IMG/VR virus record: IMGVR_UViG_2802429232_000005
Source of the DNA: a virus
Taxonomy: Duplodnaviria; Heunggongvirae; Uroviricota; Caudoviricetes
Strand: one strand, 5' to 3'
Length of the DNA: 5,910 nucleotides
Shown: piece by piece, positions 1 through 5,910 of the stretch
How the letters are laid out: the number at the start of each line of letters is the position of its first letter
How positions within the stretch are numbered: position 1 is the stretch's first letter
The notes under the pieces: generated by a model
What the model was told of the DNA's origin: nothing
What the model saw: only the letters and a program-made list of their open reading frames with translations
The model's database searches: none
Made by a program: the position numbers and the translations under genes

Positions 1-39
1 TTTGACTATGAGGTGATGATATCACCTCTATTCAGGTGG

Positions 40-360
40 CCAAATTCACTATGCCACTACATACAAAAGCCTTTCACACACTCCAGACAAACAACTCAAA
101 CACAACAACGAAAGGAATCGCCCACCTGCCATTACTCCATACACGGAGAAGAACAATCACCAAAACGACGAGAACACCCCATAGAAGAACCACCGCAAAA
201 CGAACGAAACCACATACACCGACAGAGAAAACAACACACCCAATTCACCAACAGAAATAGTCGCCGTATAGAACATTCTGGAAGGAGTGAGCATTAACGC
301 CTATAGAAAGGTTGAGACAGATAAAACACGAAGAAAACACAACATGTATAGCGAAGAAGC
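40..360 (+). other. A+C-rich, T/G-poor compositionally skewed tract; probably non-coding (candidate structured-free RNA or ssDNA spacer)
   Basis: Hand count of 61-240 gives roughly A 48-55%, C about 30%, T 3-12%, G 10-13% on the + strand. The ORFs called here (13..297, 36..260) start at GTG and translate to low-complexity T/Q/H/R/K/P-rich peptides. Confidence 0.5.
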
Positions 361-383
361 CAGGTATGTATAAGTGGGGAGGG

Positions 384-408
384 AAGGAGGGGTGTCGCCT
401 CCTTTTTC
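384..408 (+). terminator. Intrinsic terminator-like hairpin (AAGGAGG / CCTCCTT stem, 7-nt loop) followed by T5
   Basis: AAGGAGG (384-390) pairs with CCTCCTT (398-404); TTTTT run 403-407 directly follows the stem. Confidence 0.55.
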
Positions 409-471
409 GTATTTATTCAACTCCTGATTTTATCCCCCCGTAACACCCCTACGGTCAGCCTTCGGTCCATA

Positions 472-606
472 CAGGGAAAGGCTGCATCCTGCTACAGAAA
501 CGGCTGGGTTGCCTTCGGGGAACGGCTGGAGGTTTTCAGGGAAACGGTCGAGTTGCCTGTGTGGATTTCGGGAAAAGGCTCGATGCCGGTTCAGGAACGG
601 TGGTGT
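472..606. repeat. Cluster of about six degenerate ~22-bp direct repeats, core GGGAAACGGCTG (iteron-like)
   Basis: cagggaaaggctg (472), cagaaacggctgg (495), ggggaacggctgg (517), cagggaaacggtcg (537), cgggaaaaggctcg (568), caggaacggtggtg (591); spacing about 22-32 bp. No reverse-complement copies, so these are direct repeats, not a long hairpin. Confidence 0.6.
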
Positions 607-785
607 ACCGGTATAGCGAGAGGGAGAGTTGCGGCTGCCCACCTGTAATGTGCGGGAAGAAGAGAGGCGCTCACGTGCAGGCGGACTAACTTACCGCTGG
701 ATTCCCTCTGAATGCCCAGCTACAGCGTAATTGTGCCAGACAGCCAACGGGTCACAATCGATTTCAGTAGGTTTTCGGGGAGATG

Positions 786-830
786 ATTATTCTGCCCACC
801 AGCCACCTTAGGCCACTAAATCAGAATAAT
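786..830. repeat. Perfect 9-bp inverted repeat ATTATTCTG / CAGAATAAT with 27-bp spacer
   Basis: ATTATTCTG at 786-794 and its exact reverse complement CAGAATAAT at 822-830. Confidence 0.5.
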
Positions 831-917
831 GTAAAAAGTGTACTCGGTACTGAACCTGAAAACTCACTGCCAAAACCACATTCACCGGAATAAAATCCTT
901 TTTCGCCTGTGCGTTAT

Positions 918-957
918 TGCGATAATAACACCATTAAGAAAACATCTTGTTTAAGGA
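918..957 (+). promoter_or_regulatory. Conserved leader module A: extended -10 (TGcGATAAT), AACA-tct-TGTT palindrome, SD AAGGA
   Basis: TGCGATAAT 918-926; palindrome 941-951; AAGGA 953-957, 7 nt before ATG 965. The module recurs upstream of other genes in the array. Confidence 0.5.
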
Positions 958-964
958 TTGCTTT

Positions 965-1294
965 ATGTTTGCAAATATCGACATCAACCAAATTAAGAAA
1001 TTGACTCAAAAAGAGTTTGACCAGTTTTATGAGCTGGAAGGTTGGTCTTCCACTCTGATTAATTCAAGATGGGTGCTGGAACTGATGACTCGTGATGACG
1101 CACCTGCTTTGATGATCAGCGACCTGGGTGAAGATGCTGACTTTATGGATATGAGCGAATTTTGTGTGGACACATACAACCGCAGCCAGAAGTACTACTT
1201 CACATGCGATAGCGAAAATGACGTGATTTCTAAGGTCTATCTTCACCTCGTCCAGCATTGGGACGTTCAGGAGTTTCTTGAGGTATTCGCGTAA
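965..1294 (+). CDS. Hypothetical small acidic protein (109 aa)
   Basis: ATG 965 with SD AAGGA at 7-nt spacing. The ORF track's longer form starts at TTG 947 with no SD. Hand count about 21 D/E vs 8 K/R. Stop TAA 1292-1294, followed by hairpin 1304-1322. Confidence 0.6.
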   Translation: MFANIDINQIKKLTQKEFDQFYELEGWSSTLINSRWVLELMTRDDAPALMISDLGEDADFMDMSEFCVDTYNRSQKYYFTCDSENDVISKVYLHLVQHWDVQEFLEVFA

Positions 1295-1303
1295 TCACAA
1301 CCA

Positions 1304-1322
1304 AAGCCAGCATTGCTGGCTT
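1304..1322 (+). other. GC-rich hairpin AAGCCAGCA / TGCTGGCTT downstream of the 109-aa gene (no clear U-tract)
   Basis: Inverted repeat 1304-1312 / 1314-1322; same AAG-palindrome-CTTAA style as the hairpins at 2926 and 3397. Confidence 0.45.
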
Positions 1323-1391
1323 AACTTAATCTGTAGCCGCAGGGAAGAACCTGCATATCGCTCATGCGCCTGATTAATATGCTTTGTAGCC

Positions 1392-1443
1392 GTTTTCTTA
1401 CTGGTATTATTTACGCCATTGAGAAAACAAGTTGTTTACGGAG
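1392..1443 (+). promoter_or_regulatory. Conserved leader module D: extended -10 (TGgTATTAT), AAACAA-g-TTGTTT palindrome, SD GGAG
   Basis: TGGTATTAT 1392-1400; perfect 6-bp-arm palindrome 1425-1437; GGAG 1440-1443, 5 nt before ATG 1449. Confidence 0.45.
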
Positions 1444-1448
1444 TTGTG

Positions 1449-1760
1449 ATGAAAAAATCATTGGTTCTTGGTCTGGACAAAGACCAGAAGAGAAAAGAGA
1501 AGCCTGCACTGGTTGCTCAATTAACTTTGCTGGATATCGTTGCCAATGGGACCTCTATTCGTCTGTTCCGTGAAACAGCGGTGTCTTTCGATAAAAACAC
1601 CTTTACTCGTTATGTAATGAATGTTCGTCGCCAGCGTGGAAAAGGCTGGGTGGCATTTCAAAGAATGTGGCCGGAACATCAGCTCGAACTGGCTTTGATG
1701 GAAGTTAACCGCGTGGCCCAGCAAGAGATTCAGAGAGCATCAGTGATGGCAATAGCCTGA
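1449..1760 (+). CDS. Hypothetical small basic protein (103 aa); possible nucleic-acid-binding regulator
   Basis: ATG 1449 preceded by GGAG. The ORF-track start TTG 1419 lies inside the palindromic leader and is unlikely. Hand count about 18 K/R vs 10 D/E. Stop TGA 1758-1760, followed by a strong terminator. Confidence 0.55.
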   Translation: MKKSLVLGLDKDQKRKEKPALVAQLTLLDIVANGTSIRLFRETAVSFDKNTFTRYVMNVRRQRGKGWVAFQRMWPEHQLELALMEVNRVAQQEIQRASVMAIA

Positions 1761-1794
1761 TAATGTGCAAGTGGTAATTAGTCGACCGTACGAC

Positions 1795-1822
1795 AGCCCC
1801 GCCATCCTTACGGGGCTTTTTT
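1795..1822 (+). terminator. Rho-independent terminator (AGCCCCG / CGGGGCT stem, 9-nt loop, T6)
   Basis: Stem 1795-1801 / 1811-1817, followed by TTTTTT 1817-1822. Confidence 0.75.
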
Positions 1823-1849
1823 GTATTGTAAGTACATACTTACGATCAT
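1821..1849 (+). promoter_or_regulatory. Putative sigma70 promoter (TTGTAT-N17-GATCAT) with operator-like palindrome GTAAGTA-ca-TACTTAC in the spacer
   Basis: -35-like TTGTAT 1821-1826, -10-like GATCAT 1844-1849; 7-bp-arm palindrome 1828-1843 fills the spacer. Confidence 0.4.
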
Positions 1850-1886
1850 GGAATAGAAAAATAACCAATACACTACGGAGAGTGAA

Positions 1887-2282
1887 ATGACCGTTAAACG
1901 CGAAAAACTGACAGTTGATGTTTACTATGCCTCTGAAACCGCCGAAGGTAAGAATGTGGCAAAAATCACCGTTGTTACGTACAACACCGAAACTGGTGCC
2001 GAAGTCCAGGCCAGTACGATCGTGCGTAAAGGTGATGCCTCCGGCGGCGAGTACGCGACTCAATACCAGTCTATTTTCGATGCAACTGACCCGCTGCTGC
2101 TGAAAATCGAGAACTACTTCCGCCAGGTTGATGAAGAGGTGTTTGAAACCATGATGAATATGGTTAACACCGTATTCGCCTCCAGCCTGAATACCAACAC
2201 TACCTGGATTGGTCAGTACGGCCTGCGCATTACCTCTGGCATTCCTGCCGACACCTTAATCCCTGAAAGCGTATTCGCTTAA
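1887..2282 (+). CDS. Hypothetical protein (131 aa), mildly acidic
   Basis: ATG 1887 with SD GGAG 1877-1880 at 6-nt spacing. Stop TAA 2280-2282, followed by a strong hairpin terminator. Confidence 0.7.
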   Translation: MTVKREKLTVDVYYASETAEGKNVAKITVVTYNTETGAEVQASTIVRKGDASGGEYATQYQSIFDATDPLLLKIENYFRQVDEEVFETMMNMVNTVFASSLNTNTTWIGQYGLRITSGIPADTLIPESVFA

Positions 2283-2291
2283 TCCTCTTTA

Positions 2292-2318
2292 AATGGCGCG
2301 TAAACCGCGCCATTTTAT
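2292..2318 (+). terminator. Rho-independent terminator (AATGGCGCG / CGCGCCATT stem, loop TAAAC, T-rich tail)
   Basis: 9-bp perfect stem 2292-2300 / 2306-2314, followed by TTATTA. Confidence 0.7.
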
Positions 2319-2325
2319 TATGCCC

Positions 2326-2392
2326 GATAACAATTTGTTTTCTGCCTTATCTGATTTGTGAAAATGATTTCACTGAAGCAACTTAATAAGGA
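2326..2392 (+). promoter_or_regulatory. Leader module E: GATAAC, AACAA-t-TTGTT palindrome, shared TGCCTTATCT 10-mer, GTGAAA-atga-TTTCAC palindrome, SD AAGGA
   Basis: Palindromes at 2329-2339 and 2358-2373; TGCCTTATCT 2343-2352 is identical to 3042-3051; AAGGA 2388-2392, 7 nt before ATG 2400. Confidence 0.45.
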
Positions 2393-2399
2393 AACCATC

Positions 2400-2774
2400 A
2401 TGGGACTTGATATCTATATCGAGACGCAGCCTAAAAACGATCTGAATAACGAGGTATCCAGAAAGCAGGTTGCTTACTTCCGTAAGTTCAATGCGCTCGT
2501 TGGGTGGATGGAGCGCAACGTAGGTGAAGTCGAAAATTGTGAGCTTTTAGAATTAACGATGAATGACATTTGCCTTCTGAAAGCTCATTTGATGCACATA
2601 AACGAAAGCAATTGCGAAGAGTACTTGCCTACCCGGGAAGGTTTTTTCTTCGGCAGTCAGGAGTACGACGAAGGTTACTGGCATGATGTGGGGGAGTTGA
2701 AAGAGCTTGTGGAAGATCTGATTAAGAACCACGACTTTCACAATAATAGACTGACCTTCTGCGCCTGGTGGTAA
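2400..2774 (+). CDS. Hypothetical small acidic protein (124 aa)
   Basis: ATG 2400 with SD AAGGA. The ORF-track start GTG 2358 lies inside the operator-like palindrome. Hand count about 23 D/E vs 11 K/R. Stop TAA 2772-2774. Confidence 0.6.
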   Translation: MGLDIYIETQPKNDLNNEVSRKQVAYFRKFNALVGWMERNVGEVENCELLELTMNDICLLKAHLMHINESNCEEYLPTREGFFFGSQEYDEGYWHDVGELKELVEDLIKNHDFHNNRLTFCAWW

Positions 2775-2776
2775 AT

Positions 2777-2920
2777 ATGGGCGATTTCAAGAAACGCCTG
2801 AAGGAGAGAGCCGAGATGGTCAGAAAGCGAAACGCCTCTTCTGTCATCAGATACGCAAGGCAGTTTAGTCGCAACAACAAATCAGTTGAGGAAAAGATCC
2901 TTAGCGTAATCGGGCGATAA
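2777..2920 (+). CDS. Hypothetical very basic small protein (47 aa), possibly translationally coupled to the upstream acidic gene
   Basis: ATG 2777 lies 2 nt after the upstream stop, with GGTGG 5 nt upstream. Hand translation MGDFKKRLKERAEMVRKRNASSVIRYARQFSRNNKSVEEKILSVIGR, stop TAA 2918-2920. Not in the ORF track, presumably below its length cut-off. The stop sits 5 nt before hairpin repeat 2926, the same spacing as stop 3391 to hairpin 3397. Confidence 0.4.
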   Translation: MGDFKKRLKERAEMVRKRNASSVIRYARQFSRNNKSVEEKILSVIGR

Positions 2921-2925
2921 TTATT

Positions 2926-2956
2926 AAGGCCACCAGCATTGGTGGTCTTAAATGAC
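2926..2956 (+). repeat. Hairpin repeat copy 1: AAGGCCACCA-gcat-TGGTGGtCTT + AAATGAC
   Basis: 10-bp stem (one G-T wobble) with 4-nt loop; about 90% identical to the copy at 3397-3428. Confidence 0.6.
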
Positions 2957-3041
2957 TTTTAATAACCGAAGGTTAGTTTGAAACCTGGCTATCAACTTCC
3001 AGAACCTTTCTTGTGTATTCAGCCTGTATTAACTTCTTTTA

Positions 3042-3102
3042 TGCCTTATCTACACTGCGATAATTACACCAACAAGAAAACAACATGTTTACGCAGTGAG
3101 GA
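3042..3102 (+). promoter_or_regulatory. Conserved leader module B: TGCCTTATCT, extended -10 TGcGATAAT, AAACA-aca-TGTTT palindrome, SD GAGGA
   Basis: TGCGATAAT 3056-3064; palindrome 3078-3090 (core AACATGTT is perfect); GAGGA 3098-3102, 7 nt before ATG 3110. Confidence 0.5.
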
Positions 3103-3109
3103 TATGCTC

Positions 3110-3391
3110 ATGACTGATTTCACCATTACCCCTAAAGCACAAAATGTATTTCTTGAATCATGGCTGGACTTGCCGGAAACAGAACAGCAAGAAATGGATC
3201 ATGTGGATTATGACGAGCAGGTAAGCACGCGATTCTTCCACTTTGAGGGATGCGTTTACGACATTGTCGACTTCATGCGAGATGACCGCTTCCCTGAATG
3301 GCACGCAAGCTATCCACTAAACGCCTTTGCCATGCTGATGATCCGTGTGGATGATTCAGGGGATACCATCGACATCGGTCTGCTCCACTAA
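3110..3391 (+). CDS. Hypothetical small, strongly acidic protein (93 aa); DNA-mimic-like composition
   Basis: ATG 3110 with SD GAGGA at 7-nt spacing. In-frame ATG 3104 is too close to the SD, and the track's TTG 2978 start would run through the promoter module. Hand count about 20 D/E vs 5 K/R. Stop TAA 3389-3391. Confidence 0.6.
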   Translation: MTDFTITPKAQNVFLESWLDLPETEQQEMDHVDYDEQVSTRFFHFEGCVYDIVDFMRDDRFPEWHASYPLNAFAMLMIRVDDSGDTIDIGLLH

Positions 3392-3396
3392 AGGCT

Positions 3397-3428
3397 AAGG
3401 CCACCAATGCTGGTGGCCTTAAATGACC
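3397..3428 (+). repeat. Hairpin repeat copy 2: AAGGCCACCA-atgc-TGGTGGCCTT + AAATGACC
   Basis: Perfect 10-bp stem with 4-nt loop, 5 nt after the stop codon; direct repeat of 2926-2956. Confidence 0.6.
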
Positions 3429-3520
3429 ATCCTGTTTCCCTCAGGCTAATAACACCAACCTCTTACCTCCAGGCAACCGACAAACCCACCTGTTCCCGTC
3501 CGGCTACCGCAACTTTCCAC

Positions 3521-3588
3521 TTTGACGCCTTATTCGTACAACGATAATTAATACCAACAAGAAAACAATTTGTTATTTACGATAAGGA
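3521..3588 (+). promoter_or_regulatory. Conserved leader module C: sigma70-like promoter TTTGAC-N16-GATAAT, AACAA-t-TTGTT palindrome, SD AAGGA
   Basis: TTTGAC 3521-3526, GATAAT 3543-3548; palindrome 3564-3574; AAGGA 3584-3588, 7 nt before ATG 3596. Confidence 0.55.
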
Positions 3589-3595
3589 ATTAATC

Positions 3596-4078
3596 ATGAA
3601 TTTTATCGCTACTGTAAACGCACCCGCACATGGCAATATCGCTGTAACGTTCTCTGACATTGAAAAACGAGTACTTGGTGCATGGCGCGACAATGAGACG
3701 GTAGAACTGTCAGCACAAGAAAAATGCATTATTGCACGCGACATCATTGGCAATCGTCGTTACTCGCGGGTATTTGAGAAAGCGTATGTGGTAAATTCTG
3801 GATTCGGAACGTTCGTCTTTCCGGTGCGCTCCGGGCGATTCTGCCAGTCCAAGCTGATTGAGTTCGCTACGCAGATTTCTGTCTGGATTAAAACTCAATC
3901 GTCGTTCAAATTTTCCGACGATGAAGCAGTATCGCAGGGGATGCGGATCGCCAACAATGCGATTAAATGCAAAAACATTACGTATACCGCTGGCGTTGAT
4001 ACATGGAAACTGTTTTGCGCTAACTTTATGCTGAACGTATACGCCAGCAACCGCATCCACATCCTTGATGGCGTGTAA
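3596..4078 (+). CDS. Hypothetical protein (160 aa)
   Basis: ATG 3596 with SD and a near-consensus promoter upstream. Stop TAA 4076-4078, followed by a stable hairpin. Confidence 0.7.
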   Translation: MNFIATVNAPAHGNIAVTFSDIEKRVLGAWRDNETVELSAQEKCIIARDIIGNRRYSRVFEKAYVVNSGFGTFVFPVRSGRFCQSKLIEFATQISVWIKTQSSFKFSDDEAVSQGMRIANNAIKCKNITYTAGVDTWKLFCANFMLNVYASNRIHILDGV

Positions 4079-4080
4079 CT

Positions 4081-4109
4081 GAGAAGAGGGCCAGAAACGG
4101 CCCTTTCTC
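4081..4109 (+). terminator. Stable hairpin (GAGAAGAGGGCC / GGCCCTTTCTC, loop AGAAAC) after the 160-aa gene; weak U-tract
   Basis: About 11-bp stem with a 1-nt bulge; the loop carries the CAGAAACGGC repeat motif; the T-rich tail lies partly inside the stem. Confidence 0.4.
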
Positions 4110-4123
4110 TATAGCCACCAGCT

Positions 4124-4206
4124 GCCGCAGGGAAATTTTCAGAAACGGCAAGGAACGCATTCATGAGCCGACGGGAAACGGCCAGGATTTTTTCGGGAAA
4201 CGGCTG
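4124..4206. repeat. Second cluster of GGGAAACGGC-type direct repeats (4-5 degenerate units)
   Basis: cagggaaa (4129), cagaaacggc (4140), aggaacgc (4151), cgggaaacggcc (4172), cgggaaacggctg (4194). GCCGCAGGGAA at 4124-4134 also occurs at 1336-1346. Confidence 0.55.
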
Positions 4207-4334
4207 CATTCGCCTTTGTGTAGAAAAAAACATCGGGAAGCTGGTGGAATCCAACCAGCGGTTGTCGGACAGGTGAGCGGGGAAAATTATGATGACTTTC
4301 GTCGCCTGAGACATCCAGATTTCTTTCGTAGCAT

Positions 4335-4388
4335 AATCACATACGTGATTAAGTGGTGTGATTATGTGAAAAATCACGCGCACATAAT
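4335..4388. promoter_or_regulatory. Cluster of GTGATT / AATCAC inverted repeats; candidate operator or origin-like site
   Basis: AATCAC-atac-GTGATT at 4335-4350; ATTATGTG (4361-4368) and CACATAAT (4381-4388) form a perfect 8-bp inverted repeat; four GTGATT/AATCAC hexamers in alternating orientation. Confidence 0.35.
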
Positions 4389-4420
4389 ACGCGAGCGGAT
4401 ACGGAACAAAACAAAATGCC

Positions 4421-4448
4421 GATCCGCGCCGACAAATAAACGCGGATC
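4421..4448. other. Perfect 8-bp inverted repeat GATCCGCG / CGCGGATC with 12-nt spacer, containing two GATC sites
   Basis: GATCCGCG 4421-4428 and CGCGGATC 4441-4448. Confidence 0.4.
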
Positions 4449-4618
4449 ATAAAGCAAGACTAAAAGCCAATGATTAACCATACACCATAACGCAATATAA
4501 CGCGTTTTAAGCGCGTTAATGCGCTAAGTAATGGGTATATGCTGGTAAGGATATAAAAGCTCGTCTATGGCGTTATTTTTGCGCTTATTTTTATATTGTT
4601 GGAGTGAGTCAAAGACAA

Positions 4619-4642
4619 TAAAAAAAGCGCCATCATTGGCGC
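4619..4642 (-). terminator. Rho-independent terminator on the minus strand (GCGCCA / TGGCGC stem, then T-run on the minus strand)
   Basis: Stem 4627-4632 / 4637-4642; the A-run at 4619-4626 on + is a U-run after the hairpin on the minus strand. Confidence 0.6.
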
Positions 4643-4666
4643 GTTATGGTGGAAGTATTGGAAACG

Positions 4667-4689
4667 AAAAAAGCGCCCATAGTGGGCGC
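4667..4689 (-). terminator. Rho-independent terminator on the minus strand (GCGCCCA / TGGGCGC stem, loop TAG, T6 on the minus strand)
   Basis: Stem 4673-4679 / 4683-4689 preceded on + by AAAAAA 4667-4672; lies just downstream of the 76-aa gene stop. Confidence 0.7.
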
Positions 4690-4695
4690 TCGATT

Positions 4696-4926
4696 TTATT
4701 TATGTAAACTGATTTCAAATCCCATTTCTACAAACGCTTTTAACATTAAAAATATATCAGCGTCATTCACGTCTGCTTTTTTTCGCTCCTGGTCGCTCAA
4801 TAAGTCAATTTTGCGCGTCGTTTCATCTATAAGCTCGACTGCGCGCCCAGCGTAACCAGCGATCCCAGCGATGCGATTAACAAAATATTCATTGCGCACG
4901 TTAACGCCAGCGATAATCATAAACAT
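4696..4926 (-). CDS. Hypothetical small protein (76 aa)
   Basis: ATG (complement of 4924-4926) with SD AAGGAG (complement of 4934-4939) at 7-nt spacing. Flanked by near-identical terminator hairpins; AT-rich codon usage like the adjacent 216-aa gene. Confidence 0.6.
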   Translation of the reverse strand: MFMIIAGVNVRNEYFVNRIAGIAGYAGRAVELIDETTRKIDLLSDQERKKADVNDADIFLMLKAFVEMGFEISLHK

Positions 4927-4939
4927 GATTAAGCTCCTT

Positions 4940-4960
4940 AAAAGCGCCCATAGTGGGCGC
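4940..4960 (-). terminator. Rho-independent terminator on the minus strand between the 216-aa and 76-aa genes; near-identical to 4667-4689
   Basis: Stem GCGCCCA 4944-4950 / TGGGCGC 4954-4960, loop TAG. On the minus strand it is followed by TTTT and then immediately the AAGGAG SD of the 76-aa gene. Confidence 0.65.
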
Positions 4961-4973
4961 CAGATTCCATTAA

Positions 4974-5624
4974 TTACGCTTTGAAAGCATCAGCCAGATA
5001 GTTATAGAAATCATTTTTAATAAAGCGATATTGCTGCGTACCAGCTTTTGCGCTTCCCATTCCTTTGACTTTCTCAACAAGTCCAAGACGTTCGCAAAGA
5101 TTGATCAACTGGTTGGCTTGAGTATAGCCAGCGTCCAATTTAATTTCGCACGCTTTTTTAGCTTCATTCATTAAATCGAAAACAGCGCCATTAGTGAACG
5201 TGTCGATCTCGTCGTTAATCATATCGATTAAAGCGAATACACGAGATCCTGACATATCAGCGATGGAGTAAACGCATTTACCAGATTTAATTGATTTAAC
5301 CAGATAAACCAGTTTTTCCAGTGAATAACTATTAGTCATTGCATCACGAAAAAATACTTCTGGCGCTTGTTTACTTGCTTTAATCGCATAGTAGAAAACA
5401 GAGCATAATTTTTCATCTTCTACAGCGTTTACAACGTTGTTGATGAAGTAAGCAAGTTTAGTGGTCGCAGCTTGCATATTTGCTTTGTCTGCTTTAGTGT
5501 GCGTACCATTTTTATAATGTTCGTTATATGTTTGAGTTGCCAGATCTGCTTTTTCGCGCAGCTCGTCGGATACAATGGATGCAGCTTCAATGATGGATTT
5601 TTTAGAAATGATAATGTTAGCCAT
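4974..5624 (-). CDS. Hypothetical protein (216 aa), Lys/Ala-rich, AT-rich codon usage; family not recognised
   Basis: ATG (complement of 5622-5624) with SD AAGGA (complement of 5633-5637) at 8-nt spacing; long uninterrupted ORF; terminator directly downstream. Confidence 0.7.
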   Translation of the reverse strand: MANIIISKKSIIEAASIVSDELREKADLATQTYNEHYKNGTHTKADKANMQAATTKLAYFINNVVNAVEDEKLCSVFYYAIKASKQAPEVFFRDAMTNSYSLEKLVYLVKSIKSGKCVYSIADMSGSRVFALIDMINDEIDTFTNGAVFDLMNEAKKACEIKLDAGYTQANQLINLCERLGLVEKVKGMGSAKAGTQQYRFIKNDFYNYLADAFKA

Positions 5625-5760
5625 GATAATATCCTTATGAAAGTTTAAAATTTAACTCAAGAAAGAAAGTGTTTACTCTCGTTCCTGATGCGTTCAATTA
5701 TCGATACGCAAAAAAAGATTGCAAGTATTTTTTTAAATTTTTTGCAGGGACGAAAGTCCT
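5625..5760 (-). promoter_or_regulatory. AT-rich upstream region of the 216-aa gene (promoter not resolved); contains a GGAC-GAAA-GTCC mini-hairpin
   Basis: About 30% GC, A/T runs, position relative to the start codon; GGACGAAAGTCC at about 5749-5760. Confidence 0.3.
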
Positions 5761-5910
5761 AGAAATAAAATCGAGATCGTCGAAGGTGTTCCCTAAATAA
5801 ATAATTAATTCCGGCTTATAACCTTATATATTTATACGGGGTAGAATTGGAGGTGTATTTAATAATTGGCATTTAAAAAAATAACCGAACTTAGCCTGTT
5901 ATTACACTTA

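Follow-up and report, generated by a model that had tools for sequence, protein, structure and literature searches.

Iteron-flanked replicon modules are known from P1 (oriR-repA-incA) and mini-F (incB-repE-incC), and terminators shield plasmid origins. Sponge RNAs form another group of described systems, in which CrcZ carries A-rich Hfq motifs, CsrB and RsmZ carry GGA motifs, and SroC and AgvB act on GcvB, whose GU-rich seed pairs with C/A-rich targets. For Rho-dependent termination, a quantitative description is available: every template tested by Nadiras et al. 2018 that had a C>G bubble longer than 78 bp or an area above 700 %xbp was terminated via Rho in vitro, and the descriptors that discriminate Rho-dependent termination include %C, %CA, %AAC, %ACA and %CAC (PMC6144790). 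CA-rich motifs also mark Rho-dependent iRAP elements (PMC6847712).

The locus considered here lies at the left end of a 5,910-nucleotide stretch of phage DNA, which was analysed as a whole and is called the window below. A sequence-only reading of the window had drawn attention to an A+C-rich tract in this place. Comparison with relatives identifies the feature as a piece, cut short by an IS, of a non-coding region that is widespread, conserved and undescribed to date; in a limited literature search, no description of the tract region was found, nor of the SSU5 pac/ori. The elements of the window on which the argument turns are as follows.

1..61, minus strand: terminal inverted repeat of an IS3-family element, transposase-proximal end, by comparison; the remainder of the IS is left of the window.
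62..257, plus strand: tract remnant, the 3' ~200 nt (~196 nt) of a conserved non-coding A+C tract of SSU5-type phage-plasmids, with C in large excess over G.
128..154, plus strand: most conserved repeated box, GCCATTACTCCATACACGGAGAAGAAC, the sole copy left in the window; intact relatives have 4-6 co-oriented copies.
147..213, plus strand: internal direct repeat of 31 nt, copies at 147-177 and 183-213, 71% alike.
258..382, plus strand: purine-rich, poorly conserved spacer between tract and hairpin, partly deleted in the SSU5, Klebsiella and Cronobacter lineages.
383..408, plus strand: intrinsic-terminator-like hairpin followed by T5, from a terminator scan; stem AAGGAGG/CCTCCTT, 7-10 pairs.
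472..615, plus strand: iteron-like array 1, six direct repeats with the core GRAAMGG(CTGG), at 475, 497, 519, 541, 572 and 594.
4091..4218, plus strand: iteron-like array 2, same core, co-oriented, at 4094, 4142, 4175 and 4197.
4377..4691, minus strand: four intrinsic-terminator-like hairpins facing left, which separate array 2 from the leftward genes (4696-5624).

Positions 40-257 hold 45% A, 34% C, 11% G and 10% T (A+C 79%) and constitute the maximal-scoring A+C segment of the window; positions 62-250 likewise come to 79% A+C, and T falls to 3.3% in 181-240. The best 200-nt interval reaches 80% A+C compared with a mean of 51% (sd 6%) across the window. The A+C skew is real and far above the chance level, and the recomputed composition agrees with the extreme skew and the T content of 3% in 181-240 reported by the sequence-only reading. 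That reading had drawn one tract over 40-408, with a hairpin plus T5 at 384-408. The terminator scan recovered the hairpin and its T5, at 383-408, while the extent had to be corrected on both sides: the A+C segment ends at 257, being followed in 258-383 by purine-rich sequence (A 43%, G 29%) that is not A+C-rich, and 40-61 is the end of an insertion sequence. The RNA of 62-260 has a predicted minimum free energy (MFE) of -9.8 kcal/mol for 199 nt, whereas the opposite strand folds to -35.8 kcal/mol via G-U pairs. No ATG, GTG or TTG start codon occurs in 62-257, two Shine-Dalgarno-like 4-mers are present in the tract RNA of the window, and the G+C content of the tract is 45%.

The left border of the native sequence was located by alignment. 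Identity of the window to its relatives starts at base 62, bases 1-61 being absent from all of them, and thousands of unrelated plasmids match 1-61, some of them beside transposases. Exactly the same 61 bases form the end of an element in Yersinia enterocolitica pYV (L038, 1801-1861), whose HTH_Tnp_1 and rve proteins are encoded on the opposite strand. The IS terminus CCACTACA stands at window 54-61 and the inverted repeat ends in ...CA, so that a 5'-TG...CA-3' terminal repeat joined to orfA (HTH_Tnp_1) and orfB (rve), as in the IS3 family, was found for 1-61. On this likeness, bases 1-61 belong to an IS3-family element, as its inverted-repeat end; the transposase of that element points away from the tract, and a minus-strand promoter-like site (43->16) is probably the promoter of that transposase. 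It follows that bases 40-61 of the tract as originally noticed are IS sequence and not native, and the worry about a gene running in from upstream is settled; the proposal that the tract was the 3' UTR of such a gene fails, since the IS3-family transposase reads away from it. The IS/tract junction at 61/62 was common to none of the records or loci examined. As judged from these alignments, an IS3-family element has split the tract in this window, and the last ~200 nt stay joined to the module on the right.

From base 62 onwards, non-mobilizable E. coli plasmids of ~110 kb share 97-98% identity with the window, as does Escherichia phage Cyrano (pLF82), an SSU5-type phage-plasmid. In Cyrano, pNT1F31 and other relatives, the A+C tract extends ~550 nt further upstream than in the window, and the maximal A+C segments measure 730-850 nt, with 67-73% A+C, across the E. 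coli, Salmonella SSU5, Enterobacter, Klebsiella and Cronobacter lineages. What had been taken for a unit of ~250 nt thus corresponds, in relatives, to the 3' quarter of a conserved tract of 730-850 nt. In A+C content the tract stands out above every other part of the 108-kb Cyrano genome (0.795 compared with 0.50 +/- 0.045, the next best outside it being 0.645). In the same genome 200-nt windows have a mean MFE of -51 +/- 9 kcal/mol and those of the tract -10 to -25 kcal/mol, the two least structured ones both lying in the tract, which together with the MFE of the remnant supports the earlier expectation of an essentially unstructured plus-strand RNA. Over 651 nt the intact tract contains three start codons (ATG, GTG or TTG), as against a genome mean of 35 per 651 nt.

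A distant BLAST search with the SSU5 version as query found the tract in at least 859 PLSDB plasmids, the matches falling in Klebsiella (449), Escherichia (224), Enterobacter (91) and Salmonella (49), plus Citrobacter, Cronobacter and others. It is kept at the same place in these at least 859 plasmids of six genera, and nearly all listed records have no feature annotation under it. In eight of the eight lineages inspected, the tract starts 2-30 nt past the stop codon of a co-oriented cargo gene, which itself differs by lineage (metG-linked small genes, ivy-linked, SulP-linked or GIY-YIG-linked). The tract always stands between variable cargo genes and a conserved small-ORF block, and fills the left half of an unannotated gap of ~1.5 kb, which reaches to conserved small plus-strand ORFs. 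Among IMG/VR contigs of the family, a tract of 640-850 nt lies 175-260 nt upstream of array 1 in most loci with enough upstream sequence; a search of genome contigs with a neighbouring protein gave no match. Separate disruptions were also met. At one locus (L042) the disrupting IS end, which we take to be IS2-like by its terminus, also encodes an IS3-family-type transposase C-terminus, and at two others (L096 and L067) the 5' part of the tract is replaced by other genes. IS insertions and 5' truncations are tolerated in several plasmids, and, given such independent disruptions in other family members, the tract is dispensable for plasmid maintenance.

It was of interest to establish whether the region codes for protein and whether it is under constraint. 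ORFs of 74-94 aa overlap the tract in the window, and ORF calls have been deposited inside the intact tract in three records (CYRAN_103, SSU5_108 and the Klebsiella PGAP call AM364_RS30120), while in most records PGAP places no call over it. Most indels that separate the lineages have lengths not divisible by three (5-8 of 5-10 per distant pair), and tract mismatches are without codon-phase bias. Each of the six frames contains 3-14 stops, with one exception, a minus-strand frame of a single Klebsiella plasmid that has 1 stop; the frame that holds the longest open stretch changes from lineage to lineage. Taken together, the frame-breaking indels, the lack of codon phase, the stops and the shifting open frames indicate that the deposited tract ORFs are spurious, and the indels, stops and missing codon periodicity bear out the earlier judgement that the overlapping ORFs were unlikely to be real. 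Comparison of skew with reading frame across homologues, the check proposed at that time, gave the corresponding result, the skew being kept and the reading frame not conserved.

Between Cyrano and SSU5 the part of the tract held by the window is 75% identical and the remaining tract 62-66%, whereas the third codon positions of three neighbouring genes are 36-48% identical, near saturation; conservation of the tract is at the level of the first and second codon positions of its neighbours. Variable alignment columns are 63-70% A+C in every lineage and invariant columns 75%, and at long distances no class of substitution is more frequent than A<->C. This maintained composition argues for selection on a single-strand property and not for a mutational footprint, and the alignments indicate that composition and sequence are both under constraint. 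The conserved pieces include 4-6 co-oriented boxes, (A)CGCCATTACYCMATAYRCGGAGAASAAC, of which the window keeps the one at 128-154, and two or three 31-nt repeats (ACCCACCTCTT…CAGGCTACCG). The boxes are 41-140 bp apart in the tract and are not helically phased. A conserved left block carries several RTCAACG copies together with a weak promoter-like site (TTGACG-N17/18-TATACC), and the first 40-60 nt after it are very C/pyrimidine-rich in all lineages. When the left block and the boxes were compared by eye with RfaH ops, lambda boxA, Tus/Ter and P1 parS, no full match was seen, and the covariance models of Rfam 15, run on the window and on intact relatives, returned nothing below E = 0.4 or near a gathering score.

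To the right, the hairpin at 383-408 stands ~125 nt after the end of the A+C tract, within a longer conserved hairpin (about 366-415) that is followed by a conserved AT-rich block (about 404-445). A G+C-rich hairpin followed by a T-run, as in intrinsic terminators, is conserved among E. coli-type relatives; the T-run is confined to the E. coli lineage and is lost in the SSU5, Klebsiella and Cronobacter types. Array 1 lies ~215 nt right of the tract, past the hairpin and the AT-rich patch. Its spacing of 22, 22, 22, 31 and 22 bp is shared by Cyrano, pDETEC87 and SSU5. In the Enterobacter, Cronobacter and Klebsiella lineages 3-5 cores are left, mostly still 22-bp spaced; shuffles contained 0.1 core sites. 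Array 2 follows a 160-aa ORF and closes the small-ORF block (947-4078), and it is conserved in SSU5, Klebsiella, Enterobacter and Cronobacter. The arrays therefore have the layout of iteron arrays, with co-oriented direct repeats spaced by about two helical turns and conserved among relatives. Their repeats have in common only an 11-13-nt core, and the iterons of the plasmid RepA differ from them (CTCTCTATAGTGGATA at 21-bp spacing, on both sides of repA). Tandem Repeats Finder misses both arrays, and an RNA structure for array 1 was unsupported (RNAalifold on 41 sequences, -9.6 kcal/mol, only 2 covarying pairs). Leftward terminator-like sites numbered 8, compared with 1.0 expected.

Transcription was assessed from published LF82 lysogen transcriptomes (PMC9928086, supplementary table), in which values are log2(FPKM+5) and 2.32 corresponds to an FPKM of 0. 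CYRAN_102, the gene upstream of the tract, has values of 5.6-9.2. Values are down to 2.3-4.3 for an ORF call spanning the initial 357 nt of the conserved region, with zero reads in LB, and to 2.6-4.7 for a call placed on the repeat array; the first genuine ORF downstream shows an independent rise to 7.8. These values indicate that the tract is essentially without RNA in the lysogen, that transcription coming from the cargo side ends at the start of the region, and that the downstream ORFs have a promoter of their own. A discrete transcript, as the sequence-only reading had envisaged, is not what the lysogen displays, FPKM being ~0 over the 5' part of the intact tract next to an expressed upstream gene. 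No conserved sigma-70 promoter for the tract was found by a simple sigma-70 scan, and no sigma-70 promoter or terminator logic conserved across all lineages was convincing.

The best explanation at present, put forward tentatively, is that the tract acts as a Rho-loading, cis-acting transcriptional insulator, backed by the hairpin, which would keep outside transcription from entering the repeat-bounded module. An RNA polymerase running out of the variable cargo genes on the left, which are expressed in the lysogen, would make a long tract RNA that could not be translated, having no start codons and almost no Shine-Dalgarno-like sequence, and that would stay unfolded because A and C do not pair. 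Naked, C-rich and G-poor, this RNA would be a preferred loading substrate for Rho, which would load and halt transcription within the tract, and the unprotected RNA would be cleared by 3' exonucleases. The hairpin, with its T5 in the E. coli lineage, would serve as a second lock. The object of protection would be the module to the right, where two 22-bp-phased iteron-like arrays lie around six small ORFs and where the other flank would be guarded, in mirror image, by the four leftward-facing terminators.

Computed by the method of Nadiras et al. 2018, the C>G bubble of the intact tract covers 872 positions with an area of 15,758 %xbp, which exceeds every other bubble of the 108-kb genome, on both strands, about threefold; that of the window remnant spans 1-314 with an area of 4,285 %xbp. 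A C>G bubble of at least ~80 nt on the non-template strand, as in rut sites, is accordingly present, and the RNA is predicted to be unstructured and, with no start codons and no conserved ORF, free of ribosomes. YC dimers, on the other hand, are not enriched (29 in 269 nt, about 11%), and a regular-expression search for (YC N9-13)x4 found 0-1 chains, a result of little weight given the simplicity of the pattern. Preference is given to the Rho insulator because the position at the cargo/backbone boundary, the drop of RNA in LF82 and the mirror-image terminator stack go together with the properties under selection. Several points count against it. The ~750 nt exceed what a rut function needs, the sequence constraint (75% versus 36-48%) and the repeated GCCATTAC and 31-nt boxes go beyond rut, and promoter or terminator logic is not conserved in all lineages. 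IS insertions and 5' truncations are tolerated, and the LF82 drop already lies at the very start of the region, so that a need for the bulk of the tract does not follow. Length, conserved boxes and the lack of YC enrichment are thus left unexplained by Rho insulation, and rival readings remain.

One of these, possible but on the unlikely side, places the function at the level of DNA: the tract would be a double- or single-stranded element of the adjacent iteron-like array, in a lytic origin or an incompatibility/control locus. Neither unwound strand would form hairpins, which would suit the loading of a phage helicase, a gp32-like SSB or a recombinase, and the GCCATTAC boxes would be auxiliary binding sites. 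The six-copy array with its exact 22/31-bp phasing ~215 nt right of the tract, the conserved AT-rich block between hairpin and array 1, and the second co-oriented array that closes the ORF block are consistent with this reading, as the layout recalls rep genes flanked by iterons and the arrays are distinct from the iterons of the plasmid RepA. So are the proximity of tract and array in most IMG/VR loci with enough sequence, the silence of the region in the lysogen, and the T4-like UvsW, UvsX/RecA, UvsY, gp32, helicase and primase encoded by the phage-plasmid; the reverse complement of the box (GGGTAATGGC) also matches the iteron core (GGGAAACGGC) at 8/10 positions. However, at 45% G+C the tract is not an easily melted unwinding element, and we know of no unwinding element near its length. 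The boxes, 41-140 bp apart, lack helical phasing, double-strand binding sites would need no A+C-rich spacers, and cumulative GC skew has no inflection at the tract/array region. No initiator-like or Rep-like protein was recognised either, none of the 8 ORFs having a Pfam match and the confident model of the 160-aa protein finding no fold match. An R-loop-forming origin was considered and is not favoured: G-rich RNA favours R-loops, and the C-rich, G-poor tract RNA is the opposite. A more far-reaching form of the same idea, which must be called doubtful, is that SSU5-type phage-plasmids possess a second iteron-bounded module, not described before, as a candidate for a lytic origin or control locus; its ~0.8-kb non-pairing A+C flank would be a new cis element, a conserved lattice staying single-stranded as RNA or unwound DNA and recruiting a factor via the GCCATTAC boxes. 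To our knowledge, an A+C-rich flank of 0.75 kb is not a known part of iteron origins.

The same boxes, repeated and conserved in structure-free RNA, are also the known layout of sponge RNAs, and the tract could be transcribed only in lytic growth or infection as a trans-acting, unstructured decoy for Rho, Hfq, CsrA, an SSB-like protein or GU-rich sRNAs such as GcvB, with the terminator-like hairpin setting the 3' end. This is an improbable reading. Window positions 99-111 (CAAACACAACAAC) form a perfect complement to 13 nt of the R1 seed of GcvB, with a predicted duplex of about -27 kcal/mol, yet GcvB pairing was no better than in dinucleotide shuffles in five of five lineages (fraction of shuffles equal or better 0.51-0.98) and SSU5 does not conserve the 13-mer, so that a GcvB sponge or target mimic was rejected. 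Sponges of the CsrB/RsmZ type for CsrA and of the CrcZ type for the distal face of Hfq were rejected likewise, GGA not being enriched in the tract (z -0.4 to 1.3) nor (ARN)n runs (P(>=observed) 0.05-0.82). The tract has zero expression in the lysogen, no canonical promoter, no Rfam family and no complementary partner elsewhere in the phage-plasmid genome; an antisense immunity leader of the P4/P1/N15 type was also discarded, the 108-kb Cyrano genome offering only chance-level complementary matches of 11-16 nt. A skew without function, either a mutational footprint (for instance of deamination on the opposite strand while single-stranded) or leftover low-complexity sequence, is very improbable. 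Strand-asymmetric mutation does yield A+C-rich and G+T-rich strands, as in vertebrate mitochondrial DNA, and the tract tolerates IS insertion and truncation, but its invariant columns are richer in A+C than its variable ones, it is conserved like codon positions 1 and 2 of neighbours whose third positions are near saturation, and it keeps its place across the plasmids of six genera. Hardly credible is a low-complexity protein, rich in T/P/Q/N/K/H on the plus strand or in G/V/L/F on the minus strand: the overlapping ORFs of the window and the three records with calls in the intact tract speak for it, and the frame-breaking indels, unbiased codon phase, stops, zero reads in LB and the general lack of PGAP calls against it.

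Phage-plasmids of the SSU5/pHCM2/pLF82 type are frequently met in clinical Klebsiella, E. coli, Enterobacter and Salmonella, and resistance genes are among their cargo. The conserved ~1.5-kb non-coding region, made up of the A+C tract, the hairpin, the AT-rich patch and the phased array, marks the cargo/backbone boundary in at least 859 plasmids, and it touches on the question of how lytic or replication modules are silenced beside a freely exchanged, expressed cargo region. A Rho-dependent insulator, if this preferred reading holds, would be a natural, unusually long, portable and cargo-independent one, while membership of the tract in a second origin would locate the lytic origin of the SSU5-type family. 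For annotation, several deposited ORFs within the tract should be treated as spurious.

Most likely, the role of the tract is a variant of a known mechanism. At its left border, the likeness is to IS3-family elements of the IS911/IS2 type, through the ...CA terminal repeat in 1-61, the same as the end of an HTH_Tnp_1/rve element; only the terminal 61 bases are present in the window, and the assignment is at family level. The tract resembles sponge RNAs in being long and non-coding with several co-oriented conserved boxes, and its C/A-rich sequence would pair with GU-rich seeds; it differs from them in having no enriched GGA, ARN runs or GcvB complementarity beyond its composition, in its silence in the lysogen and in having no identified promoter. 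As in iteron-flanked replicons, two co-oriented, ~22-bp-phased arrays bracket genes, with an AT-rich patch beside one of them, although here no Rep-like protein is recognisable and the replication role is putative. The terminators, like those shielding origins on plasmids, face inward-coming transcription on both sides. The tract differs from rut regions in being about ten times their typical length (about 750 versus 60-80 nt), in its sequence conservation across genera, in its repeated boxes and in its YC content, which is not enriched, and its dependence on Rho is putative. Like rut regions such as lambda tR1 and those of untranslated leaders, it is C-rich, G-poor, unstructured, untranslated and downstream of expressed genes, and like C>G bubbles and CA-rich iRAPs it combines an extreme bubble and enriched CA, AAC, ACA and CAC with a fall of RNA abundance at its start.

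The conserved A+C-rich non-coding tract of the SSU5-type phage-plasmids, of which the window keeps 62-257, has been interrupted here by an insertion sequence, and it can be followed in its intact form in another locus of the family (L001). Features in and near the tract, and its disruptions, are as follows.

1-61: terminus of an IS3-family element that has inserted into the tract; its inverted repeat is IS911-like
43->16, minus strand: promoter-like site TTGGCC-16-TATCAT with TG
440-470: two neighbouring CCTNCGG motifs
936-955 (window) and 5682-5697, 5467-5495 and 5704-5726 (L001): repeated box AAGAAAACAA(N)TAAATAACAC and palindrome AAACA-N1-3-TGTTT
L001 5350-5570, outside the window: block at the left boundary of the intact element, highly conserved
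L042 1150-1305: tract disruption, insertion-sequence-like end ...GGGGCAAATCCA

The minus-strand promoter-like site at the window edge is probably the transposase promoter of the IS3-family element, and the junction between this element and the tract was matched in none of the database records examined. The same tract has been broken independently in other family members: in L042 by what looks like an IS2 terminus, and in L096 and L067 (about 11166) by the exchange of its 5' part for other genes.

In the intact element, lineages carrying different cargo genes begin to share homology exactly at the left block. RTCAACG occurs there five times, in both orientations, together with a palindrome, GGATT..AATCC, surrounding TATAAG and a weak promoter-like site (TTGACG-N17/18-TATACC). 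The boxes and AAACA palindromes lie within the intact tract and recur directly 5' of the first downstream ORF; they look like operator sites of one regulator. The deposited ORF calls within the non-coding tract or repeat array (CYRAN_103 and CYRAN_104 of Cyrano; SSU5_108 and SSU5_109; and, in K. pneumoniae, AM364_RS30120) show no conservation between lineages and are probably spurious. As for the CCTNCGG motifs, which in RNA would be UNCG-type tetraloops, their N varies freely among lineages (T, A, G, C), the surrounding stems are just 1-3 bp long and a consensus fold for this region is unsupported.

Downstream, a block of six small ORFs is flanked by two iteron-like arrays, which are accompanied by Chi sites and a terminator-like stack.

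472-615: array 1, direct repeats, core GRAAMGG(CTGG)
796-803 and 4116-4123, minus strand; 4241-4248, plus strand: Chi sites GCTGGTGG
4091-4218: array 2, same core and orientation as array 1
4377-4691 (315 bp), minus strand: four leftward-facing intrinsic-terminator-like hairpins

The hairpins stand between array 2 and leftward genes, and a terminator scan of this interval gave 8 hits against 1.0 expected; the hairpin at 4671-4691 appears bidirectional. Chi sites occur near both arrays, and the one at 796-803 is shared by the lineages of E. coli, Klebsiella and Cronobacter. The Cyrano genome holds 25 of them in 108 kb, far more than expected at random.

Unrelated IMG/VR viral contigs (L043, L087, L048/L051 and L089) also contain 22-bp tandem repeats whose core, GAAA(A/C)GG, is similar, for example GGAAACGGCAGTATTGCCGAAT with its internal palindrome CGGCA/TGCCG, and no A+C tract lies beside these repeats.

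Both arrays are kept across lineages, and the repeats of array 1 are exactly spaced (22, 22, 22, 31 and 22 bp). Together the two arrays may mark a second origin or control locus, and they are unlike the plasmid replicon's RepA iterons.

Follow-up and report, generated by a model that had tools for sequence, protein, structure and literature searches.

The stretch of DNA analysed here, referred to as the window, is 5,910 nucleotides long. Its positions 62–5910 are 97% identical to plasmid pLF82 of Escherichia coli LF82 (NC_011917), a sequence that has also been deposited under the name of phage Cyrano (OV696614). The window further matches hundreds of plasmids of ~105–115 kb that are typed IncFIB, and whose hosts belong to Escherichia, Klebsiella, Enterobacter, Salmonella (pHCM2), Citrobacter and Yersinia (pMT1). 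pLF82/Cyrano and the matching plasmids are SSU5-like phage-plasmids, elements that are common in clinical Enterobacteriaceae. Two arrays of one short, directly repeated motif lie in the window, separated by seven small plus-strand open reading frames (ORFs) to which no function was assigned (Table 1). The arrays are carried by more than 700 plasmids in PLSDB, S. Typhi pHCM2 among them. In RefSeq, ~1.5 kb around array 1 is without an annotated gene, and pHCM2 and the relatives from Klebsiella, Citrobacter and Enterobacter have the same unannotated gap. None of the database records annotates the arrays as a feature, and no description of them was found in the searched literature, which covered the motif, SSU5 repeats, the origins of pHCM2 and pMT1, FljA targets and SSU5 termini.

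Table 1. Positions of the arrays and surrounding features in the window, and of landmarks on pLF82
Feature	Sequence or description	Coordinates	Strand
Terminator-like hairpin	GGAGG...CCTCC, then TTTTTCGTATTT; ~65 nt upstream of array 1	381..407	+
ORF across array 1	Not a gene	430..642	-
Conserved box	CCCCCGTAAC; between hairpin and array 1	435..444	+
Array 1	Six degenerate GGGAAACGGCTG-type units	474..603	+
Array 1, unit 1	GGGAAAGGCTG	474-484	+
Array 1, unit 2	AGAAACGGCTG	496-506	+
Array 1, unit 3	GGGGAACGGCTG	517-528	+
Array 1, unit 4	GGGAAACGGTCG	539-550	+
Array 1, unit 5	GGGAAAAGGCTC	570-581	+
Array 1, unit 6	CAGGAACGGTGG	592-603	+
Hairpin	Directly after the stop codon of a 160-aa gene; ~20 nt before array 2	4087..4108	+
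Array 2	Same motif and orientation as array 1	4130..4207	+
Array 2, unit	GGGAAATTT	4130-4138	+
Array 2, unit	AGAAACGGCA	4141-4150	+
Array 2, unit	GGAACGC	4152-4158	+
Array 2, unit	GGGAAACGGCCAG	4173-4185	+
Array 2, unit	GGGAAACGGCTGC	4195-4207	+
Candidate 216-aa protein gene	Conserved; 770 nt from array 2	4974..5624	-
Leader element	AGAAAACAnnnnTGTTT	937-952, 1422-1437, 3075-3090, 3560-3575	+
Leader element, inverted	AGAAAACAnnnnTGTTT	2328-2343	-
Chi	GCTGGTGG	3409-3416, 4240-4247	+
Chi	GCTGGTGG	796-803, 2930-2937, 4115-4122	-
Strong hairpin	AAAAGCGCCCATAGTGGGCGC, two copies	4669-4703, 4940-4974	
pLF82, RepA		31-1086	
pLF82, operon of ParA and 117-aa gene		31.4-32.4 kb	
pLF82, array 1		~71.0-71.1 kb	
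pLF82, array 2		~74.7-74.8 kb	

Sequence and setting of the two arrays

The six units of array 1 share the core G[AG]AA[ACG]GG, which starts at positions 475, 497, 519, 541, 572 and 594, so that successive cores are spaced by 22, 22, 22, 31 and 22 bp. At 10.75 bp per turn, all six sites lie no more than 1.5 bp from one face of the helix. The original prediction had described a cluster of about six degenerate direct repeats at 472–606, and both its coordinates and its number of units were right. The cluster is far above chance: allowing up to three mismatches to the 12-mer, 14 matches were found in the window, compared with 3.7 ± 2.0 in shuffled sequences (0 of 200 shuffles reached 14), and allowing one mismatch to the 9-mer, the corresponding numbers were 7 and 1.1 (0/200). 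The proposed geometry of direct repeats about two helical turns apart is borne out by the spacing and fits an array of protein-binding sites. It had also been noticed that inverted copies are absent; indeed, all six units are on the plus strand, with no inverted copy within the array. The description of the units as tandem stood only in part. The units are direct repeats, but Tandem Repeats Finder gave no report for array 1, because only a core of ~9–12 bp is repeated while the spacers are unrelated. Array 1 is therefore an array of spaced short sites and not a true tandem repeat.

The second array was overlooked by the original prediction and is reported here. Its cores are located at 4142, 4175 and 4197, with weaker sites at 4131 and 4153, and it reads GGGAAATTTTCAGAAACGGCAAGGAACGC...GGGAAACGGCCAG...GGGAAACGGCTGC, preserving a register of 11, 22 and 33 bp. 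The motif shared by both arrays is GGGAAACGGC. Across the 108-kb plasmid, 19 matches to GGRAAVGG were found, seven of which fall inside the two arrays.

Each array closely follows a hairpin at which a rightward transcription unit ends, and is oriented with transcription. The hairpin next to array 1 closes a long A/C-rich non-coding tract. The hairpin's sequence block is conserved in the relatives, with a stem that is weak, as read by eye, in the pHCM2 lineage. In the box between this hairpin and array 1, eight of ten positions are invariant in an alignment of seven sequences, namely columns C36 and C38–A44 when the alignment is counted from window position 400. The hairpin on the side of array 2 is kept in the relatives with different sequences, in some of them with a T-run: GAGGGCC..GGCCCTTTC in the window, GGGGC..GCCCC TTTCTTTT in pHCM2 and GATGATGGCGCC..GGCGCCATCATC in L256. 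Four of the seven ORFs between the arrays are preceded by a GATAAT -10-like hexamer and/or by the leader element AGAAAACAnnnnTGTTT. Three leftward genes follow on the right of array 2; they encode a 76-aa protein, a 216-aa protein and an FljA-family protein, the last of which lies just outside the window. The DNA to the right of array 1 and that to the right of array 2 differ among lineages, and the arrays are located exactly at mosaic borders.

The 216-aa protein has a predicted C-terminal winged-helix domain, which resembles the kind present in ORC/Cdc6 and Rep proteins, with weak and generic fold matches. Foldseek gave a weak match to a phage 'Replication protein O' (E 0.07), and a sequence search against the PDB gave no match. 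The protein is a candidate for the factor that would bind the arrays. The FljA-family gene (17858–18379, minus strand, of sequence L001) is annotated as a 'transcriptional regulator'. Its product matches Flag1_repress (E 1e-80), the Pfam family of FljA, which represses phase-1 flagellin, and its C-terminus gives a weak Hfq-like match. The position of this gene is conserved in pLF82/Cyrano, pHCM2, pMT1 and the scanned Klebsiella relatives, with identities down to 26–54%.

Several further elements were observed in this region. The A/C-rich non-coding tract is ~0.75 kb long, made up of positions 45–300 of the window and ~500 nt upstream of it, and is found at 11540–12300 of L002, 5100–5850 of L003 and 3990–4740 of L131. 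The plus strand of positions 45–300 contains 109 A, 79 C, 36 G and 32 T, with an AT skew of up to 0.8. The tract holds four to six copies of a GCCATTAC(C/T)C..ACACGGAGAAGAAC module, and its AUACACGGAG is similar to what we take to be the SELEX consensus of CsrA. Since the tract is kept in pHCM2 and SSU5 with many indels, it is not coding, and its expression in LF82 lysogens is at background. Upstream of the tract is a conserved promoter-like TTGACG-17-TATACC, flanked by operator-like GTCAACG/CGTTGAC repeats.

The leader element AGAAAACAnnnnTGTTT is a small hairpin (AAACA/TGTTT) of which pLF82 has 12 copies. It is found 15–35 nt before start codons, in the orientation of the gene in 9 of the 12 cases, and the genes include early small genes, parA and the gene of a DnaB-like helicase. 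Its features suggest an operator in the 5' leaders of a regulon that spans the plasmid. Because FljA of Salmonella binds the leader of the fliC mRNA, the FljA-family protein is a plausible regulator acting on this element. However, one lineage keeps the element although the 16.6 kb of it that were examined contain no FljA-like gene.

Chi sites are strongly enriched and show no strand bias: the 5.9-kb window contains five, and the 108-kb plasmid 25 where 3.3 would be expected. Array 2 lies between two outward-facing Chi sites, of which the upstream one (CCACCAGC) is kept by nearly all relatives. Two others lie inside twin terminator hairpins (2924–2950 and 3396–3422); these hairpins differ by a flipped loop, and their Chi sites therefore point in opposite directions. 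Between array 2 and the leftward genes, the non-coding DNA at 4330–4385 has four 7-mers of the ATCAC/GTGAT type in alternating orientation, and an AT-rich segment at 4450–4660 contains AACGCG-type palindromes and a GCGYTTATTTTT direct repeat. These features could be operators or an unwinding element. The two AAAAGCGCCCATAGTGGGCGC hairpins, one after the 76-aa gene and one after the 216-aa gene, are reused terminator modules.

Conservation, coding potential and RNA structure

The relatives that were read included phage SSU5, pHCM2, representatives from Klebsiella, Citrobacter and Enterobacter, and ~25 IMG/VR contigs. Apart from pMT1, all SSU5-like relatives for which the cassette region was read have the two arrays, with order and orientation unchanged. 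Among 50,697 phage records, the array is restricted to SSU5-like ones. In most relatives, the units of array 1 are spaced by 22, 22, 22, 31 and 22 bp, and those of array 2 by 33 or 34 and then 22 bp; over the main lineages, spacings of 22, 31, 33/34 and 42/44 bp occur. A 9-bp deletion in the Klebsiella lineage converts the 31-bp gap of array 1 into one of 22 bp. Because the set of small genes between them differs, the arrays are 1.48 to 4.2 kb apart in the relatives.

Conservation is concentrated in the units. Over 29 distinct homologues, the core columns of array 1 had a mean majority fraction of 0.86 (14/54 invariant), the spacer columns 0.71 (3/82 invariant), and the 135 nt downstream of the array 0.59. 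The last two units of array 2 are invariant in the alignment of seven sequences and at least 90% conserved over 34 distinct homologues. In the most divergent lineages, the GGGAAACGGC core is still found at the same two places, at local protein identities of 50–63% for the 216-aa protein, 26–54% for the FljA-like protein and ~30% for the 160-aa protein. There the arrays have one to five units, spaced by 10–12 or 24–26 bp; L256 has one or two units per site. The unit that is best kept singly, and the fullest form of the motif, is TTTTCGGGAAACGGCCAGCTTT, while the invariant core is GGGAAACGG(C).

In Y. pestis pMT1, array 1 is lost and array 2 is intact. In this plasmid (L259, NZ_CP006752; 5160–9130), a deletion and IS1541 have removed array 1 and most of the cassette. 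The missing DNA starts downstream of nrdB, takes in the A/C-rich tract and array 1, and extends to the cassette's last two small genes; copies of IS1541 are located on both sides of the remainder. The 216-aa gene and the FljA-like gene are still present, as is array 2.

The arrays do not encode protein. The original prediction had regarded the minus-strand ORF across array 1 as a probable artefact of the repeats, and this was confirmed: the ORF matches no Pfam or PHROG family, and its frames are not kept in homologues. The plus-strand ORF that was called over array 1 in Cyrano (CYRAN_104) is broken by two stop codons in the 97%-identical window, and the one called in SSU5 (SSU5_109) reads the homologous DNA in another frame and is also interrupted in the window. 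The period of 22 nt is no multiple of 3, so that the reading frame shifts from one unit to the next, and 1-nt indels distinguish the homologues. A protein-coding repeat was rejected, as the records disagree on the strand and frame of the ORFs called over array 1. The possibility that the repeats belong to a conserved coding gene had been raised together with the original prediction; no open frame is conserved across the homologues.

Neither are the arrays a structured RNA. Searching the whole window against Rfam with E values up to 10 yielded only noise, CsrB and CsrC being unmatched. Relative to shuffled sequences, the folding z-scores of array 1 were +0.29 for one strand and +1.46 for the other, and that of array 2 was -0.79. 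RNAalifold, applied to 11 non-redundant sequences, gave -7.3 kcal/mol with almost no consensus pairs; neither strand showed a signal, whether single sequences or alignments were folded. In published RNA-seq data of LF82, given per gene for uninduced lysogens and infected macrophages, the ORF call overlapping array 1 is at ~1.5 times the local background and outside the expressed 'morons' (PMC9928086, S1 table).

Candidate functions of the arrays

We next consider which functions are compatible with these observations. The leading idea of the original prediction was that of replication iterons, which on this plasmid would be iterons or incompatibility sites of the RepA replicon. Direct repeats ~22 bp apart are what such sites look like, but we give this idea next to no credence. 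The repA gene is ~35 kb from the arrays and has on both its sides more than 15 copies of its own iteron, the unrelated, 21-bp-spaced ATCCACTATAGAGAG, while the GGGAAACGG motif is absent around repA. The arrays are unchanged in p2 of K. pneumoniae (NZ_CP065827), which has another replicon (rep_cluster_2469), and pMT1 is a stable plasmid without array 1. The arrays are independent of RepA and of replicon type, and as far as sequence evidence goes, RepA iterons are refuted. A Rep, ParB or ParR-like gene had been proposed as a partner to look for, and no Rep, ParA or ParB gene was found beside either array. A different replication function is suggested by the T4-like module of the element (gp32-like SSB, DnaG/Toprim primase-like protein, DnaB-like helicase, DnaE and UvsW-type helicase), given which a lytic origin must exist somewhere on it. 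The arrays might be that origin or its enhancer, bound by a phage initiator as in the ori/crr of P4. Of the two arrays, only array 2 has an AT-rich stretch close by, ~250 nt away at 4450–4660 and with GCGYTTATTTTT direct repeats, and the nearby winged-helix 216-aa protein has the kind of domain and the 'Replication protein O' match described above. We nevertheless judge it quite improbable that the arrays are this lytic origin. DnaA boxes are not above chance (9 matches compared with 6.3 expected, none of them exact); the cumulative GC skew changes monotonically along the plasmid, reaches its extremes at repA and has no inflection or other feature at the arrays; the fold matches are weak and generic; and in some lineages there are only one or two units, with the replication genes 40–60 kb away. 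It is also rather unlikely that the arrays form a dispersed centromere, bound far from the par operon by the 117-aa adaptor of a type Ib ParA ATPase. Direct-repeat arrays with a spacing of 11/22 bp are typical of type Ib, II and III centromeres, and the phage-plasmid N15 has dispersed centromeres far from its par operon. The plasmid does encode a 222-aa ParA/MinD-type ATPase and a 117-aa partner without an obvious repeat array beside their operon, and the partner and the arrays share a host distribution; such sharing, however, simply reflects membership of the same family. Against a centromere, the only ParA operon is ~40 kb from the arrays and the motif is absent near parA, the partner in K. 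pneumoniae p2 is only ~50% identical while the core of the motif is unchanged, and pMT1, which has no match to the 117-aa partner, is maintained without array 1.

The arrays could instead act in RNA. In lytic-cycle transcripts made by read-through or antitermination, they would be unstructured targets of an RNA-binding protein, either as a GGA sponge of the CsrA type or as a platform for an FljA/Hfq-like protein. Their fixed orientation with transcription would be explained equally well by such a function of read-through RNA. The strand bias of GGA motifs (eight on the plus and two on the minus strand in 466–640) points the same way, as does the FljA-family gene that adjoins the window; moreover, and as a single observation, reduction of the arrays is greatest in the lineage whose examined 16.6 kb contain no FljA-like gene. 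The unit CAGGGAAAGGCU matches what we take to be the repeat of CsrB. A role in RNA is possible, yet we consider it unlikely, since both arrays lie behind terminator hairpins with near-background expression in the lysogen, and no Rfam match, GGA-presenting hairpin or conserved structure was found. In addition, the invariant part of the motif is AAACGG(C), whereas GGA is missing from unit 2 of array 1; CsrA would leave the conservation of ACGGC unexplained, and the FljA-like protein falls to 26–54% identity while the motif is fixed. Finally, the arrays might have no function, being repeats generated by slippage or recombination junctions left over at module borders. Their position exactly at mosaic borders, with different sequences to the right in different lineages, and the variable number of units are compatible with this origin. 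We regard it as very improbable, however, because the core is constant while spacers and flanks diverge and neighbouring proteins are only 26–63% identical, and because the motif is found at two separate places in every lineage examined, with the exception of pMT1, which has array 2 only.

Other candidates were also considered. In reverse complement, the core has the 7-mer GGAAACG in common with what are presumably the R sites of lambda cosB (core CGTTTCC), a likeness that serves as a lead only; TerL of this element matches Terminase_6N/Terminase_3 rather than the GpA family of lambda. The searched literature gave no data on virion termini. A T5-like long terminal repeat between the arrays was rejected, having no supporting data and a TerL of the Terminase_6N/Terminase_3 type. 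Contig ends at the arrays are inconsistent as physical DNA termini, and are probably effects of storage or assembly. Sigma-54 and sigma-E promoters, lambda boxB, KOPS, CRISPR repeats and EcoKI sites, each in the form that we take to be its consensus, failed by eye on spacing or sequence.

The reading that we favour, and to which we give about an even chance of being correct, is that the arrays are phased DNA binding sites for a conserved, putative protein, placed at the borders of the early-gene cassette behind terminators. An invariant core with free spacers, whole-turn spacing in the main lineages, two fixed borders, a position behind terminators and no RNA or coding signal are what is expected of a cis-acting DNA site that is recognised by a protein. 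Each array would comprise one to six copies of an asymmetric site of ~12–20 bp, and the whole-turn spacing of most lineages would let copies of one protein bind cooperatively on one face of the helix. The spacings of 10–12 and 24–26 bp and the one or two units of L256 indicate that same-face cooperativity is not the whole story. As the motif is fixed while the neighbouring phage proteins fall to 26–63% identity, the partner would be either host-encoded or a phage protein of very high conservation. The arrays are found at both borders of a hyperplastic cassette of early small genes, behind hairpin terminators and pointing with transcription. It speaks against the favoured reading that classical regulators seldom have their sites behind terminators. 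This placement behind hairpins at both ends of the cassette suggests a boundary, a roadblock or a loop between the arrays. Two nucleoprotein complexes may thus mark or insulate the cassette, either by blocking read-through or by looping its borders together; alternatively, they may serve another DNA transaction of the lytic cycle.

A more far-reaching version is speculative and, in our judgement, unlikely. In this version, the arrays, the ~0.75-kb A/C-rich tract and the operator-flanked promoter would together form a previously undescribed control module of SSU5-like elements, in which a host factor or a highly conserved phage factor would bind the GGGAAACGGC arrays on either side of a fast-evolving cassette. 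The cassette would be walled off in lysogeny or opened lytically, by means of a polar roadblock, a loop, an R-loop or an origin-type site.

An unannotated, strictly conserved pair of arrays frames a variable block of early genes, which probably holds genes for host takeover or anti-defence. The arrays provide a concrete handle on the switch between plasmid life and lytic growth in SSU5-like phage-plasmids. The analysis also corrects a tempting mis-annotation: the arrays are not iterons of the replicon, and the ORFs that GenBank records call across them are not genes.

Comparison with known site arrays

In their general form, the arrays resemble the site arrays of iterons and centromeres, but they fail the tests for iterons of their own replicon and for a centromere adjacent to par. 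Like plasmid iterons of the RepA, RepE and pi type, they are direct repeats of a short asymmetric site, placed about two helical turns from each other, in which the core is conserved while the spacers vary freely, and like P1 incA/incC and the gamma, alpha and beta origins of R6K, they form two clusters kilobases apart. They differ from plasmid iterons in having no adjoining initiator gene and no DnaA boxes above chance, in being unrelated to the RepFIB-type iterons of the plasmid itself, and in their independence of the replicon. With parC of R1, parC of pSK41, tubC of TubR and the parH/parC sites of type Ib systems, they share phased direct repeats and the presence of more than one cluster per replicon. 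In contrast to these direct-repeat centromeres, the arrays neither adjoin a par operon nor overlap its promoter, and their motif is fixed while the putative adaptor diverges. N15 provides a precedent for centromeres among phage genes, but its sites are inverted repeats.

The sponge RNAs CsrB, CsrC and RsmZ likewise present GGA units every 20–30 nt on one strand; the arrays differ from them in their low expression and in that no Rfam match, GGA hairpins, or promoter and terminator of their own were identified. The R sites of lambda cosB, which are bound by the small subunit of terminase, are also multiple sites for one protein, whereas the arrays are ~11 kb or more upstream of terS/terL, with all units in direct orientation and in two clusters. 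The repeats of satellite phage P4 are bound by the alpha primase-helicase that is encoded nearby, whereas neither a protein of that kind nor origin activity is known for the arrays; what the P4 ori/crr and the arrays have in common is the arrangement of one short direct repeat in two clusters of the same orientation, a few kb apart.

Follow-up and report, generated by a model that had tools for sequence, protein, structure and literature searches.

The window, by which we mean the whole 5,910-nt stretch of DNA analysed, holds a row of small genes that an earlier note, made from the sequence alone, had read as an island of individually promoted genes for early expression or anti-defence. Two questions raised by this locus are (i) whether the row is a genuine, organised unit and (ii) when its genes would be used, and for what. 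pLF82, which is phage Cyrano, matches the window at 97% identity, and the source element is an SSU5-like phage-plasmid of siphovirus type that encodes terminase, capsid, tail and lysis genes; the Cyrano genome is 108 kb long and 87% coding. The window holds a variable accessory-gene region ('hyperplastic region') of this phage-plasmid, and in that context the idea of an accessory island on a mobile element, made of small genes with a promoter for each, stands. The lineage of SSU5-like phage-plasmids includes Y. pestis pMT1 and S. Typhi pHCM2. The features of the island are collected in Table 1.

Table 1. Genes, promoter elements, hairpins and repeats of the island (window coordinates)
Feature	Position	Strand	Details
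Left array	467..610	+	about 6 iteron-like direct repeats, GGGAAA(A/C)GGC core, mostly 22-bp spacing; upstream island boundary
Class I cassette of A	898..960	+	weak -35; extended -10 TGCGATAAT 918-926
Palindrome (putative operator) of A	937-951	+	AGAAAACATCTTGTT
SD of A	953-957	+	AAGGA
Gene A	965..1294	+	109 aa, net -13, pI 4.2
Hairpin after A	1304..1322	+	dG -12.4 kcal/mol, without U-tract
Class I cassette of B	1385..1444	+	extended -10 TGGTATTAT 1402-1410; putative operator AGAAAACAAGTTGTT 1422-1436
Gene B	1449..1760	+	103 aa, net +8, basic, pI 10.5
Predicted intrinsic terminator after B	1795..1823	+	stem and U-run
Promoter element of C (second motif, 'class 2')	1828..1849	+	perfect palindrome GTAAGTACATACTTAC 1828-1843, then -10-like GATCAT
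Gene C	1887..2282	+	131 aa, net -7
Predicted terminator after C	2291..2320	+	
Class II cassette of D	2324..2367	+	extended -10 TGTGAAAAT 2357-2365
Putative operator of D	2329-2343	inverted orientation	overlaps -35
Gene D	2400..2774	+	124 aa, net -12
Putative gene E	2777..2920	+	47 aa, net +9, basic
Hairpin after E	2924..2956	+	left copy of 32-bp direct repeat bounding F module
Class I cassette of F	3031..3098	+	extended -10 TGCGATAAT 3056-3064; putative operator AGAAAACAACATGTT 3075-3089
Gene F	3110..3391	+	93 aa, net -15, pI 4.1
Hairpin after F	3396..3427	+	right copy of 32-bp repeat; F-module deletion endpoint
C/A-rich spacer	3428..3520	+	inside F-G intergenic region 3392-3598
Class I cassette of G	3520..3585	+	-35 TTGACG 3522-3527, -10 GATAAT 3543-3548
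Putative operator of G	3560-3574	+	AGAAAACAATTTGTT
Gene G	3596..4078	+	160 aa, net +5, pI 9.2
Hairpin after G	4081..4109	+	
Right array	4131..4215	+	3-4 iteron-like repeats, GGGAAACGGC, 22-bp spacing; downstream island boundary

The island consists of seven plus-strand ORFs (A to G: 109, 103, 131, 124, 47, 93 and 160 aa) in six transcription units, each a one- or two-gene module that spans promoter to hairpin. For A, B, C, D, F and G, dN/dS ratios between 0.06 and 0.29 (A, 0.06–0.22; B, 0.09–0.16; F, 0.06–0.14; G, 0.07–0.18), as expected under purifying selection, show that the genes are real. The same-strand array of small ORFs (47–160 aa) is borne out, and it exceeds chance in these ratios and in the operator counts and the conserved acidity of the D and F families given below. 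A Shine-Dalgarno-like sequence precedes all seven ORFs, as had been stated, but E begins 2 nt past the D stop codon and lacks a leader or hairpin of its own, which leaves six fully equipped units rather than seven. E and D are co-present or co-absent at every locus compared, and the coding status of E is putative, with 1–2 substitutions available for dN/dS. A type II toxin–antitoxin pair was considered for D–E and rejected: no TA family matched, and D homologues elsewhere have no E homologue after them.

By charge, A, D and F are strongly acidic and C only mildly so, with B and E basic and G mildly basic; the earlier count of four strongly acidic products holds for A, D and F but overstated C. 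Of the small proteins encoded by the Cyrano genome, F, A and D belong to the most acidic, where the enrichment is modest (3/7 island genes versus 6/48 other small genes). Each of the 16 F-family members examined is acidic. Pfam, NCBIfam, PADLOC and PHROGs name no family for any of the seven proteins, in agreement with the first reading, although A does match phrog_7645. Among the elements compared, A is confined to Escherichia-type SSU5-like elements and B, a narrow lineage-specific family, has orthologues only in SSU5-like elements (just 16 representatives at E<1e-3 among 1.84 billion). F is kept across the SSU5 supergroup, including pMT1 and pHCM2, and is missing from several E. coli relatives; G is conserved, restricted to SSU5-supergroup elements and without a relative found in the PDB. 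Since A, B, F and G have no relatives detectable outside SSU5-like elements, there is no annotation to carry over to them. B, F and G, lineage-specific and conserved across the supergroup, are not obviously arms-race cargo, and their purifying selection (dN/dS about 0.1) suits phage housekeeping as well as counter-defence.

Each unit does have a promoter-like leader, as proposed, but the leaders are not independent of one another. A, B, D–E, F and G have in common a cassette made of a sigma70-type extended -10 and the palindrome AGAAAACAAnnTGTT; one 60–76 nt cassette is common to A, B, F and G, D has a variant and that of C differs. The palindrome occurs five times in the window, against 0.04 copies expected. 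At up to one mismatch the Cyrano genome has 19 sites, 17 of them intergenic and 14 on the same strand as a gene, 13–67 nt before its start codon. In the five modules the site covers either the -35 or a stretch from about +4 to +18, counted from the predicted start. Elsewhere in the element it marks some 15 further promoter regions, among them those of parA, helicase, nrdB, tciA and terS; the class II layout of D recurs at CYRAN_93 and CYRAN_101. In pHCM2, Klebsiella and Enterobacter the motif is kept in front of the orthologues of B, F and G, and in pMT1 in front of those of F and G, even though the proteins behind the sites are only 63–80% identical. The F–G intergenic region as a whole (89% column identity) is more conserved than the flanking genes. 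A palindrome at fixed promoter positions, enriched between genes and kept across diverged relatives, has the hallmark of a regulon.

Dispersed operators serve global regulons in other elements, such as KorB with its 13-bp OB palindromes on RK2, the C1 operators of P1 and the dispersed sop centromeres of N15. The AGAAAACAAnnTGTT sites resemble these systems in that a short site is repeated at at least 12 promoter-proximal positions, the partition operon promoter included, over the start site or beside the -35. They differ in that the site sequence is unrelated (AAACAAnTTGTTT core) and that repression is, in this case, predicted. Candidate palindrome-binding proteins are the FljA-family CYRAN_114 (PF03614, E 1e-80), CYRAN_45, which is of Xre type, and the product of CYRAN_29, a gene next to parA; a comparison with the fliC 5'UTR gave no significant similarity.

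Gene C has a second genome-wide motif, GTAAGTAnnTACTTAC, in place of the AGAAAACAAnnTGTT cassette. This motif has 14 genome matches at up to two mismatches, compared with 0.57 in shuffles, and about 22 intergenic sites; the promoter type is common to structural, lysis and DNA-metabolism genes of the element. In phiKO2, a Proteus phage and a Klebsiella phage, the homologues of C map to late or lysis regions.

Each of the six units ends in a stable hairpin, located after A, B, C, E, F and G (dG -12.4 to -19.6 kcal/mol, z -3.3 to -5.3), with a good U-tract only after B and C. Modules have been gained, lost and swapped among related plasmids, and the breaks fall inside repeated sequences of the operators, terminators and promoters. 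The endpoints of four independent indels or replacements are 933-953, 2956/3396, 1842/3031 and 4931-4943, which place them in the operator of A (933-953), in terminator repeats (2925-2956/3396-3427 and 4669-4703/4940-4974) and in the palindrome of the second motif (1842). The first is the indel of a 357-bp module, X, which breaks within the A cassette; the break at 1842, in the C promoter palindrome, belongs to a replacement in one relative (L012), where C gives way to another allele of 36% amino acid identity. The modules that turn over are A, D–E, F and X.

This organisation recalls the PeSL (promoter-early stem-loop) cassettes in the hyperplastic regions of T4-like phages, in which a composite of strong sigma70-like promoter and stem-loop brackets small non-essential ORFs (Arbiol 2010, PMC2839356; Comeau 2014, PMC4122927). 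Adjacent PeSL cassettes can also recombine to give mini-circles that are encapsidated. At the sequence level, small ORFs of unknown function are likewise bracketed here by repeated sigma70-like promoters and stem-loops (the cassettes and six hairpins), and the indels and replacements between close relatives end in the repeated cassettes in all four independent events. The likeness is one of organisation, and we claim no sequence similarity to T4 PeSLs. The host is a temperate siphovirus-type phage-plasmid where that of the PeSLs is a virulent T4-like myovirus, C interposes a second promoter type unrelated to the first, and the cassette adds a palindromic putative operator, so that, unlike PeSL genes, these genes could be silenced.

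Published RNA-seq of the LF82 lysogen (Misson 2023, PMC9928086, S1 table) gives values of 12.8 for A, 12.2 for B, 17.0 for C, 5.7 for D, 57.9 for E, 6.7 for F and 25.5 for G against a background of 9.8. The island is thus near background except for E, at 5.9 times background while D is at the floor; G lies 2.6-fold above background. Replication and nucleotide-metabolism genes that carry the same putative operator are silent in the lysogen. In macrophage samples several island genes rise 4–20-fold, A going from a log2 of about 2.3–4.4 to 7.5–7.8, and ciprofloxacin induces Cyrano 39-fold. The expression of E in the lysogen, unlike that of the other island genes, counts against shared silencing.

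The reading we favour, and hold to be fairly probable, is that of a shuffled, repressor-controlled small-gene island of a phage-plasmid that carries putative early genes. On this view the element would encode a dimeric repressor that has the palindrome as its operator and keeps the AGAAAACAAnnTGTT promoters closed for as long as the element is a plasmid-prophage; once a naive cell is infected, or the prophage induced, host RNA polymerase could fire them at once. That would make A, B, D–E, F and G early proteins, with C coming later. That the island genes are repressed, and probably early, is supported; 'early' is said because of the promoter type and the silence in the lysogen. The early expression proposed for the whole island would accordingly apply to A, B, D–E, F and G, near background (E excepted) behind operator-bearing sigma70-type promoters, but not to C, with its different promoter class and late-region homologues. 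The conserved acidic products may be stoichiometric inhibitors of host DNA-binding or defence proteins, most plausibly D and possibly A and F, whereas the basic conserved B and G may work for the phage itself, in regulation or in DNA transactions.

The anti-defence part of the original proposal comes down to D. This gene belongs to a broad, deep family of phages and mobile elements, with motifs MGLDIY, YFRKxNxL, ENC, GFFFGSxxYD and a C-terminal AWW, and acidity is kept in 45/45 members examined. Its homologues adjoin ArdA or ArdB/KlcA genes in conjugative elements. The structural model of D is confident, a small alpha/beta fold of four strands that weakly resembles YfbM (PDB 1ryl) and the Neisseria DNA mimic DMP12 (PDB 3w1o; PMC3643605); next to these two and the DapD N-terminal domain, D is comparable in its four-strand alpha/beta fold and its acidity. 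Charge was computed as net charge only, and the AF2 model of F (pLDDT 57) is unusable. Known anti-defence and defence families (ArdA, ArdB/KlcA, Ocr etc.) gave no significant match to the island proteins in Pfam, NCBIfam, PADLOC or PHROGs, and in a published DefenseFinder survey of SSU5-group elements the sole anti-defence system was Rad, in a minority of elements. An anti-defence role is therefore one that we infer, with independent evidence, by association, for D only.

A bolder version, which we regard as rather unlikely, would make the island an establishment toolkit of SSU5-like phage-plasmids. D, A and F would be new families of acidic DNA-mimic or protein-blocking inhibitors directed against restriction or nucleoid-associated defence proteins, fired on entry from operator-gated promoters; the promoter–operator–terminator cassettes would be recombination joints at which phage-plasmids and conjugative elements swap such genes, and the flanking 22-bp arrays a nucleoprotein boundary that helps to silence the whole island in the prophage.

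The iteron-like arrays on either side of the island could mean that the locus has another, DNA-centred role. Repeats of the GGGAAACGGC type occur only at the two island flanks within the 108-kb genome; both arrays are kept in the same orientation in four lineages (E. coli, Klebsiella, pHCM2 and Enterobacter relatives), the right array alone is seen at the pMT1 locus, and the right array is conserved in all five lineages aligned. It is conceivable, though unlikely, that the locus works in DNA transactions or control for the phage-plasmid itself, for example as an origin (secondary or lytic) or as a copy-control, silencing or partition-related site, and that in it the arrays do the work, B, G or E bind them and the acidic genes are passengers. 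The distribution of the arrays, the purifying selection on the conserved B, F and G, the F–G spacer that is more conserved than the genes and an 'array – genes – array' layout recalling iteron replicons such as P1 oriR-repA-incA all agree with it. Against this, over 30 kb separate the annotated RepA replicon from the island, no Rep, ParB or other DNA-binding family matched the island proteins, TRF gives the arrays no score, nothing links the proteins to the repeats, and the turnover of A, D–E, F and X is left unexplained.

Alternatively, the genes could be lysogenic-conversion cargo ('morons') for defence, superinfection exclusion or host fitness, expressed by the resident plasmid-prophage to its host's benefit. 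A promoter and terminator for each gene is the arrangement of morons, and the lysogen levels of E and G and the rises in macrophage samples point the same way, but in the LB lysogen A, B, C, D and F barely leave the background if at all, the authors of that study did not class them as morons, PADLOC found no defence-system match, and the promoters carry the putative operator of lysogen-silent replication and nucleotide-metabolism genes; we regard this reading as improbable.

The phage-plasmid context refutes the suggestion of a conjugative-plasmid leading region transcribed from entering ssDNA: despite the same-strand array of small acidic genes and the D homologues that conjugative elements have in such regions, the element encodes terminase, capsid, tail and lysis proteins, neither oriT nor relaxase, tra, T4SS, ssb or psiB genes are present near the island, and the promoters are ordinary double-stranded sigma70 promoters with an operator, not Frpo-like hairpins. 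A conjugative-plasmid identity of the element was rejected on the same structural genes, the lack of oriT and relaxase, and the typing of 785 of the 951 matching plasmid records as non-mobilizable. Conjugative leading regions do in general carry same-strand arrays of small, often acidic, entry-expressed proteins (PMC13478746), and their anti-defence islands include ArdA (PF07275), ArdB/KlcA (PF03230) and polyvalent-protein domains. The present island is like them in its same-strand array of small acidic proteins and unlike them in having no oriT, relaxase, ssDNA promoter or known anti-defence family; D alone of its genes is shared with those islands.

Bases 62–5910 of the window share 97% identity with pLF82 of E. 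coli LF82, also known as phage Cyrano. A total of 951 plasmid records match the window; they come from Escherichia, Klebsiella, Enterobacter, Yersinia and Salmonella, and most of them are typed as non-mobilizable. Cyrano is an SSU5-like phage-plasmid with terminase, capsid, tail and lysis genes, a RepA replicon and ParA, and it also encodes toxin–antitoxin pairs and many DNA-metabolism genes. Phage-plasmids of this group are frequently found in clinical E. coli, Klebsiella, Salmonella Typhi (pHCM2) and Yersinia pestis (pMT1), with almost no characterisation so far of their regulation or accessory genes. The interpretation given in the earlier note is partly supported; we interpret the locus as a repressible phage-plasmid accessory island that is shuffled module by module.

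The array of small + strand genes described in the earlier note is confirmed, with seven ORFs (A–G) extending from 965 to 4078. The sizes and hand-counted charges given there are also correct, although the acidity of C is only mild (net −7). Shine–Dalgarno-like sequences precede all seven ORFs, and stable hairpins lie 3′ of A, B, C, E, F and G (ΔG −12.4 to −19.6 kcal/mol, z −3.3 to −5.3). E starts 2 nt past the D stop codon, giving six transcription units for the seven ORFs. Judged by dN/dS against orthologues, A (0.06–0.22), B (0.09–0.16), C (0.06–0.29), D (0.07–0.14), F (0.06–0.14) and G (0.07–0.18) are real genes. E, for which each orthologue comparison contains just 1–2 substitutions, remains a candidate gene. 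To the left of the island, the Cyrano ORF CYRAN_104 (window 366–770) is broken here by a stop codon at 441–443, overlaps a repeat array and is unlikely to be a gene.

Small ORFs of the island (A–G) and the minus-strand genes to its right (H, I)
ORF	Position	Strand	Length (aa)	Net charge
A	965–1294	+	109	−13
B	1449–1760	+	103	+8
C	1887–2282	+	131	−7
D	2400–2774	+	124	−12
E	2777–2920	+	47	+9
F	3110–3391	+	93	−15
G	3596–4078	+	160	+5
H	4696–4926	−		
I	4974–5624	−		

A common cassette of 60–76 nt stands in front of A, B, F and G. It consists of a weak −35 element followed by an extended −10, TGCGATAAT or TGGTATTAT, the exception being G, where the −10 is GATAAT without the TG. The palindrome AGAAAACAAnnTGTT(TAC) follows 9–11 nt past the −10, with the start codon a further 13–21 nt on. 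In the D variant of the cassette, the palindrome is inverted and overlaps the −35; TGTGAAAAT comes next. A simple promoter scan missed these cassettes because it requires a −35 element. The window has 5 copies of the palindrome, versus 0.04 expected, and the whole Cyrano genome has 19 sites when up to one mismatch is allowed. Seventeen of the 19 are intergenic in a genome that is 87% coding, and 14 lie 13–67 nt upstream of a start codon on the same strand; the genes behind such sites include terS, parA, the replicative helicase, nrdB, tciA and CYRAN_58, 87 and 101. Orthologues of B, F and G in pHCM2, Klebsiella and Enterobacter, and of F and G in pMT1, also have the palindrome upstream, although the proteins themselves are just 63–80% identical. 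Because it has dyad symmetry, lies over the predicted transcription start or the −35 and is used in both orientations, we infer that the palindrome is a DNA operator bound by a dimer.

C lacks the shared cassette. A perfect palindrome, GTAAGTACATACTTAC, instead lies directly after the B terminator and abuts a −10-like GATCAT. This second motif has 14 matches in Cyrano at up to two mismatches, versus 0.57 in shuffled sequences, and its palindrome GTAAGTAnnTACTTAC (window 1828–1843) is found at ~22 intergenic Cyrano sites, often preceded by GATAA and abutted by a −10-like hexamer. The downstream genes encode (i) portal, tail, fibre and holin proteins and (ii) SSB, SbcD, ThyX, Dam and a ParB-like protein, and motif 2 is probably a phage-specific class of promoter or activator site. 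Homologues of C in other phages are late-region genes. The phiKO2 homologue comes after the holin-like genes, the one in a Klebsiella phage separates lysozyme from terS, and a Proteus phage has its homologue flanked by antiterminator Q and the lysis genes. C is thus of late type and, given its motif 2 promoter and these homologues, the island is not one uniform early block. A weak CARF/Csm6 match of C was seen in three libraries but is shared by just one of nine homologues, and was judged to be due to chance. No description of the palindrome or of motif 2 was found in a literature search. These two candidate genome-wide signals could set the programme of lysogeny and lytic growth throughout the SSU5-like group.

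Three Cyrano proteins are candidates for binding the palindrome: CYRAN_29, CYRAN_45 and CYRAN_114. The gene for the small protein CYRAN_29 adjoins that of a 222-aa ParA whose promoter bears the palindrome, an arrangement for which KorB and its OB sites on RK2 would provide an analogy. CYRAN_45 is of Xre type; the CYRAN_45/46 intergenic region is without the palindrome, and its GGTAAG/CTTACC half-sites resemble motif 2. CYRAN_114 (Cyrano 100780–101301, minus strand) is encoded just to the right of the window end and is a full-length member of the FljA family (PF03614, E 1e-80) with a weak Hfq-like match as well; it is kept in pMT1, pHCM2 and the Klebsiella and Enterobacter elements. One would not expect an FljA-like regulator in a phage-plasmid. 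The family is named ‘repressor of phase-1 flagellin’, and FljA-like proteins act on the fliC 5′UTR (PMC2652032). The Salmonella fliC 5′UTR contains AACATCAAGTTGTAATTG, a 7/9 match to the palindrome core that is not significant (chance probability ~0.1), and the E. coli fliC 5′UTR has no palindrome match. Based on this resemblance, the palindrome as a possible FljA target is a lead only.

Comparison of the window with six related E. coli elements reveals four independent gain, loss or replacement events. First, an additional 71-aa protein (X) is encoded by a 357-bp inserted module that fits exactly between two operator copies (933–953). Second, the F module is missing from four elements, with endpoints in the 32-bp terminator repeats at 2925–2956 and 3396–3427. 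Third, C–D–E is replaced in one element by a Klebsiella-type C allele (36% amino acid identity), with one breakpoint within the C palindrome (1842) and the other where the F cassette starts (3031). Fourth, a 67-aa gene is present or absent at 4931–4943, between minus-strand genes H and I and between repeated terminators; the repeat, AAAAGCGCCCATAGTGGGCGC, occurs at 4669–4703 and 4940–4974 (window 4620–4975). Cassette-type turnover therefore extends to the opposite strand. The gene order of B, C, F and G is retained by their orthologues in pHCM2 of S. Typhi and in Klebsiella and Enterobacter. A and D–E are found only in Escherichia-type elements, with D additionally in a few Klebsiella phages. 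At the Y. pestis pMT1 locus F and G alone are left, immediately downstream of an IS1541 element, and SSU5 (record L033, 2334–2606) has an additional minus-strand gene for a 90-aa HTH repressor-like protein between its F and G orthologues.

Turnover of this kind has been described for the PeSL cassettes that T4-like phages carry in their hyperplastic regions (PMC2839356, PMC4122927), and a phage hyperplastic region with regulatory cassettes is an already known kind of locus. The present version differs in having an operator, in belonging to a temperate phage-plasmid and in being flanked by iteron-like arrays; no description of it was found in the literature searched. The island is a clear case of cassette-mediated gene shuffling beyond T4-like phages.

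In the LF82 lysogen transcriptome (Misson et al. 2023, PMC9928086, S1 table), values for A–G are 12.8, 12.2, 17.0, 5.7, 57.9, 6.7 and 25.5, compared with a Cyrano background median of 9.8, a value of 96 for the putative repressor CYRAN_45 and values in the hundreds for toxin–antitoxin genes. Other palindrome-bearing Cyrano genes are mostly silent too, with parA moderate. The silence of the island is consistent with a lytic or entry programme under repression, and it argues against the island genes being lysogenic-conversion cargo, with E as a possible exception. Of the six transcription units, five are probably early. E stands at 57.9 while D, directly upstream, is at the floor (5.7), and the region comprising E and its hairpin (2777–2951) may have its own promoter or yield an accumulating stable 3′-end fragment or small RNA. 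Ciprofloxacin raises Cyrano virions 39-fold. A scan of the Cyrano genome found only two LexA-box-like sites (41044–41063 and 89275–89294), upstream of the integrase and of a highly expressed UmuD-like S24 peptidase, and none at the island promoters; these two sites are possible entry points for the reported SOS induction.

The earlier note read the array as a candidate early-expressed or anti-defence island, by analogy with plasmid leading regions or phage early regions. The former analogy is not applicable because relaxase, T4SS, ssb and psiB are absent from Cyrano, and a conjugative leading region is ruled out. Profile searches against Pfam, NCBIfam and PADLOC returned no named family for any of the seven proteins, and all PHROG matches are of ‘unknown function’. 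PDB profile searches with C, D, F and G gave nothing meaningful. F and G are restricted to SSU5-supergroup elements, B has just 16 representative relatives among 1.84 billion and A matches only four E. coli SSU5-like records in the phage collection. Known anti-defence genes are very scarce in SSU5-like phage-plasmids according to published screens.

What stands of the anti-defence reading is a contextual link between D and anti-restriction islands. The D family has 79 relatives, down to 29% identity, with invariant MGLDIY, YFRKxNxL, GFFFGSxxYD and C-terminal AWW motifs. One homologue, 48% identical, sits in the interval from TraG to a TraI_2 relaxase, and 12 bp downstream of it come an ArdB/KlcA-type antirestriction gene and a polyvalent-protein peptidase domain; a 38%-identical homologue has ArdA two genes downstream; D is the only gene shared with these loci. 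Acidity is kept in 45/45 D-family and 16/16 F-family members examined. The AF2 model of D is confident (pLDDT 93.5) and that of F is unusable (pLDDT 57); a BFVD fold search with D retrieved only uncharacterised phage proteins. From guilt by association and a borderline fold match, D is a reasonable counter-defence or establishment candidate. The island yields a short list of testable candidate inhibitors, headed by D because its family accompanies ArdA and ArdB/KlcA. A reading of D–E as a toxin–antitoxin pair was rejected, as neither protein matches a toxin–antitoxin family and no E homologue follows the D homologues in other elements. Three conserved, lineage-specific island genes may serve the phage itself; should the proteins prove to have ordinary roles within the phage, the architecture of regulation and recombination would still be a useful guide when about a thousand related plasmids are annotated.

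Arrays of GGGAAA(A/C)GGC at 467–610 and 4131–4215 bracket the island; the copies all lie on the + strand, mostly at 22-bp spacing. Elsewhere in the 108-kb Cyrano genome the motif is absent. Both arrays are kept in E. coli, Klebsiella, pHCM2 and Enterobacter relatives, and the right array alone is seen at the pMT1 locus. They may constitute a protein-binding boundary, a silencing site or a secondary iteron set. The window gave no matches in Rfam, tRNA or TRF searches. Upstream of the left array, window 60–300 is an A+C-rich, G/T-poor non-coding tract (AT skew 0.34, GC skew −0.17) with no Rfam match. The F–G intergenic region (3392–3598) shows 89% column identity over five lineages, higher than the flanking coding DNA, and includes a C/A-rich spacer at 3428–3520. 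Its CCTGTTTCCC..GGC elements resemble inverted copies of the flank repeats.

Follow-up and report, generated by a model that had tools for sequence, protein, structure and literature searches.

The omega protein of pSM19035, ParG of TP228 and KorB of RK2 are partition proteins that double as global repressors. In each case one small plasmid protein binds short repeats or palindromes at several promoters, one of which drives its own partition operon. The OB site of KorB is 13 bp long and its class I operators are centred near -39. C1 of the phage-plasmid P1 controls separate operons in plasmid lysogeny through many operators scattered over the genome, and its sites are asymmetric and 17 bp long. 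The promoter-early stem-loop cassettes of the T4 type are one-gene units in a variable genome region, each with a conserved promoter and a stem-loop. At the RNA level, Salmonella FljA reportedly (Yamamoto and Kutsukake, in 2006) blocks translation of fliC mRNA and destabilises the transcript. The action of FljA on fliC mRNA is also cited in a passage of PMC2652032.

The window analysed here, a stretch of 5,910 nt of viral DNA (IMGVR_UViG_2802429232_000005), is 97% identical to the E. coli phage-plasmid Cyrano/pLF82, a relative of SSU5. Palindromic boxes recur in it upstream of small genes. These boxes are probably a dispersed palindromic DNA operator for one phage-plasmid repressor, which would keep about 15-20 promoters shut.

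Boxes and promoter modules in the window

Five exact copies of AACA-N3-TGTT were found in the window against 0.22 expected, and none of 200 dinucleotide shuffles of the window held five boxes. The copies lie at 941-951 (AACATCTTGTT), 1426-1436 (AACAAGTTGTT), 2329-2339 and 3564-3574 (both AACAATTTGTT) and 3079-3089 (AACAACATGTT). The first-pass annotation had placed all five correctly and had allowed a spacer of one to three nucleotides; the spacer is three in every box. The motif is better given as AAACAA-n-TTGTTT, with the extended form AAGAAAACAAnTTGTTTA. As a palindrome it reads T-AAACAA-n-TTGTTT-A, is 13-15 bp long and dyad-symmetric, and appears as a 7-1-7 palindrome in several lineages. 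The five downstream genes start at 965, 1449, 2400, 3110 and 3596, and their products, already thought to be mutually unrelated, belong to five different PHROG families.

The repeat search detected the -35-to--10 part in four copies (898, 2337, 3036 and 3520) and the -10-to-box part in four copies (926, 1411, 3064 and 3549). These repeat families and a 76-nt module pair (885-960 and 3023-3098, 71% identity) bear out the longer conserved stretch that had been noticed around the box. The cassette has an extended -10 (TGn-GATAAT) and a weak -35. A simple sigma-70 scan did not call the modules as promoters because the -35 is poor. The boxes fall into two classes. Those at 941, 1426, 3079 and 3564 follow a -10 (GATAAT/TATTAT) by 9-10 nt, and that at 2329 lies exactly 20 nt 5' of the GAAAAT -10 (2360-2365) of the c108 promoter. 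With the -10 elements read from the sequence, both placements would lie inside the RNA polymerase footprint.

All modules are on the plus strand. The module of CYRAN_105 (109 aa; ATG at 965, backed by a full-length PHROG match) covers 898-957 and includes a GCCT region, the extended -10 TGC-GATAAT (918-926), the downstream box AAGAAAACATCTTGTTTA (936-953, palindrome 941-951) and the SD AAGGA (953-957). That of CYRAN_106 (103 aa, ATG 1449) covers 1385-1444, with the extended -10 TGG-TATTAT at 1402-1410, the downstream box GAGAAAACAAGTTGTTTA at 1421-1438 and the SD GGAG immediately 3' of it; its orthologous module in SSU5 and AnCo3 has the box intact. The module of CYRAN_108 (124 aa, ATG 2400) extends over 2325-2392. 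Its upstream-type box (palindrome 2329-2339, reading GAAAACAAATTGTTATC on the minus strand) is followed after 20 nt by the extended -10 TGT-GAAAAT (2357-2365), and its downstream box is degenerate (GAAGCAACTTAATAA, about 2375-2392). The module of CYRAN_110 (93 aa, ATG 3110) spans 3036-3102 and contains the extended -10 TGC-GATAAT (3056-3064), the downstream box AAGAAAACAACATGTTTA (3074-3091) and the SD GAGGA (3098-3102). At its orthologous promoter in SSU5 and AnCo3, upstream and downstream boxes are both present, 51 bp apart. Finally, the module of CYRAN_111 (160 aa, ATG 3596) covers 3520-3588, with TTTGAC at 3521-3526, the -10 GATAAT at 3543-3548, the downstream box AAGAAAACAATTTGTTAT at 3559-3576 and the SD AAGGA at 3584-3588; orthologous boxes are found in SSU5, AnCo3 and pCAV. 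The repeat families also revealed a sixth, degenerate module at 313-350 (GATAAA...AAGAAAACAcAACATGTATA) with one extra base within the box.

The four downstream-type boxes are in leaders, and the first-pass annotation had raised the possibility that the box folds in the mRNA into an intrinsic hairpin occluding the SD. The minimum-energy fold of the leader 936-987 does pair AUCUU of the box with the SD AAGGA, but no consistent SD pairing was seen in the other leaders. The hairpin reaches only -0.7 kcal/mol, and 0 for one box, and the leaders show no gain in folding over shuffles (z from -0.2 to +1.1). Therefore, the SD-occluding hairpin is unsupported. Also, the half-sites are conserved by sequence and not through compensatory change, Rfam covariance models gave no match anywhere in the window at E up to 1, and upstream-type boxes are untranscribed. 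The hairpin reading is extremely unlikely.

Occurrence across the genome and related lineages

The whole Cyrano genome carries 15 exact boxes against about 2.9 expected, nearly all of them intergenic and 5' of genes, and SSU5 carries 19 against about 1.8. An unbiased enumeration of palindromes in Cyrano ranked AACAA-N1-TTGTT top, with 12 copies versus 0 in shuffles. Among PWM sites of at least 16 bits, 17 of 22 are intergenic, with coding sequence making up 87% of the genome. The replicon-wide motif search, which had been suggested as a check of the motif, thus finds the box above background and biased to promoters.

The box recurs in SSU5, AnCo3, the pCAV-type lineage and another Klebsiella lineage, and within the IMG/VR sample the extended box in multiple copies is confined to Cyrano relatives. 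Downstream-type boxes follow the -10 by 9-10 nt, and upstream-type boxes stand exactly 20 nt before the -10 at 15 promoters of five lineages. Double-site promoters have their boxes 51 bp apart, and in Klebsiella LR890700 upstream-type boxes occur alone at most promoters. Boxes of the upstream type are located 3' of the preceding gene's terminator and 5' of the -35; therefore, they cannot act in the mRNA. The parA promoter has its box at about +13 in each of Cyrano, SSU5 and pCAV.

The repeated modules could also be explained with no trans-acting factor, as a duplicated promoter cassette whose likeness is kept by recombination shuffling one-gene cassettes, the palindrome being a promoter or boundary feature. 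Every small gene has its own module copy and its own terminator hairpin, near-identical terminators recur as repeat families, and the modules persist while the gene content of the array varies by lineage. However, the identical palindrome is used at two different promoter positions, and it is also found 5' of core genes outside the array (terS, parA, helicase and nrdB). Within the modules it is the best-conserved part by information content. Moreover, the Pectobacterium plasmid Drgb1 keeps the promoter frame, with the -10 plus AAGAAAA, at promoters that have no such box, and the palindrome is separable from the promoter. A passive cassette is very unlikely.

The palindrome might instead be the target of a host transcription factor of Enterobacteriaceae and not of a protein made by the phage-plasmid; for the host-promoter question it was written as TAAACAAnTTGTTTA. 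Such a factor would fit the constancy of the box among lineages in which proteins have diverged to 30-60% identity, and the absence of the box from the one Pectobacterium element examined. On the other hand, the hosts range from Escherichia to Yersinia. To our knowledge, no E. coli regulator has the box consensus, which also counts against a host factor, and we consider it improbable.

Silence in the lysogen and the candidate binder

In RNA-seq of lysogens grown in LB (PMC9928086, S1 table), box-preceded genes are at background, 5.7-12.8 against a median of 9.8. The value for c111 is 25.5, and parA is the exception among box-preceded genes with 50. A missing activator would also explain this silence, which is the rule across most of the genome. 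One of the two explanations offered initially, an operator that the promoters share and one regulator recognises, is the best reading in view of the genome-wide positional bias, the cross-lineage conservation, the fixed -10 register and the silence in the lysogen. The palindrome most likely marks a previously undescribed gene set, jointly switched off by one DNA-binding protein.

In the proposed mechanism, the operator would be embedded in a reiterated sigma-70 cassette with a weak -35 and an extended -10 (TGn-GATAAT). It would occupy two positions, of which one or both may be used per promoter. The first, centred at about +13, would span the start site and the beginning of the transcribed region. 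The second, centred at about -38, would cover the -35 region, 51 bp or roughly five helical turns from the first. A dimeric or tetrameric protein made by the phage-plasmid would bind these operators and shut about 15-20 promoters during life as a plasmid prophage. The controlled promoters would be those of the accessory one-gene cassettes plus terS, helicase, nrdB and parA. The motif, its fixed register, its promoter bias across the genome, its conservation and the lysogen silence of the genes behind it are observed; where transcription starts, that the sites act by repression and which protein binds them are inferred.

The downstream boxes could instead be mRNA 5' ends bound by the FljA-like protein CYRAN_114, with translation blocked and the transcripts destabilised. 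CYRAN_114 matches Pfam Flag1_repress (PF03614) with E=1e-80. Its gene belongs to the core of 835 plasmids and adjoins the gene array immediately beyond the right end of the window. Lysogens express it, at 18 in LB and about 130-270 in other conditions (PMC9928086, S1 table). The box centres are 18-45 nt 5' of the start codons, and the Salmonella fliC 5'UTR, from a set of 74 flagellin loci, contains the 8-mer CAAGTTGT, which is the same as the box core. However, the fliC UTR has a box-PWM score of -2.8, within the null (95th percentile -1.2). The box distance is fixed to the -10 and not to the SD, and the RNA structure of the box is negligible. Not every putatively controlled gene carries the box within its mRNA leader, as a FljA-type target would require: the upstream-type boxes, conserved in register, lie 5' of the -35 and are not transcribed with the gene they precede. 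In addition, the FljA-like protein falls to 36% and 26% identity in lineages with the box unchanged. Binding of the leaders by CYRAN_114 is unlikely. The predicted structure of CYRAN_114 is a tandem Sm-like model. It is quite improbable that a flagellin-type translational repressor, in the form of this tandem-Sm-fold FljA-like protein, was co-opted to silence about 15-20 phage-plasmid mRNAs globally at the post-transcriptional level, with a separate DNA-level role for the upstream boxes.

For the DNA operator, CYRAN_29 is the leading candidate binder, although a tentative one. This protein of 119 aa is encoded directly 3' of ParA, and its own operon has the box at +13. Of 797 plasmids, 736 encode it with an identity of 90% or more. 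Its expression in the lysogen is 89 (PMC9928086, S1 table). From sub-threshold matches and a reading of its sequence, CYRAN_29 is a candidate ParG/omega-like ribbon-helix-helix centromere-binding protein. CYRAN_29 itself gives a weak ribbon-helix-helix match to NCBIfam aCcr1 (E=2e-4) and the Drgb1 ortholog one to Pfam RHH_1 (E=0.019), both sub-threshold, and PDB sequence searches with CYRAN_29 gave no match. The pCAV ortholog is 54% identical overall and conserves the predicted strand (IKSRTMS-EDE), the N-arm (PVRPQGRPTRGK) and helix B (FTRSDVIRAAI). In the ortholog from Drgb1, which is without the box, the predicted strand is nearly unchanged (IKSRTVSMEDE) and the N-arm alone differs. The near-identity of the strand despite the absence of the box therefore weakens the covariation argument for CYRAN_29.

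The basic 103-aa and 47-aa proteins, which the first-pass annotation had put forward as cognate binders, are unsupported. The 47-aa protein is expressed in the lysogen, but it is absent where the box is kept (SSU5 and the AnCo3, pCAV and Klebsiella loci). Other proteins were considered and rejected. CYRAN_123, an 88-aa winged-helix protein encoded just 5' of the terS boxes and 74-78% conserved, shows background expression in lysogens, and the box-free Drgb1 has an unaltered recognition helix in this protein. CYRAN_113 (216 aa), encoded in the window, has no family or PDB match and is not expressed in the lysogen. The CYRAN_45 repressor and the S24 peptidase CYRAN_98 are both absent from SSU5.

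Significance and comparison with known systems

Clinical Enterobacterales commonly carry SSU5-like phage-plasmids, a group that includes pHCM2, pMT1 and pLF82 as well as hundreds of plasmids from Klebsiella, E. coli and Enterobacter. Our literature search found no account of how they silence their phage genes. The motif gives a testable handle on this silencing, with a defined operator, about 15-20 promoters and few candidate regulators. Should the binder prove to be the partition protein, one protein would link plasmid maintenance to phage silencing.

The locus resembles the FljA-fliC system of Salmonella in that a true FljA-family gene lies beside the array and the downstream boxes are about as far from the start codon as the fliC CAAGTTG element (24-25 nt). 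It differs in that the resemblance to the fliC leader falls short of significance and the upstream boxes are outside the transcript. As in the T4-type cassettes, one-gene units each carry a copy of a promoter module; here, however, a discrete palindrome is laid over the cassette and is also present at core genes far from the array. Operators dispersed over a phage-plasmid genome recall P1 C1, whose asymmetric 17-bp sites are unlike the palindromic boxes, and in the Cyrano annotation no homolog of C1 stood out. With a classical repressor operator over a sigma-70 promoter, the box shares a dyad symmetry of 13-20 bp and a fixed site in the predicted polymerase footprint. The likeness to omega, ParG and KorB includes the box in the promoter of the partition operon (parA). 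Like KorB operators, the upstream boxes are centred near the -35, at about -38, and the 6-1-6 or 7-1-7 palindrome is comparable to OB. On the other hand, omega and ParG sites are heptad or tetramer arrays whereas the putative sites here are single palindromes, and KorB is an HTH ParB whereas the candidate here would be a ribbon-helix-helix protein. In contrast to all three, the putative regulon would include phage lytic genes such as terS and about a dozen accessory cassettes.

The box motif in the window and across the replicon

The window matched Escherichia phage Cyrano (OV696614, also named plasmid pLF82) with 97% identity across 99% of its length; further matches were to 951 PLSDB plasmids and to phage-plasmids of the SSU5 group. 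Its Cyrano span is CYRAN_104-113 (c104-c113 below), composed of small plus-strand genes of unknown function and then two leftward genes. The next gene on the right, outside the window, encodes a FljA-family protein. The five boxes reported in the first-pass annotation were all confirmed in place. They start at 941, 1426, 2329, 3079, and 3564. The AACA-N3-TGTT motif was found five times in the window against 0.22 expected, and no shuffle reached five. The proposed palindrome was right, but not its variable spacer of 1–3 nt, since the spacer is 3 nt in all five boxes. The longer conserved stretch around the box was recovered by an independent repeat search in four to five copies, and a degenerate sixth copy is located at 313-350. 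The downstream proteins, described as unrelated, indeed fell into five different PHROG families. Full-length PHROG alignments support the start codons at 965, 1449, 2400, 3110, and 3596. Therefore, the boxes lie in leaders and not within genes. In the Cyrano annotation, c105, c108, and c110 begin at upstream TTG/GTG codons (947, 2358, and 2978) and swallow the boxes; the PHROG profiles align end-to-end with shorter ORFs, which begin at 965, 2400, and 3110.

The enrichment was also evident over the whole replicon. Exact AACA-N3-TGTT sites number 15 in Cyrano, where about 2.9 would be expected, and 19 in SSU5, where the expectation is about 1.8. When all 5+5 palindromes of Cyrano were counted without bias, AACAA-N1-TTGTT came out as the most over-represented, with 12 copies and 0 in shuffles. 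A weight matrix derived from the box sites gave 22 sites at a cut-off of at least 16 bits, 17 of which are intergenic in a genome that is 87% coding. The genes preceded by sites are terS, parA, the replicative helicase, nrdB, a cobT-like gene, a TciA-like gene, and about ten small accessory genes. The box position at terS, parA, and nrdB is the same in SSU5. Among the matches listed from an IMG/VR scan, all stretches with at least two copies of the extended box were related to Cyrano, and at least 101 unrelated stretches had single chance-level matches only.

The promoter cassette and proposed recognition of the box

With the palindrome as anchor, sites were aligned from five lineages (Cyrano, SSU5, Salmonella AnCo3, Klebsiella pCAV-type, and Klebsiella LR890700). 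One promoter cassette appeared, in which a T-rich stretch and GCCTT are followed by TGn-GATAAT (or GAAAAT, GACAAT, TATTAT). The latter is a predicted extended -10 with a poor -35, and a simple promoter scan misses the cassette because of this poor -35. The cassette has two places for the palindrome. Downstream boxes (AAGAAAACAAnTTGTTTA) begin 9–10 nt past the -10, and their centre would be at about +13 if transcription starts at the usual, here inferred, 6–8 nt after the -10. In 15 of 15 clear cases, the gap between the end of an upstream box (tAAACAAnTTGTTTtCTGCC) and the -10 is exactly 20 nt, which would place the box centre at about -38, over the -35 region. In the window, the boxes at 941, 1426, 3079, and 3564 are downstream boxes, and that at 2329 is of the upstream type; it belongs to the c108 promoter, where the downstream box is decayed. 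Double boxes 51 bp apart are present at Cyrano c101, SSU5_104, SSU5_115, and one pCAV promoter.

A shared operator or an mRNA hairpin occluding the SD had been suggested. The hairpin was not borne out: the best structure of the box RNA is a 5-bp A-U-rich hairpin of -0.7 kcal/mol, the leaders are not more stably folded than shuffles (z from -0.2 to +1.1), and pairing with the SD is not consistent. The Rfam search gave no match. The upstream boxes lie 3' of the terminator of the preceding gene and 5' of the -35, and are therefore outside the regulated transcript. No other feature of the cassette is as rigid as their register, and in LR890700 they stand alone at most promoters. The distance of the box is fixed to the -10 rather than to the SD, from which it is separated by 0 to 24 nt. 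On account of the weak RNA fold, the lack of an Rfam match, the rigid untranscribed upstream boxes, and the spacing to the -10, we favour recognition of the box as double-stranded DNA. The related Pectobacterium plasmid Drgb1 retains the -10 and the AAGAAAA start region and has no such box at promoters in 88 kb; neither of its two exact matches precedes a gene. The palindrome can thus be separated from promoter function.

Further sequence features of the window and its relatives

An inverted repeat, TGTGAAAATGATTTCACT (GTGAAA-N4-TTTCAC, 2353-2372), overlaps the -10 of the c108 promoter; the other modules have no dyad there. A second, perfect palindrome (GTAAGTA-CA-TACTTAC, 1828-1843) is in the leader of a 131-aa gene (ATG 1887) that has no AACA box. 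Its AAGTA-N2-TACTT core occurs five times in Cyrano, always intergenic (before tail genes c12 and c21, after c39, before thyX, and before c107), and SSU5 has it at the same places. The pattern looks like that of a second regulon. The 47-aa ORF c109 (2777-2920) has 58 normalised counts in the lysogen, and adjoining upstream c108 is at the floor (5.7), which suggests a separate promoter for c109 or a stable small RNA.

Positions 61-260 are strongly A+C-rich and T-poor (74% A+C, with a low of 2 T in 60 nt) and contain no convincing ORF, and similar A/C-rich stretches are at the matching position in pCAV and Drgb1. Iteron-like copies of GGGAAACGGCTG recur about every 22 nt left of the gene array (467-600, about six copies) and right of it (4094-4210, three to four copies); the motif is rare elsewhere in Cyrano and SSU5. 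Two pairs of near-identical terminator hairpins (2925-2956/3396-3427 and 4669-4703/4940-4974; 84% and 86% identity) flank neighbouring genes, which fits cassette-style duplication or recombination. Upstream of terS (53-125 of compared stretch L002), two boxes 25 nt apart are followed by a G+C-rich hairpin and T-run (AGAGCGCATGGACGCGCTCT GTGTGTTTT) just 5' of the gene. The arrangement, conserved in SSU5, pMT1, and AnCo3, resembles a terminator placed between promoter and late operon, and hints at antitermination control. In Drgb1, a distant relative (stretches L204 and L206), TATGTA-NN-TACATA-type palindromes were seen by eye before several genes, with an enrichment not confirmed by the unbiased count. 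Drgb1 also has hfq closely 5' of the helicase gene, and its FljA-like gene is strongly diverged (26% identity, hhalign probability 96.6%).

Direction of control, candidate binders and known regulons

The RNA-seq data of Misson et al. (PMC9928086, S1), normalised counts for lysogens grown in LB, have a Cyrano median of 9.8. The counts of the box-preceded genes were 5.7 for c108 and c58, 6.3 for c93, 6.7 for c110, 7.0 for c85, 7.1 for c87 and terS, 7.5 for c101, 12.2 for c106, 12.8 for c105, 12.9 for nrdB, 21 for the helicase, 25.5 for c111, and 50 for parA. Therefore, both box classes go with silent promoters. Several of these genes rise 4–16-fold inside macrophages (PMC9928086, S1). A position at +13 fits activation poorly. 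Repression through the boxes is the coherent reading, which we infer rather than read from the counts, as most of the genome is silent in the lysogen.

Neither protein first suggested as binder fits well. The 103-aa protein (CYRAN_106), found in 746 plasmids and modelled as a four-stranded sheet plus helix with best matches to NTF2-like folds, is not expressed in the lysogen. CYRAN_109, of 47 aa, is expressed (58), yet it is missing from SSU5, AnCo3, pCAV, and LR890700. CYRAN_123 (winged-helix) and CYRAN_113 were also considered and rejected; both are silent in the lysogen, and the recognition helix of the former is unchanged in box-less Drgb1.

The FljA-like neighbour CYRAN_114 (25858-26379 of compared stretch L001, minus strand, just beyond window position 5910) is a real lead. 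It matches PF03614 with E=1e-80, is modelled as two tandem Sm/Hfq-like domains, and is a core gene in 835 plasmids, pHCM2 and pMT1 among them. The FljA family represses fliC translation through binding the fliC leader. However, that leader does not resemble the box significantly, the identity of the protein falls to 26–36% in lineages with the box unchanged, and the upstream boxes would be left unexplained.

CYRAN_29 is the best remaining candidate, a possible though rather doubtful binder. This 119-aa protein is encoded directly 3' of ParA, in an operon that itself bears the box. Its sequence reads as a basic tail and then strand-helix-helix (IKSRTMSLEDEYFELL...FTRSDVIRAAI), with weak ribbon-helix-helix matches. 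Its lysogen expression is 89 (PMC9928086, S1). Identity reaches at least 90% in 736 of 797 plasmids, and the pCAV ortholog (54% identity) keeps the predicted DNA-contacting parts. The predicted strand is nearly unchanged in box-less Drgb1, which counts against CYRAN_29.

Our literature search on SSU5-like elements found no description of the box motif or of any lysogeny control. The box set defines a regulon in solid, testable form for a plasmid family that is common in the clinic, and the principle itself is not new. Dispersed operator regulons are established in P1 (C1), RK2 (KorA/KorB), and pSM19035 (omega), and T4-type phages carry one-gene cassettes of promoter and stem-loop. The arrangement of CYRAN_29, a candidate binder with the box in its own operon, is like that known for omega, ParG, and KorB.

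Follow-up and report, generated by a model that had tools for sequence, protein, structure and literature searches.

Two short genes lie next to each other on the + strand between positions 2400 and 2920 of the window, as the whole 5.9-kb stretch of DNA analysed is called here. The first, at 2400..2774 (ATG at 2400, TAA at 2772-2774), encodes an acidic protein of 124 aa with 23 D/E and 11 K/R residues, a pI of 4.69 and a net charge of about -12; a Shine-Dalgarno sequence, AAGGA, can be read at 2388..2392 on the same strand, 7 nt 5' of the start codon. The second, at 2777..2920 (ATG at 2777, TAA at 2918-2920), encodes a basic protein of 47 aa with 14 K/R and 5 D/E residues, a pI of 11.3 and a net charge of about +8.5, and corresponds to CYRAN_109 of phage Cyrano. 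The lengths of the two frames, the 2-nt gap between them, the hand count of charged residues and the opposite charge of the two products, as given in the initial annotation, all agree with the sequence. Charge extremes are common in the window, where the nine neighbouring ORFs include five with strongly acidic and three with basic products; thus, opposite charge is not a distinctive property of this pair.

Plasmid pLF82 of E. coli LF82 (NC_011917.1) matches 99% of the window at 97% identity; phage Cyrano (OV696614.1) is the same molecule, deposited separately. Several hundred other plasmids of about 110 kb, found in Escherichia, Klebsiella, Yersinia and Salmonella and mostly non-mobilizable, also match the window, and phage SSU5 matches it more weakly than those plasmids. 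Taken together, these similarities indicate that the window is part of an SSU5-like phage-plasmid of Escherichia. Its content is an array of short genes with no assigned function. The cassette that carries the two genes is present in 208 of 5426 complete E. coli genomes (about 4%), and is plasmid-borne in every case.

This region can be read as a two-gene accessory cassette, composed of a repeated promoter/operator element, the acidic gene, the 2-nt gap, the small basic gene and a hairpin, with the first (2324-2367) and the last (2924-2951) of these elements as its probable bounds. At the left boundary, a hairpin with a T-run, read from the sequence at 2291..2319 on the + strand (AAATGGCGCG-TAAAC-CGCGCCATTTT), closes the preceding cassette, which holds the ORF at 1887-2282. 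The putative promoter region of the two-gene cassette follows at 2324..2367, on the + strand, and contains a copy of an operator-like motif and an extended -10-like element: positions 2327-2343 are an inverted copy of the motif (ATAACAATTTGTTTTCT), and GCCTTATC...TGTGAAAAT, which resembles an extended -10, comes next. Further members of the same promoter-like repeat family are located at 885-960, 1408-1444, 3023-3098 and 3520-3576, each of them 5' of a short gene. The operator-like motif is partly palindromic and sits at the cassette promoters; in the form AGAAAACAANNTGTT it is found in 8 copies in 17.8 kb of pLF82, against 0.05 expected. Indeed, nearly all the genes of the array have a promoter-like repeat (GCCTTATC...TGCGATAAT...AAGAAAACAAnnTGTTTA) on their 5' side and a GC-rich hairpin on their 3' side. 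For the two-gene cassette, the latter is a 12-bp hairpin at 2924-2951 on the + strand, identified by a scan for terminator-like structures, which may serve as a terminator or as an RNA-stabilising stem; compensatory changes occur in this stem among the alleles (GGCCACCA/TGGTGGCC, GGCCATCA/TGATGGCC and GGCTACCA/GGATAGCC).

At the junction between the two genes, the acidic stop codon (TAA) is followed by two bases (AT) and then by the ATG of the small gene. A gap of 2 nt is present in all loci, with three different stop and spacer sequences: TAA-AT-ATG in 43 of them, TGA-AG-ATG in three and TAG-CC-ATG in one. For the small ORF, a single Shine-Dalgarno-like element can be seen, a weak and putative GGTGG at 2767..2771 on the + strand; it lies within the terminal Trp-Trp codons of the acidic gene, 5 nt before the ATG, and is kept in all junction variants. 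In Klebsiella the same GGTGG precedes a different gene, coding for a 93-aa protein, which in plasmid L004 is joined to the acidic gene at an identical TGGTGGTAAAT-ATG (TAAAT-ATG) junction. As the gap is kept with three stop/spacer sequences, and the same TAAAT-ATG junction serves another gene in Klebsiella, the stop-start layout would fit translational coupling, in line with what the initial annotation had proposed. Known bicistrons translated by termination-reinitiation share with this locus the 2-nt stop-start distance, the presence of a Shine-Dalgarno-like element within the upstream CDS and a spacing that stays constant while the bases change; they differ from it in that the RNA abundance of the two cistrons is here strongly unequal, and coupling is here read from the layout. 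The position right after the acidic stop may represent an exchangeable, translationally coupled slot: Escherichia elements have the small basic gene here, their Klebsiella counterparts have the 93-aa gene, and one metagenomic lineage was seen with a KlcA-like gene that starts 11 nt past the acidic stop.

On its own, a length of 47 codons carries no significance; it is conservation that marks the small ORF as beyond chance. A tblastn search found it at a coverage of at least 80% in 203 of 203 matching plasmids (196 from Escherichia, six from Shigella and one from an uncultured organism), and the frame is intact in all the 47 loci fetched from plasmids, IMG/VR and assemblies. Its 18 distinct DNA alleles contain no stops and have a pN/pS of 0.22 in frame, against values of 0.9-1.8 in four other frames; the variable sites at codon positions 1, 2 and 3 are 12, 17 and 31, respectively. 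Of the differences between the window and the allele of locus L008, 18 are synonymous and 8 non-synonymous. The E. albertii-type allele has a rewritten 3' half, with R-to-K and V-to-I replacements and an AGC-to-TCA exchange that leaves a Ser as Ser, while the position of the stop codon is unchanged. Conservation of the reading frame in homologues, which the initial annotation had put forward as a check, is therefore what these alleles display. An antisense ORF at 2722-2880 was also considered, but its TTG start, its overlap with the acidic gene, its radical replacements and the stop found in one of its alleles led us to reject it. The antisense frame with shared wobble positions has a pN/pS of 0.35 and a mean BLOSUM62 score of -1.0, compared with +0.58 in the sense frame; because of the stop in one allele and of the radical replacements, it is not the frame under selection.

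A more distant homologue of the small protein, P0084, was obtained by a full HMMER search of 1.84 billion representatives, of which the sole other addition was a spurious repeat protein (P0085). P0084 is 44 aa long, has 59% identity and a net charge of +6.5, and is encoded on an SSU5-like contig, L026, again 2 nt after a 124-aa gene. The window and L026 have only 61% nucleotide identity, yet their small genes agree in frame, in position and in the basic charge of the product; the N-terminus of the small protein is different. In the same comparison pN is 0.27 for the small gene and 0.07 for the acidic one. A separate estimate of pN/pS for the acidic gene is 0.15. The small gene is thus under purifying selection, and yet evolves several times faster than its upstream neighbour. 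Frames broken by frameshifts or stops, which the initial annotation had regarded as evidence against the gene, are not the general finding and were seen in two rare lineages only. One is the decayed chromosomal copy L056, where the acidic gene is degenerate too and codon 16 of the small ORF is a stop; in the other, L057/L058, an intact acidic gene is followed by a small ORF from which the ATG, the stop codon and about 58 nt of the interior are missing. These copies indicate that the frame breaks fast once selection is lifted.

On this basis, the small ORF is a genuine conserved coding gene. The opposite reading, a chance ORF without function that arose as a recombination by-product at the start of the 93-aa gene, with which it shares ATGnnnGATTTCA, draws on the similarity of its first 13 nt to the start of that gene (ATGGGCGATTTCA vs ATGACTGATTTCA), on its absence from Klebsiella and on its decay in the two lineages above. 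However, this reading has to face purifying selection, a frame that is intact in 47 loci, a homologue in L026 with a different N-terminus and the quick breakage of the frame in the decayed copies; it is already contradicted by the substitution pattern and by the L026 homologue, and we consider it hardly credible.

The family of the small protein is narrow. A word-indexed search of 5.8 billion proteins gave only four close clusters, no relatives were detected outside the family, and no informative match came from Pfam, NCBIfam, PADLOC and PHROGs, nor any match from a PDB sequence search. No transmembrane segment was found. AlphaFold2 predicts one long amphipathic helix (pLDDT 81; a single-sequence model, of modest confidence), and the protein, with its 44-47 aa, is probably all-helical. 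As for its annotation, the small ORF is present as CYRAN_109 in the ENA record of phage Cyrano and as XSB42484.1 in the GenBank record of PhiR41_1, and RefSeq/PGAP records leave it unannotated. Thus, the remark in the initial annotation that the ORF was absent from the ORF track holds for RefSeq/PGAP, but not for these two records.

Transcript data are available for this gene. In a re-analysis of RNA-seq data of strain LF82, Misson et al. 2023 (PMC9928086) placed CYRAN_109 among the "morons" of Cyrano, with a level 6x the local prophage background in LB. The S1 Table of the same work (PMC9928086) reports log2(fpkm+5) values for 10 samples, which include LB, culture medium and growth inside macrophages: they range from 5.6 to 8.2 for CYRAN_109, from 2.3 to 5.5 for CYRAN_108, the acidic gene, and from 2.3 to 6.1 for CYRAN_110; normalised counts in LB are 57.9 for CYRAN_109 and 5.7 for CYRAN_108. 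In these data (PMC9928086), the RNA over the small ORF exceeds that of the acidic gene by 1.5-5 log2 units in all 10 samples; as a ratio, the excess is 10x in LB and reaches 35x. This excess suggests that some expression of the small gene is independent of the acidic gene. No convincing sigma-70 promoter was found at 2600-2776, a stretch that takes in the final ~170 nt of the acidic gene; the best available internal -10 candidate, AATAAT at 2742-2747, was discarded, as it reads AATAAC in LF82, the strain in which RNA was measured. Alternatively, the RNA in excess could come from a processed 3' fragment that is protected by the hairpin. Ribosomes most likely reach the ATG at 2777 by two routes. 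In the first, they would come from the acidic ORF, by coupling or by termination-reinitiation, and the Trp-Trp codons (GGUGG in the RNA) would serve as a weak Shine-Dalgarno element; the second would be an RNA species that covers the small ORF and either persists or is made independently, and is proposed because the RNA over the small ORF is far above that of the acidic gene in lysogens.

The same data could be taken to mean that the product of the locus is mainly an RNA, either a stable 3' fragment or a sRNA whose 3' end is the hairpin; such an RNA might have a dual function, with the protein in a secondary role. The abundance of this RNA with no recognisable promoter, the compensatory changes in the hairpin and a fold z-score of -3.3 for the segment 2760-2960 would agree with such a product. 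Against it stand the protein-like character of the substitutions, which are conservative as well as constrained, and the maintenance of frame and length at 61% nucleotide identity; no match was found in Rfam at E <= 1 at the locus, and a predicted long-range RNA helix between the terminal parts of the two ORFs was set aside, as it is not conserved in the E. albertii-type allele. We regard an RNA as the main product as quite improbable.

That the small gene is expressed in the lysogen, where the cassettes around it are almost silent, is also one of the points that bring to mind a small DNA-binding autoregulator of the cassette or of the array, similar to Aca proteins and acting on the repeated operator-like motif. 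The others are the position of a basic protein 3' of a candidate anti-defence gene and the occurrence of the repeated, partly palindromic motif at cassette promoters. Indeed, acr-aca operons and leading-region cassettes with ArdA or KlcA/ArdB have the same order, a small acidic gene first and a small basic gene second. However, the small protein differs from those of acr-aca operons since it has only 47 aa, gives no helix-turn-helix or ribbon-helix-helix match in Pfam and NCBIfam and is modelled as a single helix, and neither protein matches a known Acr, Aca or Ard family. Moreover, the Klebsiella phage-plasmids keep the promoter motif without the small gene; therefore, the binder of the motif must be another protein. 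An autoregulatory role of the small protein is accordingly judged improbable.

More can be said about the relationships of the acidic protein. It matches phrog_7971 with a full-length profile alignment (residues 1-124 of 124 positions, E = 9.3e-87), and this family, which has no assigned function, is the only hit obtained from Pfam, NCBIfam, PADLOC and PHROGs; a PDB sequence search with the profile of the acidic family returned only noise. RefSeq calls an upstream ATG and a 136-aa form, which is probably wrong: the start at 2400 is supported by the N-terminal MGLD, invariant in 26 family members, and by the end-to-end match to phrog_7971. The family comprises at least 79 homologous clusters, with 29-98% identity, and is characterized by invariant or near-invariant motifs, namely the N-terminal MGLD, YFRKxN, LPTxxGFFFGSxEYDxxY and a C-terminal aromatic pair; its conserved residues are thus aromatic or glycine and not acidic. 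Variation in length is due to internal insertions, and in the members inspected (30 read and 26 aligned) no basic tail is fused to the C-terminus. The acidic protein can therefore be described as a member of a widespread, uncharacterised family of small alpha/beta proteins. Indeed, the AlphaFold2 model built from the family alignment has an alpha/beta fold (pLDDT 94.7, pTM 0.87), for which Foldseek found a weak resemblance to E. coli YfbM (DUF1877) and to DMP12, with low scores and without sequence similarity; a fold search of BFVD with the same model led to uncharacterised proteins of jumbo phages. DMP12 of Neisseria is a DNA mimic that binds HU (PMC3643605), whereas the acidic family has conserved aromatic and glycine motifs in place of a DNA-like charge pattern.

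Distant homologues of the acidic gene are found 3' of a plasmid-type integrase, and adjoin genes for ArdA, Antirestrict (KlcA/ArdB-like), MPTase-PolyVal and LPD29 proteins; the proximity to ArdA and Antirestrict genes is a further trait in common with the ArdA/KlcA cassettes. Neighbourhoods of the ArdA/KlcA type are typical of anti-defence or establishment regions. From the fold of the acidic protein and from the genomic neighbours of its distant homologues, we infer, with low confidence, that it could be a protein-binding inhibitor or an anti-defence factor.

The distribution of the two genes bears directly on whether they form an obligate pair. The small ORF is seen nowhere except beside the acidic gene, in the 203 plasmids and the 47 loci, and the tblastn organism counts given above for Escherichia and Shigella are identical for the two genes. 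Conversely, 119 Klebsiella plasmids, together with plasmids of Cronobacter and Enterobacter, have the acidic gene (87% identity) without the small ORF. Among the distant members of the acidic family, from Macrococcoides, Serratia, E. coli plasmids of conjugative type and metagenomes, the downstream neighbours are unrelated or not close, and no tightly coupled small basic ORF is located 3' of the Macrococcoides, Serratia and P0036 homologues. Together with the decay of the small ORF beside an intact acidic gene in L057/L058, these cases indicate that the small gene is dispensable. The alleles of the two genes also appear to reassort freely: L009 and L017 have small proteins that are 100% identical and acidic proteins with only 69% identity; in L011 and L005 the acidic proteins are 98% identical and the small ones 79%; and in L059 an acidic allele of the 69% type is combined with a small ORF like that of the window.

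The initial annotation had compared this layout with that of two-component pairs, such as inhibitor and chaperone or toxin and antitoxin, and this comparison is not supported by the data on distribution, decay, reassortment, RNA levels and family membership. A toxin-antitoxin pair, in which one product is toxic and the other neutralises it, would be compatible with the compact bicistronic layout and with the opposite charges, and the element carries several other toxin-antitoxin systems. Type II modules, in particular, also consist of two small adjacent genes with a nearly abutting stop and start and with products of opposite charge; however, in the present case neither recognised family membership nor strict co-occurrence is found. 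Indeed, no match to a toxin, antitoxin, defence or regulator family was obtained for either product in Pfam, NCBIfam, PADLOC and PHROGs, the acidic gene is kept alone in natural elements, only one gene of the pair is intact in L057/L058, and the alleles do not co-vary. An obligate, toxin-antitoxin-like pair is thus not supported, and we hold this reading to be very improbable.

A looser association has to be weighed separately, since the apparently complete co-occurrence in Escherichia and Shigella, and the opposite charge kept in the 59% homologue, would also fit a functional partnership of this kind. The two products could constitute a dedicated two-protein module, held together by charge complementarity, in which the helical basic peptide is a chaperone, adaptor or antagonist of its acidic partner and thereby stabilises, modulates or neutralises it. 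The charges of -12 and +8.5, whose opposition persists in the divergent L026 pair, the conservation of the 2-nt spacing in three sequence versions and the confinement of the small ORF to the side of the acidic gene are in favour of this possibility. However, acidic genes that are solitary or have other partners occur in Klebsiella, in Cronobacter and in distant taxa, and in L057/L058 an intact acidic gene adjoins a decayed small ORF; the alleles show no co-variation, the RNA levels are uncoupled by up to 35-fold and the acidic members inspected contain no fused basic tail. This module is unlikely in our judgement.

A bolder version of the same idea would assign to the acidic MGLD/GFFFGS family, which occurs in phage-plasmids, in jumbo phages and in plasmid leading regions beside ArdA/KlcA, the role of a new anti-defence or host-takeover effector, and to the lysogen-expressed 47-aa peptide the role of its dedicated modulator in Escherichia, as a check or for targeting, so that the two together would be an undescribed two-protein module; we consider this proposal decidedly unlikely.

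Our preferred reading, to which we give about an even chance, is that the small protein is an independent and dispensable accessory factor of the "moron" type, located in an exchangeable downstream slot, and not an obligate partner of the acidic protein. It is favoured because the small gene is selected, dispensable and transcribed in the lysogen, and evolves faster than its neighbour; the acidic gene would be the conserved first cistron of the cassette, and the small gene a losable addition to it. Independence of function, like translational coupling and the anti-defence role of the acidic protein, is presumed. The term moron denotes an accessory prophage gene that brings its own expression signals and is active while the prophage is resident. 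The small gene resembles them as it is short, accessory, closed by a hairpin, variable among related elements and dispensable, lies outside the phage core functions and has an RNA level above the prophage background of the lysogen (PMC9928086). It differs from them since it lies 2 nt behind another gene and, of the two expected signals, has the hairpin at 2924-2951 but no sigma-70-like promoter that could be found in 2600-2776.

The small gene had already been annotated by others and listed by them as an expressed hypothetical protein; the present analysis adds evidence that it is under selection, narrowly distributed and dispensable, that its junction with the acidic gene is conserved, and that the slot it occupies is exchangeable. 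The main outcome of the analysis is the correction of an annotation gap and the removal of the toxin-antitoxin hypothesis. The gap concerns PGAP, by which a conserved gene that is transcribed in the lysogen is missed, so that RefSeq records of these phage-plasmids almost always lack it. Should the acidic family turn out to act against defence systems, the locus would offer a convenient entry point for its study. At the level of the whole element, accessory genes of SSU5-like elements appear to be exchanged as promoter-gene-hairpin modules, and the slot 3' of the acidic gene takes different genes. In the window, the 93-aa gene lies further downstream, at 3110-3391, and is followed at 3396-3422 by a near-identical copy of the 2924-2951 hairpin, which is likely to have been the recombination partner in the deletion of the 93-aa cassette from PhiR41-type plasmids.

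The cassette that carries the 93-aa gene (window 3110-3391) is flanked on both sides by near-identical hairpin terminators, at 2924-2956 and 3396-3427 (84-96% identity). Exactly this cassette is missing from plasmids of the PhiR41 type and from several others of E. coli (L003, L011-L014 and L016), which is the outcome expected from recombination between the two flanking hairpins; in E. albertii-type elements, a ParDE toxin-antitoxin system is found in its place. The short genes of the array act as exchangeable promoter-gene-terminator modules. A further pair of hairpins (AAAAGCGCCCATAGTGGGCGC; window 4669-4703 and 4940-4974), which flanks a 76-aa ORF on the minus strand (4696-4926), is another case of module-bounding terminators.

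The junction behind the acidic gene was compared in the window (2772-2790 vs 3098-3125) and in the Klebsiella plasmid L004 (3370-3395). In Klebsiella phage-plasmids an identical TGGTGGTAAAT-ATG junction joins the acidic gene to the 93-aa gene, and ATGnnnGATTTCA is common to the starts of the small ORF and of the 93-aa ORF. Taken together, these two features suggest that the segment containing the small ORF, its hairpin and the promoter underwent a microhomology-mediated deletion or insertion.

Nearly all short genes of the array are preceded by a promoter-like repeat (window 885-960, 1408-1444, 2324-2367, 3023-3098 and 3520-3576), whose end is the partly palindromic motif AGAAAACAANNTGTT; the repeat is also found in locus L001 and in L060/L061, which cover the whole genome of phage Cyrano. 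With up to one mismatch allowed, the first 100 kb of Cyrano contain 16 copies of AGAAAACAANNTGTT, vs about 0.3 expected, and start codons are usually located 30-50 nt downstream; the Cyrano genes with the motif upstream include those for the small terminase subunit, parA, a DNA helicase, RNR-beta and tciA. In SSU5-like phage-plasmids, the AGAAAACAANNTGTT repeat thus resembles an operator or promoter element used throughout the genome. A regulator with a Flag1_repress domain is encoded just to the right of the window.

The acidic gene is given as 136 aa in RefSeq/PGAP, starting from an upstream ATG (window 2364-2399; L001 8304-8714); for one Cronobacter record, P0009, the annotated length is 164 aa. 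The MGLD sequence, invariant at residue 1 across the family, and an AAGGA Shine-Dalgarno sequence indicate that position 2400 is probably the true start. Two IMG/VR loci, L050 and L055, carry an altered form of the invariant N-terminal stretch of the acidic gene (ATG to CAT/CAC, and G2E) with the small ORF intact; these changes could represent inactivating variants or sequencing errors. In published RNA-seq data (OV696614.1 97,226-97,782, corresponding to window 2365-2920), small-ORF RNA is from about 10-fold (LB) to 35-fold above that of the abutting upstream acidic gene in all ten samples. No recognisable promoter was found between the acidic gene and the small ORF or within them; the RNA excess could derive from an internal promoter, from a stable 3' fragment left by processing, or from antisense signal.

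Several RefSeq records name the 93-aa acidic protein (phrog_1845; L004 3378-3659, WP_121999806.1; also H4, H5 and others) 'ABC transporter', a label that is probably a propagated misannotation, since neither Pfam nor NCBIfam supports it. A small ORF 100% identical to that of the window is present in L027 (JAEWTL010000044.1). This contig, 29.6 kb long and labelled 'MAG: Bacillota bacterium', almost certainly comes from an enterobacterial phage-plasmid and was mis-binned.

At window ~60-290, a 230-nt tract has almost no T and little G on its plus strand, with many ACA/AAC repeats, an AT skew up to +0.8 and a GC skew of about -0.5. The stretch around it holds no convincing ORF or RefSeq gene, and the T-depleted tract may serve as an unstructured RNA or as a site of protein binding. 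Finally, repeat units containing GGRAACGG (the 37-nt family D5) form two clusters flanking the gene array (window 467-547 and 4167-4203); exact GGRAACGG sites number four, vs 0.28 expected, and the units are iteron-like.

Follow-up and report, generated by a model that had tools for sequence, protein, structure and literature searches.

A tandem array of small transcription units in an SSU5-like phage-plasmid

The DNA analyzed here, referred to throughout as the window, is a 5,910-nucleotide stretch of a virus recorded in IMG/VR (IMGVR_UViG_2802429232_000005). It is 97% identical to the Escherichia coli phage-plasmid Cyrano/pLF82, of the SSU5 group. This hyperplastic part of an SSU5-like phage-plasmid holds a tandem array of small transcription units (Table 1). 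Each unit has a promoter-like leader, followed by one or more open reading frames (ORFs) of unknown function and then by a stem-loop a few nucleotides past the stop codon. The locus is carried on plasmids only, and was found in 238 of 5,426 complete E. coli genomes and matched hundreds of plasmids from Klebsiella, Salmonella, Enterobacter, and Yersinia. Clinical Enterobacteriaceae commonly carry SSU5-like phage-plasmids.

Table 1. Coordinates of the leaders, ORFs, hairpins, and noncoding blocks of the array in the window
Feature	Position	Strand	Comment
Leader of 109-aa gene	885-960	+	Same leader family as the 93-aa and 124-aa leaders (repeat comparison and alignment)
Hairpin after 109-aa gene	1303-1322	+	Related to copies 1 and 2; U-tract poor; -12.4 kcal/mol
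Leader of 124-aa gene	2317-2399	+	Second TGCCTTATCT copy (2343-2352); inverted palindrome copy (2326-2342); junction of the 699-bp indel
124-aa ORF	2400-2774	+	PHROG 7971; cargo of slot 1
47-aa basic ORF (CYRAN_109)	2777-2920	+	Directly 5′ of hairpin copy 1
Hairpin copy 1 and AAATGAC tail	2926-2956	+	AAGGCCACCA-GCAT-TGGTGGTCTT-AAATGAC; 3′ end of the 124-aa plus 47-aa unit
Spacer	2957-3022	+	66 nt; present wherever the hairpin-1 slot precedes a second cassette (two-hairpin architecture, L034, L112; alignments)
Promoter-like leader of 93-aa gene	3023-3109	+	TGCCTTATCT (3042-3051), TGcGATAAT (extended -10-like), palindrome GAAAACAACATGTTT, ribosome-binding site (leader family alignment)
93-aa acidic ORF	3110-3391	+	Cargo of the bracketed cassette; PHROG 1845, function unknown
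Hairpin copy 2 and AAATGAC tail	3397-3427	+	AAGGCCACCA-ATGC-TGGTGGCCTT-AAATGAC; perfect stem; 3′ end of the 93-aa cassette
Conserved C-rich, G-poor noncoding block, then leader of 160-aa gene	3428-3595	+	42% C and 13% G over 3428-3530
Second hairpin family, copy 1	4669-4703	-	Unrelated to the first family (AAAGCGCCCATAGTGGGCGC); brackets a 76-aa minus-strand gene
Second hairpin family, copy 2	4940-4974	-	Many relatives lose homology with the window at 4943

The cargo proteins had no Pfam or NCBIfam match above the cut-off and no meaningful PDB sequence match, and the PHROG families that they matched have no known function. The 47-aa ORF is uninterrupted in 30 copies, and its variable sites are distributed 2/6/9 by codon position, a pattern that may be weakly compatible with coding; alternatively, the region could yield a stable noncoding 3′ fragment. 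A repeat comparison within the window found no similarity between the 47-aa and 93-aa units beyond their first codons (ATG-nnn-GATTTCA), as would be sought if the former were a degenerate paralogue of the latter. The same ATG-nnn-GATTTCA motif forms the junction in a Klebsiella arrangement in which the 124-aa gene directly abuts the 93-aa gene. No tandem repeats were found in the window.

None of the leaders was called as a promoter in a simple sigma-70 scan; hence, we call them promoter-like only. The initial annotation had pointed to TGCCTTATCT as shared by the leaders of the 124-aa and 93-aa genes. The shared sequence is real, and sits in a 34-nt repeat of 74% identity. The palindrome GAAAACAACATGTTT in the leader gave 8 matches, versus 0.32 expected; it is operator-like and is used genome-wide. 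The C-rich block downstream of the 93-aa cassette has the highest excess of C over G in the window, and its alignment columns average 85% identity across loci in which the proteins are only 67 to 82% identical.

Two direct copies of a hairpin bracket the 93-aa gene

The window had been described as containing two copies of a hairpin around a small gene, each 5 nt after a stop codon, and both statements hold. Copy 1 begins 5 nt past the TAA (2918-2920) of the 47-aa ORF, copy 2 begins 5 nt past the TAA (3389-3391) of the 93-aa ORF, and the start-to-start distance is 471 bp. With up to 3 mismatches allowed, GGCCACCANNNNTGGTGGCC gave these 2 matches, compared with 0.01 expected by chance. As also proposed, the enclosed interval holds a promoter-like leader and the 93-aa ORF, together with the spacer. 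The right arm of copy 1 had been read as TGGTGGCCTT and is actually TGGTGGTCTT, with a G·U wobble. The related hairpin reported after the 109-aa gene (1304-1322) proved genuine.

The stem is GGCCACC/GGTGGCC, and both copies are predicted to fold stably as RNA (copy 1, -17.4 kcal/mol, z = -4.1; copy 2, -19.6 kcal/mol, z = -3.3). The 4-nt loop of one copy is the reverse complement of that of the other (GCAT and ATGC), and the pair can be aligned either as a direct repeat (84% identity over 32 nt) or as an inverted repeat (96% complementarity over 27 nt). We treat the copies as being in direct orientation because the AAATGAC tail is 3′ of both. The longest exact match between copy 1 and copy 2 is 10 to 11 nt in the window and 17 nt in a related locus (L028). 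Copy 2 forms the left edge of the conserved noncoding block and is found ~177 nt before the 160-aa gene in almost all of 80 related loci, whatever its left-hand gene.

The hairpin is rare outside this setting. The 108-kb genome of Cyrano contains the two copies and one weak relative. All hairpin matches in IMG/VR are on the same contigs as the locus, and there were just 3 matches in 185,579 species-representative genomes, at the locus. The suggestion that the hairpins belong to a repeat family therefore fails: scattered copies, as of a REP/BIME-like or MITE-like family, were absent from the 108-kb genome, from IMG/VR, and from the species-representative genomes. An Rfam scan at an E value of ≤1 matched no known RNA family.

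The hairpins have features of transcript 3′ ends

Across relatives, pairing of the stem was kept in 90.6% of the cells compared, a level reached by 0 of 500 shuffles. When the 7-bp core was read as the plus strand, there were 17 G·U cells and 3 unpaired cells; when it was read as the minus strand, there were 2 G·U cells and 18 unpaired cells. Full compensatory changes were also seen (GGCCATCA..TGATGGCC and AGCC..GGCT). Since stem variants keep plus-strand pairing via G·U intermediates, we conclude that the hairpin is selected as a structure at the 3′ end of a transcript.

Published RNA-seq of strain LF82 gives normalized read counts of 5.7 for CYRAN_108, 57.9 for CYRAN_109, 6.7 for CYRAN_110, and 25.5 for CYRAN_111 (PMC9928086, S1 Table). 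RNA of CYRAN_109, the 47-aa ORF, is thus ~10-fold above that of its neighbors, and the level falls ~9-fold across copy 1, from 57.9 to 6.7, these being values per gene that do not locate 3′ ends (PMC9928086). Together, the strand-specific covariation and these read counts make it likely that the hairpins are 3′-end structures of transcripts.

The hairpins share several features with intrinsic terminators, namely, a G+C-rich stem of 5 to 14 bp, a loop of 3 to 8 nt, and a position just 3′ of a stop codon. A U-tract does not follow the stem; the tail is UUAAAUGAC. In a terminator scan, copy 1 was only marginally terminator-like, by virtue of TTTT 5 to 8 nt downstream, and copy 2 was not flagged. 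The initial annotation was thus correct that neither copy has a proper U-tract. Its proposal that the hairpins may be recombination or boundary elements, RNA-processing or stabilizing structures, or a repeat family "rather than plain terminators" drew the contrast too sharply: the covariation and RNA-seq point to 3′-end structures, and the boundary role stands as well. In the transcript, the hairpins would act as weak terminators or as ends that block exonucleases, and we infer an RNA function of one or the other kind, terminator or stabilizer.

Mapping of 3′ ends in E. coli has shown that ends generated by Rho-dependent terminators are trimmed back to a protective stem-loop lacking a U-tract. 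The hairpins here are similarly stable, lack a U-tract, and lie just past a stop codon, and copy 2 is then followed by the most C-rich, G-poor tract of the window. In contrast, copy 1 precedes a T-rich spacer rather than a C-rich one. Because of the C-rich tract 3′ of copy 2, Rho-dependent termination with trimming to the hairpin is plausible, and Rho may be involved.

Relatives differ in whole cassettes between hairpins and leaders

The two-hairpin form is present in 99 of the 238 E. coli genomes with the locus. In approximately 40% of the E. coli carriers, exactly the 471-bp unit is missing, and with it the 93-aa ORF, and one hairpin remains; of 60 records sampled at even spacing, 26 had the 471-bp-shorter form. 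In pEC21Z137-115K and the Shigella sonnei plasmid p1538007_2, the one hairpin joins the flank found upstream of copy 1 to that found downstream of copy 2. The single hairpin occurs as six sequence variants; in one locus (L027), the entire copy-1 stem-loop, including the GGTC wobble, is followed by the copy-2 flank. Because the junctions fall at differing points in the repeat, they argue for homology-driven rather than site-specific exchange. Other relatives lack 699 bp between the two TGCCTTATCT leader copies.

The cargo between these junctions also varies. Two hairpins enclose a 1,069-bp cassette, carrying a 310-aa gene with its own leader, downstream of the 47-aa ORF in L016 and of the 93-aa gene in L054. 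The cargo X1-X2 occupies slot 1 in L112, slot 2 in L034, and the sole slot in L008, and it replaces the 124-aa gene in pRM9131-1. The slot in L042 holds a 232-aa gene. At least 17 gene orders occur among the 80 loci. The breakpoints cluster at hairpins and leaders (window coordinates 933/953, 1381, 1842, 2350-2365 paired with 3031-3037, 2789 paired with 3110, 2956 paired with 3396-3406, and 3419-3442); the junction at 933-953 is a leader-to-leader indel in the leader of the 109-aa gene, and many relatives break at 3031-3037, inside the leader of the 93-aa gene. Hence, the proposal that the hairpins and shared leaders are module boundaries, with different genes between copies in related genomes, is supported: the 471-bp and 699-bp segments are cleanly present or absent, and the same slots hold unrelated genes (X1-X2, the 310-aa gene, and the 232-aa gene). 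The two-hairpin and single-hairpin forms are interleaved in trees of both flanks, a pattern which, as judged from these sequences, demonstrates that exchange at these junctions has recurred. IMG/VR and plasmid records are phylogenetically nonindependent, so that locus counts overestimate how many events took place.

The second, unrelated hairpin pair, on the opposite strand, behaves like the first. Its copies are spaced by 247, 271, 307, or 496 bp in relatives, and triple copies also occur.

These patterns bear on another account, in which the hairpins do no more than terminate transcription at gene ends, a single local duplication or insertion created the pair, neither hairpins nor leaders take part in recombination, and breakpoints are found there only because recombinants broken within genes were lost. 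There are two hairpin copies per genome and none elsewhere, canonical terminators are the position-equivalent elements after neighboring genes, and relatives elsewhere have similar stems with real T-tracts, all as this account would have it. We nevertheless consider it unlikely, given that the indels run exactly from repeat to repeat and leave one chimeric copy, the same cargo appears in different slots and always from leader to hairpin, the one- and two-hairpin architectures are interleaved on the flank trees, and an unrelated hairpin pair on the opposite strand acts alike. Survival of viable recombinants instead of targeting could, in part, explain why junctions fall in intergenic regulatory sequence.

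A recombinase-specific site is unlikely to account for the junctions

We also considered whether the hairpin is the recognition site of a site- or structure-specific recombinase that excises and inserts cassettes, comparable to integron attC or to the hairpins of HUH/Y1 transposases. Direct hairpin copies do bracket single genes, 4 to 9 nt past the stop codon, the core stem sequence is strongly conserved, and the array is like that of integron cassettes in that single genes are bounded by hairpin-forming sites whose folding is strand specific, as for attC bottom strands. However, attC is an imperfect palindrome of 57 to 141 bp with R and L boxes (GTTRRRY) and extrahelical bases (PMC9892861), whereas the element here is a perfect 24- to 28-nt hairpin, comprising a 10- to 12-bp helix and a 4-nt loop, with neither extrahelical bases nor a GTTRRRY box and with no Rfam match. 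The cassettes have their own promoter-like leaders, and no integron integrase or attI is adjacent. We therefore rejected an integron/attC assignment. More generally, junction positions vary between lineages, and some junctions are at leaders or at 7- to 10-nt microhomology rather than at hairpins. A cognate recombinase or integrase nearby, for which the initial annotation had advised looking, was not found: no recombinase is present in the window, where no protein had a Pfam or NCBIfam match above the cut-off, or adjoining the array, and the sole annotated integrase of Cyrano is at 41 kb, ~55 kb from the locus at 97 kb. Thus, a dedicated recombinase is not indicated, and we regard a recombinase-specific site as highly improbable.

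Probable homology-driven exchange of cassettes at shared regulatory ends

We favor, with a probability of roughly 0.7, a model in which leader-ORF-hairpin cassettes are shuffled by homology-driven recombination at shared regulatory ends. The two 32-bp hairpins would be paralogous 3′-end elements of neighboring units. The hairpin plus tail (~32 to 40 bp) and the leaders (~75 bp) are conserved both among units and among plasmids that circulate together, and this conservation would therefore supply patches of homology. Unequal or interplasmid homologous recombination, or slippage, at these patches would delete, insert, or replace whole cassettes with their neighbors unharmed, and such an exchange could leave one gene between two direct hairpin copies. 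That the hairpins also serve as seams for recombination seems to be a side effect of their conservation, and the exchange is probably driven by homology and not targeted by an enzyme. An exact match of 10 to 11 nt is short for RecA-type recombination; hence, slippage or annealing may be the actual route. The idea of module shuffling at conserved junctions thus survives through the clean indels and cargo swaps, without its dispersed repeat family or its nearby recombinase.

The recombination genes annotated in Cyrano are T4-like (UvsY, a gp32-like single-stranded DNA-binding protein, a RecA/UvsX-like protein, UvsW, SbcCD, and RuvC). The SbcCD-like and RuvC-like proteins leave room for a model in which the palindromes act as DNA, with extruded hairpins or cruciforms that stall forks or are cut by nucleases of these types, creating hotspots of break-induced recombination irrespective of any role in RNA. 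Such a model would fit the reverse-complement loops (GCAT/ATGC in the window; CTGC/GCAG and ATAGT/ACTAT among relatives), which are a signature of template switching or arm-to-arm exchange inside a palindrome. We think it quite unlikely, since stems of 10 to 12 bp are short for extrusion, since single substitutions are tolerated only if plus-strand pairing is kept, pointing to selection on a single strand and not on a cruciform, and since leader-to-leader and microhomology junctions require no palindrome.

Relationship to PeSL cassettes and morons

The literature that we searched on SSU5 phage-plasmids contained no description of the hairpins or of this hotspot. By analogy, the cassette array resembles a system described in T4-type phages, the PeSL (promoter-early stem-loop) regulatory cassettes (Arbiol et al. 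2010, PMC2839356; Comeau et al. 2014, PMC4122927). In both systems, the setting is a hyperplastic region, as in the window, where small genes without known function lie between conserved promoter or promoter-like motifs and stem-loops. Close relatives have either an ORF between two motifs or one chimeric motif (here, the 471-bp and 699-bp indels), crossovers map inside the motif, including the loop, and the element has a T4-like recombination apparatus with no known dedicated recombinase.

The differences are also substantial. The element here is an unrelated temperate, siphovirus-type phage-plasmid and not a T4-like myovirus, and its stems are GGCCACC/GGTGGCC as opposed to the typical GGGG..CCCC, with unrelated sequences; hence, it does not belong to the PeSL family proper by either sequence or host. 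A PeSL combines a sigma-70-like promoter and a stem-loop in one composite region of ~100 bp, whereas here both are conserved but lie 75 to 170 nt apart, and the promoter-like TGnGATAAT was not flagged by the scan. The hairpin here lacks a U-tract, and the leader bears a palindromic operator-like site used genome-wide. Promoter activity, terminator activity, and excised minicircles have been demonstrated for PeSLs, whereas the array here is known from sequence and per-gene RNA-seq (PMC9928086).

It is possible, and we suggest it tentatively, that SSU5-like phage-plasmids, including Klebsiella, Salmonella, and Yersinia pestis relatives, run a PeSL-like exchange of standardized leader-ORF-hairpin units. 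The hairpin would double as a U-tract-less, possibly Rho-associated transcript end, and units would be excised, perhaps as circles, and reinserted with appreciable frequency by T4-like recombination machinery that the element itself encodes. If so, SSU5-like plasmids would have small accessory genes in a pool of their own that is rapidly reshuffled.

Exchange of whole cassettes at conserved leaders and 3′ hairpins would be a sequence-level rule for how the small-gene array of these phage-plasmids diversifies, extending to a temperate phage-plasmid a principle previously documented for virulent T4-type phages. Three candidate elements emerge from the analysis: the U-tract-less 3′ hairpin under RNA-type selection, the unusually conserved C-rich block downstream, and the operator-like palindrome. 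The indel polymorphisms are possible typing markers, and the slots are natural sites in which to seek newly acquired accessory genes.

Like the morons of lambdoid phages (promoter, gene, and terminator), the units are self-contained transcription units between unrelated genes, and CYRAN_109 has been classed among the morons on the basis of RNA-seq of lysogens (PMC9928086). [quoted passage not shown]

Hairpins flanking the 93-aa gene are confined to one phage-plasmid locus

Over 99% of the window, identity to Escherichia phage Cyrano was 97%. Cyrano is an SSU5-like phage-plasmid (PMC9928086), known in E. coli LF82 as plasmid pLF82, and we found hundreds of plasmids similar to the window in E. 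coli, Klebsiella, Enterobacter, Yersinia, and Salmonella. The Cyrano genes matching the window, CYRAN_104 to CYRAN_113, are all annotated as hypothetical. On the + strand, small ORFs of 109, 103, 131, 124 plus 47, 93, and 160 aa form a tandem array; two further ORFs lie on the − strand. Homologues of the acidic 93-aa protein are labelled "ABC transporter" in many RefSeq plasmid records, which looks like propagated misannotation, since neither Pfam nor NCBIfam supports the label. The 131-aa gene homologue in pEC21Z137-115K is split by an IS1B transposase gene (L004:2070-2767 in that locus). Iteron-like or centromere-like repeats of the motif GGRAAMGGYY (7 occurrences versus 0.17 expected) form two arrays, with ~20- to 30-nt spacing, one on each side of the small-gene array.

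Two hairpin copies are located where the initial annotation had placed them, each starting 5 nt 3′ of a stop codon (2 matches versus 0.01 expected by chance). The related hairpin and the TGCCTTATCT leader repeat were also real, but the right arm of copy 1 had been misread; it is TGGTGGTCTT, creating a G·U pair. With this arm, and with loops that are mutual reverse complements, the pair is 84% identical as a direct repeat versus 96% complementary as an inverted repeat. We regard the orientation as direct because both copies have the AAATGAC tail. Reverse-complement loop pairs on otherwise identical stems (GCAT/ATGC and CTGC/GCAG) were found in the window and in three related loci, L005, L030, and L054, a pattern that implies in-place loop inversion via template switching or arm-to-arm exchange.

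Features and blastn breakpoints of the array (window coordinates)
Feature	Position	Detail
Hairpin copy 1	2926-2956	loop GCAT (2936-2939); −17.4 kcal/mol
Hairpin copy 2	3397-3427	loop ATGC (3407-3410); −19.6 kcal/mol
Related hairpin	1304-1322
124-aa ORF	2400-2774	slot 1
47-aa ORF (CYRAN_109)	2777-2920	5′ of hairpin 1
93-aa ORF	3110-3391	slot 2
TGCCTTATCT leader repeat	2343-2352, 3042-3051
Palindrome GAAAACA-N3-TGTT(T)	938-951, 1423-1439, 2326-2342, 3076-3092, 3561-3574
C-rich tract	3428-3530	3′ of hairpin 2
AAAGCGCCCATAGTGGGCGC hairpin	4669-4703, 4940-4974	35-nt direct repeat
GGRAAMGGYY arrays	474-600, 4141-4205
Breakpoints, leaders	933/953; 1381; 2350-2365 / 3031-3037	last two ranges paired
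Breakpoints, hairpins	2956 / 3396-3406	paired
Breakpoints, 3′ of hairpin 2	3419-3442	immediately 3′
Breakpoint, 103-aa gene	1842	immediately 3′ of terminator

The hairpin had also been proposed to be a member of a repeat family. Apart from the two copies, the 108-kb Cyrano genome contains a single weakly related element, and this is a canonical terminator located between the genes for RuvC and ribonucleotide reductase. Scanned for the exact pattern, IMG/VR yielded 27 stretches, every one in a contig that also carries this locus. The three matches among species-representative genomes were two Kluyvera contigs of ~100 kb and one metagenome-assembled genome labelled Bacillota with two copies 471 bp apart (L115, JAEWTL010000044.1). 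This last contig, 29.6 kb long, is probably a mis-binned enterobacterial phage-plasmid. On the basis of these searches, we excluded the repeat-family option.

Different genes occupy the positions between conserved ends

The exact 471-bp unit from one hairpin start to the next is absent from E. coli pEC21Z137-115K and S. sonnei p1538007_2. Each keeps one hairpin, in which the copy-1 upstream flank is joined to the copy-2 downstream flank. From E. albertii pEA11_2, 699 bp are missing: the 124-aa gene, the 47-aa ORF, and hairpin 1. The junction lies within the TGCCTTATCT leader repeat. In Klebsiella plasmids, the 93-aa gene directly follows the 124-aa gene, with ATG-nnn-GATTTCA microhomology at the junction. 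The locus was present in 238 of 5,426 complete E. coli genomes, in every case on a plasmid, and 99 of the 238 had the two-hairpin form. Among 60 evenly spaced E. coli records, 25 had the two-hairpin form, 26 the 471-bp-shorter form, 6 the 93-aa unit alone, and 3 other cargo.

Cargo also differed. A cassette of 1069 bp, comprising a 310-aa gene and a leader of its own, sits between two hairpins 3′ of the 47-aa ORF in locus L016 and 3′ of the 93-aa gene in L054. The two-gene cargo X1-X2 occupies slot 1 (the place of the 124-aa ORF) in pRM9131-1, slot 2 (the place of the 93-aa ORF) in L034, and the sole slot in pM-64-197; a 232-aa gene is slot cargo in L042. At least 17 gene orders occurred among 80 loci, which are not independent of one another, with nine cargo genes between leaders and hairpins. 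Breakpoints of blastn matches to the window clustered at leaders and hairpins (see table). The comparative evidence from indels, cargo swaps, and breakpoints supports the suggestion that modules are shuffled between conserved junctions, with different genes between hairpin copies in relatives.

Many relatives have an additional ~360-bp cassette 5′ of the 109-aa gene (window position 933-953; e.g., L005:1177-1534), which the window lacks; a 71-aa ORF and a canonical terminator, GGCCACCAGCACGGTGGCTTTTG, lie between two leader copies. In three loci (L044:5588-5847, L033:5502-5843, and L079:5490-5843), a small gene of opposite orientation lies immediately 3′ of hairpin 2, placing the hairpin between convergent genes like a bidirectional terminator.

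Junctions favour homology-driven exchange

Junctions were exact repeat-to-repeat joins at differing positions inside the repeat, and were not confined to hairpins but also fell in leaders and short microhomologies. A cognate recombinase or integrase near the hairpins was not supported; we found no recombinase gene in or beside the array. Cyrano itself is annotated with UvsY, a gp32-like SSB, a RecA/UvsX-like protein, UvsW, SbcCD, and RuvC. Together, these observations favour a homology-driven mechanism in which cassettes are exchanged through their conserved regulatory ends. Such exchange within one molecule would yield a deletion and possibly a circle; between co-resident plasmids, it would yield an insertion or replacement, requiring a single crossover at a short patch, with the second anywhere in the long conserved flank. 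Because the longest exact matches between hairpin copies are short (10 to 11 nt in the window and 17 nt in locus L028), slippage or annealing may weigh more than strand invasion. Template switching within the palindromes is a further process suggested at these sites by the inverted loops GCAT/ATGC, CTGC/GCAG, and ATAGT/ACTAT.

Single-hairpin plasmids carried six distinct hairpin sequences. Among these variants, the hairpin junction was pinned in L027 alone, where a full copy-1 stem-loop with its wobble precedes the copy-2 flank; the junction is therefore in the tail. Neighbour-joining trees built from either flank interspersed plasmids of the two-hairpin and single-hairpin forms. Either exchange has happened repeatedly or the flanks recombine freely.

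A second hairpin family, unrelated to the first, behaves like it. Two AAAGCGCCCATAGTGGGCGC copies bracket the 76-aa gene on the − strand. In relatives, the intervening genes differ and the copies are 247, 271, 307, or 496 bp apart, or in triplicate. The loop of one copy is inverted (ATAGT versus ACTAT), and homology with the window is lost exactly at 4943 in many loci.

The nearest counterpart described so far is the PeSL cassette of T4-type phages, in which conserved promoter-plus-stem-loop motifs surround ORFans in hyperplastic regions, close relatives have either an ORF between two motifs or one chimeric motif, and crossovers map within the motif, loop included (PMC2839356; PMC4122927). The hairpin/leader cassettes here probably work in the same way. 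However, the host element and sequences are unrelated, so they are not PeSL family members; moreover, hairpin and promoter-like leader stand apart here instead of forming a single motif, and the hairpin has no U-tract. Like morons, the cassettes are self-contained units; unlike morons, they have common flanks. Integron cassettes were rejected as a match, their defining features being absent here. The papers on SSU5-type phage-plasmids that we examined do not describe this hotspot.

The hairpins are probably under selection as RNA

Across 34 distinct hairpin variants, 90.6% of pair cells held standard pairs. None of 500 shuffles reached the observed value for cells paired, cells changed on both sides, or covariation score; the count of pairs with two-sided change and that of further pair types were not significant in these 34 variants (262 and 94 of 500 shuffles, respectively). 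The structure outscored all slid registers. In the 7-bp core, non-Watson-Crick cells comprised 17 G·U and 3 unpaired on the + strand, versus 2 G·U and 18 unpaired on the − strand, and full compensatory paths were seen (e.g., C-G to U·G to U-A, and G-C to G·U to A-U). This bias and these paths suggest that selection acts on the + strand in single-stranded form, most simply as mRNA.

As described in the initial annotation, the hairpins lack a strong U-tract (the tail is UUAAAUGAC). In a terminator scan, copy 1 passed marginally and copy 2 failed. Normalized RNA-seq counts in LF82 were 5.7 (124-aa gene), 57.9 (47-aa ORF), 6.7 (93-aa gene), and 25.5 (160-aa gene) (PMC9928086, S1 Table). RNA thus builds up just 5′ of hairpin 1 and falls ~9-fold across it (57.9 versus 6.7), in per-gene values rather than mapped ends, a profile that fits a 3′ end or protected fragment. 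We infer both termination activity and promoter activity. The hairpins are best interpreted as structures at transcript ends, and it is their conservation that turns them into seams for recombination. In all five LF82 RNA-seq conditions, CYRAN_109 RNA was ~10 times that of the upstream gene of the same apparent operon and of the downstream gene; rather than mRNA alone, this RNA may represent a small RNA or a stable 3′ fragment whose end lies at hairpin 1.

The tract 3′ of hairpin 2 has the strongest excess of C over G in the window (42% C, 13% G) and is conserved above the flanking genes, with 85% column identity where the loci's proteins are 67 to 82% identical. Candidate identities are a Rho-loading site, a non-coding RNA, and a control region for the 160-aa gene; the first, with transcripts trimmed back as far as the hairpin, is a reasonable but putative reading. 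The hairpin left-arm motif GGCCACCAGC occurs within this block in most non-E. coli relatives.

The palindrome GAAAACA-N3-TGTT(T) (8 matches versus 0.32 expected) lies ~30 to 40 nt 5′ of array-gene start codons. It looks like a global-regulator operator or common 5′-UTR element, and ~15 similar sites occur across Cyrano, 5′ of terS, parA, helicase, cobT, RNR-beta, and other genes.

Follow-up and report, generated by a model that had tools for sequence, protein, structure and literature searches.

The open reading frame at positions 3110–3391 of the window (the whole stretch of phage DNA analyzed, 5.9 kb) is a real gene under purifying selection, and it codes for a hyper-acidic protein of 93 amino acids. 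The gene is conserved but dispensable in SSU5-like phage-plasmids. Its coding sequence (+ strand, stop codon included) is supported by the translation, a match to the phage protein family phrog_1845, PGAP gene calls, dN/dS ratios and an AF2 model. Profile matches identify the protein as a phrog_1845 homolog belonging to a divergent subclade. The gene and its PHROG are already catalogued, and no function, structure or study is assigned to them. The protein is an uncharacterized member of the broad class of small phage accessory proteins, not a demonstrated anti-restriction protein. As its best-supported mode of action, we tentatively propose the stoichiometric binding of another protein, most plausibly one of the host.

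The window matches the Escherichia coli plasmid pLF82 with 96–97% identity over 99% of its length. pLF82 is also deposited as phage Cyrano, an SSU5-like phage-plasmid (97% identity to the window). Comparable matches are found in ~170 other plasmids (roughly 95–125 kb, mostly typed as non-mobilizable) and weaker ones in Klebsiella, Enterobacter, Yersinia and Salmonella plasmids and in Salmonella phage SSU5. These plasmid and phage matches place the window in an SSU5-like phage-plasmid, a type of element common in clinical E. coli, Klebsiella, Salmonella Typhi and Yersinia pestis (pMT1). The counterpart of the window in Cyrano contains small genes annotated as ‘hypothetical’ and is flanked by a MetRS gene and a transcriptional regulator. 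Neither the 93-aa gene nor any of its window neighbors had a match in Pfam, NCBIfam or PADLOC, and Rfam and tRNA scans of the window found nothing.

Two other regions of the window have unusual sequence features. A 241-nt tract at 60–300 has a strong bias toward A and C (A 105, C 74, G 35, T 27; AT skew 0.44), has no ORF matching any PHROG and is followed by a terminator-like hairpin at 381–407; a non-coding RNA or a strand-asymmetric element may reside there. A 37-nt repeat (GCCTTCGGGGAACGGCTGG...GGGAAACGG) is present in three copies (467–503, 511–547 and 4167–4203), located in two relatively GC-rich stretches (about 400–800 and 4080–4600) where the listed ORFs are short and overlapping. The repeats could be iterons, binding sites or structured RNA. 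CYRAN_104, the CDS in the Cyrano annotation that corresponds to this location, is not an intact ORF.

The acidic protein and its coding sequence

Translation of the reading frame yields MTDFTITPKAQNVFLESWLDLPETEQQEMDHVDYDEQVSTRFFHFEGCVYDIVDFMRDDRFPEWHASYPLNAFAMLMIRVDDSGDTIDIGLLH, with 20 D/E, 5 K/R, 4 H and 13 F/W/Y residues, a net charge of −15 and a pI of 4.11. The first-pass annotation had counted about 20 D/E against 5 K/R with aromatic residues interspersed, as is now confirmed, and had proposed from this composition that the protein might be a DNA mimic. Net charge per residue has a median of −0.017 and a 5th percentile of −0.10 among the 123 annotated Cyrano proteins. With the 93-aa start, the protein has −0.161 per residue and ties with the most acidic of them (CYRAN_59, −0.165). 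This rank makes it a real outlier whose acidity exceeds chance. Thus, the protein has the very acidic composition and low pI that characterize the class of DNA mimics.

Hyper-acidic small proteins are, however, a recurring feature of the Cyrano element, whose genome encodes several of them besides the 93-aa protein. A second one, of 109 aa (965–1294, + strand; phrog_7645), has the 21 D/E and 8 K/R residues that had been estimated for it, a pI of 4.19 and the fifth rank in acidity per residue among Cyrano proteins. Its gene carries the same promoter/operator module and its own hairpin and, in the phage collection, is found only in E. coli SSU5-like phages. We considered the 93-aa and 109-aa proteins as possible paralogs and rejected the idea (BLASTP E = 3.9, HMM E = 2.6); they are unrelated. 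CYRAN_59 (OV696614, 59105–59380) is a 91-aa protein that is equally acidic (20 D/E versus 5 K/R), and it adjoins the gene for an acidic 138-aa protein (CYRAN_58, 58633–59049) with the operator motif in its promoter. Another acidic protein (124 aa, net charge −12) is encoded in the window at 2400–2774, and its stop codon lies 2 nt before the gene for a very basic 47-aa protein (2777–2920; pI 11.3, net charge +9). Unlike most Cyrano genes, the latter (CYRAN_109) is expressed in the lysogen, with a level about 6 times that of the background. The 124-aa/47-aa pair is absent from the fetched Klebsiella, Enterobacter, Salmonella and Citrobacter relatives, where the homolog of the 131-aa gene directly precedes the 93-aa gene.

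The start codon at 3110 is preceded at a distance of 8 nt by a ribosome binding site (GAGG, 3098–3101, + strand) that is kept in orthologs. An alternative ATG two codons upstream would leave a spacing of only 2 nt. The start is also supported by the PHROG profile, whose positions 1–93 align with residues 1–93 of 93. Furthermore, RefSeq/PGAP calls the identical 282-nt CDS in plasmids from Yersinia (Y. pestis pMT), Klebsiella, Enterobacter, Salmonella and Citrobacter. The longer 116-aa version annotated in Cyrano was rejected, as it would span a promoter/operator module that is repeated before other genes. Also rejected was the label ‘ABC transporter’ attached to the protein in RefSeq, UniRef and nr. 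The protein has 93 aa and lacks an ABC ATPase or permease and any Pfam or NCBIfam domain. Because no ABC or other domain is detectable, the label is a propagated annotation error, which this analysis corrects.

Pairwise dN/dS ratios between genera range from 0.05 to 0.18, with dS up to 1.6, and identify the reading frame as a protein-coding gene under strong purifying selection. This bears on the reading of the gene as a decaying, non-functional remnant whose acidity is meaningless, which we regard as hardly credible. Repeated gene loss in E. coli and Shigella lineages and the wrong database name would suit a remnant. Yet the ratios stay low over the whole range of dS, 652 plasmids have an uninterrupted frame of unchanged length, and the promoter, ribosome binding site and terminator are conserved; the confidently predicted fold also argues against decay. 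The selection analysis effectively refutes a non-functional ORF.

A repeat-flanked cassette and its putative operator

The gene lies between two hairpins that are copies of a 32-nt direct repeat. The left-hand copy (about 2924–2956, + strand; called as terminator-like at 2924–2951) serves as the terminator of the preceding 47-aa gene. The right-hand copy (3396–3427, + strand), directly 3′ of the stop codon, is a GC-rich hairpin and likely terminator with an RNA fold energy of −22.8 kcal/mol and a stem that is kept in orthologs. The two copies bracket a 471-bp cassette consisting of the 93-aa gene and its promoter. In the infectious phage PhiR41_1 (propagated on MG1655), this cassette is absent and the two hairpin copies are joined exactly into one hybrid (locus L002, 7190–7260). 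Losses have evidently occurred via recombination between the flanking repeats.

A tblastn search of the plasmid collection found the 93-aa protein in 653 plasmids versus 804 for the downstream neighbor. The counts for the gene and its neighbor were equal in Enterobacter (91 each), Yersinia (55), Salmonella (49), Citrobacter (25) and Cronobacter (10) and were 312 versus 345 in Klebsiella, 106 versus 219 in Escherichia and 1 versus 6 in Shigella. The gene is therefore missing from about half of the Escherichia relatives and kept in nearly all of those from the other genera (Shigella aside). These counts indicate that the gene is ancestral, usually kept, and lost in many E. coli and Shigella lineages. 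Its clean deletion in PhiR41_1 and in half of the E. coli elements further indicates that the life cycle does not need it. Further cassette-level variation at the locus is seen in Klebsiella plasmid pUCLAOXA232-4 (locus L092, 1010–1198) and in a Salmonella relative (locus L094, 998–1186), which have an extra 62-aa gene on the opposite strand between the 93-aa and 160-aa genes.

Upstream of the coding sequence is a module of ~76 nt that is repeated before the genes at 965, 1449, 2400, 3110 and 3596. From the sequence and its repetition, we infer that the gene has its own promoter with an extended −10 element (TGCGATAAT, 3056–3064, + strand). The extended −10 block also precedes the genes at 965, 1449, 2400 and 3596 and is kept in orthologs from five other genera. 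For want of a good −35 element, the promoter at 3056–3064 was missed by a simple sigma-70 scan. At the predicted transcript start is an operator-like dyad (AAGAAAACAACATGTTT, 3074–3090, + strand) with the core AAACA-N3-TGTTT and the symmetric form AAACAA-N-TTGTTT. Its position and symmetry are best read as those of a putative repressor operator. We rejected the reading of the dyad as an RNA hairpin because the loop would have only 1–3 nt. The whole promoter/dyad/RBS module is kept upstream of the orthologs in the five other genera, and these have a second dyad about 50 nt further upstream.

The dyad contains a 16-nt near-palindromic motif (AAGAAAACAAnTTGTTT) with further copies in the window (936–951, 1421–1436 and 3559–3574, in addition to 3074–3090). 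Cyrano has 13 coding-strand (+) copies with 0–2 mismatches, just downstream of −10-like boxes (OV696614 positions 53, 78, 29255, 32076, 58591, 70322, 80545, 81274, 93161, 95797, 96282, 97936 and 98421). They lie 8–82 nt, mostly 28–57 nt, upstream of the starts of CYRAN_1, 28, 32, 58, 70, 85, 87, 101, 105, 106, 110 and 111. The products of these genes include the terminase small subunit (preceded by two copies), ParA, a DNA helicase, RNR-beta and a TciA-like protein. This distribution looks like a dispersed operator regulon of the phage-plasmid, and the putative network could define the element's repressed gene set. Stable hairpins follow most window genes, including the 93-aa gene and both of its neighbors. 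As each of these genes has its own trailing hairpin, they are monocistronic cassettes.

Published RNA-seq data for E. coli LF82 are consistent with repression of the gene in the plasmid-prophage state. In overnight LB cultures, the 93-aa gene (CYRAN_110) had 6.7 normalized counts, below both the prophage median (9.8) and the cut-off for morons (49; PMC9928086, S1 Table), so that the gene is silent in the LB lysogen. Inside macrophages it was upregulated ~8-fold, from a log2 of about 2.3–3.1 to about 6, along with many other Cyrano genes (PMC9928086, S1 Table). The gene is not among the listed Cyrano morons (PMC9928086). Because the operator motif also precedes phage housekeeping genes for helicase, RNR and terminase, co-regulation with them points to a ‘lytic or derepressed programme’ and not to ‘anti-defense’.

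A divergent clade of the phrog_1845 family

The 93-aa protein matches phrog_1845 (PHROGs v4, function unknown) over its full length (E = 3.9e-58). A word-indexed search found only 34 clusters, all from enterobacterial SSU5-like elements and many named ‘ABC transporter’. An exhaustive HMMER search with an SSU5-clade profile against 1.84 billion representatives retrieved 76 proteins, mostly of 85–105 aa and aligned nearly end to end. In the reciprocal test, the SSU5-clade profile reached distant members at E values of 1e-8 to 1e-3 (1.84 billion proteins), and all 63 aligned members (63/63) matched phrog_1845. The profile built from the 63-member alignment extended the family to 1140 clusters, 0 of them with a Pfam domain. 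A match to a cytochrome b5-domain protein (E = 0.03) was rejected, as it covers only a local beta-hairpin motif (F-x-Y-K-G-x-V-Y-D) and does not reflect homology. The N-terminal parts of longer ‘fusion’ members (P0049, P0052 and P0085) match only domains of unknown function. The sole match to PADLOC defense models was at chance level (Dsr1, E = 0.022), and no functional study came up in literature searches by PHROG id and protein accession.

All relatives with examined context are in phage genomes or phage-sized contigs. Members from cultured phages, always annotated as ‘hypothetical protein’, come from Edwardsiella, Vibrio, Pseudomonas, Pectobacterium, Erwinia, Marinobacter and Rhodococcus phages. 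Metagenomic members are in phage contigs of 40–185 kb, embedded in series of small genes that lack annotation; one of them adjoins a Phage_DsbA gene in a T4-like context. In the plasmid collection, phrog_1845 is almost confined to SSU5-like records (about 105–120 kb, mostly typed as non-mobilizable). We sought a conserved neighbor gene in 80 IMG/VR loci and found none: the commonest neighbor family was present in 14 of 80, at variable positions, and the recurrent neighbors (Kyano_Gp96, DUF932 and DUF6717) are all of unknown function. Thus, the conserved adjacent partner gene that marks an antitoxin or immunity protein was not found in the 80 viral loci, and in the window the gene is monocistronic. 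The lack of a conserved neighbor in the 80 loci suggests that the 93-aa protein acts alone and is not half of a pair.

The family's spread and the shared operator also bear on a phage-internal role, in which the protein would regulate or assist the element's replication, transcription or lysis-lysogeny decision (e.g., as an anti-repressor) or serve as an assembly chaperone. Such a role would agree with an operator common to replication, partition and packaging genes, with the strong conservation and slow evolution of the protein, and with the occurrence of the family in many unrelated phage types. We nevertheless consider it unlikely. An infectious phage and half of the E. coli elements have lost the gene cleanly, and it is never found in structural modules and has no conserved neighbor. 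Furthermore, a phage-encoded partner would need to be common to T4-like, FelixO1-sized, SSU5-like and actinophage genomes, which otherwise have little in common.

The SSU5 clade is only 23–42% identical to the rest of phrog_1845. In 175 distant relatives, 65–97% conservation was found in the N-terminal part at I6, T8, N9, N10, P12, R13, E/D20, L21, E25, E28, F29, D30 and Y31; in the middle at F42, F43, R44, Y45, K46, G47, Y50, E54, F55 and R57; and in the C-terminal part at W64, G66, D70, S71, F73, S74, G75, K/R79, E85 and G90. The SSU5 clade has in common with the family a hydrophobic core (I6, L21, F42, F43, Y50, F55, W64, F73, V87 and V89). It has replaced ten of the conserved positions (T8P, N9K, N10A, P12N, R13V, R44H, K46E, D70L, S71N and S74A), and G75 is also replaced. 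Instead of the family's N-terminal motif I-x-T-N-N-x-P-R with R44 and K46, the 93-aa protein has I-T-P-K-A-Q-N-V, H44 and E46. The register of the alignment is secure because I6 and W18 align without gaps. The nearest relative, P0037, has also lost the I-x-T-N-N-x-P-R motif and R44, K46, D70, S71 and S74. Mean net charge is −6.9 in the distant members versus −13.3 in the SSU5 clade, about twice as negative. Taken with the replaced positions, this difference marks hyper-acidity as a derived trait of the SSU5 clade, acquired in part through the loss of conserved basic residues.

The polar motif that most of the family conserves hints at a defined binding pocket. Having lost the motif, the SSU5 clade may differ in function from the family, or the family function may not need the motif. 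One candidate is ligand binding inherited from the family, with the protein serving as a ‘sponge’ or sensor for a nucleotide or other small molecule. Small phage proteins that sequester immune signaling nucleotides are an established class, and the 65–97% conservation of T8, N9, N10, P12, R13, D30, R44, K46, D70, S71 and S74 in the 175 distant relatives is a pattern more typical of a pocket than of a protein–protein interface. However, ten of those positions are replaced in the whole SSU5 clade, so that any family pocket is not kept here, and the fold has no similarity to known sponges in the PDB. We therefore rate an inherited ligand-binding role as very unlikely for this protein.

Two regions of the protein stand out. 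The densest acidic segment (residues 20–36, DLPETEQQEMDHVDYDE; 3167–3217, + strand) has 8 D/E and 0 K/R residues and forms short helices in the model. This acidic helical segment is family-wide: positions 20, 25, 28, 30, 35 and 36 are D/E in 73–97% of the 175 distant relatives. The second region is a mixed-charge aromatic loop (FMRDDRFPEWHA) comprised in residues 57–66 (RDDRFPEWHA; 3278–3307, + strand) and nearly invariant in the SSU5 clade, where D58, R60, F61, W64 and A66 are invariant and R57, D59, P62 and H65 nearly so. In the wider family the loop varies in length and sequence, with gaps or low conservation at 58–63, except for R57, W64 and position 66, which is occupied by a small residue (Gly in 89% of relatives). 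Within the SSU5 clade, variation concentrates in the acidic region (residues about 20–47), and residues 48–93, which include the loop, are almost invariant.

The AF2 model obtained from the 63-sequence alignment has a pLDDT of 90.8 and a pTM of 0.77. This alignment was used instead of one with only 20 close SSU5-clade sequences, which gave a pLDDT of 43. The fold is predicted with confidence as a beta-sheet with short helices (residues 18–20, 23–28 and 34–37). Sequence and structure searches of the PDB found no solved relative of the 93-aa protein. The family is large, phage-only here, confidently folded and without a solved relative, so a single functional assignment would annotate >1000 sequence clusters.

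Candidate modes of action and known systems

In the mechanism that we favor, the 93-aa protein would be a small, soluble, hyper-acidic alpha+beta accessory protein that is non-essential to SSU5-like phage-plasmids. Its single-gene transcription unit (extended −10, operator dyad at the transcript start, ribosome binding site and terminator hairpin) would be kept off in the plasmid-prophage state. Expression would be expected when the shared repressor is absent or inactivated, presumably upon entry into a new cell or induction. The protein would then act non-catalytically via one protein partner, most likely a host protein with a positively charged, possibly nucleic-acid-binding surface. Its binding surfaces may be the acidic helical segment (residues 20–36) and the invariant RDDRFPEWH loop. 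Sequence and PDB fold searches found no similarity to enzymes or other characterized families. Binding is more plausible than catalysis because the protein has 93 residues and no such match. Against this proposal, the conservation of the polar motif in the wider family hints at a ligand pocket over a protein surface.

A more specific form of protein binding is the DNA mimicry raised by the first-pass annotation, in which carboxylates would imitate the phosphate backbone and fill the DNA-binding groove of a restriction enzyme or other DNA-binding defense protein. The net charge of −15 in 93 residues, the pI of 4.1 and the 13 aromatics are in keeping with a mimic, as is an acidic helical segment with 8 D/E in 17 residues and acidic positions kept family-wide. 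The gene is also phage-only and repressed in the lysogen, and its relatives are in early-type gene arrays. A survey recognized few anti-defense genes in SSU5-group elements, which leaves an anti-defense role unfilled in this group (10.1101/2025.09.12.675607). Clear homology to acidic proteins of another kind (chaperones or secretion substrates, for example) had been named as a finding that would speak against mimicry; Pfam, NCBIfam, PADLOC and profile searches found none.

The remote-homology search against anti-restriction and anti-defense families (Pfam, PADLOC, and PDB sequence and structure) did not bear out the idea, as it revealed no homology to Ocr, ArdA, ArdB-KlcA or Arn. None of the solved mimics resembles the protein in sequence or fold. 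The folds of known DNA mimics are many and unrelated, however, and a new fold is thus no objection in itself. The average charge of the family is only −6.9, and the family keeps five basic positions (R13, R44, K46, R57 and K/R79) and the polar motif, when a pure phosphate-mimicking surface would predict otherwise. What varies in the SSU5 clade is the acidic segment, and what stays invariant is the mixed-charge aromatic loop. Slow evolution under strong purifying selection, with a near-invariant C-terminal half, is also less typical of arms-race proteins. Furthermore, the element thrives without the gene in E. coli, including strain K-12 with its EcoKI restriction system. The gene is also absent from the leading regions of conjugative plasmids, a typical location of mimics such as ArdA. 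These counter-indications are mild, and the genomic context is compatible with an anti-defense or host-takeover role without singling one out. Mimicry is compatible with all of the observations, its support coming from composition. On balance, the protein is a plausible candidate, but we consider it quite unlikely to be a true DNA mimic. Somewhat less probable again is the broader proposal that the protein and its >1000 phrog_1845 relatives form a new fold class of phage proteins that, each acting alone, inhibit DNA-binding immunity proteins of the host, with the SSU5 clade as a hyper-acidic, DNA-mimicking derivative that is made upon entry into a repressor-free cell.

A conserved, repressed, dispensable and hyper-acidic protein is a reasonable first candidate for how SSU5-like elements establish in new hosts. 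It is also a reasonable candidate for anti-defense screening, partly since SSU5-group elements have few recognized anti-defense genes and since assigning one function would annotate so many clusters.

The regulatory arrangement resembles two known systems. In phage P1, operators of the C1 repressor are scattered over the phage-plasmid. Cyrano similarly has one short operator-like motif at many separate promoters round its genome, but here the motif is a symmetric dyad (AAACAA-N-TTGTTT) and its operator role is putative. Morons are promoter-gene-terminator cassettes of temperate phages that are defined by their expression from the repressed prophage. Like them, the 93-aa gene is a stand-alone promoter-gene-terminator cassette that lies between repeats and that some close relatives have and others lack. 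Unlike them, it is expressed at or below background in the LB lysogen (PMC9928086).

The protein itself can be compared with known DNA mimics. Similarly to the 93-aa protein, the classical DNA-mimic anti-restriction proteins Ocr (T7 gp0.3) and ArdA are small, D/E-rich proteins of mobile elements, with a very low pI and aromatics interspersed in their sequences. Ocr and ArdA are made at entry into a new cell. Their fold is an elongated helical dimer, in contrast to the beta-sheet with short helices predicted for the 93-aa protein. Phage T4 Arn is a DNA mimic of about 92 aa with a mixed alpha/beta structure that inhibits McrBC and is encoded by an early gene of a large phage. The 93-aa protein is near-equal to Arn in size, is likewise acidic and is predicted to be mixed alpha/beta, and some phrog_1845 members reside in T4-like contigs.

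What the first reader, a model, noticed from the sequence alone, without database searches (positions are those of the whole stretch)
4124..4206. Second copy of the GGGAAACGGC repeat cluster on the far side of the gene array
The same motif family recurs 3.5 kb downstream, immediately after the last gene of the array, so the array is bracketed by related repeat clusters. The 11-mer GCCGCAGGGAA at 4124-4134 also occurs at 1336-1346, between the first two genes, and the hairpin at 4081-4109 carries the motif in its loop. This could mean a module delimited by paired protein-binding arrays, or degenerate remnants of a duplicated element.
Basis: seen in the sequence. Interest (0 to 1): 0.6.

Follow-up and report, generated by a model that had tools for sequence, protein, structure and literature searches.

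The report
Paired GGGAAACGG repeats flanking gene array
Two clusters of the short DNA word GGGAAACGG sit at both borders of a variable block of small genes in SSU5-type phage-plasmids (relatives include Yersinia pestis pMT1 and Salmonella Typhi pHCM2); they are real, strongly conserved and most likely docking sites for an unidentified DNA-binding protein.

Summary
The window is an SSU5-like phage-plasmid, 97% identical to E. coli LF82 pLF82 (phage Cyrano). Same-strand copies of GGGAAA(C/A)GG(C) form cluster A (467-606, six units) and cluster B (4124-4206, two perfect and two or three weaker units). Their similarity is far above local-composition shuffles. In the 108-kb Cyrano genome the motif clusters only at these two places. 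The pair recurs in about 40 related loci, always on the same strand and 1.5-5.1 kb apart, around a gene array whose content varies. It persists in lineages whose proteins are only 33-50% identical, where flanks and spacing have diverged but the 9-mer has not. Only the pMT1 lineage has lost cluster A, through a large deletion. This rules out decaying duplication remnants. The motif is unrelated to the RepA iterons, matches no Rfam family and shows no RNA structure signal. Both clusters follow intrinsic terminators. Best reading: paired arrays of binding sites for one element-encoded DNA-binding protein. The best candidate is the winged-helix protein encoded convergently at 4974-5624. It may bridge or insulate the array. 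Binder and function are inferred, not shown. The extra 11-mer copy at 1336 is not a constrained unit.

The parts
467..606 (+). Cluster A: six same-strand units of GGGAAA(C/A)GG(C/T) at 474-482, 495-504, 517-526, 539-548, 570-579 and 592-601; start-to-start spacing 21, 22, 22, 31, 22
   Evidence: unit number varies between relatives in steps of about 22 bp
4124..4206 (+). Cluster B (the finding): GCCGCAGGGAAA (4124-4135), CAGAAACGGC (4140-4149), weak AGGAACGCAT (4151-4160), perfect GGGAAACGGC at 4173-4182 and 4195-4204, separated by a T-tract spacer
   Evidence: the two perfect units are kept in all homology-selected relatives
4081..4109 (+). Intrinsic terminator hairpin of the last array gene; its loop carries motif-like CAGAAACGG
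   Evidence: the stem is conserved, but the loop motif is absent in the distant relative L076
381..408 (+). Intrinsic terminator (GGAGGGGTGTCGCCTCC + T-run) ending the upstream CA-rich transcript, about 60 nt before cluster A
965..4078 (+). Array of seven small genes (965-1294, 1449-1760, 1887-2282, 2400-2774, 2777-2920, 3110-3391, 3596-4078). Most carry their own extended -10 promoter, an AAGAAAACAAnTTGTTTAA palindrome and a terminator
4974..5624 (-). 216-aa protein with a C-terminal winged-helix domain, convergent to the array; best candidate binder (inference)
4207..4695 (.). Conserved noncoding stretch between cluster B and the convergent operon. It holds short ATAACGC/TAAAACGC repeats, a 63% A+T part (4440-4620), one DnaA-box-like site (4365-4373, - strand) and minus-strand terminators at 4627-4642 and 4671-4691
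4115..4122 (-). Chi octamer (GCTGGTGG on the - strand) immediately left of cluster B
4240..4247 (+). Chi octamer immediately right of cluster B, pointing towards it
1336..1346 (+). Isolated GCCGCAGGGAA 11-mer inside a small hairpin (GCAGG-gaagaa-CCTGC); not a constrained unit

Best explanation
Clusters A and B are two arrays of same-strand copies of one 9-10-bp recognition word, GGGAAA(C/A)GG(C). Together they form a lineage-wide cis-element pair of SSU5-type phage-plasmids. Each array lies just past an intrinsic terminator, at one border of a variable array of small, individually promoted genes. I think they are double-stranded-DNA binding sites for one element-encoded, sequence-specific protein. 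In the main lineage the units lie at whole numbers of helical turns (22, 31, 44 bp), which would let bound protein oligomerise along one face of the DNA. Having two arrays would let it bridge both borders. The likely effect is to loop, insulate or co-regulate the accessory gene array. The best candidate binder is the conserved 216-aa winged-helix protein encoded convergently next to cluster B. The two ParB_N proteins a few kb further on are the alternative. Shown: the repeats, their statistical significance, their restriction to two loci per genome, their family specificity, conservation of the word against diverged flanks, their co-occurrence, and the variable cargo between them. Inferred: protein binding, the identity of the binder, bridging, and the regulatory outcome.
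Against: No binding experiment exists, and no tool here tests protein-DNA specificity. No motif copy lies in the candidate binder's own promoter region at 5625-5910. No consensus promoter overlaps either cluster, so a classical operator role is not evident. Helical phasing is not kept in distant lineages: 24-34 bp in L076 and 7-11 bp in L089. Units packed 7 nt apart fit badly with one winged-helix protein per unit. The AT-rich relative L087 keeps the 216-aa homologue but shows no clear array, only two GGGAA(A/C)GTTTTCCC palindromes that could be terminators. pMT1 is maintained with cluster B alone, so A-B bridging is not needed for plasmid life. The viral loci were found with the exact tandem pattern, so invariance of those two units in that set is partly built in. 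The homology-selected loci are the unbiased evidence.
Confidence: 0.45

Rival explanations
1. Second (lytic) replication origin. Cluster B acts as iterons next to the conserved A+T-rich noncoding stretch. Cluster A acts as a distal control or handcuffing set, as in P1 oriR/incA or F ori2/incC, where iteron sets flank a gene.
For: The main lineage shows the classical 22-bp direct-repeat period. Cluster B borders a 500-600-bp noncoding region conserved at about 78%. That region has a 63% A+T part, short repeats and one DnaA-box-like site. The element encodes its own helicase, primase, Pol III alpha and UvsW/UvsY/gp32-type proteins, but no lytic origin is annotated. The neighbouring winged-helix protein resembles ORC/Cdc6 winged-helix domains as much as it resembles regulators. 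Loss of cluster A in pMT1 is tolerated, as loss of incA is in P1 (the P1 comparison is from my own knowledge).
Against: The plasmid replicon (RepA) is 35 kb away and has unrelated iterons, CTCTATAGTGGATA. The helicase and primase genes and their neighbours, where phage initiators and origins usually lie, are about 65 kb away. GC skew shows no feature here. Spacing is not conserved in distant lineages. No initiator family is detectable in any adjacent protein.
Confidence: 0.15
2. RNA-level element. The G/A-rich words act in read-through transcripts as binding sites for an RNA-binding protein. Candidates are the neighbouring FljA-like protein with Sm/Hfq-like domains, or CsrA through the GGA cores, giving a sponge or a 3'-UTR control element.
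For: All units lie on the transcribed sense strand, downstream of two transcription units. The gene just right of the window belongs to the FljA family (PF03614, E 1e-80) and has a weak Hfq-like C-terminus. FljA is a post-transcriptional repressor (my own knowledge). Variable spacing, including units packed 7-11 nt apart in L089, suits single-strand recognition. Each unit contains GGA.
Against: Both clusters lie after intrinsic terminators. No promoter-like site precedes them. Folding is no better than shuffles: z = -1.66 for the B region, which includes the terminator, and +0.52 for A. There is no Rfam hit even at E = 1. Only some units can form a GCCG/CGGC stem. CsrA would not need the conserved AACGG. 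The FljA-like protein is only 34% identical in L076 while the motif is unchanged, and no FljA-like gene is called in L087.
Confidence: 0.12
3. Partition centromere or other segregation site: repeat arrays bound by a centromere-binding protein such as a ParB_N or TubR-like protein.
Against: No partition NTPase sits next to either cluster. Cyrano's ParA operon is at 29 kb. pMT1 carries a different partition locus (a 401-aa AAA ATPase gene beside a ParB-family gene) but the same cluster B. The ParB_N genes sit with ABC-type ATPase genes beside the terminase genes, which suggests another role.
Confidence: 0.08
4. No dedicated function. The clusters are either remnants of a duplicated segment that survive as conserved borders where recombination swaps cargo, or C-rich, G-poor antisense stretches that load Rho against convergent transcription.
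For: A and B share a homologous two-unit core of about 48 bp. The cargo between them is mosaic. Chi octamers are very dense here and bracket cluster B. The + strand is G-rich and C-poor (G 0.33-0.37, C 0.20-0.22), so antisense RNA would resemble a rut site. In several lineages both clusters lie between convergent genes.
Against: Neutral remnants would not keep an exact 9-mer while spacers and flanks diverge across lineages with 33-50% protein identity. Rut sites are not sequence-conserved (my own knowledge). The motif is reiterated afresh, with different numbers and spacing, in each lineage.
Confidence: 0.08

Closest known systems
Plasmid iterons with a distal control set (P1 oriR/incA, F ori2/incC, RepFIB)
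   Same: Same-strand direct repeats with a period of about 22 bp, in two sets that flank genes. Copy number of units varies by whole units. One set is dispensable for plasmid maintenance.
   Different: The conserved core is only 9-10 bp. No Rep-family initiator lies between or beside the sets. The element's real RepA iterons are unrelated and 35 kb away. The sets lie 1.5-5 kb apart around a variable multi-gene array. Spacing is not conserved in distant lineages.
Paired operator clusters that loop DNA (lambda OL/OR around cI-rexA-rexB)
   Same: Two clusters of sites for one factor, 1.5-5 kb apart, bracket a block of genes of a temperate element.
   Different: The units are direct repeats, not palindromes. 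No promoters are seen overlapping them. The binder is unknown. Cooperativity and looping are untested.
Centromere repeat arrays (F sopC, R1 parC, TubR tubC, omega-protein heptads)
   Same: Clustered short repeats in variable number, sometimes in two blocks, bound by winged-helix or ribbon-helix-helix proteins. Heptad-like packing is seen in L089.
   Different: There is no adjacent partition NTPase. The same cluster B is kept in elements with different partition systems.
CsrB/RsmZ-type protein-sponge RNAs
   Same: Many reiterated GGA-containing G/A-rich words about 20 nt apart on one strand.
   Different: There is no promoter. The clusters lie after terminators. There are no hairpin-loop presentation, no Rfam match and no folding signal. 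The conserved word is longer than CsrA needs.

Membership tests
Rep-type iterons / iteron origin | Tandem same-strand repeats of about 17-22 bp at a period of about 22 bp | tested here: met
   Spacing is 22 bp (115 cases), 31 (23) and 44 (18) in the main lineage. It is 24-34 bp in L076 and 7-11 bp in L089.
Rep-type iterons / iteron origin | Repeats match the sites of the element's initiator and lie beside its rep gene | tested here: not met
   RepA lies at Cyrano 60.6-61.7 kb. Its flanking repeats are CTCTATAGTGGATA-type and unrelated. No Rep-family domain is found in any neighbouring protein.
Rep-type iterons / iteron origin | Adjacent A+T-rich unwinding element and DnaA boxes | tested here: inconclusive
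   A 63% A+T stretch lies at 4440-4620 and one TTWTNCACA match at 4365-4373 (- strand). The region is conserved, but no origin activity is known.
Partition centromere | Repeats lie next to a par operon that encodes an NTPase and a centromere-binding protein | tested here: not met
   The ParA operon is at Cyrano 29.3 kb. pMT1 has a different partition locus at 68-70 kb (AAA ATPase and ParB-family genes) yet the same cluster B.
Partition centromere | Confers stabilisation or incompatibility in cis | not testable with these tools
   Needs plasmid stability assays.
CsrB/Rsm-type sponge RNA or other structured ncRNA | Own promoter and terminator, with GGA words presented in hairpin loops | tested here: not met
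   No Rfam match at E up to 1. Folding z = -1.66 (B) and +0.52 (A). The clusters start just after terminators, with no promoter-like site.
Looping operator pairs (lambda OL/OR type) | Two clusters of sites for the same factor at a distance, on one replicon | tested here: met
   The same word is present at both loci and nowhere else in clustered form. The two clusters co-occur across the family.
Looping operator pairs (lambda OL/OR type) | Sites overlap the promoters they control; the repressor binds cooperatively and loops the DNA | tested here: inconclusive
   No consensus promoter overlaps either cluster. Binding and looping are not testable here.
Integron or cassette recombination sites | Imperfect inverted-repeat sites at each cassette border, with an adjacent integrase | tested here: not met
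   The units are direct repeats found only at the outer borders. The integrase gene is at Cyrano 41 kb. Cassette borders carry promoters, terminators and Chi sites instead.

The most novel reading that the evidence does not exclude
The two GGGAAACGG arrays, together with the conserved winged-helix protein (or the ParB_N pair), form a previously unrecognised long-range DNA-bridging or insulating system. It would enclose a hypervariable, Chi-studded array of small early or accessory genes (possibly host-takeover or anti-defence genes) in SSU5-type phage-plasmids. It could silence the array in the plasmid state or mark it for recombinational exchange. Alternatively, the locus is the family's unknown lytic origin.
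Probability: 0.2. Interest if true: 0.7.

Novelty: new variant of a known kind. Interest (0 to 1): 0.45.

Why it matters
SSU5-type phage-plasmids are common in clinical Enterobacterales: 951 plasmid records matched this window. They include Y. pestis pMT1 and S. Typhi pHCM2, and they carry resistance genes. Almost nothing is known about their cis-acting control sites beyond the RepA replicon. A conserved, family-specific pair of repeat arrays at the borders of the main variable gene block gives a concrete, testable handle. It may show how these elements regulate, insulate or exchange accessory genes, or where lytic replication starts. It also points to an uncharacterised winged-helix protein as a candidate regulator. 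If the arrays prove to be ordinary operator sites of a local regulator, the finding is useful annotation rather than new biology.

Tried and rejected
- **RepA iterons:** the repeats flanking repA are a different word.
- **Known RNA family or structured RNA:** Rfam found nothing at E = 1, and folding is no better than shuffles.
- **CsrA sponge:** considered because of the GGA cores and a resemblance to a CsrB segment recalled from memory. Rejected because the clusters lie after terminators, have no promoter or hairpin presentation, and keep a longer word than CsrA needs.
- **BoxB-like or GNRA pentaloop hairpins:** most units would have stems of only 2-4 bp.
- **Sigma-54 or sigma-70 promoter inside the two-unit core:** no match by eye, and none.
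- **The 160-aa gene product as binder:** it has no fold match, and the synteny-conserved relative L087 shows no gene of that size at the array end.
- **GC skew as an origin marker:** uninformative, because it follows transcription.
- **Literature:** no paper holds the motif in a relevant context. The phage-plasmid papers and the Cyrano paper do not mention the repeats. One 2026 preprint could not be opened.
- **AFDB fold library:** not available.
- **The search for related loci on genomes:** returned only six close relatives.
- **The 1336 11-mer as a third site:** rejected.
- **G-quadruplex:** GGG runs are about 22 nt apart in the main lineage, so this is not a conserved property.

Full report
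**Identity of the window**

The window is part of an SSU5-type phage-plasmid. Positions 62-5910 are 97% identical to E. coli LF82 plasmid pLF82, which is phage Cyrano (OV696614.1, 94923-100774). In all, 951 plasmid records match some part of it: Klebsiella, Escherichia, Enterobacter, Yersinia, Salmonella and others.

The + strand carries seven small genes:
- 965-1294
- 1449-1760
- 1887-2282
- 2400-2774
- 2777-2920
- 3110-3391
- 3596-4078

None has a Pfam match, and all their PHROG families are of unknown function. A convergent minus-strand operon follows (4974-5624 and 4696-4926).

Yes.
- GGGAAACGGC with up to 2 mismatches occurs 15 times, against 4.3 +/- 2.2 expected.
- The clustered copies are all on the + strand.
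- Cluster A has six units between 474 and 601, spaced 21, 22, 22, 31 and 22 bp.
- Cluster B has GGGAAA at 4130, CAGAAACGGC at 4140, a weak unit at 4151, and perfect units at 4173 and 4195.
- A motif-like CAGAAACGGC lies in the loop of the terminator hairpin at 4081-4109.

I compared the two regions with dinucleotide shuffles of themselves. They share 30 pairs of 10-mers matching at 9/10 or better, against 0.67 +/- 1.27 expected (0 of 1000 shuffles). The best local alignment (516-563 versus 4172-4220) spans two units, the TTTTC spacer and a GCCTnTGTG flank. The similarity is therefore not a by-product of G/A-rich composition.

The 11-mer GCCGCAGGGAA is present at both 1336 and 4124. The 1336 copy exists only in close relatives and varies within GGGAA. 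I do not count it as a unit.

**Specificity**

- In the complete 108-kb Cyrano genome, hits with up to 1 mismatch cluster only at these two loci.
- In complete pMT1, only cluster B is present.
- A scan of IMG/VR for GGGAAACGG-N13-GGGAAACGG returned 66 loci, of which 63 are homologous to this window.
- The motif is unrelated to the RepA iterons, which read CTCTATAGTGGATA.
- A separate palindrome, AAGAAAACAAnTTGTTTAA, lies between the -10 box and the ribosome-binding site of most array genes. It also occurs at 13 or more promoters across Cyrano. It marks a different, genome-wide regulon.

**Conservation and co-occurrence**

Cluster B (window 4088-4228) is about 78% conserved in Yersinia pMT1, Salmonella pHCM2, Klebsiella, Enterobacter and Cronobacter elements. 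Cluster A is conserved in all of these except pMT1.

Thirty-eight loci, counting the window, carry both clusters on the same strand. So do SSU5 itself and further genome contigs. The distance from A to B ranges from 1.5 to 5.1 kb.

The only loci with at least 4.5 kb upstream of B and no cluster A belong to the pMT1 lineage. There an IS1541-linked deletion joined the RuvC-like gene to the 93-aa array gene.

One caveat applies. The viral loci were retrieved with the exact tandem pattern, so the invariance of those two units in that set is partly built in. The homology-selected loci give the unbiased picture, and they agree (L001, L002, L005-L009, L076, L077, L080-L084, L086). Only L077 has a single change in one unit.

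**Deep lineages**

- **L076:** the 160-aa protein is 51% identical and the 216-aa protein 49%. It has four exact GGGAAACGG copies at the left border and two at the right. Spacing is 24-34 bp and the flanks have diverged.
- **L089 and L090:** a profile search with the 216-aa protein found these relatives, which are 33% identical. Both keep the order terminase, two ParB_N genes, helicase, 216-aa gene, then the array in convergent orientation. In both, GGGAAACGG, GGGGAAAGG or GGGAAAAGG copies mark both borders of the array. In L089 they are packed 7-11 nt apart.
- **L087:** this AT-rich relative has no clear array. It has only two GGGAA(A/C)GTTTTCCC palindromes, which may simply be terminators.

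So the word and its two-border placement are what is conserved. The number of units and their spacing are not. Within the main lineage, the unit number in cluster A changes by whole 22-bp steps.

**Cargo between the clusters**

Clustering the ORFs between the two clusters gives:
- a core present throughout: the 103-, 131- and 160-aa families;
- variable members: the 109-, 124-, 47-, 93-, about-71- and about-72-aa families;
- several genes unique to L076.

**Context of each cluster**

Each cluster starts just after an intrinsic terminator.
- Cluster A follows the terminator at 381-408. This ends a CA-rich, G/T-poor noncoding tract of about 700 nt.
- Cluster B follows the terminator of the 160-aa gene. 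Its stem is conserved, but the motif-like loop is not kept in L076.
- No promoter-like site overlaps either cluster.
- Neither region folds better than shuffles as RNA, and Rfam finds nothing.

These points favour a DNA-level role.

**Candidate binders**

- **160-aa protein.** It has no significant fold match.
- **FljA-family protein.** The gene just right of the window is FljA-family (PF03614, E 1e-80) with a weak Hfq-like C-terminus. It is only 34% identical in L076, and no such gene is called in L087.
- **Two ParB_N proteins.** They are encoded about 5 kb away and are equally syntenic, so they cannot be excluded.

None of this shows binding.

**Interpretation**

The best-supported reading is a pair of arrays of binding sites for one element-encoded sequence-specific DNA-binding protein, placed at the two borders of the variable gene array. 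The likely function is to bridge, insulate or co-regulate that array (confidence 0.45). The rivals are:
- a lytic origin with a distal control set (0.15);
- an RNA-level protein-binding element (0.12);
- a centromere (0.08);
- non-functional remnants, recombination borders or Rho-loading sequences (0.08).

pMT1 is stably maintained with cluster B alone. Whatever cluster A does is therefore not required for plasmid maintenance.

**Comparison with known systems**

The arrays look most like plasmid iterons: 22-bp same-strand repeats in two sets around genes. They fail the membership test that matters, because no Rep-type initiator is associated and the real RepA iterons differ.

They share the two-cluster geometry of lambda OL/OR, but they have no overlapping promoters and are not palindromic. 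They lack the adjacent NTPase of a partition locus. The same cluster B also occurs in elements with different partition systems.

I found no description of these repeats in the searchable literature.

**Verdict**

This is a real, conserved and family-specific cis-element pair whose function is unknown. It is a new variant of a known kind, namely clustered direct-repeat binding sites. Interest is moderate.

Noticed in passing
window 796-803(-), 2930-2937(-), 3409-3416(+), 4115-4122(-), 4240-4247(+): There are five exact Chi octamers (GCTGGTGG) in 5.9 kb, against 0.09 expected. Two bracket cluster B and point inward. Two sit in the stems of intergenic terminator hairpins. Whole Cyrano has 25 Chi, against a mean of 2.4 for permuted octamers (rank 1 of 168). 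The arrays of Klebsiella L006 and distant L076 are also Chi-dense. This could mean RecBCD protection or recombination hot spots at cassette borders.
   Followed up: partly
window 62-300 (3' part); Cyrano L001 about 7816-8300; L006 about 2940-3640; L008 about 2600-3300: A CA-rich, G/T-poor noncoding tract of about 700 nt lies upstream of cluster A. It holds 3-4 copies of GCCATTAC(C/T)C..ATACACGGAGAAGAAC about 90-135 nt apart. It is preceded by promoter-like boxes and the AAACAAnTTGTTT palindrome, and ended by the terminator at 381-408. It is conserved in all lineages, including L089 and L090. It is probably a long noncoding RNA. A block complementary to its core (GGGTAATGGGTAT, window about 4525-4537) is invariant in the noncoding stretch right of cluster B.
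   Followed up: partly
window 926-951, 1411-1436, 3064-3089, 3549-3574; inverted copy 2327-2343: The palindrome AAGAAAACAAnTTGTTTAA lies between an extended -10 box (TGnGATAAT) and the ribosome-binding site of most array genes. The same site occurs at 13 or more promoters across Cyrano, including those of ParA, the helicase and CYRAN_58, _85, _87 and _101. It is probably the operator of a global repressor, or a 5'-UTR hairpin.
   Followed up: partly
just right of the window (Cyrano L001 13858-14379, minus strand): The annotated 'transcriptional regulator' belongs to the FljA family (PF03614, E 1e-80) and looks like two Sm/Hfq-like barrels. A phage-plasmid copy of a flagellin translational repressor could silence host fliC. 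One relative (L091) carries two copies in tandem.
   Followed up: no
window 4207-4695: This noncoding stretch is about 78% conserved across the family. It has short ATAACGC/TAAAACGC repeats, two GCGYTTATTTTT repeats, one DnaA-box-like site at 4365-4373 (- strand), and minus-strand terminator-like hairpins at 4420-4449 and 4377-4393 that could end a small RNA. In L076 the equivalent place holds an 8-bp tandem CTAAAYKG array (7740-7800).
   Followed up: partly
window 1-61: The first 61 bases do not match Cyrano or the other close relatives; all matches start at 62. The CA-rich tract is therefore interrupted or replaced here in the source element.
   Followed up: no
window 366-770 (equivalent of Cyrano CYRAN_104): Cyrano annotates a 134-aa ORF across cluster A. 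PhiR41_1 and L076 also have called ORFs over it. The ORF is not intact in this window, so these calls are probably spurious.
   Followed up: partly
L080 (JAEWTL010000044.1) and protein P0091: A contig binned as a Bacillota MAG encodes a 160-aa protein 99% identical to the E. coli-type one, and it carries both clusters. A protein labelled Finegoldia magna is 91% identical to the 216-aa protein. These are probably mis-binned enterobacterial phage-plasmid contigs.
   Followed up: no
L009, L002, L056 (cluster A): Cluster A differs between relatives by clean deletions of one or two 22-bp units (22, 23 and 44 nt). This suggests slippage or unit-wise recombination within the array.
   Followed up: partly

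Follow-up and report, generated by a model that had tools for sequence, protein, structure and literature searches.

The described systems that lie closest to the locus studied here are replication origins of the iteron type, phage packaging sites, and the operators of phage immunity regions. The origin of phage lambda combines four iterons, an A/T-rich stretch, and a palindrome, and oriR of P1 is another origin of the iteron type. Packaging sites include lambda cosB, whose R sites contain the motif CGTTTCC, as well as the pac sites of P1 and SPP1. In Chi-rich lambdoid phages, Chi sites are reported to cluster beside a DNA end that is open to RecBCD (2025 Genome Research, PMC12315714). The lysogeny control, the lytic origin, and the packaging site of the SSU5-type phage-plasmids appear to be uncharacterized in the literature that we searched. 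Here, we studied a 5,910-nt stretch of phage DNA (the window) that is 97% identical to the E. coli phage-plasmid Cyrano/pLF82, an SSU5-family element, and that carries a dense group of palindromes in the spacer between two convergent gene modules. Our preferred reading, which we hold tentatively and would place somewhat below an even chance, is that the spacer is a cis-acting DNA site on which protein would assemble, shielded from transcription and organized like a replication origin or a packaging site.

The spacer resembles iteron-type origins such as lambda ori and P1 oriR in that direct repeats at helical-turn spacing stand beside A/T-rich DNA with a predicted bend and a dyad-rich segment, and in that the gene for a predicted winged-helix protein adjoins it. 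Unlike such origins, it has no DnaA or IHF sites, it is intergenic rather than placed inside an initiator gene, and the plasmid initiator RepA, with its origin, is at about 61 kb. None of the known iteron families that could be tested matches these iterons. With the packaging sites of lambda (cosB), P1, and SPP1 (pac), the spacer shares repeated short motifs, a predicted bend, and a symmetric core, and its iteron core GGAAACG is the reverse complement of the R-site motif CGTTTCC, a resemblance that may serve as a lead. Unlike packaging sites, it has no terminase genes next to it, these being about 9 kb away, and because the large terminase subunit of Cyrano, at 418 aa, is much smaller than lambda gpA, the Cyrano terminase is not lambda-like. 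Chi sites cluster near the spacer, as is reported for the open DNA end of Chi-rich lambdoid phages (PMC12315714), but here they occur in both orientations.

The convergent spacer and its distribution

The palindromes lie inside a convergent, intergenic, non-coding spacer of 617 bp (4079-4695). Its length is held at 580-650 bp in 784 plasmid records from at least six genera, which counts in favor of a cis-acting site. The holders range from E. coli to Pectobacterium and include the SSU5-type phage-plasmids pLF82/Cyrano of E. coli, pHCM2 of Typhi, and pMT1 of plague (homologous spacer at 36.0-36.6 kb), and the spacer is also present in relatives where the 216-aa protein has diverged to 50% or 39% identity. 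In the 108-kb Cyrano genome, RepA at ~61 kb is ~38 kb from the spacer and the terminase genes are ~9 kb from it; neither classical partner gene is adjacent, and these distances count against a cis-acting site. Examined as an origin indicator, GC skew tracked gene orientation only, and the ends of IMG/VR contigs, taken as a proxy for virion ends, were scattered and carried no information. A transfer origin, one of the functions raised in the first-pass annotation, is unlikely, since 757 of the 784 plasmid records are typed as non-mobilizable in PLSDB.

A protein-coding role was rejected for the spacer: no mechanical open reading frame persists among relatives, pHCM2 having a 16-nt deletion and Klebsiella lineages larger ones. 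The frame at 4216-4452 had been described as the only one in the region, but those at 3895-4383(-), 4349-4450(-), and 4374-4481(-) overlap it as well, and none is conserved; the accompanying view that 4216-4452 is not a gene is supported by indels among relatives that are not multiples of three. Gene annotations placed in the spacers of relatives disagree with one another.

Palindrome density and the Escherichia cassette

The stretch 4335-4530 had been singled out for its density of palindromes, and this density does exceed that of shuffled sequence: counting arms of at least 6 nt and loops of at most 20 nt, there are eight inverted-repeat axes, compared with 1.00±0.96 in 500 dinucleotide-preserving shuffles, none of which reaches eight (0/500). 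With arms of at least 8 nt there are two axes vs. 0.07 in shuffles (3/500), and in a sliding scan the 196-nt windows that hold at least two repeats with 8-nt arms start only between 4201 and 4361; 4335-4530 is the densest palindrome stretch of the whole window. Alternating hexamers are present as described (AATCAC at 4335-4340 and 4372-4377; GTGATT at 4345-4350 and 4358-4363), as are two perfectly complementary 8-bp inverted repeats, ATTATGTG/CACATAAT at 4361-4368/4381-4388 (8/8) and the GATC-containing GATCCGCG/CGCGGATC at 4421-4428/4441-4448 (8/8). The two palindromes reported at 4499-4519 fared differently, in that AACGCGTT is found at 4499-4506, whereas TTAAGCGCGTTAA is no true palindrome and pairs only through its outer TTAA; the actual repeat there is TAACGCG(7)CGCGTTA (4498-4504/4512-4518). 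A further repeat that had been overlooked, CATAATCACA/TGTGATTATG at 4332-4341/4357-4366, is complementary at 10/10 positions.

Conservation in related elements, which had been put forward as a check, holds for the spacer but mostly not for its palindromes: spacers of the Escherichia lineage carry 10 inverted repeats and those of the SSU5/pHCM2/pMT1 type 0-4, which is the level of chance (~2.9 expected per 617 nt). The suggestion of Dam-dependent effects finds no support either, as the 617 bp contain two GATC sites (4421 and 4445) where ~2.4 are expected (617/256); there is no GATC excess in the spacer, and the spacers of relatives hold 1-5.

Most of the named repeats belong to a palindromic cassette at 4329..4388 (no strand), in which repeats made from copies of TGTGATTATGTGA are nested and overlapping: CATAATCACA(15)TGTGATTATG, TAATCAC(4)GTGATTA, GTGATT(8)AATCAC, and ATTATGTG(12)CACATAAT. 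Two inverted duplications, together with two deletions, produced the cassette around an ancestral TGTGATTATGTGAA motif. Positions 4357-4370 are the direct counterpart of this motif, inverted copies occupy 4332-4343 and 4381-4388, and what was deleted is the ancestral loop TCCGTGGGT together with an ancestral repeat, CACGTTG..CAACGTG. The GTGATT/ATTATGTG cluster is an Escherichia-specific multiplication of one ancestral TGTGATTATGTGA motif. This lineage-A cassette occurs in 207 of 5426 complete E. coli genomes (about 4%), never on a chromosome, and only on Escherichia/Shigella plasmids of ~100-115 kb; an origin from elsewhere was rejected, as it is found only in this SSU5-type plasmid family, and its motifs occur nowhere else in the 108-kb genome.

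This history raises the possibility that the palindromes at 4329-4388 are a by-product of mutation and do nothing in themselves, a template switch at an imperfect hairpin having copied the TGTGATTATGTGA motif in inverted form and deleted neighboring DNA where the spacer tolerates change. We think this unlikely, although it accounts directly for a cassette composed of one direct and two inverted copies of an ancestral motif plus two deletions, and for the confinement of dense palindromes to the Escherichia lineage (10 vs. 0-4, with ~2.9 by chance). The left part of the cassette also falls in a stretch that evolves at a neutral rate in the SSU5-type lineage (0.34-0.55/site), the ancestral motif is wholly absent from a large Klebsiella lineage, and diversity within the Escherichia lineage, at 0.021/site compared with 0.019 for third codon positions in the neighboring gene, equals the synonymous-site background and reveals no extra constraint on the cassette. 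Against this, the lost CACGTTG..CAACGTG repeat sat in constrained sequence (0.13-0.19/site) and another repeat now stands exactly there; lineages A and B, and C for the most part, keep a GTGATT...AAYCAC dyad whose loop is 3, 8, or 17 nt long; and the cassette is fixed, at 95-100% identity, in about 200 plasmids. Most of the family lacks the palindrome cluster, and the large Klebsiella lineage has even deleted the GTGATT repeat from which it derives, so the cluster cannot be essential to whatever function the family shares. A by-product origin covers the 4329-4388 cluster only and is compatible with a functional role for the rest of the spacer.

Constrained blocks of the spacer

Three blocks of the spacer diverge in the SSU5-type lineage by 0.115-0.142/site, compared with 0.34 and 0.25 at third codon positions of the flanking genes for the 160-aa and 216-aa proteins, respectively, and for this reason the DNA around the palindromes is taken to be under constraint; the linker at 4259-4355 diverges by 0.35/site, and mosaic recombination, which is seen among the spacer lineages, can distort divergence comparisons of this kind.

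On the left, 10 nt past the stop codon of the 160-aa gene, a terminator-like hairpin on the plus strand (4088..4110, GGGCC-AGAAAC-GGCCC then TTTCTCT) probably ends the plus-strand gene array. The consensus terminator scan did not report it, and in alignments its stem shows a compensatory change between lineages (GGGCC/GGGCC-type to GGGGC/GCCCC). The same side of the spacer has iteron-like direct repeats of the form (C/G)(A/G)GAAACGGC at 4092, 4140, 4172, and 4195 (no strand; repeat families D2, D3, and D8), helically spaced GGGAAACGGC iterons at 22-33 bp. Direct repeats at whole-helical-turn spacing are a mark of iteron origins, and their presence here counts toward a cis-acting site. A second cluster of six GGGAAACGGC-type repeats, spaced at 21-22 bp, lies at 474-600. 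The iteron block (4092..4205) diverges by 0.115/site in the SSU5-type lineage and includes the most deeply conserved element of the spacer, TTCGGGAAACGGC (4192-4204), which is invariant in seven spacers, those of distant Klebsiella and Pectobacterium among them.

The iterons are bracketed by a 9-bp inverted repeat, CCACCAGCT at 4115-4123 and AGCTGGTGG at 4239-4247 (no strand), each arm of which contains a Chi octamer (minus-strand orientation at 4115-4122, plus-strand at 4240-4247). Among unique spacers, the left copy of this repeat is present in 72 of 85 and the right copy in 77 of 85, the latter at one of three positions (equivalent to 4240, 4258, or 4286) within otherwise fast-evolving sequence. 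Chi sites cluster in the neighborhood, with five in the 5.9-kb window of Cyrano; of the 32 in a distant Klebsiella relative, 14 fall in the ~9.6 kb that surround the spacer. This clustering likewise counts for a cis-acting site. A switch in Chi orientation at the spacer was discarded as evidence for an origin: the best split in Cyrano, 19/25 at 98-99 kb, was found post hoc and is not significant genome-wide (P=0.11-0.13), and it was not replicated in the distant Klebsiella relative (P=0.15 at the spacer).

The core holds two hairpins and a conserved island. The first hairpin (4377..4393, minus strand; CGCGUAUUAUGUGCGCG then UGAUUUUUCA), terminator-like in the consensus scan, is found only in the Escherichia lineage and gains G-U pairs on the minus strand only. 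It overlaps the island ATACGCGAGCG (4387..4397, no strand), which lineages A, B, and C share and which has no second copy in the Cyrano genome. This island is also a recombination junction of mosaic lineages and bounds the SSU5-like patch of mosaic lineage B on the right. The second, a GATC hairpin GATCCGCG(12)CGCGGATC at 4420..4449 (minus strand), carries two GATC sites and a terminator-like minus-strand tail, GCAUUUUGUUUUG. It exists only in lineages A and B and is wholly missing in mosaic L102; in the SSU5-type lineage the right arm, (G)CGCGGATCAC, is conserved and the left arm is not, and of the whole hairpin this right arm alone is an island conserved family-wide. Natural variants of the GATC hairpin form wobble pairs on either strand and do not identify the strand.

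Farther right, phased A/T tracts alternate with CGCG-type cores over 4480..4600 (no strand), an array that contains AACGCGTT, TAACGCG(7)CGCGTTA (4498-4518), and the conserved island GTAATGGGTAT (4528-4538, no strand) and that diverges by 0.142/site in the SSU5-type lineage. The periodicity of A/T dinucleotides at 10-11.5 bp is above that of shuffles in all three lineages compared (window, P=0.001; SSU5, P<0.001; distant Klebsiella relative, P=0.007), which counts toward bent DNA at a cis-acting site. Palindromes of the AACGCGTT type are units of this family-wide array, and the SSU5-type lineage has an analogous AAACGCG(9)CGCGTTT farther right, at 4555-4577. The spacer closes with two strong minus-strand terminators at the end of the minus-strand module (4642..4627 and 4691..4671, the second bidirectional), both nearly invariant family-wide; the second recurs as a 21-nt copy between the genes for the 76-aa and 216-aa proteins. 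Over 3900-5000, terminator-like sites number eight vs. 1.5 expected and lie on both flanks, in keeping with a cis-acting site shielded from transcription.

Promoter, host-factor, and RNA signals

The σ70 promoter-like sites are at the level of chance (two vs. 2.3 expected), and TTGACT at 4614..4609, noticed by hand inspection, has no -10 element at usable spacing. Searches of eight spacers for DnaA boxes (at most one mismatch) and the IHF consensus found none conserved, and LexA and CRP consensus sites are neither present nor conserved in the spacer. The absence of host-factor sites and of a named binder counts against a cis-acting site: of the further marks of an iteron origin, host-factor sites were not found, and the nearest thing to an A/T-rich unwinding element is the phased A/T tracts. 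A search for a Xer dif/cer core (an 11-bp XerC arm, a 6-8 bp center, and an 11-bp XerD arm) gave at best 14 of 22 arm positions, compared with a shuffled mean of 13.6 (P=0.49).

A quite improbable alternative is that the core is a minus-strand gene for a small non-coding RNA, a regulator comparable to phage P1 c4 antisense RNA, with a start between 4626 and 4460 and an end at the hairpins 4449..4420 and/or 4393..4377. Both hairpins are U-tailed on the minus strand and lie 180-300 nt past the pair of strong terminators that close the operon, the minus strand is more stably folded than its shuffles (z=-3.56), and several stems gain G-U pairs on that strand only; other natural variants favor the plus strand, however, so that the wobble-pair evidence is contradictory between strands. 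The marks of a small-RNA gene, namely promoter, terminator, conserved structure, and target, were not found together. The minus strand has no promoter-like site, a search of all Rfam families (E<=1, both strands), the P1 c4 RNA family included, found no match in the spacer, and both terminator-like hairpins are absent in the SSU5/pMT1 lineages and in mosaic L102. No RNA structure is conserved family-wide, the RNAalifold structure conservation index being low (0.15 for the plus strand, 0.30 for the minus strand); the sequence is conserved, but the RNA fold is not. Complementarity to the 108-kb genome does not exceed 13 nt, with 11-13-mers at chance level (38 found vs. 32 expected). The only two pMT1 small RNAs listed in a survey of Y. 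pestis (PMC3770706 Table S1) map to 98.1 and 105.8 kb, away from the homologous spacer (36.0-36.6 kb).

It is very improbable, in our estimate, that the hairpins are back-up terminators and the spacer merely a transcriptional buffer between convergent gene sets. The hairpins do resemble intrinsic terminators, with G+C-rich stems and U-rich tails on the minus strand (4449..4420 and 4393..4377), and the position between convergent modules, the enrichment of terminator-like sites given above, and the succession of four minus-strand terminator candidates all fit a buffer. Unlike intrinsic terminators, the spacer hairpins stand beyond two stronger terminators, are confined to lineages A and B, and do not stand at the end of any transcription unit. 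At its edges the spacer already has strong, invariant terminators that close both modules, 500 bp is far beyond what a terminator pair needs, the constrained blocks of the SSU5 type have no terminator-like hairpins, and a buffer leaves the iterons and the phased A/T tracts unexplained.

A phage operator cluster (immunity region) was rejected: the several short dyad repeats in non-coding DNA, and a cassette that varies among similar elements and is flanked by conserved islands in which recombination junctions lie, recall immunity operators and P1/P7 heteroimmunity cassettes, but there is no promoter above chance and no adjacent repressor (the putative repressor CYRAN_45 is at 42 kb), the motifs do not recur in the genome, no neighboring protein changes with the cassette, and the spacing of the GTGATT arms (3-17 nt among lineages) is unusual for a dimer-bound site. 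Of the functions first proposed for the palindromes (operators, origins, or recombination sites), a cis-acting role at the level of DNA fits best, and the lack of promoters above chance and of further copies of the motifs in the 108-kb genome speaks against operators, so that the first proposal is supported in part.

Neighboring proteins as candidate binders

No gene flanking the spacer is a recognizable regulator by Pfam (no match) or PHROGs ("unknown function" for the neighbors), and neighboring proteins gave no PDB sequence hits. The 216-aa protein CYRAN_113 (4974..5624, minus strand; phrog_1513) has an AlphaFold model (pLDDT 83.6) with an N-terminal helical bundle and a C-terminal winged helix. 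Its top PDB fold matches are all winged-helix DNA binders and all weak (E>=0.13), among them the RTP-DNA complex 1f4k, PadR/LmrR, MukE/F, ORC, and TubR. Going by this model, CYRAN_113 is the sole local candidate for a DNA-binding partner of the conserved spacer motifs. As a binder of the lineage-specific palindromes it was rejected, its winged-helix region being invariant across lineages while the cassettes differ. The 160-aa neighbor has no fold match and is 100% identical between lineages A and B despite their differing cassettes, and no cassette-linked change was found in any neighboring protein.

A proposed organization and its significance

From left to right, the spacer has the putative terminator of the plus-strand array; four GGGAAACGGC iterons within the Chi-carrying 9-bp inverted repeat; a fast-evolving linker; a core prone to hairpins, with short dyad repeats and conserved islands; about 120 bp of helix-phased A/T tracts; and the two terminators of the minus-strand module. 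This anatomy, its statistics and conservation, and the evolutionary history of the cassette are observed, whereas protein binding, bending, and the process served are inferred. If the spacer is a cis-acting site for protein assembly, a phage-plasmid protein, for which winged-helix CYRAN_113 is the candidate at hand, would bind the iterons and the conserved islands, and the phased A/T tracts would bend the DNA around the resulting complex. The dyad-rich core between iterons and tracts could then be the place where DNA is melted, cut, or loaded, and the terminators on both sides would keep the spacer free of transcription.

A more specific version, which we hold to be distinctly unlikely, makes the spacer the start site of lytic replication or of DNA packaging in SSU5-family phage-plasmids, including pMT1 and pHCM2. 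A phage protein would be brought in by the iterons and the bent DNA, the dyad-rich core would be melted or cut, and the surrounding Chi sites would shield the DNA end so formed from RecBCD or allow it to recombine. The swappable cassette would set lineage specificity, for example by determining which co-resident relative is replicated or packaged.

Clinical Enterobacteriaceae commonly carry phage-plasmids of the SSU5 type, a family to which Yersinia pestis pMT1 and Salmonella Typhi pHCM2 belong. Should the module prove inert, it would be an example of inverted duplication creating a striking palindrome cluster without selection. As a constrained, transcription-shielded, non-coding module of 0.5 kb, it is an obvious candidate for a missing cis-acting function in these elements, and the natural cassette swaps among lineages A, B, and L102 are ready experimental material.

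Genomic setting and palindrome density

The window matches Escherichia phage Cyrano (OV696614) at 97% identity over 99% of its 5910 bp and is matched by 951 plasmid records, the Cyrano element being also on record under the plasmid name pLF82 in E. coli LF82. Ciprofloxacin induces Cyrano, a phage-plasmid of the SSU5-like type (PMC9928086). Nearly all of its genes between 29 kb and 99 kb lie on the + strand, and the palindromic region lies at the junction of this long series with a short minus-strand block, in a 617-bp spacer (4079-4695) between genes for a 160-aa protein (CYRAN_111, 3596-4078) and a 76-aa protein (CYRAN_112, 4696-4926, minus strand).

The repeats that the first-pass annotation had listed within 4335-4530 were all found where it placed them, and a 10/10 repeat (4332-4341/4357-4366) can be added; TTAAGCGCGTTAA, taken there for a palindrome, is not a true one. 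Counting arms of at least 6 nt and loops of at most 20 nt, 4335-4530 contains eight repeat axes versus 1.00±0.96 in dinucleotide shuffles, a number reached by 0 of 500; for arms of at least 8 nt, there are two axes versus 0.07 (3/500 shuffles reach two). This density is unmatched elsewhere in the window, and 4300-4460 folds better than shuffled sequence on both strands (z=-2.6 on +, z=-3.6 on -). The ORF at 4216-4452 had been called the only one here; other mechanical ORFs are also present, and its region is indeed not a gene, as relatives differ by indels of lengths not divisible by three. A protein-coding spacer was rejected, and the annotations of relatives also conflict with one another.

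A conserved spacer with mostly lineage-specific palindromes

A spacer of 580-650 bp lies between the same two genes in 784 plasmid records, from hosts that include Escherichia, Klebsiella, Enterobacter, Yersinia (pMT1), Salmonella (pHCM2, SSU5), and Citrobacter, and it is kept in a Klebsiella relative (605 bp) and a Pectobacterium relative (719 bp) whose 216-aa neighbors are only 50% and 39% identical. We sorted 85 unique spacers into three groups: lineage A, window-like sequences from Escherichia/Shigella (26 sequences); lineage C, of the SSU5/pHCM2/pMT1/Klebsiella/Enterobacter type (51); and lineage B, mosaics that are A-like apart from a C-like patch at ~4200-4390 (8). L102 is a further mosaic besides lineage B. 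Relative to window 4200-4400, spacer sub-segments are swapped in L102 and in the lineage B sequences L003 and L004, the latter with one additional iteron unit; because the junctions fall at short conserved islands (GGGAAACGGC, CTTTCG, and ATACGCGAGCG), these serve to link variable cassettes in recombination.

Within lineage C, mean pairwise divergence per site is 0.34 and 0.25 at third codon positions of the 160-aa and 216-aa genes, 0.115 in the iteron block (4097-4217), 0.131 in the core (4356-4450), 0.142 in the phased block (4460-4590), and 0.35 in the linker (4259-4355), which is neutral with many indels. Judged by divergence, then, the DNA around the palindromes is constrained. The expectation of conservation in relatives thus held for the spacer and this surrounding DNA but not for the palindromes, which are mostly lineage-specific: from 4200 to 4620, lineage A has 10 perfect repeats, B has 5-7, and C has 0-4 (arms of at least 6 nt; chance expectation ~2.9 per 617 nt).

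The cluster at 4329-4388 derives by rearrangement from the ancestral B/C sequence. In it, 4357-4370 (TGTGATTATGTGAA) corresponds directly to the ancestral motif and is followed by AAATCAC with loss of the 9-nt ancestral loop between them; 4332-4343 and 4381-4388 are the motif copied in inverted orientation, and the ancestral repeat CACGTTG(2-3)CAACGTG is deleted. The lineage A palindromes are a multiplication of one ancestral motif. The cassette is restricted to this plasmid family: of 5426 complete E. coli genomes, 207 carry it, none of them chromosomally. The multiplication could be adaptive, through extra binding or hairpin sites, or just as well a side effect of template switching where the sequence is tolerant, an explanation that we regard as possible, if doubtful. 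Cassette diversity within lineage A (0.021 per site) is level with the background at synonymous sites in the neighboring gene (0.019), so selection on the new palindromes themselves is not demonstrable.

Of the GATC hairpin (4421-4448), lineage C conserves the right arm alone, and L102 lacks the hairpin; no excess of GATC backs the suggestion of Dam-dependent control. The AACGCGTT-type repeats are part of a series in which A/T tracts and CGCG cores alternate, and they have lineage C counterparts at a shifted position, AAACGCG(9)CGCGTTT.

Layout of the spacer

Read from its left end, the spacer comprises a hairpin after the 160-aa gene, with compensatory stem changes between lineages; an arm, CCACCAGCT, at 4115; four direct repeats of GGGAAACGGC type; the inverted partner of that arm, AGCTGGTGG, at 4239; the variable linker; the dyad-rich core; ~120 bp with A/T-dinucleotide periodicity of 10-11.5 bp; and two strong, invariant minus-strand terminators at its right end. 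TTCGGGAAACGGC is unchanged in 7/7 spacers compared, Pectobacterium included. The periodicity (P = 0.001 in the window, <0.001 in SSU5, and 0.007 in the distant Klebsiella relative) is a sequence signature of intrinsically bent DNA. A second iteron-like cluster (474-600; six repeats, 21-22 bp spacing) shares the consensus (G/A)G(G/A)AA(A/C)GG(C/T) with that at 4092-4205, and the two flank the 3.5-kb small-gene array; exact GGGAAACGG is confined to these clusters in the whole Cyrano genome.

The best fit, held tentatively, is that the spacer is a DNA-level cis-acting site, shielded from transcription and organized like an origin or packaging site, and combining phased iterons with a core prone to hairpins, bent DNA, and perhaps a binding protein of its own. 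A minus-strand small RNA would account for the pair of U-tailed hairpins found in lineages A and B, but it leaves the family-wide constraint unexplained and is unlikely. No known RNA family matched the spacer, the structure conservation index is only 0.15 (+) and 0.30 (-), promoter-like sites are at chance level, no complementarity >13 nt was found within the 108-kb genome, and a Y. pestis small-RNA survey has none at the pMT1 homolog (PMC3770706). That the hairpins are mere back-up terminators would explain the same pair, again not the family-wide constraint, and is also unlikely. A dispersed operator was rejected, GTGATTATGTG, GCGCGGATC, and ATACGCGAGCG being unique to this locus in the 108-kb genome; the spacer contains no recognizable DnaA, IHF, LexA, CRP, or Xer recombination site.

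Side observations concern other sequence features. The 21-nt terminator core AAAAGCGCCCATAGTGGGCGC occurs after the 76-aa gene (4667-4687) and again in the gap that separates this gene from the 216-aa one (about 4935-4955); the small gene enclosed by the two copies is the one that differs from relative to relative (76, 67, or 75 aa, or missing). By eye, the stretch at 60-290, which precedes the left iteron cluster, has an extreme A + C content, with very few G or T runs. The dispersed motif GAAAACAnnnTGTTT (935-960, 1415-1440, 3075-3100, 3560-3585), unrelated to the spacer palindromes, lies directly 3' of a GATAAT-like -10 element before at least 11 + strand genes genome-wide (Cyrano, L015-L017), including those for the small terminase subunit, ParA, and a helicase; it resembles a promoter/operator unit used genome-wide or a 5' mRNA hairpin.

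Chi sites

Cyrano has about ten times as many Chi sites (GCTGGTGG) as expected (25 vs 2.4), and so does the distant Klebsiella relative NZ_CP068974 (32 vs 3.1); in both, the sites cluster round the gene array and spacer. Window sites lie at 796, 2930, 3409, 4115, and 4240; two are within terminator hairpins (GGCCACCAGCATTGGTGGTC, ~2925-2945; GGCCACCAATGCTGGTGGCC, ~3400-3420). In most spacers, a repeat containing Chi is retained on either side of the iterons, and the right-hand copy sits at three different positions in three lineages, which suggests that selection maintains it. In Chi-rich lambdoid phages, Chi clusters mark the RecBCD-exposed DNA end (PMC12315714), so a packaging or DNA-end role for the spacer merits testing; the pattern is a lead, not evidence. 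A Chi orientation switch exactly at the spacer (19/25 sites) was set aside as post hoc, non-significant genome-wide, and unreplicated.

Neighboring proteins and significance

The neighboring proteins have no Pfam domains, and a structure search gave no match for the 160-aa one. For the 216-aa protein (4974-5624, minus strand; phrog_1513, function unknown), a confident model (pLDDT 83.6) predicts a helical bundle with a C-terminal winged helix. Its best PDB matches are all winged-helix DNA binders (RTP, PadR/LmrR, MukE/F, ORC, TubR), weak throughout (E>=0.13), the best being DNA-bound B. subtilis replication terminator protein. The winged helix is identical across lineages A, B, and C; therefore, if this protein binds the spacer, it targets conserved motifs rather than the cassette. 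Just right of the window, beside the minus-strand module, CYRAN_114 (11858-12379 of sequence L001), annotated as "transcriptional regulator," is a full-length phase-1 flagellin repressor of the FljA type (PF03614, E=1e-80) with an additional weak Hfq match under Pfam's cutoff; the phage-plasmid may thus be able to silence host flagellin.

A description of this spacer locus was not found in the searchable literature. It looks like an uncharacterized example of a well-known class, intergenic regions that act in cis for control or assembly, rather than a new kind of system. The palindrome observation is solid, the plasmid family has medical relevance, and the spacer's function is open to direct testing.

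Follow-up and report, generated by a model that had tools for sequence, protein, structure and literature searches.

Genes and hairpins of the AT-rich stretch

The window analyzed here, a 5,910-nt stretch of DNA, is 98.6% identical at the nucleotide level to E. coli pSCMY1 and 77% identical to SSU5, and it shares its order of helicase, ParB-like genes, and terminase with SSU5-like elements. By nucleotide similarity and gene order, the two features that define the class of SSU5, Cyrano, and pHCM2-type elements (~100 to 115 kb), its host element is an SSU5-like phage-plasmid. These phage-plasmids are common in clinical Enterobacteriaceae. Of 760 plasmid records matching the window, 732 are typed as non-mobilizable. 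The relative pSCMY1 is 113 kb long, with the locus at 103 kb and its sole tyrosine recombinase at 44.3 kb.

Positions 4450-5910 form an AT-rich stretch holding hairpins and two minus-strand open reading frames, both present as an earlier note on this DNA had described them. The 216-aa gene (4974-5624) is preceded by a Shine-Dalgarno (SD) sequence, TAAGGA, at 5632-5637. Downstream of it lies the 76-aa gene (family B, 4696-4926), with its ATG at 4924-4926, its SD, AAGGAG, at 4934-4939, and an internal 9-nt tandem repeat at 4841-4870.

Three related hairpins are found on the minus strand. The first, T1 (4940..4960; GCGCCCA-CUA-UGGGCGC; -14.1 kcal/mol), is a putative leaky terminator that starts 13 nt past the stop codon of the 216-aa gene and is followed only by UUUU before the SD and ATG of the 76-aa gene, so that, as previously noticed, the hairpin runs directly into the SD of the next gene. 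The native tail of T1 is UUUUAAGGAG. The second, T2 (4665..4691; -15.5 kcal/mol, z -4.3), has the stem and loop of T1, starts 4 to 5 nt past the stop of the 76-aa gene, and keeps a full U-tract, UUUUUUCG. A 21-nt sequence, AAAAGCGCCCATAGTGGGCGC, recurs without change at 4669-4689 and 4940-4960, within a direct repeat that extends to 35 nt at 86% identity. The two copies do bracket the 76-aa gene, as had been claimed, but the starting coordinate of 4667 proposed for the first was off by 2 nt. The third hairpin that the earlier note had reported, GCGCCATCATTGGCGC, is present at 4627-4642 and belongs to a back-up terminator, T3 (4620..4642; -11.1 kcal/mol), in which (AAC)GCGCCA-loop-UGGCGC(GUU) is followed by 7 U.

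A terminator scan of 4000-5910 returned 8 terminator-like sites against 2.1 +/- 1.4 in shuffled sequences. T2 and T3, each a GC-rich stem-loop with a U-tract past a stop codon, were called as intrinsic terminators; T1, which has the stem and only 4 U, was not. Two further terminator-like hairpins lie on the minus strand at 4449-4420 and 4393-4377 (4377..4449). An Rfam scan of the whole window gave no hits at E values up to 1. The 17-nt hairpin core occurs at only two places in the 113-kb pSCMY1, both at this locus, and in IMG/VR 87 of 94 hairpin-bearing stretches carry the 216-aa gene within 575 nt. We therefore rejected a dispersed REP/MITE-like repeat, the hairpin being locus-specific in IMG/VR and present in two copies per element.

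Seven small ORFs neighboring the two genes had no match in Pfam, NCBIfam, PADLOC, or PDB sequence searches, and PHROGs searches that included them matched only families of unknown function. In every lineage, even in the relatives whose proteins are 30-33% identical, clusters of a GGGAA(A)CGG iteron flank the neighboring small-gene array; in the window they lie at 474-600 and 4092-4204. They were rejected as plasmid-replicon iterons, as the RepB-family gene is not near the clusters.

Conservation of the 216-aa gene and predicted folds

The 216-aa gene occupies the same place in every SSU5-like element examined, including relatives in which the protein is only 30-33% identical, in a shared order that runs from a UvsW-like helicase to the 216-aa gene, convergent with the small-gene array. 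Its dN/dS is 0.065 at a dS of about 1, and synonymous sites throughout this gene, which adjoins the hairpin, are near saturation. These comparisons indicate that it is a core gene under strong purifying selection.

Neither protein had been recognized by the earlier reader, and neither has a match in Pfam, NCBIfam, PADLOC, or a PDB sequence search; the 216-aa protein matches phrog_1513 and the 76-aa protein phrog_1585, both PHROG families of unknown function. An exhaustive profile search, as well as a second search with a widened alignment, returned only the same narrow, unannotated family, which for the 216-aa protein comprises 23 cluster representatives among 1.84 billion proteins. In its predicted structure this protein has an N-terminal helical bundle and a C-terminal domain with the winged-helix fold. 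Unlike winged-helix proteins of the ArsR, MarR, PerR, and TubR folds, it has no profile match in Pfam, NCBIfam, or PDB, including to MarR/ArsR-type families, and its domain is acidic. The putative recognition helix, Y167-L173, shows no variation among close family members, and the winged-helix domain has a pI of 5.0 (7.6 for the whole protein), an acidity that weakens a DNA-binding reading. The 76-aa protein is modeled, at moderate confidence, as a beta-alpha-beta-beta-alpha-beta, ferredoxin/ACT-like fold; assignment as an ACT domain takes both this fold and a match to the Pfam ACT profile, and no Pfam profile matched. No full-length structural match was found for either protein among winged-helix proteins or stand-alone ACT-like domains.

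A polymorphic slot bounded by one hairpin

In about 90 related loci, one and the same hairpin (GCGCCCA-loop-TGGGCGC) is always found past the 216-aa gene and past the last small gene. The slot that it bounds may be empty or may hold a 67-aa gene, a 75/76-aa gene, 67- and 76-aa genes, or 75- and 76-aa genes, and the hairpin delimits the slot whether it holds no gene, one, or two. An empty slot has one hairpin and T3, and a slot with 75- and 76-aa genes has three hairpin copies. The empty-site junction, the hairpin followed by TTTTTTCGTTTC and then T3, reads the same as what follows the last copy where the slot is occupied. In the arrangement with 67- and 76-aa genes there is no hairpin between the two small genes, and therefore not every cassette carries its own copy. 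The 76-aa gene is an optional cassette in a hairpin-bounded slot.

Of 170 hairpin copies in 88 loci, 169 have the stem GCGCCCA/TGGGCGC; the loop is variable, and the whole hairpin is sometimes inverted, its loop changing from CTA to TAG in 18 copies. In 59 related loci T3 follows the last hairpin copy at a distance of about 45 nt, and it too combines an unchanging stem with a loop that varies and is often inverted. The copies differ in their U-tracts according to position: the T-run averages 2.4 in copies with a gene after them (n=82) versus 5.9 in terminal copies (n=88). Internal tracts have decayed and merge into the SD, whereas terminal copies keep 6 U and have a second terminator behind them. 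Two of the relatives at 30-33% identity have a terminator 11 to 12 nt past the stop with a different stem sequence, which points to selection on termination and position rather than on sequence; the scan found no terminator in a third distant relative, L095.

Base composition of the stretch

From its drop in GC content, the earlier note had read the stretch as separately acquired. Lower GC is real here, at 37.2% for 4450-5910 versus 45.7% for 1-4449, but a fall from "about 50% to about 30-38%", as first described, overstates it. By part, GC is 37.8% in the 216-aa gene, 40.3% in the 76-aa gene, and 30.1% in the upstream spacer. In its fullest form, that reading holds that an AT-rich two-gene module arrived recently and separately, with products that act together and an attenuator that sets their ratio. 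Consistent with it, the region ranks at the 2.4th percentile for GC among 1461-nt windows (sd 3.9%) of the whole element, whose GC is 46.6%, GC3 of the 216-aa gene is 0.35 against a mean of 0.48 over the element's ORFs, and the succession of hairpin and SD is as the earlier note described. The 216-aa gene, however, keeps its synteny and its AT-richness in all lineages, even where identity is only 30-33%: over 92 loci its GC averages 39.1% versus 45.4% for its surroundings, and in a distant relative 41% versus 54%. Because it is AT-rich in all relatives, low GC is no mark of recent acquisition. It is also strongly constrained, and its homologues sit in a conserved core context, a finding that the earlier note itself had named as contrary to its proposal. 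The 76-aa gene, for its part, was not found in 45 of 93 loci, which have an unrelated 67-aa gene or nothing instead, and the two proteins are therefore not obligate partners. Since in many relatives the 216-aa gene is accompanied by another small gene or by none at all, production of the small protein at a fixed ratio to a partner is unlikely. Acquisition as a module appears highly improbable as a whole and is largely refuted by synteny. The AT-rich stretch is not a foreign island; it consists of a conserved core gene followed by a slot in which optional small genes sit between copies of one terminator hairpin. What looked like an island becomes a defined unit, in which a conserved predicted promoter and a core gene precede a polymorphic slot for promoterless small genes, bounded by one repeated terminator.

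Predicted promoter, upstream boxes, and expression

A consensus scan of 4000-5910 gave a single promoter-like site on the minus strand, a predicted sigma-70-like promoter of the 216-aa gene at 5697..5724 (TTGCAA, 16-nt spacer, GATAAT) with an A-rich tract ahead of it. An alignment of 12 diverse relatives shows conservation of both hexamers. On the minus strand from 4700 to 5690 the scan found no promoter-like site, none lying between or just upstream of the two genes; it leaves room for a weak promoter, which may lie within the 3' end of the 216-aa gene. Farther upstream on the same strand (5755..5833), three boxes, TTTATTTCTAGGAC (5755-5768), ATTTATTTAGGGAACACCTTCGA (5780-5802), and AAATATATAAGG (5822-5833), are nearly invariant between variable flanks in 12 diverse loci, and TTTATTTCTAGGAC and ATTTATTTAGGGAACACCTTCGA are unique in the 113-kb element. 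We regard the boxes as candidate regulator-binding sites.

RNA-seq of an LF82 lysogen places the Cyrano homologues, CYRAN_113 and CYRAN_112, at the detection floor in LB. MB6 was the sole condition with signal, at about 43 and about 20 FPKM, values whose ratio comes from very low counts and is reversed in other conditions. Both genes are silent in lysogeny in this one lysogen. The 216-aa protein was rejected as the lysogeny repressor, given that its Cyrano homologue is at the detection floor and that the gene listed as putative repressor is another one.

It is conceivable, if quite unlikely, that the 216-aa winged-helix protein binds the GGGAA(A)CGG iteron clusters specifically, that the two together form an undescribed lytic-phase control or origin module of SSU5-type phage-plasmids, and that the hairpin is a dedicated capture site for promoterless accessory genes riding on the expression of that module. 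Candidate starting points for work on lytic-cycle control in these elements are the 216-aa family, the iteron clusters close by, and the conserved boxes upstream of the gene.

Proposed partial read-through and its alternatives

The region is probably one conserved transcription unit, silent in lysogeny, in which a promoter and a core gene are followed by a slot for promoterless small genes at a duplicated terminator with partial read-through. A sigma-70-type promoter in a very AT-rich, motif-rich spacer would drive the core 216-aa gene. In relatives without a downstream gene, the hairpin would act as a complete intrinsic terminator, with a second terminator about 45 nt on. Promoterless small genes may have been inserted or duplicated at the hairpin as units of hairpin, U-remnant plus SD, and ORF, which would place the same hairpin on both sides of the 76-aa gene. 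At the internal copy, T1, most of the U-tract would have been lost and the stop codon would lie within ribosome reach, and for these reasons only partial termination is expected. Read-through would then yield less expression of the cassette gene than of the 216-aa gene, and transcription would stop at the last hairpin copy and T3, sparing the convergent small-gene array. Recombination at the 21-35-nt direct repeat could also allow cassettes to be lost or exchanged. Leaky read-through at T1 is plausible because internal U-tracts are decayed and terminal copies keep 6 U and a back-up terminator; the attenuated read-through that the earlier note suggested fits the anatomy and seems to gain comparative support from this U-tract contrast.

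T1 could nonetheless terminate efficiently, since it keeps four U and a -14 kcal/mol stem, and the invariance of the stem could instead reflect sequence-specific binding, a recombination site, or gene conversion between copies. One alternative has the two genes transcribed independently, with an efficient T1, a promoter for the 76-aa gene in the 3' end of the 216-aa gene, and hairpins kept alike by gene conversion. The perfect 7-8 bp GC-rich stem with four U agrees with it, short direct repeats 271 nt apart can be homogenized by recombination, and in pMT1-type loci a 70-nt spacer between hairpin and small ORF gives room for a promoter. In most lineages, however, only 20 to 35 nt separate the hairpin from the ATG, the minus strand has no promoter-like match from 4700 to 5690, and the decay of the U-tract is systematic over 82 internal copies, so that independent transcription is unlikely. 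We consider it very unlikely that the hairpin is primarily a specific recognition site, whether an attC-like folded-DNA recombination site or an RNA/DNA operator of a phage protein, with termination secondary. A stem invariant in 169 of 170 copies beside saturated synonymous sites, cassette boundaries marked exactly by the hairpin, its restriction to this locus, and whole-hairpin inversion (CTA to TAG, 18 copies) would all suit such a site, but a perfect 17-21-nt hairpin lacks attC features, no integron integrase is nearby, and no Rfam family matches. The loop, which is usually the recognition element, varies freely, two distant relatives keep a hairpin of different sequence at the same offset, and T3 also combines an invariant stem with a variable loop, as fits plain structural constraint.

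Comparison with known systems

Read-through at a duplicated terminator has a parallel in intra-operon attenuators and tandem fail-safe terminators, which also have a GC-rich stem and U-tract past a stop codon, with a weak internal and a strong terminal U-tract. T1 likewise sits near a stop codon, where ribosomes repress termination: the tR2 terminator is almost fully repressed a few bp past a stop codon and reaches an efficiency of about 0.9 beyond 30 bp (PMC4824070). What sets the locus apart from attenuators in general is that its hairpin is exactly duplicated and is tied to whether a small gene is present.

As in integron cassettes, tandem promoterless small ORFs, each with a hairpin-forming repeat at its end, would share one upstream promoter and vary in content. 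Unlike integrons, the locus has no IntI integrase or attI (none within about 50 kb in pSCMY1), its hairpin is 17-21 nt and perfect whereas attC sites are 57-141 nt and imperfect with conserved core sites, and it holds only 0 to 2 cassettes. A published paper on integrons in phages contains nothing on this locus. Like the morons of lambdoid phages, the 76-aa gene is an optional small gene between conserved genes, delimited by a terminator; morons, however, have their own promoter and are expressed from the prophage, whereas the scan gave the 76-aa gene no promoter and CYRAN_112 is at the detection floor in LB.

The promoter-early stem-loop (PeSL) cassettes of T4-type phages (Arbiol et al. 2010, PMC2839356; Comeau et al. 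2014, PMC4122927) also have short conserved regulatory repeats with a terminator stem-loop that bound small non-essential ORFs, and at the present locus, too, indels and replacements between related phages fall at the repeats. Unlike PeSLs, the hairpin is not joined to a sigma-70 early promoter, which would make the cassettes promoterless, and the SD follows it directly. There are two copies per genome at one locus rather than dozens across hyperplastic regions. The hairpin-bounded slot is a tidy example of modular phage gene shuffling and offers a concrete, testable case, beyond the T4 group, in which regulatory hairpins serve as the joints where genes are gained and lost. Elsewhere in the window, the plus-strand array of small genes, each with a promoter-like box and a terminator, looks more PeSL-like than the hairpin slot itself.

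Genomic setting of the locus

Judged by its gene order, the host element of the window is an SSU5-type phage-plasmid. Region 4450-5910 matches 760 plasmid records, 732 of which are typed as non-mobilizable; the matches listed are ~100 to 130 kb in size (one is 166 kb) and come from Escherichia, Klebsiella, Enterobacter, Yersinia, Salmonella, and Citrobacter. The closest plasmid is E. coli pSCMY1 (98.6% identity), and the phage matches are PhiR41_1, Cyrano, and CMS-2020a (91-93%) and Salmonella phage SSU5 (77%). In the matching records, one side of the locus carries terminase, an ABC-like ATPase, and two ParB-N genes, and the order continues through a UvsW-like helicase and a transcriptional regulator to the 216-aa and 76-aa genes and then the convergent small-gene array, with metG beyond.

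The earlier note had described a separately acquired AT-rich module of two minus-strand genes, and both open reading frames are present as claimed (216 aa, 4974-5624; 76 aa, 4696-4926). The fall in GC content, put at 50% to 30-38%, is real but smaller, with 37.2% in 4450-5910 versus 45.7% in the remaining window, and the region lies at the 2.4th percentile of nearly complete pSCMY1 (46.6% GC; 1461-nt windows, sd 3.9%). For the main gene, the foreign-island proposal is wrong, since the gene sits in a conserved core context, which the note had itself named as evidence against such an origin. Homologues of the 216-aa protein all come from Enterobacterales contigs of ~100-115 kb, and in the phage collection the gene is limited to SSU5-like phages. 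When 1.84 billion representatives were searched exhaustively by profile, only 23 clusters emerged, and repeating the search after widening the profile returned nothing beyond the same unannotated family. Even relatives at 30-33% identity (proteins P0187, P0189, and P0204) occupy the same genomic position, 3' of a DEAD/UvsW-type helicase, with the ParB-N/ABC/terminase block opposite and a small-gene array running convergently. Median dN/dS is 0.065 at a dS of ~0.97 (67 distinct alleles). Mean GC of the gene is 39.1% versus 45.4% in the surrounding 8.6 kb (92 loci), a distant relative has 41% versus 54%, and GC3 is 0.35 versus 0.48 for the ORFs of the element. Because the gene is AT-rich in all lineages, its low GC is old and maintained rather than the trace of a recent arrival, and these comparisons place the 216-aa gene in the core of the element rather than among foreign DNA.

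An optional small-gene slot

We oriented ~90 related loci and compared the sequence 3' of the 216-aa stop codon. Where the slot is empty (loci L066, L013, and L085), one hairpin lies at +11 to +13 and a terminator of a second type ~45 nt further on. Two hairpin copies accompany a 67-aa gene (family A, phrog_6145, with SSU5_119; L003 and L041), a 75/76-aa gene (family B, phrog_1585; the window, L009, and L010), or A and B together (L014 and L016), and three copies accompany a B variant plus B (L034 and L036). In all cases, the common hairpin is present both 3' of the 216-aa gene and 3' of the last small gene. After the last hairpin copy comes a sequence (TTTTTTCGTTTC onward to the back-up terminator T3) that also follows the lone copy at empty sites; hence the repeated unit comprises hairpin, short U remnant plus SD, ORF, and ~6 nt, stacked before the original terminator. 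By this comparison, the 76-aa gene counts as an optional cassette, with the hairpin as the marker of its slot. Families A and B show no relation to each other, and both are under purifying selection (dN/dS of 0.065 and 0.21, respectively).

Within the 76-aa gene, a 9-nt tandem repeat present three times (4841-4870) encodes IAG-IAG-YAG, and natural alleles P0148, P0153, and P0155 lack 3 or 6 residues, in frame, at precisely this place; the first helix thus seems prone to vary in length by slippage. The slot protein of SSU5, SSU5_119 (L003, 8085-8288; 67 aa, pI 9.7, Lys/Arg 16/67), is annotated as 'MIT family metal ion transporter CorA', a label inherited by phrog_6145. A CorA identity is very unlikely for a soluble protein of 67 residues that gave no Pfam match, and the label is probably an annotation artefact.

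Hairpin anatomy and conservation

The duplicated hairpin and its junction with the SD had been read well. The 21-mer AAAAGCGCCCATAGTGGGCGC is identical at 4669-4689 (copy T2) and 4940-4960 (copy T1), the repeat extends to 35 nt at 86%, and a third, related hairpin lies at 4627-4642 (T3). All three minus-strand hairpins are GC-rich (-14.1, -15.5, and -11.1 kcal/mol for T1, T2, and T3). T2 and T3 are followed by 6-7 U and were both called terminators by our scan, which found 8 terminator-like sites in 4000-5910 versus 2.1 +/- 1.4 in shuffles; T1 has four U only, running directly into the AAGGAG and ATG of the 76-aa gene.

Of 170 copies from 88 loci, 169 have an intact GCGCCCA/TGGGCGC stem; as the search pattern fixed 6 of its 7 positions, the informative point is its near-universal presence across loci. 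The T1/T2-type loop varies (CTA in 138, TAG in 18, and ten further variants), and T3 likewise has an invariant stem with loops such as TTGT/ACAA and ATGA/TCAT. In two loci at 30-33% identity, the terminator stands 11-12 nt past the stop codon on other stems (CGCGCC... in L006, GATCCGCA... in L007); in a third distant relative, L095, the scan found none directly after the gene. The 113-kb element holds two hairpin copies only. Across 2.9 million viral contigs, the hairpin was found in 94 stretches, with the 216-aa gene within 575 nt in 87; of the other seven, five are located where the fetched sequence ends and two follow an unrelated gene in an unrelated phage. We therefore rejected a dispersed mobile repeat on the grounds of conservation and restriction to the locus; the pattern is consistent with selection for a structure that terminates transcription at a set position.

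In contigs L097 (12915-12933) and L184 (1472-1490), which lack the 216-aa gene, an identical 19-nt hairpin, AGCGCCCACTATGGGCGCT, ends an unrelated gene; convergence or terminator transfer could account for it. Loops flip among the hairpin and T3 copies of L009-L093 (CTA/TAG 138/18, TTGT/ACAA 25/8, ATGA/TCAT 9/7), and window terminators 2925-2950 and 3399-3420 share a stem with an inverted loop (GGCCACCAGCATTGGTGG / GGCCACCAATGCTGGTGG), which suggests that short palindromes flip frequently. T2 is also called a terminator on the plus strand (4672-4690, tail CGATTTTATT) and could work in both directions, blocking read-through that enters from the convergent array.

Expression and read-through

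The sole minus-strand promoter-like site found in 4000-5910 is TTGCAA, a 16-nt spacer, and GATAAT (5724-5697). Conservation in 12 diverse relatives covers both hexamers, the A-tract upstream of them, and three upstream boxes, two of which are unique within the element. Close copies (AAATATATACGGAAGCAGG) of upstream box AAATATATAAGG (5822-5833) occur in pSCMY1 at 33783 and 112061 (loci L004 and L001), ~135 nt upstream of genes preceding a DnaB-like helicase and the large terminase; box and copies may represent a shared phage promoter or regulatory motif.

Only 47 nt, made up of spacer, hairpin, UUUU, and SD, separate the 216-aa and 76-aa genes, and expression of the latter would most likely depend on read-through of T1. 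Where a gene comes next, the U-tract of the hairpin copy has decayed (mean T-run 2.4, 4.3 T in 8 nt; n=82), whereas terminal copies keep theirs (5.9, 6.0 of 8; n=88). The attenuated read-through proposed in the earlier note is thus plausible at T1, with comparative support from this contrast. T1 lies 13 nt from the stop codon of the 216-aa gene and T2 4-5 nt from that of the 76-aa gene. In vivo, repression of terminator tR2 was almost complete when a few bp separated it from a stop codon, and its efficiency reached ~0.9 at >30 bp (Li et al., PMC4824070); such repression would explain why T3 always stands ~45 nt further on.

Sparse expression data come from LF82, the host of Cyrano. In LB, its values for CYRAN_113 and CYRAN_112 do not exceed the floor, and both genes are absent from the authors' list of lysogeny-expressed genes, so the unit appears silent in this lysogen. 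They rise in the MB6 column alone, to ~43 and ~20 FPKM (+5 offset removed); the resulting CYRAN_112/113 ratio of ~0.45 would fit partial termination but is too noisy to carry weight.

Of described phenomena, the PeSL cassette of T4-type phages comes closest: there, repeats that join a promoter to a stem-loop delimit small ORFs and serve to shuffle them (PMC2839356). Indels bounded by a repeat are found here as well, but the slot lacks the composite promoter and the high, dispersed copy number that define PeSL. Integron arrays likewise hold promoterless cassettes, but the slot has neither attC features nor an integrase. A phage moron was rejected, given that the cassette lacks both its own promoter and prophage expression.

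The 216-aa protein and the neighbouring array

The structural model of the 216-aa protein is confident (pLDDT 91, pTM 0.83) and predicts a long helical hairpin plus three more helices (residues 8-114), a winged-helix unit (126-201), and a terminal helix; no full-length match was found in PDB or BFVD. The best-conserved segments are NSYSLEKLV (98-106) and YTQANQL (167-173), the latter being the putative recognition helix, with T168 and Q169 invariant even in the widened alignment. The pI of the winged-helix half, 5.0, counts against DNA binding, which is a reasonable guess with about an even chance of being right.

Window 60-300 is A+C-rich and strand-asymmetric, nearly without G and T runs (AT skew +0.45, GC skew -0.31), with short repeats, among them AGAAGAAC...AAAACGA; it yielded no convincing ORF. 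Iteron-like direct-repeat clusters flank the small-gene array on both sides (474-600 and 4092-4204, plus strand), with a core of GGGAA(A)CGG, a period of ~22 nt in the left cluster, and 7 pattern matches in the window versus 0.26 expected. They are the only two such clusters in 113-kb pSCMY1, and neither is near the RepB replicon. The same layout occurs in SSU5 (L003, 3911-4030 and 7511-7567) and in relatives at 30-33% 216-aa identity (L006, 9034-9165 and 13667-13879; L095, 9036-9256 and 13755-13926). The clusters are candidates for an origin, regulator sites, or handcuffing, with the product of the neighbouring 216-aa gene as a candidate binder.

Four plus-strand small genes share a ~45-nt upstream box, GCCTTaTc..TGCGATAATtACACCAa.AAGAAAACAAnnTGTT..TAAGGA..ATG (895-967, 1379-1451, 3040-3112, and 3526-3598), which holds a -10-like GATAAT and then an AAACA-N-TGTTT palindrome, and a terminator hairpin closes each gene. 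From its sequence, the box looks like a repeated promoter-operator module, and these boxed genes resemble PeSL cassettes more than the 216-aa/76-aa hairpin slot does.
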